DNA from: a virus
Taxonomy: Duplodnaviria; Heunggongvirae; Uroviricota; Caudoviricetes
Virus record (IMG/VR): IMGVR_UViG_2537561709_000015
Length of the DNA: 1,783 nt
Reading direction: 5' to 3' (one strand)
Part shown: one piece after another, positions 1 through 1,783 of the stretch
How positions within the stretch are numbered: the stretch's first letter is position 1
How the letters are laid out: every line of letters starts with the position of its first letter
Program-made: the position numbers and the translations under genes
Notes under the pieces: generated by a model
Databases searched by the model: none
The model's input: only the letters and a program-made list of their open reading frames with translations
Told to the model about the DNA's origin: nothing

Positions 1-261
1 CAGTACGTGGAAAACGGCGTCAAAAAGAACTTCCTGCCGGACAACACGCTGGTCCTGGGTAACACCAACAATAAAGGGCTGGTGGCCTATGGTGCGATAA
101 TGGATCAGGAAGCGGTAAGAACGGGCGCAACACAAAACATGTTTTACCCGAAAAACTGGATTGAGGACGGCGATCCGGCGATTGAGTACGTGCAGACACA
201 CAGTGCACCGCAGCCGGTACCGGCAGATATTCGCAAATTTGTTACCGTCAAAATTGGTTAA
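1..261 (+). CDS. E: Major capsid protein, C-terminal part (lambda gpE-like); 5'-truncated by the window edge, stop TAA at 259..261
   Basis: Frame +1 from position 1 translates QYVENGVKKNFLPDNTLVLGNT...YPKNWIEDGDPA...SAP..., which matches my recollection of the lambda gpE C-terminus (YVENGVKKNFLPDNTMVLGNT...YPKNWVTTGDPA...SAPLM...). The ORF track starts at an internal GTG at 7, but the homology extends to position 1, so the gene continues upstream of the window. Confidence 0.85.
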   Translation, partial: QYVENGVKKNFLPDNTLVLGNTNNKGLVAYGAIMDQEAVRTGATQNMFYPKNWIEDGDPAIEYVQTHSAPQPVPADIRKFVTVKIG

Positions 262-273
262 CGGGGGGATTCT

Positions 274-609
274 ATGGACACTCCATACATTGAGTTATTT
301 GCAGGCAGTCAGCAGGTATCCACGACGTTGGTACATTTTGCCGCTGATGCTGGCGTTATTCAGGAATTTACCCCGCTGATGCTGGCAGACAATGGCGAGT
401 TTAAGCCGTGGGATGGTCAGGAATCTGGCAAGGCTGTTTATCTGACCTCGTACCCTGTGGACACGTCAAAGCAGAAATCAGCACAGTGTTACAAGACGGG
501 GATATTCAATATTGCCGCCGTTAACTGGCCTGAGAGCGTCGACACCGATGCGAAAAAATGCGCCGCCTTTGCGGGTTCCGGCGTATCCGTTCAGCCGCTG
601 GCCCGATAA
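274..609 (+). CDS. D: Head decoration protein (lambda gpD-like), 111 aa
   Basis: Translation contains TPLMLADNGEFKPWDG...CYKTGIFNIAAVNWPESVDTDAKKCAAFAGSGVSV, resembling recalled lambda gpD (TPLMLDTSSRKLVAWDG...[36 protein letters not shown]). Length is close to gpD at about 110 aa. A GGGGGA Shine-Dalgarno sits at 264..269, and the gene starts 12 nt after the upstream stop. Confidence 0.8.
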   Translation: MDTPYIELFAGSQQVSTTLVHFAADAGVIQEFTPLMLADNGEFKPWDGQESGKAVYLTSYPVDTSKQKSAQCYKTGIFNIAAVNWPESVDTDAKKCAAFAGSGVSVQPLAR

Positions 610-621
610 GCAGGGGGAACG

Positions 622-1035
622 ATGGCAACGAATGAAAGCATCATGACGCTACCGCTGGCGAGTAAATTTAAAGTCGAAGCGCGGGCAATGGCTGACAGAG
701 GTTTATCAACCTATGAGGCCGTATATCAACTAAACAAACTGGAAGAGCAGGACAAGCCGTGCGCTGATGCGATTATGGCGCTTCATGAGCATAAAGACTA
801 TCAGCCGCTGTTGCGTGCAATGGCAAACGTGCCTTGTATCGATGTTGGTACGGCTAAAAGCATCCTTAGCATGACCATAGAGCAGGAACGTCCGAAGGTT
901 GCGCCGGAACTTACCGCAGCCTTTGAAAACTTTATGGACATGCACAGCCCGCAAGCCGTATCAGCTGGCATGGCATACGATGGCAGAAACCAGGGCGATG
1001 ACGGCGACATCGATCGCATACTGAAAACCATCTGA
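622..1035 (+). CDS. Hypothetical protein, 137 aa, function unknown; operonic with the capsid and decoration genes
   Basis: Intact ORF starting 12 nt after the gpD-like stop, with the same GGGGGA-type Shine-Dalgarno (613..618) as the preceding gene, and followed by a hairpin plus T-run terminator. I recognise no family. It has an acidic C-terminal segment (DGRNQGDDGDID). Confidence 0.6.
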   Translation: MATNESIMTLPLASKFKVEARAMADRGLSTYEAVYQLNKLEEQDKPCADAIMALHEHKDYQPLLRAMANVPCIDVGTAKSILSMTIEQERPKVAPELTAAFENFMDMHSPQAVSAGMAYDGRNQGDDGDIDRILKTI

Positions 1036-1040
1036 GACAA

Positions 1041-1063
1041 GGCCGGAGAAATCCGGCTTTTTT
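1041..1063 (+). terminator. Putative rho-independent terminator
   Basis: Perfect 6-bp stem GCCGGA (1042..1047) / TCCGGC (1052..1057) with a GAAA loop, followed by TTTTTT (1058..1063), starting 6 nt after the stop of the 622..1035 ORF. Confidence 0.55.
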
Positions 1064-1129
1064 ACGGGTCCTTCCTGGAATTATGGCCCGTTACGGGGCG
1101 GCGACCTCGCGGATTTTCGCTATTTATGA
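1064..1129. other. cos site core: lambda-like cosQ-side flank, cosN and the conserved right flank
   Basis: acgggtccttcctggaattatggcccgttacg-GGGCGGCGACCT-cgcggattttcgctatttatga aligns with the recalled lambda cos junction ACGGGTCCTTTCCGGTGATCCGACAGGTTACG-GGGCGGCGACCT-CGCGGGTTTTCGCTATTTATGA. By my count the left flank matches at about 22 of 32 positions, the 12-nt core at 12 of 12 and the right flank at 21 of 22. Confidence 0.8.
1096..1107. other. cosN 12-nt cohesive-end sequence GGGCGGCGACCT
   Basis: Exact match to the lambda 12-nt 5' cohesive end as I recall it, in the expected position upstream of a Nu1-like terminase gene. Confidence 0.8.
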
Positions 1130-1139
1130 GCCTTTTCAG

Positions 1140-1154
1140 GGTGGTGGTGGTGGT
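1140..1154. repeat. (GGT)5 trinucleotide tract, continuing into a G/T-rich run to about 1165
   Basis: Sequence ggtggtggtggtggt followed by tttgttgtttg, read directly from the window. Confidence 0.9.
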
Positions 1155-1201
1155 TTTGTTGTTTGATCTATCTTTATGAATGAAAAGGGAAAGATGCAAG
1201 C

Positions 1202-1239
1202 AATACACCAACCTGAAGCAGTAATTAAGTTGGTGTATT
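1202..1239. repeat. Perfect 11-bp inverted repeat AATACACCAAC (1202..1212) / GTTGGTGTATT (1229..1239) with a 16-nt spacer
   Basis: The two arms are exact reverse complements. The right arm ends 1 nt before the ATG at 1241. Confidence 0.9.
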
Positions 1240-1240
1240 A

Positions 1241-1783
1241 ATGAAATCTCATCTGATGAACAAAAAAAACATGGCGAAAAGCTGCCGTGTAAGTGCGACA
1301 GCGTTCGACAAGTGGGGAGTAACTCCCGTTGAGCGTAAAGGCCGTGAGGCGTTTTATGATGTTGCCAGCGTGATAGAAAATAGGGTTAACAATGCAATTA
1401 GCCAGCTTATAAACGACAAAGGCGAGATTGACGATGATGAACTTTTACGAGTCAGGATCAGATTACTGACAGCACAGGCAGAGGCGCAGGAACTTAAAAA
1501 CGATCGCGATCGCGGTGACGTGATTGATACTGAGTTTTGCCTGTACGCGCTTTCAAAGCTGGCGAGTCAGATTTCATCAATCATGGACAGCCTCCCGCTT
1601 ACTATGCAAAGGAGCTTCCCACAGATTACCCCCGCCATGCTGGACAGGCTTAAAAGGGAAGTGGTTAAAGCCTGTAATGCCAGTGCCAGAGTTGCCGACA
1701 ACCTCCCACAGATACTGGCTGATTACTTGAAAGAAACAACCGGAAACGTACCGGAAAAGTTGCTACAGAAGAAAGGCGAGTAA
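1241..1783 (+). CDS. nu1: Terminase small subunit (lambda Nu1-like), 180 aa; the true start may be the in-frame ATG at 1256
   Basis: Translation contains LTAQAEAQELKNDRDRGDVIDTEFCLYALSKLASQISSIMDSLPLTMQRSFP...LKREVVKACN, resembling recalled lambda Nu1 (LTRAQADAQELKNARDSAEVVETAFCTFVLSRIAGEIASILDGLPLSVQRRFP...LKRDIIKAMN). Lambda Nu1 is 181 aa, and the gene sits directly downstream of a lambda-type cos. Stop TAA at 1781..1783. Confidence 0.88.
   Translation: MKSHLMNKKNMAKSCRVSATAFDKWGVTPVERKGREAFYDVASVIENRVNNAISQLINDKGEIDDDELLRVRIRLLTAQAEAQELKNDRDRGDVIDTEFCLYALSKLASQISSIMDSLPLTMQRSFPQITPAMLDRLKREVVKACNASARVADNLPQILADYLKETTGNVPEKLLQKKGE

Follow-up and report, generated by a model that had tools for sequence, protein, structure and literature searches.

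The DNA analysed here, a stretch of 1,783 nucleotides referred to below as the window, carries on one strand the genes for a capsid and a decoration protein, an additional ORF, a cos site and a gene for a small terminase subunit. The question that this locus raises is what type of genetic element would combine head genes, cos and a terminase gene in such an order. The original prediction considered, among other possibilities, a rearranged lambdoid morphogenesis module, a defective prophage remnant, and a compact cos-packaged satellite, PICI-like, with its own capsid, decoration and TerS genes. The genomic context of the locus and its comparison with EcCICFT073 and EcCIIHE3034 agree with the last of these, and the window is very probably the packaging end of a classical Gram-negative PICI of the EcCICFT073/EcCIIHE3034 family, an integrative satellite unable to form virions by itself and reliant on a lambdoid helper.

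Gene content of the window and the join in the capsid gene

Domain searches agree with the predicted order of E, D, ORF, cos and Nu1, all on the plus strand. Positions 1-261 comprise the 3'-terminal 86 codons of a capsid gene of the lambda E type, with matches to Pfam Phage_cap_E (3.9e-12) and phrog_29 (2.6e-26). It is followed by a gpD-type decoration gene (274-609; 111 aa; Pfam HDPD, 5.1e-18; phrog_49, 1.5e-27), a 137-aa ORF (622-1035) matching phrog_1999 (1.7e-68), a terminator-like GC hairpin with six T (1039-1063), found by RNA folding, and, beyond cos, terS, encoding a full-length Nu1-type small terminase of 180 aa (1241-1783; Pfam Phage_Nu1, 3.2e-23; phrog_57, 8e-53). The intergenic gaps at 262-273 and 610-621 are 12 nt each, as had been described. 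The cos assignment also holds: a lambda-type cosQ, GGGTCCT, lies at 1066-1072 in the alignment with lambda, EcCICFT073 and the island variants, the cosN core GGGCGGCGACCT at 1096-1107 is the 12-nt lambda cohesive-end sequence, matching the lambda left end exactly, and an I2-like segment follows.

From position 48 to its end the window is collinear with, and 100% identical to, an island located between roxA and phoQ in closed chromosomes of E. coli O157:H7. The complete capsid gene of this island encodes a protein of 351 aa that shares 43% identity with lambda gpE across 326 aa, and positions 48-261 represent the island allele. The first 47 bases are foreign to that allele, which the original prediction overlooked: they mismatch it at 24 of 47 positions and correspond, with no mismatch, to lambda E (J02459 6900-6946). 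The E gene of a lambda-like prophage in O157 strain PV15-279, resident at icd some 23 kb away from the island and in the same orientation, is identical to them as well. Because of these foreign bases, the window may in fact derive from a recombinant molecule, or from an artefact, instead of the canonical island.

In a recombinant, a lambda-type E of the helper would have crossed with the capsid gene of the satellite, and lambda head genes would lie directly upstream of the D gene, scaffold-like gene, cos and terS of the island in the sequenced molecule. Such an event would be in keeping with the documented acquisition of late genes from helpers by PICIs (PMC10111431) and with the join at 47/48 itself, which is in frame and falls at the homologous codon of the island capsid gene, corresponding to lambda E codon 271 (about profile position 262). 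However, the perfect overlap at the join is only 1 nt, within a 15/18 patch, less than ordinary homologous recombination requires, and the 47 bases lie at the window edge, where template-switching or trimming artefacts concentrate. The exact 47-mer across the join was absent from GTDB representative genomes, IMG/VR and JGI metagenomes, and the join was found in none of the 5,426 complete E. coli genomes searched by megablast with window positions 1-140. A recombinant origin of the sequenced molecule is possible but doubtful.

The roxA-phoQ island and its relatives

Many E. coli O157:H7 genomes carry this island, about 11 kb long and routinely annotated, in the roxA-phoQ interval. Judged by the criteria of Fillol-Salom 2018, it has the organisation of a PICI. 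It is small, with 10,978 bp separating the flanking 75-nt imperfect direct repeats, and its att site also holds EcCICFT073 and EcCIEDL933. A gene with tyrosine integrase domains is located at the left end, followed by a 62-aa gene matching Pfam Phage_AlpA (5.4e-17); a RepA-type AAA_25 helicase (2.4e-43) and SSB constitute its own replication module, genes for DUF4222 and PerC are also present, all genes are on one strand, and the packaging device consists of lambda-type cosQ/cosN and Nu1-type terS. Annotation of the flanks, suggested by the original prediction, revealed the integrase and the flanking repeats but no TerL, portal, protease, head-tail adaptor/connector, tail or lysis genes in the island annotation or among the ORFs past terS, where only a 93-aa ORF precedes the right-hand repeat. 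In lambda, gpA lies next to Nu1, as it does directly in most phage-type Nu1 loci long enough to tell, whereas no gpA follows terS in the island. The phage order Nu3-D-E is reversed in the island, with E, D and Nu3' (the 137-aa ORF, see below) placed upstream of cos.

EcCIIHE3034 contains the same series of a 68-aa ORF, capsid gene (351 aa), decoration gene (111 aa), 137-aa ORF, terminator, cos, terS (180 aa) and 93-aa ORF, with identities of 95% for the capsid, 99% for the decoration, 96% for the 137-aa and 98% for the TerS proteins, and has the same cosB-side sequence as the window island; a second, inverted cosN lies after terS. It differs by its integrase and att site (cspD-clpS instead of roxA-phoQ), and by a primase in place of the RepA-type helicase. 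EcCIIHE3034 and EcCI18098 are TerS-encoding E. coli PICIs described by Fillol-Salom et al. 2018 (PMC6092414). EcCICFT073, the prototype Gram-negative PICI, is of the Rpp type, in which RppA binds the helper TerS (PMC6092414, PMC6739421). It shares with the O157 island the roxA-phoQ att site, cosQ and cosN, and the order of capsid gene (c1499), decoration gene (c1500), 137-aa ORF, cos, post-cos gene and 93-aa ORF, the capsid, decoration and 137-aa proteins being 96-98% identical. Its cosB-side sequence, however, differs from that of the window, and its post-cos gene is not a full-length Nu1-type terS but rppA (144 aa), whose product matches RppC at 5e-31. The post-cos protein of the window is not similar to RppA, and a PDB search gave no match to RppC, so its gene is not an rpp and the island does not belong to the Rpp type.

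The gene order is also kept in more distant relatives. Variants with E and D only 55% and 54% identical have it at two other att sites, and it is found in Kosakonia and Superficieibacter islands, of which the Kosakonia relative looks helper-embedded. The synteny is thus non-canonical relative to lambda, as had been predicted, but not within the satellite family, whose members normally share it; it is canonical for this family and hence already catalogued. The family itself has been published (PMC6092414, PMC6739421, PMC10111431). The Late zone of Gram-negative PICIs consists of captured helper late genes, with a capsid gene in 21 of 29 reference PICIs (PMC10111431), and capsid-morphogenesis and terS genes are listed among PICI core components (bioRxiv 10.1101/2022.09.14.508007).

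If the locus belonged instead to a rearranged or decaying lambdoid prophage, it would be what deletions and rearrangements have left of a morphogenesis module, with no function at present. The homology of its proteins to lambda E, D, Nu3 and Nu1 could be read in this way, and earlier annotation treated related islands at roxA-phoQ as cryptic or defective prophages (PMC3378721). Against both the rearranged module and the prophage remnant of the original prediction speak the direct-repeat borders, the PICI core genes (integrase, AlpA, helicase and SSB, in unidirectional organisation) and the selection acting on the island. The dN/dS values are 0.13-0.18 for the capsid gene, 0.05-0.15 for the decoration gene and 0.12-0.20 for terS, and range over 0.05-0.20 when the 93-aa ORF is included, indicating purifying selection, and hundreds of genomes carry every ORF in intact form. 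The order is found again in other genera and at no fewer than three att sites, in alleles down to 55% identity, and the locus is no recent leftover of a known phage, because no phage TerS in the collection is above 44% identity. Prophage decay is, on this evidence, a very improbable origin.

Very little credence can likewise be given to a capsid-forming PICI (cf-PICI), which would make its own small capsids, package itself and need the tails of a helper alone, although the island does encode its own capsid, decoration, scaffold-like and TerS proteins and occupies the site that in strains Sakai and EDL933 holds EcCIEDL933, the prototype of this class (bioRxiv 10.1101/2022.09.08.507074). EcCIEDL933 (Sp7, CP-933C or O-island 51) has the same att site and a closely related integrase, AlpA, SSB and PerC/PchE module, but its 15.5 kb include a full head and packaging module with another type of major head protein, protease, portal, adaptor, TerS and TerL. 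The genes for TerL, portal, protease and adaptor/connector, present in Sakai Sp7, are absent from the window island, its capsid gene is of the lambda-E type, unlike the EcCIEDL933 head gene, and for the orthologous EcCICFT073 packaging into capsids of phage size has been reported (PMC6092414). The island is therefore not O-island 51 but another satellite in the att site of EcCIEDL933, in other O157:H7 strains. Nor is it a helper-embedded PICI (HE-PICI; Tommasini 2023), a type inserted within a late gene of a helper prophage, being chromosomal and located at roxA-phoQ in complete genomes; the 47/48 join does not correspond to the HE-PICI att site 'E:Phage_cap_E:80' either, since 80 is a profile codon and the join is at about 262 and connects homologous positions, not an att site.

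That the synteny is an assembly chimera of unrelated phage fragments, as the several lambdoid prophages per O157 genome, the frequency of short-read misassembly and the foreign look of the leftmost 47 bases might suggest, is hardly credible, because the three suspected junctions (262-273, 610-621 and 1036-1095) are all intact within the collinear, 100% identical stretch of complete O157:H7 chromosomes, at least 80% of the window is covered in 492 of the 5,426 complete E. coli genomes, and independent, diverged islands have the same order.

Small terminase, cos and the capsid-associated proteins

In the Gram-negative PICI to which we assign the window, TerS is 36% identical to lambda Nu1 from end to end, and the closest phage protein is N15 gp1 (44%). 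Its DNA-binding domain is 60% identical to that of N15, compared with 41% for lambda, while the C-terminal, TerL-binding part is 33-35% identical to both lambda and N15. TerS combines an N15-type winged-helix DNA-binding domain with an island-specific C-terminal half.

The cos site resembles lambda in its cosQ, cosN and I2-like segment, and N15, like the TerS DNA-binding domain, in its R3-like motif. Positions 1061-1140 are about 81% identical to lambda cos; cosQ is common to lambda, the window, EcCICFT073 and every island variant aligned, and the nicking region and I2-like segment around cosN, conserved with lambda, reach about position 1129. On the cosB side of the window the lambda R cores are absent and a single N15-like R3-type motif is present. 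This candidate R3-equivalent (1140-1168) comprises a (GGT)5 run (1140-1154) and then GTTGTTTGATC (1158-1168). N15 carries GTTGTTTAATC at bp 54-64 from the cos end and the window 11-mer is at bp 63-73, so that the proposed R3 lies 9 bp farther from cosN than the N15 R3; the R3-cosN spacing has been reported as critical in lambda (PMC9026076).

The N15-like 11-mer was found in 0 of 200 shuffles, and the region 1140-1168 is kept in the four islands with window-type TerS, unlike in lambda and EcCICFT073. Island TUM9803, which has a lambda-like TerS domain, carries the lambda R core at +55(+), +107(-) and +156(+), matching lambda, whereas the islands with an N15-like TerS domain lack lambda R cores and have the N15-R3-like motif. 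Across these few related sequences the type of cosB appears to follow that of the TerS DNA-binding domain, and it is from this co-variation that binding of TerS to the cosB side is proposed. The motif CACCA[AC]C was also noted as a repeated R-like element, but it is a weak lead, being short and drawn from related sequences, and the N15-like 11-mer is better supported.

A perfect 11-bp inverted repeat, AATACACCAAC / GTTGGTGTATT (1202-1239), detected by RNA folding and island alignment, ends 1 nt before the terS ATG (-14.5 kcal/mol, z = -3.3). All four window-type islands retain its left arm, but ETEC-2264 and DAX4 have a degraded right arm, so that conservation does not extend to the hairpin as such; the repeat may serve as a second site for TerS or as a hairpin controlling translation. 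The hairpin at 1039-1063 has a folding energy of -14.1 kcal/mol (z = -5.0), with none of 200 shuffles equally stable, and is present three times in the late zone of the island. Located just upstream of cos, this terminator-like element would close the unit of capsid, D and scaffold-like genes. A consensus terminator scan of the window did not report it, and the scan was set aside given the direct folding; an Rfam search of the window gave no RNA family at E <=1.

The decoration protein is 36% identical to lambda gpD and 98-99% identical to its counterparts in EcCICFT073 and EcCIIHE3034. The 137-aa protein has no match in Pfam or NCBIfam. It gave a weak match to phrog_53, in the C-terminal scaffold part, and aligned by hhalign with P0041 (probability 96.8%, E 2.2e-10), a protein 47% identical to lambda Nu3 and encoded in a Nu3-D-E context; directly compared with lambda Nu3, it matches weakly (E 0.011). 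The last repeat and C-terminal tail of a Nu3-type scaffold are kept and the N-terminus is unique. An AF2 model is all-helical, although of low confidence (pLDDT 48), being based on a shallow alignment of 13 sequences with at least 83% identity. We infer that the protein is homologous to head scaffolding proteins of the Nu3 type but truncated, an assignment newly added here. The NCBI label 'head-tail connector' and the alternative of an FI-like packaging chaperone are both unsupported, given the lack of Pfam or NCBIfam matches and the negative hhalign comparisons with lambda FI and FII.

Proposed packaging strategy and significance

In the packaging strategy proposed here, a helper would trigger excision and replication of the island. 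The island TerS would bind the island cosB, and its C-terminal half would recruit the gpA-type large terminase of the helper, which would nick the conserved cosN and fill helper-derived heads with island DNA, cosQ serving in packaging termination. This TerS route would be an alternative to the Rpp route of EcCICFT073, in which rpp takes the position of terS. By analogy, it may be the cos-phage counterpart of the pac-type SaPI strategy: in SaPI-type satellites, too, a small terminase of the satellite redirects the helper large terminase to satellite DNA, whereas SaPIs differ from the window island in using pac rather than cos packaging and in having proteins unrelated in sequence. To our knowledge, there is no known helper phage for the TerS-type E. 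coli PICIs. Mobility of this type is putative, since the IHE3034 and 18098 islands showed no transfer after mitomycin C induction of resident prophages (PMC6092414).

The trio of E-like, D-like and truncated Nu3-like genes is a conserved, selected and optional module. Most plausibly, although this is speculative, it would alter the assembly or composition of the helper capsid. Capsid-remodelling proteins of satellites include CpmB of SaPI1/SaPIbov1 and Sid and Psu of P4. The presence of a satellite-encoded capsid homologue with scaffold-like and decoration proteins is a likeness to SaPIs and P4; TerS-S of SaPI1/SaPIbov1 and Ccm of SaPIbov5 have been described (PMC6092414, bioRxiv 10.1101/2022.09.08.507074). 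Capsid-size redirection is a SaPI/P4-type feature, whereas EcCICFT073 uses phage-sized heads, and deletion of its c1499 or c1500 produced no transfer or interference phenotype (PMC6092414). A more far-reaching reading, which we consider rather unlikely, is that the trio forms, together with the N15-type TerS and cosB, a capsid-and-packaging specificity module. Island proteins would then co-assemble with those of the helper or replace them in possibly smaller or chimeric heads, filled preferentially by the island terminase complex, and the 47/48 join would be a real helper-satellite recombinant. If true, this recombinant would show that helper and satellite capsid genes swap functional segments.

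The locus has little weight as a discovery: its gene order is that of the usual late zone in a satellite family already published, which about 14% of complete E. coli genomes carry. Newly added are the Nu3-type homologue, the N15-like TerS domain and cosB beside the lambda-type cosQ/cosN, and the purifying selection. At megablast sensitivity, window-type terS is found in 766 of the 5,426 complete E. coli genomes and rppA in 97, making TerS-type islands commoner than the well-studied Rpp type. The truncated Nu3-type homologue after D would complete a capsid, decoration and scaffold trio under purifying selection, and the combination of lambda-type cosQ/cosN with an N15-type TerS domain and cosB provides a testable prediction on packaging specificity and helper choice. 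The islands bear RgdR and PerC, regulators of the LEE virulence locus (PMC3378721, PMC6092414), and because of this cargo their mobility is relevant to EHEC evolution.

Gene content of the window and of the island carrying it

Four collinear plus-strand genes, E/D/ORF/Nu1 with 12-nt gaps, had been read from the sequence, and ORF calls and domain matches bear this out. They are the last 86 codons of a capsid gene (1-261; Phage_cap_E, lambda gpE-type), a decoration gene (274-609; HDPD, lambda gpD-type), a 137-aa ORF without a Pfam family (622-1035) and a complete small-terminase gene, terS, encoding 180 aa (1241-1783; Phage_Nu1). Two gaps of exactly 12 nt separate the decoration gene from the capsid gene and from the 137-aa ORF. 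The cos site proposed between the third ORF and Nu1 was found there on the plus strand, as cosQ (GGGTCCT, 1066-1072) and a cosN core bearing the lambda cohesive-end sequence GGGCGGCGACCT (1096-1107), followed by an I2-like segment. The same interval holds a plus-strand GC hairpin followed by six T (1039-1063; -14.1 kcal/mol, z = -5.0), which was missed by a consensus terminator scan but is a stable structure on direct folding. No Rfam family matched the window.

Positions 48-1783 are 100% identical in complete O157:H7 chromosomes, which removes the suspicion of misassembly at the gene junctions, and at least 80% of the window is covered in 492 of 5,426 complete E. coli genomes. In E. coli O157:H7 PV15-279 the sequence lies within an island of about 11 kb, flanked by roxA on one side and phoQ on the other and bounded by imperfect direct repeats of 75 nt that are separated by 10,978 bp. 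All of its genes lie on a single strand. The first part encodes a tyrosine integrase, AlpA, Icd-like proteins, DUF4222, an AAA_25/RepA helicase, SSB and PerC, with the domains verified. The late zone then runs from a 68-aa ORF through the genes for the capsid (351 aa) and decoration proteins, the 137-aa ORF, cos and terS to a 93-aa ORF. Genes for large terminase, portal, protease, tail and lysis proteins were absent from the island annotation and from the ORFs after terS. Since this is the defining layout of classical Gram-negative phage-inducible chromosomal islands (PICIs; PMC6092414; bioRxiv 10.1101/2022.09.14.508007; PMC10111431), the island belongs to that class, with the late zone of a published satellite family. 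Among the interpretations first offered, the PICI-like satellite is thus the correct one, and a rearranged lambdoid module is not supported. The low dN/dS values of the capsid gene (0.13-0.18), D (0.05-0.15), terS (0.12-0.20) and the 93-aa ORF (mostly 0.11-0.17) indicate that these genes are maintained and not decaying.

The roxA-phoQ site was described as that of O-island 51 / CP-933C / Sp7 (PMC3378721). Identity of the island with this element was rejected: Sp7 of Sakai is a different element, EcCIEDL933, a 15.5 kb capsid-forming PICI (cf-PICI) that encodes a protease, a portal protein, TerS and TerL of its own (bioRxiv 10.1101/2022.09.08.507074). Depending on the strain, the site holds this cf-PICI (Sakai, EDL933), EcCICFT073, which has rpp in place of terS (Rpp-type; CFT073), or the TerS-type island (PV15-279 and many other O157:H7). 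Therefore, O157:H7 strains differ in the satellite that occupies 'O-island 51'.

Several further features were observed in these islands. The terminator-like hairpin at 1039-1063 (GCCGGAG.AATCCGGC followed by a T-run) is one of three copies in the late zone of the PV15-279 island (L001), at 18353-18382, 18717-18746 and 20990-21019, the last being window 1037-1066. Such repetition suggests that the transcription units are modular or that the copies are hot spots of recombination. The interval between the post-cos gene (terS or rppA) and the 93-aa ORF holds a second copy of the cosN core in inverted orientation, at L001 21916-21927 (about 180 bp past the right end of the window), L002 11298-11309 (EcCICFT073) and L006 10367-10378 (EcCIIHE3034). 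Its location suggests a correspondence to cos2 as published for EcCICFT073; the ETEC-2264, DAX4 and TUM9803 islands lack this copy. The late zone is bracketed by two small conserved ORFs outside the window. The 68-aa ORF (L001 18953-19159; phrog_3255) precedes window-type capsid genes in the O157, CFT073, IHE3034 and L011 (a Logan contig) islands, and the 93-aa ORF (L001 21992-22273; phrog_1561) follows terS or rpp even in an island without capsid and decoration genes.

Gene order among related satellites

The order in the window departs from that of lambda, Nu1-A-W-B-C/Nu3-D-E, but is not unusual for the satellite family. Close relatives, among them EcCICFT073, EcCIIHE3034 and the ETEC-2264 and DAX4 islands, normally have it, which refutes the first reading of the order as non-canonical. 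EcCICFT073 carries capsid (c1499), decoration (c1500), the 137-aa ORF and cos1, followed by RppA and the 93-aa ORF, and its head-related proteins are 96-98% identical to those of the window's island. Its post-cos protein, RppA (144 aa), matches RppC (PDB 6HLK) at 5e-31 (PMC6739421). EcCIIHE3034, listed in 2018 as a PICI encoding TerS (PMC6092414), has exactly the late zone of the window (D 99%, 137-aa protein 96% and TerS 98% identical). The ETEC-2264 (abgR-smrA) and DAX4 (cspD-clpS) islands share the order capsid, decoration, small ORF, cos, TerS and 93-aa ORF, with capsid and decoration proteins only 55% and 54% identical to those of the window's island, and with a third gene encoding an AlpA-like HTH protein unrelated to the 137-aa ORF. 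The order E, D, gap, TerS is also found in Kosakonia and Superficieibacter islands. Across genera, most loci of phage Nu1 homologues that are long enough to show it have gpA directly after. The TUM9803 island has TerS but no capsid/decoration pair, whose place is taken by a ProQ/FinO gene; the late zone is therefore modular. A "late zone" of captured helper late genes has been described, with a capsid gene in 21 of 29 reference PICIs (Tommasini et al., PMC10111431). The gene order is thus non-canonical relative to lambda but canonical for a published satellite family, and being already known it is of little interest as a finding. At megablast sensitivity, the set of 5,426 complete E. coli genomes includes 766 with window-type terS and 97 with rppA.

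In Kosakonia sp. S29 (L013 1982-6500; L049, same contig), the island with E, D, gap and TerS is followed about 1.2 kb on by a 262-aa lambda-E-like fragment, and Nu1 and gpA lie upstream; this layout is that expected of a helper-embedded PICI (HE-PICI) at the E:Phage_cap_E:80 site. An Rpp-type island on Logan contig ERR3372453_225 (L011 2278-2438) encodes a homologue of the 137-aa protein at 40% identity, and the gap before its rpp-like gene contains no lambda-type cosN core with one mismatch allowed, which hints at a different helper cos type. Assemblies of unrelated organisms, including Kitasatospora, Paenibacillus, Bradyrhizobium, Oceanobacillus and Shewanella, also contain lambda Nu1/A at 100% identity on contigs that are short or of low coverage (L018-L023, L025, L027, L038, L044, L063 and similar), most likely through contamination with lambda control DNA.

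TerS and the packaging site

Aligned over its whole length, TerS is 36% identical to lambda Nu1, of which it is a full-length homologue; its best phage match is N15 gp1 (44%), exceeded by no sequenced phage in the collection searched. Its DNA-binding domain is 60% identical to that of N15 and 41% to that of lambda, and its C-terminal half forms an island-specific lineage. The cosB-side DNA co-varies with the type of this domain. The R core TCC[GT]TTCT lies at about +56(+), +108(-) and +157(+) from cosN in lambda and in the TUM9803 island, which has a lambda-like domain, and is absent from the four islands with an N15-like domain. In the window, GTTGTTTGATC at 1158-1168 matches the N15 R3 region (GTTGTTTAATC), a motif contained in none of 200 shuffles, while cosQ and cosN are still of the lambda type. 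These comparisons point to a hybrid packaging site, in which a lambda cosN and an N15 cosB would be served by a matching TerS. The cosB analysis by Murialdo and Feiss covered only Rpp-type islands (PMC9026076).

The TerS of TUM9803 (L009 10441-11313) is a mosaic of a lambda-like DNA-binding domain and an island-type C-terminal half, and its cosB has lambda-like R3/R2/R1 cores at lambda-like spacing. A perfect inverted repeat with 11-bp arms (1202-1239; -14.5 kcal/mol, z = -3.3) ends 1 nt 5′ of the terS start codon in the window. In the ETEC-2264 and DAX4 islands its right arm has degenerated, and conservation of the hairpin is thereby lost; it is a possible TerS site or translational control element.

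In the proposed mechanism, a helper would induce excision and replication of the island, and the island TerS would bind its own cosB and recruit a helper gpA-type TerL through its C-terminal half. This TerL would nick the conserved cosN, with cosQ serving termination. Such a route would parallel, for cos packaging, the TerS strategy of SaPIs and offer an alternative to Rpp. Two points weigh against it: TerS-type E. coli islands have no known helper (PMC6092414), and the distance of the R3-like motif from cosN exceeds that in N15 by 9 bp. In 2025 EcCICFT073 and EcCIEDL933 were still the only E. coli PICIs named as experimentally characterised (PMC11773190).

The 137-aa ORF, the capsid genes and the left-edge junction

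The family of the 137-aa ORF is narrow, with 38 near-identical E. coli matches and 8 when 1.84 billion representatives were scanned in full with HMMER. One distant match, P0041, is a true orthologue of Nu3, with 47% identity to the lambda protein, matches to scaffold/capsid-assembly PHROGs and the order Nu3-D-E on its contig. The family aligns with P0041 over 112 columns (96.8% probability, E = 2e-10), covering the last repeat and the C-terminal F..FM..HSP..V.AG tail, and a direct comparison with lambda Nu3 gave a weak match on the same C-terminal motif. The ORF is therefore best described as a putative truncated, scaffold-like homologue of Nu3. The NCBI label "head-tail connector" has no support, and lambda FI and FII gave no match. 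It follows from the P0041 alignment that the island would possess, alongside E and D, a truncated Nu3-like gene, with the phage order of the three reversed and their orientation kept. A capsid-remodelling role for this trio is hypothesised, by analogy with SaPI CpmB/Ccm and P4 Psu/Sid. In EcCICFT073, which is packaged in phage-sized heads, transfer and interference were both unaffected when the orthologue c1499 or c1500 was deleted (PMC6092414).

Window 1-48 is identical to lambda E, and also to the E gene of a lambda-like prophage that the O157 strain PV15-279 carries at icd; the island capsid allele differs from the window at 24 of the first 47 bases. The join at 47/48 is in frame at homologous codons, with a perfect overlap of only 1 nt inside a 15/18 patch. 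It was absent from complete E. coli genomes, GTDB representatives, IMG/VR contigs and JGI metagenome contigs. Judged from the 47 bases available, the junction may be either a rare recombinant between helper and satellite capsid genes or an edge artefact. A k-mer assembly chimera and ordinary homologous recombination are both disfavoured because the overlap is too short. An HE-PICI att site was rejected, that site being at profile codon 80 of E.

To what was known of these satellites, the analysis adds the probable scaffold-like identity of the third ORF, a putative lambda-cosN/N15-cosB site with a matching TerS, and the junction of lambda E with an island capsid gene.

Follow-up and report, generated by a model that had tools for sequence, protein, structure and literature searches.

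ORF137, a small gene in the capsid block of an E. coli PICI, is by sequence comparison a free-standing homologue of the Nu3-type scaffolding domain found at the C-terminal end of lambdoid gpC, and its product is, on balance, probably an internal scaffolding protein that acts on the gpE-like coat protein encoded by the satellite itself. The gene was already known, being catalogued as c1501, and the PICI literature that we searched gives no function for c1501 and makes no mention of a scaffold or of Nu3; what is new is its membership, in a satellite-borne and free-standing form, of the Nu3-type scaffolding family. The data directly support the homology, the genomic context, the conservation and selection of the gene, and its divergence in step with the coat gene; we infer all binding partners and the assembly role. 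The window, the whole stretch of 1783 bases that we analyzed, is 100% identical to E. coli O157:H7 chromosomes over bases 48-1783, and all of its genes lie on the + strand. Its features are as follows.

1-261, + strand: 3' end (last 86 codons) of the gpE-like major capsid protein gene, c1499 orthologue.
274-609, + strand: gpD-like head decoration gene, 111 aa, c1500 orthologue (Pfam HDPD, E 5e-18; PHROG 49, E 1.5e-27).
622-1035, + strand: ORF137, 137 aa, ATG start, intact; c1501 orthologue and free-standing Nu3-type scaffolding-domain homologue.
1039-1064, + strand: hairpin AAGGCCGGA / TCCGGCTTT with a U-run, a terminator-like end of the capsid operon, from folding.
1096-1129, + strand: cos, with the 12-nt lambda-type cohesive end GGGCGGCGACCT at 1096-1107 and adjacent conserved bases, from alignment with the lambda left end and EcCICFT073.
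1241-1783, + strand: Nu1-type small terminase (TerS) gene, 180 aa (Pfam Phage_Nu1, E 3.2e-23; PHROG 57, E 8e-53).

The coat gene fragment matched Pfam Phage_cap_E (E 3.9e-12) and PHROG 29, and the full-length gene (351 aa) lies at positions 14159-15214 of locus L001. The satellite coat protein shares 43-47% identity with gpE of lambda and PhiR12, and the gpD-like protein shares 36% with lambdoid gpD. As the sequence-only reading described, the stop codon of the gpD-like gene (TAA, 607-609) is followed by a 12-nt gap (610-621) to ORF137, and both genes are preceded by a G-rich ribosome-binding motif (GGGGGA at 613-618 before ORF137; GGGGGGA at 263-269 before the gpD-like gene). On the same strand and at this close spacing, ORF137 belongs to the capsid block and is, as also proposed there, the last gene before the terminator and cos. 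The arms of the hairpin (1039-1047 and 1052-1060) pair over 9 bp and are followed by the U-run (-17.8 kcal/mol, z = -2.6); a simple consensus terminator scan did not flag this hairpin, which is kept in EcCICFT073. Given that 33 of 34 positions in 1096-1129 are identical to the first 34 nt of the lambda left end, we assigned cos to the lambda type. A second, inverted cos copy lies beyond the window, past TerS, and in sister islands the TerS slot is occupied by an Rpp-like gene of 144-146 aa or by a 194-aa TerS.

The window comes from an ~11-kb PICI of E. coli O157:H7 located between roxA and phoQ (L001, 6837-17273), which has been equated with O-island 51 / CP-933C (PMC6092414; PMC3378721) and is catalogued as a PICI with c1501 orthologues (Fillol-Salom 2018, supplementary file 1). 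Its genes encode a tyrosine integrase, a small AlpA-type HTH regulator, Icd-like proteins, a RepA-type helicase, SSB, and PerC, followed in the late part by a 68-aa protein (h68), coat, decoration, ORF137, cos, TerS, and a 93-aa protein; its annotation includes no TerL, portal, protease, tail, or lysis genes. The island thus has the traits by which Gram-negative PICIs are recognized (~10-15 kb, unidirectional; integrase, AlpA-type regulator, and primase or replicase; a late block with cos; tail and lysis genes absent), and the earlier suspicion of a satellite-type element was well founded. It is an allele of the model Gram-negative PICI EcCICFT073, with which it shares the roxA-phoQ integration site and layout. 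ORF137 is 96% identical to c1501 of EcCICFT073, the correspondence being assigned by position in locus L011 and by the published pBAD18-c1501 cloning primers, which flank exactly the ORF137 equivalent. In EcCICFT073, c1501 likewise follows c1499 (coat) and c1500 (decoration) and precedes the terminator and cos, whereas an Rpp-like gene, c1503, is found where the O157 island has the Nu1-type TerS. The function column for c1501 in the 2018 PICI catalogue is empty, and every orthologue listed there lies in a PICI.

Residues ~48-131 of ORF137 align to the C-terminal Nu3 part of the lambdoid gpC prohead protease. The match to PHROG 53 ('head maturation protease'; E 4.7e-9) falls on profile positions 495-567 of 583, while tblastn against 50,697 phage records matched only the last ~80 codons of 501-aa genes annotated as 'protease C / scaffolding domain Nu3' (E 4e-5). 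BLASTP of ORF137 against the 501-aa gpC gave 39% identity over 83 aa (E 3e-11), and c1501 gave an equivalent result when compared with the gpC of the helper prophage that EcCICFT073 itself uses, located at icd (identity of the helper from PMC10111431). In a profile-profile comparison with hhalign, the ORF family matched three-repeat Nu3 domains with a probability of 96.8% (E 3e-10), colinearly over ORF residues 5-122. A phmmer search of 1.84 billion representatives returned only eight proteins, one of which (E 4.5e-5) is a 195-aa free-standing Nu3-like protein with three repeats. The sequence-only reading had called the ORF unrecognised and had named a confident profile match as evidence to the contrary; the PHROG 53 alignment is such a match. 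Its statement that the protein fits no family held for Pfam and NCBIfam, where, as among PDB sequences, ORF137 had no match, and gave way for PHROGs, BLAST, and profile-profile comparison.

The link to lambda Nu3 itself appears to be only transitive, via the 501-aa gpC, because direct similarity between ORF137 and lambda Nu3 is not significant: BLASTP produced no alignment between the two, and hhalign placed a weak match (E 0.0076, probability 5%) exactly on the lambda repeat. The 501-aa gpC is 53% identical to lambda gpC (E 8e-142), and the gpC repeat best matched by ORF137 can also be aligned with the one repeat that lambda has, which lies within Nu3 (E 1e-7). Given that the satellite coat, decoration, ORF, and TerS proteins are each 36-48% identical to their lambdoid counterparts, the four look like one diverged lambda-type head set, rearranged to the order E-D-scaffold.

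In the 501-aa gpC, a ~40-aa motif is repeated three times in tandem, and a tail (TALFEHFMANHSPAAV...DGDADVKMLMAMP) comes after the repeats; lambda gpC has one copy of this repeat, inside Nu3. The three-repeat, 501-aa form occurs in PhiR12-type phages and in CFT073 or O157 prophages. The corresponding and neighboring elements of ORF137 are listed here.

634-669, + strand: N-terminal conserved motif ESIMTLPLASKF, aa 5-16, present in all three ORF clades.
763-873, + strand: Nu3-type ~40-aa repeat ADAIMALHEHKDYQPLLRAMANVPCIDVGTAKSILSM, aa 48-84, from a repeat HMM and BLASTP.
913-972, + strand: tail motif TAAFENFMDMHSPQAVSAGM, aa 98-117, common to the lambdoid gpC/Nu3 end (TALFEHFMANHSPAAVRGG).
997-1032, + strand: acidic stretch and invariant C-terminal peptide DDGDIDRILKTI, aa 126-137, the proposed coat-protein-binding end.

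The three ORF clades (I, 137 aa; II, 134 aa; III, 115 aa) are about 40-47% identical to one another. Every clade retains the N-terminal IMxL(P/M)LAxKF, the repeat core, and the terminal ILK(T/N)I, and the segment between the repeat and the C-terminus varies among them in both sequence and length. An HMM built from phage Nu3 repeats only scored 13.6-16.7 bits at aa 48-84, compared with a maximum of 7.2 in 2000 shuffles, and BLASTP placed this repeat on gpC residues 416-456 and 368-403. At the N-terminus, where alignment A2 has invariant columns I7, M8, L10, P11, L12, K15, and F16, the motif at aa 5-16 could represent a first, degenerate Nu3 repeat: hhalign with the full profile put aa 5-45 on phage Nu3 repeat 2, with low per-column confidence, and the N-terminal 45 residues alone gave no significant match. 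We rejected an architecture of two tandem Nu3 repeats, as the N-terminal segment failed the repeat-HMM and shuffle tests (343 of 5000 shuffles equaled it). The tail motif at aa 98-117 is replaced by unrelated sequence in clades II and III and is therefore not essential to the family. At the C-terminus, I130, I133, L134, K135, T136, and I137 are invariant across clades I and II in A2, and clade III retains ILKNI.

ORF137 is acidic (15.1 kDa, pI 4.9), as is the 131-aa form of lambda Nu3 (13.4 kDa, pI 4.5). In the structure prediction and structural search that the sequence-only reading had proposed, AlphaFold2 returned an all-helical model with a disordered tail (residues 109-137 with pLDDT <50) at an overall pLDDT of 63, which is low confidence, and Foldseek of this model against BFVD and PDB gave no match at E <= 0.001. 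The model is too weak for the fold to be read from it, and the Nu3 domain has no structure in the PDB.

A different identity had been considered on the grounds of size (137 aa, compared with 132 aa for lambda FI) and position near cos, and several cluster members are named 'phage head-tail connector protein' by NCBI. That ORF137 is a gpFI-like packaging accessory or a head-tail connector is nevertheless hardly credible. The gpFI analogy found no sequence support (BLASTP E 0.44 over 13 aa; hhalign probability 0.5%), hhalign probability was 0.1% for both lambda W and FII, and no BLAST match was obtained to FI, FII, or W of a phage with the 501-aa gpC. In addition, divergence of the ORF is uncoupled from that of the packaging gene (TerS/Rpp; Spearman -0.13). 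We also rejected the NCBI label, for which the W and FII comparisons, Pfam, and NCBIfam give no support; the Nu3 assignment would correct this database name.

ORF137 is a real, conserved gene under purifying selection. PHROG 1999 matches it end to end (E 1.7e-68), and 593 of 5426 complete E. coli genomes contain its DNA (full length in 591), contrary to the concern that the ORF might not be conserved in relatives. Among seven ORF137 alleles with 85-100% protein identity, median pairwise dN/dS was 0.31, compared with 0.14 (coat) and 0.09 (decoration) at the same loci. The order h68-coat-decoration-ORF-hairpin-cos was constant in all 16 loci examined, with ORF137 next to gpE- and gpD-like genes. 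Among these loci the integrase and the integration site vary, the replicase is of the RepA/AAA_25 kind or a D5-type primase, and the packaging gene encodes a 180-aa TerS, a 194-aa TerS, or an Rpp-like protein of 144-146 aa. One-genome-per-species contig scans, with the family alignment and with the divergent P0040 query, gave no confirmed ORF137 relative; given these empty scans and the narrowness of the other match lists, free-standing members of the family seem restricted to islands of E. coli and Shigella.

This conservation bears on whether ORF137 could instead be a decaying 3' remnant of a captured gpC gene, functionless and carried along with a dispensable capsid block. Some islands do have a frameshifted decoration or TerS gene or a split coat gene, rare 93-aa ORF variants with an internal deletion exist, and the whole c1498-c1501 block of EcCICFT073 can be replaced without loss of transduction (PMC10460865), all of which a remnant would accommodate. 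We nonetheless regard a remnant as very improbable, since dN/dS of ~0.31 with many synonymous changes and full length in nearly all of the carrier genomes are not what decay predicts. Moreover, ORF137 has its own ribosome-binding site and start codon, its N- and C-terminal motifs are invariant across clades that are only 40% identical, and the satellite order E-D-ORF, compared with C/Nu3-D-E in phages, does not allow a simple in-place truncation.

ORF divergence tracks that of the coat and decoration genes (Spearman 0.72-0.76), and the pairing of islands L012 and L015 is less simple. Their h68-coat-decoration DNA is 98-100% identical and their ORF bodies are only 44% identical; identity drops exactly over the ORF body, returns at the last ~45 nt, the hairpin, and cos, and is lost again over the packaging gene. 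The C-terminal ~24 ORF residues are common to both islands. Because identity collapses exactly at the ORF body and recovers at its 3' end, the body is an exchangeable mosaic cassette, of which only the C-terminal end is locked to the coat-gene lineage. This mosaicism is not what a strictly co-adapted scaffold-coat pair predicts, and it argues against the scaffold reading.

Such rapid exchange of the ORF body, with three ORF clades ~40% identical while the flanking coat and decoration genes are 82-100% identical, would fit an arms race or helper adaptation, as expected if ORF137 were a helper-directed Nu3 mimic that binds helper coat, portal, or gpC and diverts or poisons helper capsid assembly. 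Such a protein would resemble SaPI1 CpmB or P4 Sid in function rather than serve as scaffold for the satellite's own coat, and the repeat and tail motif that ORF137 has in common with helper gpC/Nu3, including that of EcCICFT073's helper prophage, are compatible with it. We consider a mimic unlikely. The satellite brings coat and decoration genes of its own, for which a pure mimic would have no use, and when lambda was the helper of an island whose module was intact, only DNA of phage size was packaged (PMC6092414). Expression from pBAD18-c1501 did not lower lambda plaque formation, and only c1503 reduced plaques (PMC6739421); lambda is, however, a poor test of mimicry, because its Nu3 has one repeat and is distant from ORF137.

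Published genetics of EcCICFT073 map packaging redirection and interference to c1503 (rppA), not c1501, and deletion of c1503 restored plaquing (PMC6739421). Deletion of c1499 or c1500 left transfer by the native helper and interference unchanged (PMC6092414), and phi80 lysates of an engineered EcCICFT073, in which melA takes the place of c1498-c1501, still transduce (PMC10460865). Given these results, the capsid block is dispensable in laboratory assays, even though conservation is wide and purifying selection acts on it. We also considered whether the 'c1501::tetA' marker disrupts c1501 and thereby confounds the no-phenotype result, and rejected this, as the primers put tetA immediately past the stop codon. 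For the EcCICFT073 family, no satellite-built capsid is reported in the literature. Of the two roles that the sequence-only reading had floated, capsid assembly is retained as the best reading, and packaging specificity is not, given the lack of coupling to TerS/Rpp divergence and the redirection by c1503.

If ORF137 is a scaffold for the satellite coat, we hypothesize that the capsid block would be transcribed as one unit upon helper induction, up to the hairpin before cos, and that ORF137 would chaperone the satellite coat protein into procapsid shells. The partners of lambda Nu3 are E, B, C, and Nu3 itself (PMC3224144), and by analogy two contacts can be proposed: the C-terminal peptide DIDRILKTI probably touches the coat protein, and the Nu3-type repeat probably provides self-association as well as contact with the helper portal and gpC protease. 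ORF137 would be removed, satellite TerS together with helper TerL, acting at the satellite cos, would then fill the shell, and the gpD-like protein would decorate it. ORF137 would in this way be an adaptor joining the satellite shell to helper machinery, and its mosaic body could reflect matching to different helpers.

The coat gene is present in 21 of 29 reference Gram-negative PICIs (PMC10111431), yet EcCICFT073 coat and decoration deletions had no phenotype (PMC6092414). With c1501/ORF137 as a Nu3-type scaffold, the block would be a coherent assembly set of coat, decoration, and scaffold instead of a stray coat gene. Only tentatively, and with doubt, can this be taken further, to h68-coat-decoration-ORF137 as a working shell-only capsid kit built on the helper portal and protease. 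If such a kit existed, it would place the island between classical and capsid-forming PICIs, and the swappable ORF body would adapt the scaffold to one helper or another. The satellite might gain by not depending on helper coat supply or by escaping capsid-sensing immunity, and transfer assays with lambda and phi80, as run to date, would not reveal this. O-island 51 of E. coli O157:H7 influences LEE expression (PMC3378721), which gives mobilisation of the island some medical relevance.

Compared with the phage proteins, ORF137 shares with gpC/Nu3 the ~40-aa motif xxIMxLxEAxGxExxAxxLAxxPGMTVExAxxIL and the tail FExFMxxHSPxAV, followed by an acidic, hydrophobic C-terminus. Both ORF137 and lambda Nu3 are small, acidic, helical (for ORF137, according to the model), and partly disordered, and the ORF137 gene, like that of gpC/Nu3, adjoins gpD-type and gpE-type genes. 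Unlike Nu3, which is nested in-frame within the protease gene, ORF137 stands alone as a 414-bp gene with its own start, and unlike gpC it has no Peptidase_S49 domain match. It has one clear and one possible degenerate repeat, whereas the 501-aa gpC has three and lambda one; the gene order is E-D-ORF in the satellite and C/Nu3-D-E in lambdoid phages; and its island is without portal, protease, and TerL, unlike the lambdoid phages that bear Nu3. The assignment does not demonstrate a new kind of system.

Among satellites, cf-PICIs such as EcCIEDL933 also encode their own coat and other head-assembly proteins. Their gene sets extend to TerL, portal, protease, and head-tail adaptors, and they build small capsids of their own. 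In contrast, the head genes of the O157 island are only those for coat, decoration, the scaffold-like protein, and TerS, and none of the islands examined has an annotated TerL, portal, prohead protease, or head-tail adaptor of its own, the set that marks a cf-PICI. SaPI1 CpmA/CpmB, P4 Sid, and the SaPIbov5 coat homologue Ccm are satellite proteins that act on capsid assembly, as proposed for ORF137. In the 2017 work of Dearborn and colleagues, CpmB reportedly shares its coat-binding C-terminal end with the helper scaffold. This common end parallels the tail shared by ORF137 and gpC. CpmA/CpmB, Sid, and Ccm act on the helper coat and lead to small capsids, whereas EcCICFT073 with lambda yielded DNA of phage size (PMC6092414).

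The capsid block, in which a gpE-like coat gene, a gpD-like decoration gene and ORF137 (the 137-aa gene at window positions 622-1035) stand in a row, has a further uncharacterised member, the 68-aa protein represented in EcCICFT073 by c1498 and assigned to PHROG 3255 (function unknown). Its position in L001, the O157:H7 locus with the window's island, is as follows:

L001 13953-14159, 68-aa protein gene, directly upstream of the window's coat gene

This gene lies 5' of the coat gene in all loci that reach far enough upstream, and its stop codon overlaps the coat start (ATGA). Its alleles diverge: islands that share 93-96% identity in the coat protein are only 66-68% identical in this one.

The capsid block decays occasionally, as shown by frameshifts in the decoration (2589-2988) and small terminase (TerS; 3621-4162) genes of island locus L008 and by a coat gene broken into two in L018 (7589-8641), and ORF137 is intact in these islands. 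Rare 93-aa alleles of ORF137 (P0027, P0030 and P0031) lack residues ~25-68, and given that their junction falls within a short repeated ARAMA / LRAMA sequence, a deletion via recombination between the gene's two repeat-like segments is suggested. Many members of the family (P0002, P0004, P0006, P0007 and others) carry the NCBI label "phage head-tail connector protein", and these same members are named "hypothetical protein" in RefSeq genome annotation. The connector name was supported by none of the comparisons run; the label may have originated from "head-tail preconnector", an old term for gpC/Nu3.

Beyond cos, the packaging gene is an exchangeable cassette, which occupies the following slots in the window and in related island loci:

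window 1241-1783
L007 3577-4017
L011 (EcCICFT073) 15660-16094
L012 2439-2879
L015 7596-8180

Its variants, a 180-aa Nu1-type TerS, a 194-aa TerS (50% identical) and a 144-146-aa Rpp-like protein of the EcCICFT073 c1503 type, were found on islands that are alike in other parts. In the Rpp-like protein, the Nu1/HTH-like match is N-terminal only, at residues 7-47 (PHROG 57, E 4e-8). Between cosN and the TerS start, three sequence elements are candidate cosB/TerS-binding or regulatory sites:

window 1202-1212/1229-1239, perfect 11-bp inverted repeat (AATACACCAAC / GTTGGTGTATT), which stops 2 nt 5' of the TerS ATG
window 1135-1146/1206-1217, imperfect 12-nt inverted repeat
window ~1139-1154, (GGT)n run

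The packaging gene is also flanked in the islands by two cosN cores that are inverted relative to each other and are located, in the window's island, as follows:

window 1096-1112, cosN core, copy 1
L001 16911-16927, minus strand, cosN core, copy 2, beyond the window

The same arrangement occurs in L005, L007, L008 and L009, the last from strain PM4-5, in which TerS lies between both cos copies in reverse orientation (L009 3666-4208). Two cosN sequences have likewise been reported for EcCICFT073 (PMC6092414); given that our exact-match search gave one core only in that island, its second cosN must deviate slightly.

Follow-up and report, generated by a model that had tools for sequence, protein, structure and literature searches.

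The window considered here, the whole analysed stretch of 1,783 nucleotides, carries a cos site followed by a gene for a small terminase subunit, TerS. In the base-pair numbering used below, bp 1 is window position 1096, the first base of the cohesive end. The features of the locus are as follows.

1039..1063, + strand: terminator-like hairpin and T-run, closing the upstream Nu3-like gene directly before cosQ
1066..1072, + strand: cosQ (GGGTCCT), the packaging-termination element, starting 30 bp before the cohesive end, a distance shared with lambda
1090..1113, + strand: cosN nicking site, with flanks GTTACG (left, 1090-1095) and CGCGGA (right)
1096-1107, + strand: cohesive end GGGCGGCGACCT, 12 nt, a 12/12 match to lambda, 21 and phi80
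1108..1130 (bp 13-35), + strand: right flank of cosN, CGCGGATTTTCGCTATTTATGAG, corresponding to the I2 region of lambda and 21
1140..1163, + strand: R3-like box (GGT)5TTTGTTGTT, the putative binding site of the island TerS
1146-1163 (bp 51-68), + strand: invariant core of that box, GGTGGTGGTTTTGTTGTT, preceded by two more GGT units
1201..1217, - strand: inverted box, R2-like in its putative role, CAATACACCAACCTGAA on the + strand (reverse complement TTCAGGTTGGTGTATTG)
1226..1239, + strand: R1-like direct box, TAAGTTGGTGTATT, adjoining the start codon of terS
1241..1783, + strand: terS, 180 aa, a full-length small terminase of the Nu1 family, with its ATG at 1241 (bp 146)

The earlier note on this DNA had placed the cos site within 1064-1240 and described the cohesive end and its nick flanks as nearly identical to lambda. 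The interval does bracket the whole site, with the cohesive end starting at 1096, and the likeness is borne out not only by the end itself but also by the right flank, where 21/22 positions (bp 13-34, 1108-1129) are identical to lambda. Read directly from the sequence, 23 nt separate cosQ from the cohesive end, which is the lambda spacing, and both the cosQ sequence and its spacing are identical in lambda, in phage 21 and in the neighbouring O157 prophage. This prophage, of lambda type and 22 kb away in the same genome, also matches the site in cosQ, cosN and the flank. cosQ is kept in all ten aligned satellite cos sites and in 80 of the 82 IMG/VR loci; within the right flank, CGCTATTTATGAG is invariant in 10/10 satellite sites, and the annotation of phage 21 places an IHF I2 site at the position of this flank. 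Upstream of the site, a ViennaRNA fold of 1036-1066 reaches -14.1 kcal/mol and is followed by TTTTTT, and the same hairpin and T-run precede cos1 of the island EcCICFT073. A simple consensus scanner scored no terminator in 950-1300, though the hairpin and T-run are visible at 1039-1063.

Beyond about position 1130, the resemblance to lambda breaks off. Ungapped identity is 12/26 over bp 35-60, 19/40 over bp 61-100 and 14/45 over bp 101-145. Gapped local alignments of 1130-1240 with known cosB regions were scored against 300 shuffles and gave no similarity to lambda (z = -0.03 and 0.55 on the two strands) or to phage 21 (z = 0.84 and -0.19); for phi80, the forward strand gave z 0.64, and the reverse strand held one short match lying outside the R boxes. 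When the window was compared by BLASTN with 50,697 phage records, only 1059-1141 aligned. R boxes of the lambda, 21 or phi80 type and an IHF site I1 were not found in this cosB, and 1108-1240 contains no match to the IHF consensus with at most one mismatch. Homology of 1130-1240 to the lambda R3/I1/R2/R1 array is rejected on the shuffle-tested alignment, and the break proposed previously, from about 1130 to the Nu1-like start, is confirmed by z values near 0 against lambda, 21 and phi80. Strong similarity (z 9.5-11) was obtained to the cosB of other satellites that carry this type of TerS.

The element that stands out in this private cosB is the R3-like box. Its general form is GGTGGTGGT(T/G)TTGTT, or GGTGGTG(G/T)T(T/G)TTGTT in the ten-site alignment described next, and it occupies bp 51-68 as counted from the cohesive end; within the window the pattern is unique, at a chance expectation of 0.01. 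The cos regions of seven E. coli alleles (DNA identity 84-100%) were aligned with those of three Enterobacter/Citrobacter satellites, and the invariant blocks of this ten-site alignment are cosQ, cosN, CGCTATTTATGAG and the R3-like box, with diverged sequence on both sides of the box. The box thus stays the same from genus to genus, and among satellites with TerS proteins of only 57% identity, even as its flanks diverge. A pattern scan of IMG/VR, which allowed 13 spacings between flank and box and returned 110 contigs, found the 15-nt spacing in 82/82 pattern matches, so that the box lies at bp 51 in all 81 loci analysed. Its position 60 covaries with the recognition helix of TerS: T goes with CRVSATAFDKW in 69 loci and G with CKVG[VI]TAFDKW in 7, a correlation that comprises two lineages only.

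In phage N15, the R3 site is GAGGTTGTTGTT at bp 48-59, and the GTTGTT at bp 54-59 matters most (PMC4669245). The island box GGTGGTGGTTTTGTTGTT is related to this R3, and both lie about 50-68 bp from the cohesive end. In the island cosB, (GGT)n spans bp 45-59 and GTTGTT follows at bp 63-68, an offset from N15 R3 of 3-9 bp according to the alignment chosen. By sequence and position, the two are related G/T boxes with a triplet period, situated at almost the same point, which would put the island cosB within the recognition class of N15. Because the box is offset and the recognition helices differ, this assignment is one of family resemblance and not of identity. Accordingly, the view that this cosB is foreign to known phages is right for lambda, 21 and phi80, whereas "unrelated" proved too broad a word once N15 was included.

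Besides the R3-like box, the private cosB probably holds an inverted R2-like and a direct R1-like box, judging from their sequence and arrangement. The R2-like box is an inverted partial copy of TTCAGGGTGGTG (1135-1146), with 11/12 positions complementary. All 30 unique cos arms have its segment CACCAACCTGAA unchanged (100% conservation), a constancy not imposed by the search pattern, and the box is partly retained in the Enterobacter satellites. Both its orientation and its distance of ~53 bp from the R3-like box mirror those of lambda R3 and R2. The R1-like box, which includes the less conserved direct element GTTGGTGTATT at 1229-1239, forms a perfect 11-bp inverted repeat with 1202-1212 (fold -14.5 kcal/mol) and is only partly kept in other alleles (AAGTGGGGATATTG). 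It is the weakest of the three candidate boxes and could alternatively control the translation or transcription of terS. The order direct, inverted, direct recalls lambda R3/R2/R1; an inverted copy of the box inside terS, in the style of N15 rR2, was not found.

The gene that follows the site encodes a small terminase. TerS scores 82.6 bits (E 3.2e-23) on the Pfam profile PF07471 (Phage_Nu1), for which the cut-off is 30, and its residues 1-174 match phrog_57 at 8e-53. Of the characterised small terminases, N15 gp1 is the closest to it (44% identity, E 2e-51), identity to lambda Nu1 is 36%, and no TerS closer than 44% occurs among the 50,697 phage records. The kinship with N15 is most marked in the DNA-binding domain, where 54% (27/50) of positions are shared with N15 gp1 as against 30-36% (15-18/50) with lambda, 21 and phi80. 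TerS and N15 gp1 also have in common a short wing and the motif AFDKWGV.PVE..GRE.F.DV.SV, and two or three positions set their recognition helices apart. In the central region of self-association (residues 66-125), identity to phage TerS proteins is 45-60%, and the C-terminal stretch of 40-odd residues can be aligned with the end of lambda Nu1 that binds gpA. An AlphaFold model of low confidence (pLDDT 62) has the order strand-helix-helix-strand-strand-helix, which fits a winged helix, and its best Foldseek match is the RacA winged helix on DNA (E 0.088). A search of PDB sequences with TerS found neither Nu1 nor RppC. The dN/dS of terS is 0.13-0.21, which denotes purifying selection.

All 77 complete open reading frames downstream of box-linked IMG/VR loci encode this type of TerS (54-100% identity). 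An open reading frame of the size of the large terminase subunit, TerL, followed terS in 0/26 loci with at least 2 kb of downstream sequence, and none is present in the annotated islands either. Homologues with 57-58% identity occur in Enterobacter, Citrobacter and relatives within the same capsid-decoration-cos-terS module. When species-representative genomes were searched with the TerS protein alone, no related loci were found.

From base 48 on, the window is 100% identical to many chromosomes of E. coli O157:H7, O55:H7, O145 and O26. Strains PV15-279 and TR01 have it within an island of 10.4 kb that is flanked by roxA and phoQ. The first genes of this island encode a tyrosine integrase, a short alpA-like HTH regulator, Icd-like proteins, a RepA-type helicase, SSB and PerC; later there follow a lambda-E-like capsid gene, a lambda-D-like decoration gene, a 137-aa Nu3-like gene, cos, terS and a 93-aa gene. 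All genes lie on one strand, and TerL, portal, tail and lysis genes are absent from the annotated island. In its anatomy it is a Gram-negative phage-inducible chromosomal island (PICI) of the EcCICFT073 type, and it is syntenic with EcCICFT073, which occupies the same site in CFT073 and holds rppA in the slot after cos. Identity of the island with O-island 51/CP-933C was considered and rejected: the roxA-phoQ site of Sakai and EDL933 is taken by EcCIEDL933 (Sp7), a PICI that forms capsids, and the two island types are therefore alternative occupants of one site, the island described here being the one present in other O157:H7 strains. Just outside the window there is a second, inverted site, cos2 (at about 16927 of locus L001, minus strand), with a phage-like tripartite cosB; it could also serve packaging.

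Related satellites occupy other places as well. In Enterobacter, Citrobacter and relatives, homologous satellites of 10 kb lie inside the capsid gene of a lambdoid prophage, and in one E. coli allele the satellite lies inside a prophage portal gene. The TerS-type unit was found in 757 of 5426 complete E. coli genomes, including most O157:H7-like ones sampled. In the same genomes, the RppA/B type was found about 100 times and is thus several-fold rarer, a comparison that is partial, given that O157 is oversampled and RppC-type islands are too divergent for a DNA search.

The site is modular. This box and this type of TerS occur with nine variants of the cohesive end (57 loci with GGGCGGCGACCT, 8 with GGGCGTCAGGCG, 4 with GGGCGGAAGGCG, and others), and some phage contigs have GGGCGTCAGGCG beside a cosB of lambda type and Nu1. 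Likewise, one island of the Rpp type has the cohesive end GGGCGGCAGACG. Variation of the cohesive end on one box and one TerS suggests that cosN tracks the cutting enzyme of the helper and cosB the satellite's own protein. A second exchange concerns the C-terminus of TerS. Among E. coli alleles, the DNA-binding domain is 47/50 identical and the C-terminal domain only 24/43, and dS amounts to 1.0-1.4 in the C-terminal domain against 0.23-0.27 in the DNA-binding domain; this excess indicates module exchange by recombination. The allele embedded in a lambda-type prophage has a C-terminus 44% identical (19/43) to that of its helper's Nu1, as against 30% (13/43) for the O157 allele. To the lambda-type Nu1 encoded next door to it, the O157 C-terminal domain is only 30% identical. 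The closest phage relative of the O157 C-terminus is PhiR5_1 (49%), whose type of terminase occurs in only 41 genomes; among the 40 matches listed, none is labelled O157.

Taken together, these observations make it likely that 1064-1240 is a functional cos, equivalent to cos1 of EcCICFT073, in which a helper-type cosN is joined to a private cosB that is read by the island TerS, with the helper's TerL recruited to it. Since cosQ, cosN and the flank copy those of lambda-like helpers, a gpA-type TerL of the helper should be able to nick the site, make the 12-nt ends and terminate packaging. In the proposed sequence of events, induction of the helper would lead to replication of the island as concatemers, and the N15-class winged helix at the N-terminus of the island TerS would bind the private box or boxes. 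Its C-terminal domain would then recruit the helper's gpA-type TerL directly, with no need of the helper TerS, and TerL would nick the helper-type cosN at 1096/1107 and later terminate at the next suitably spaced cosQ-cosN. Packaging would favour island concatemers over helper DNA, which has a cosB that the island TerS would not read. As the helper TerS has no R boxes here and the island TerS has no boxes on the helper, packaging would be private and would probably compete for TerL, a form of interference with the helper. A viable hybrid phage, lambda-N15hy4, offers a precedent for such a division of labour: it carries the N15 cosB and the DNA-binding domain of N15 fused to the C-terminus of Nu1, and it packages with lambda TerL (PMC4669245).

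The earlier note had also suggested that such a site would serve a satellite that uses the large terminase of a lambdoid helper and keeps its own recognition. An island with no TerL gene, an orphan terS and the nine cohesive-end variants all favour this idea. Its comparison with the pair lambda and 21 holds insofar as the cutting site is the same and the recognition by the small subunit is different; what was not sustained is that the locus belongs to a bona fide phage of altered packaging specificity.

A broader proposal, which we put forward as a possibility and not as an expectation, is that this unit embodies a third strategy of cos piracy. A full-length TerS of N15 class would bind a private GGT/GTT box and recruit the helper TerL directly, and the cohesive-end segment and the C-terminal domain would be swapped independently of each other so as to follow helpers. 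The box of the Rpp-type islands, ACCACCACC, would be the same element flipped, linking both kinds of island by descent.

The main alternative to direct recruitment is redirection in the manner of Rpp. In EcCICFT073, Rpp binds the helper TerS, and the complex reads the island cosB and not that of the phage (PMC6092414, PMC6739421). By analogy, the island TerS might form mixed dimers or oligomers with the helper TerS, and the latter would supply the contact with TerL. The Rpp precedent occupies the same slot in a sister island (PMC6739421), the 45-60% identity of the central region to phage TerS makes mixed oligomers plausible, and the poor match of the O157 C-terminal domain to Nu1 of the neighbouring prophage points the same way. 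However, Rpp proteins are 135-153 aa long and lack the last 30-40 residues (PMC9026076), whereas the TerS described here is of full length and retains a C-terminal domain alignable with the end of Nu1 that binds gpA. Purifying selection on this C-terminal domain and its exchange as a module suggest that it is used, and BLASTP gave no sequence similarity between TerS and RppA (E 3.4). We regard redirection of this kind as unlikely.

Considerably less probable is that 1130-1240 is only a promoter or operator with a leader for terS, and that packaging proceeds through cos2 or through weak use of cosN independent of cosB. This explanation draws on the lambda-style R3/R2/R1 set of cos2, on the perfect 11-bp inverted repeat that abuts the ATG, and on the low-level packaging of EcCICFT073 cos plasmids in the absence of Rpp. 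In addition, the terminator-like hairpin upstream of cos implies that terS needs a promoter of its own within 1108-1240; yet a sigma-70 promoter scan of 950-1300 scored none. A mere leader would also leave unaccounted for the exact distance between box and cosN in 81/81 loci and the resemblance of the box to the mapped R3 of N15. As regards cos2, the 1.5 kb that follow terS showed no copy of it in the satellite loci L014, L018, L008 and L011, where cos1 and terS are kept, and EcCICFT073 itself requires cos1 and not cos2. Finally, the locus might be the cos of a genuine lambdoid phage, or a decayed remnant of one, with a third packaging specificity as in 21 versus lambda, and its order cosQ-cosN-cosB-terS is formally phage-like, with N15 and the 'Monarch' prophages being phages of the N15 recognition class (PMC4669245), but this is very improbable, as no phage record among the 50,697 has a closer TerS than N15 at 44%, a TerL-sized open reading frame follows terS in none of the 26 loci with enough downstream sequence, and the contexts examined are all 10-kb satellites with their own att site or a place within a prophage late gene. 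A decaying prophage remnant in particular is rejected on the dN/dS of terS and on the presence of the unit, conserved and under selection, in 757 genomes.

Virulence and defence genes are carried from one enterobacterium to another by PICIs, and it depends on packaging specificity which phages can spread these islands. To our knowledge, the Rpp route is the only one elucidated so far for cos-type islands of E. coli, and a published study of the TerS type described here was not found in open-access papers and bioRxiv. The locus provides a precise candidate for a recognition box at a fixed distance from cosN and a direct handle on the still unmapped "R3-PICI" site of Murialdo and Feiss. The natural swaps of cosN and of the C-terminal domain form a series in which the matching of TerS with TerL, and of TerL with cosN, can be followed. 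The TerS-type unit occurs, too, in satellites that lie within the capsid or portal genes of prophages in Enterobacter, Citrobacter and E. coli. A private pair of cosB and TerS would also be useful for PICI-based delivery particles in which helper DNA is not co-packaged.

The closest known system is EcCICFT073, for which an architecture of helper cosQ/cosN and foreign cosB has already been published (PMC6092414, PMC6739421, PMC9026076), so that the pattern pointed out in the earlier note is a known satellite strategy. In that island, cos1 is needed for transfer and its cosB sets the specificity (PMC6739421). The two islands share the family, the roxA-phoQ att site, a helper-like cosQ/cosN with a cosB that the helper TerS does not read, and a specificity gene after cos, and their gene order is the same: capsid, decoration, 137-aa gene, cos, specificity gene, inverted cos2 and 93-aa gene. 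They differ in the nature of the specificity gene, which encodes here a full-length, 180-aa TerS of Nu1/N15 type and there an Rpp without the TerL-binding C-terminus, and in the position of its ATG, at bp 146 here and at about bp 102 there. A terS homologue in some PICIs has been mentioned in a passing remark (PMC6092414). The cosB differs as well. Murialdo and Feiss proposed an "R3-PICI" site that spans bp 48-65 and in which four islands agree throughout bp 55-63 (PMC9026076); the GGTGGTGGT core of the box described here is the reverse complement of ACCACCACC, the core of that site, at nearly the same distance from cosN. What we describe is the known chimera of helper cosN and private cosB, but with a different, full-length TerS of N15 class and a different box.

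The second relative is phage N15 itself, from which the island departs in several respects. The recognition helix reads SATAFDKW here and SVQAFDKW in N15, and the island box is offset and rich in GGT. N15 has a cosB with a single R site together with the inverted rR2 inside the gene, of which the island has no copy. The cohesive end is that of lambda, there is no TerL gene, and the carrier is a satellite. The tripartite cosB of the 'Monarch' prophages (Feiss et al. 2015) resembles the probable direct/inverted/direct layout of the island. A similar relationship exists between lambda and 21, which have identical cosQ/cosN and differ in the R boxes and in the recognition helix of TerS, the C-terminus of TerS setting the TerL partner; both, however, are complete phages with their own TerL, whereas the island has the small subunit and the site only.

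Among other satellites, the pac-type staphylococcal islands SaPI1 and SaPIbov1 likewise supply a small terminase, TerS(S), that redirects the large terminase of the helper, and P4 and SaPIbov5 likewise copy the helper's cutting site. The Nu1 family is unrelated to the SaPI TerS, and a Ppi-like partner is not evident in the island. In contrast to these systems, the island unites both tricks in one cos.

The island carries a second, inverted cos site, here called cos2, which is located shortly beyond the terS end of the window. Its position in L001, an annotated region of the satellite, and those of two further features of the packaging region are as follows:

L001 16737-16975, minus strand: cos2, the inverted second cos of the island, approximately 140-190 nt past the right end of the window
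Window 1039-1063: GC-rich hairpin followed by TTTTTT, immediately upstream of cosQ; also present in EcCICFT073
Window 622-1035: gene for a 137-aa protein annotated as hypothetical, before cos, with a match to head maturation protease profiles at their C-terminal end

In L001, cos2 has exactly the same cosQ-cosN segment as the window, followed on the minus strand by a lambda-style tripartite cosB, whose R boxes read CAGATCC(G/T)(A/T)TCT and are arranged in direct, inverted, and direct order. The sister island EcCICFT073 likewise possesses cos2, with R boxes that are 21-like (ATGTCCGG). In a scan of the 1.5 kb downstream of terS, several satellites yielded no cos2, and two had a cos2 with yet a different cohesive end, GGGCGGGAGCAT.

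The core of the private cosB in the window, GGTGGTGGT, is the reverse complement of ACCACCACC (window 1140-1157 versus 17611-17628 in the EcCICFT073 locus and approximately 322-339 in locus L024), and the latter is the bp 55-63 core of R3-PICI, the recognition site proposed for Rpp-type islands (PMC9026076). The two cores lie at nearly equal distances from cosN, and their local alignment gives z = 4.3; RppA and the satellite TerS are unrelated in sequence. The match could reflect chance similarity between triplet repeats, or it could represent a common box in flipped orientation.

Since the hairpin and its TTTTTT tract precede cosQ, transcription of the capsid module should end ahead of cos, in which case terS would require its own promoter or antitermination. 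A consensus scan found no promoter. An IS3-family (IS1203-like) element interrupts terS in some strains (E. coli F765; O157:H7 DEC4E) and would leave the packaging module inactive there.

The 137-aa protein aligns with positions 495-567 of the 583 in phrog_53 (E 4.7e-9), which corresponds to the Nu3-like scaffold part of lambda gene C. The satellite thus has a predicted capsid/scaffold/decoration trio, the other two members being its E-like capsid gene and its D-like decoration gene. Other alleles encode a 127-aa AlpA-like HTH protein in this slot. At the left end, window positions 1-47 are identical to the E capsid gene of the lambda-type prophage that the island-bearing O157 genomes also carry at icd, while the satellite's own capsid gene is identical to the window from base 48 onward. 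Because the 47/48 junction is absent from all 5426 complete E. coli genomes, the window must derive either from a recombinant between helper and satellite capsid genes or from a chimeric assembly.

The roxA-phoQ attachment site hosts two satellite types, which differ by O157:H7 lineage: in Sakai (1594711-1610171) and EDL933, it is occupied by the capsid-forming PICI EcCIEDL933 (Sp7/CP-933C), whereas the classical TerS-type PICI is the occupant in PV15-279, TR01, and numerous further strains. Satellites with the same cos/TerS module were also observed within the late genes of lambdoid prophages, inserted in the major capsid gene in Enterobacter/Citrobacter-type contigs (L008-L013, TerS at 10001) and, in an E. 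coli isolate from urine, in the portal gene (L014, TerS at 12117). These are helper-embedded PICIs; an element of this kind is described in the literature as having no terS.
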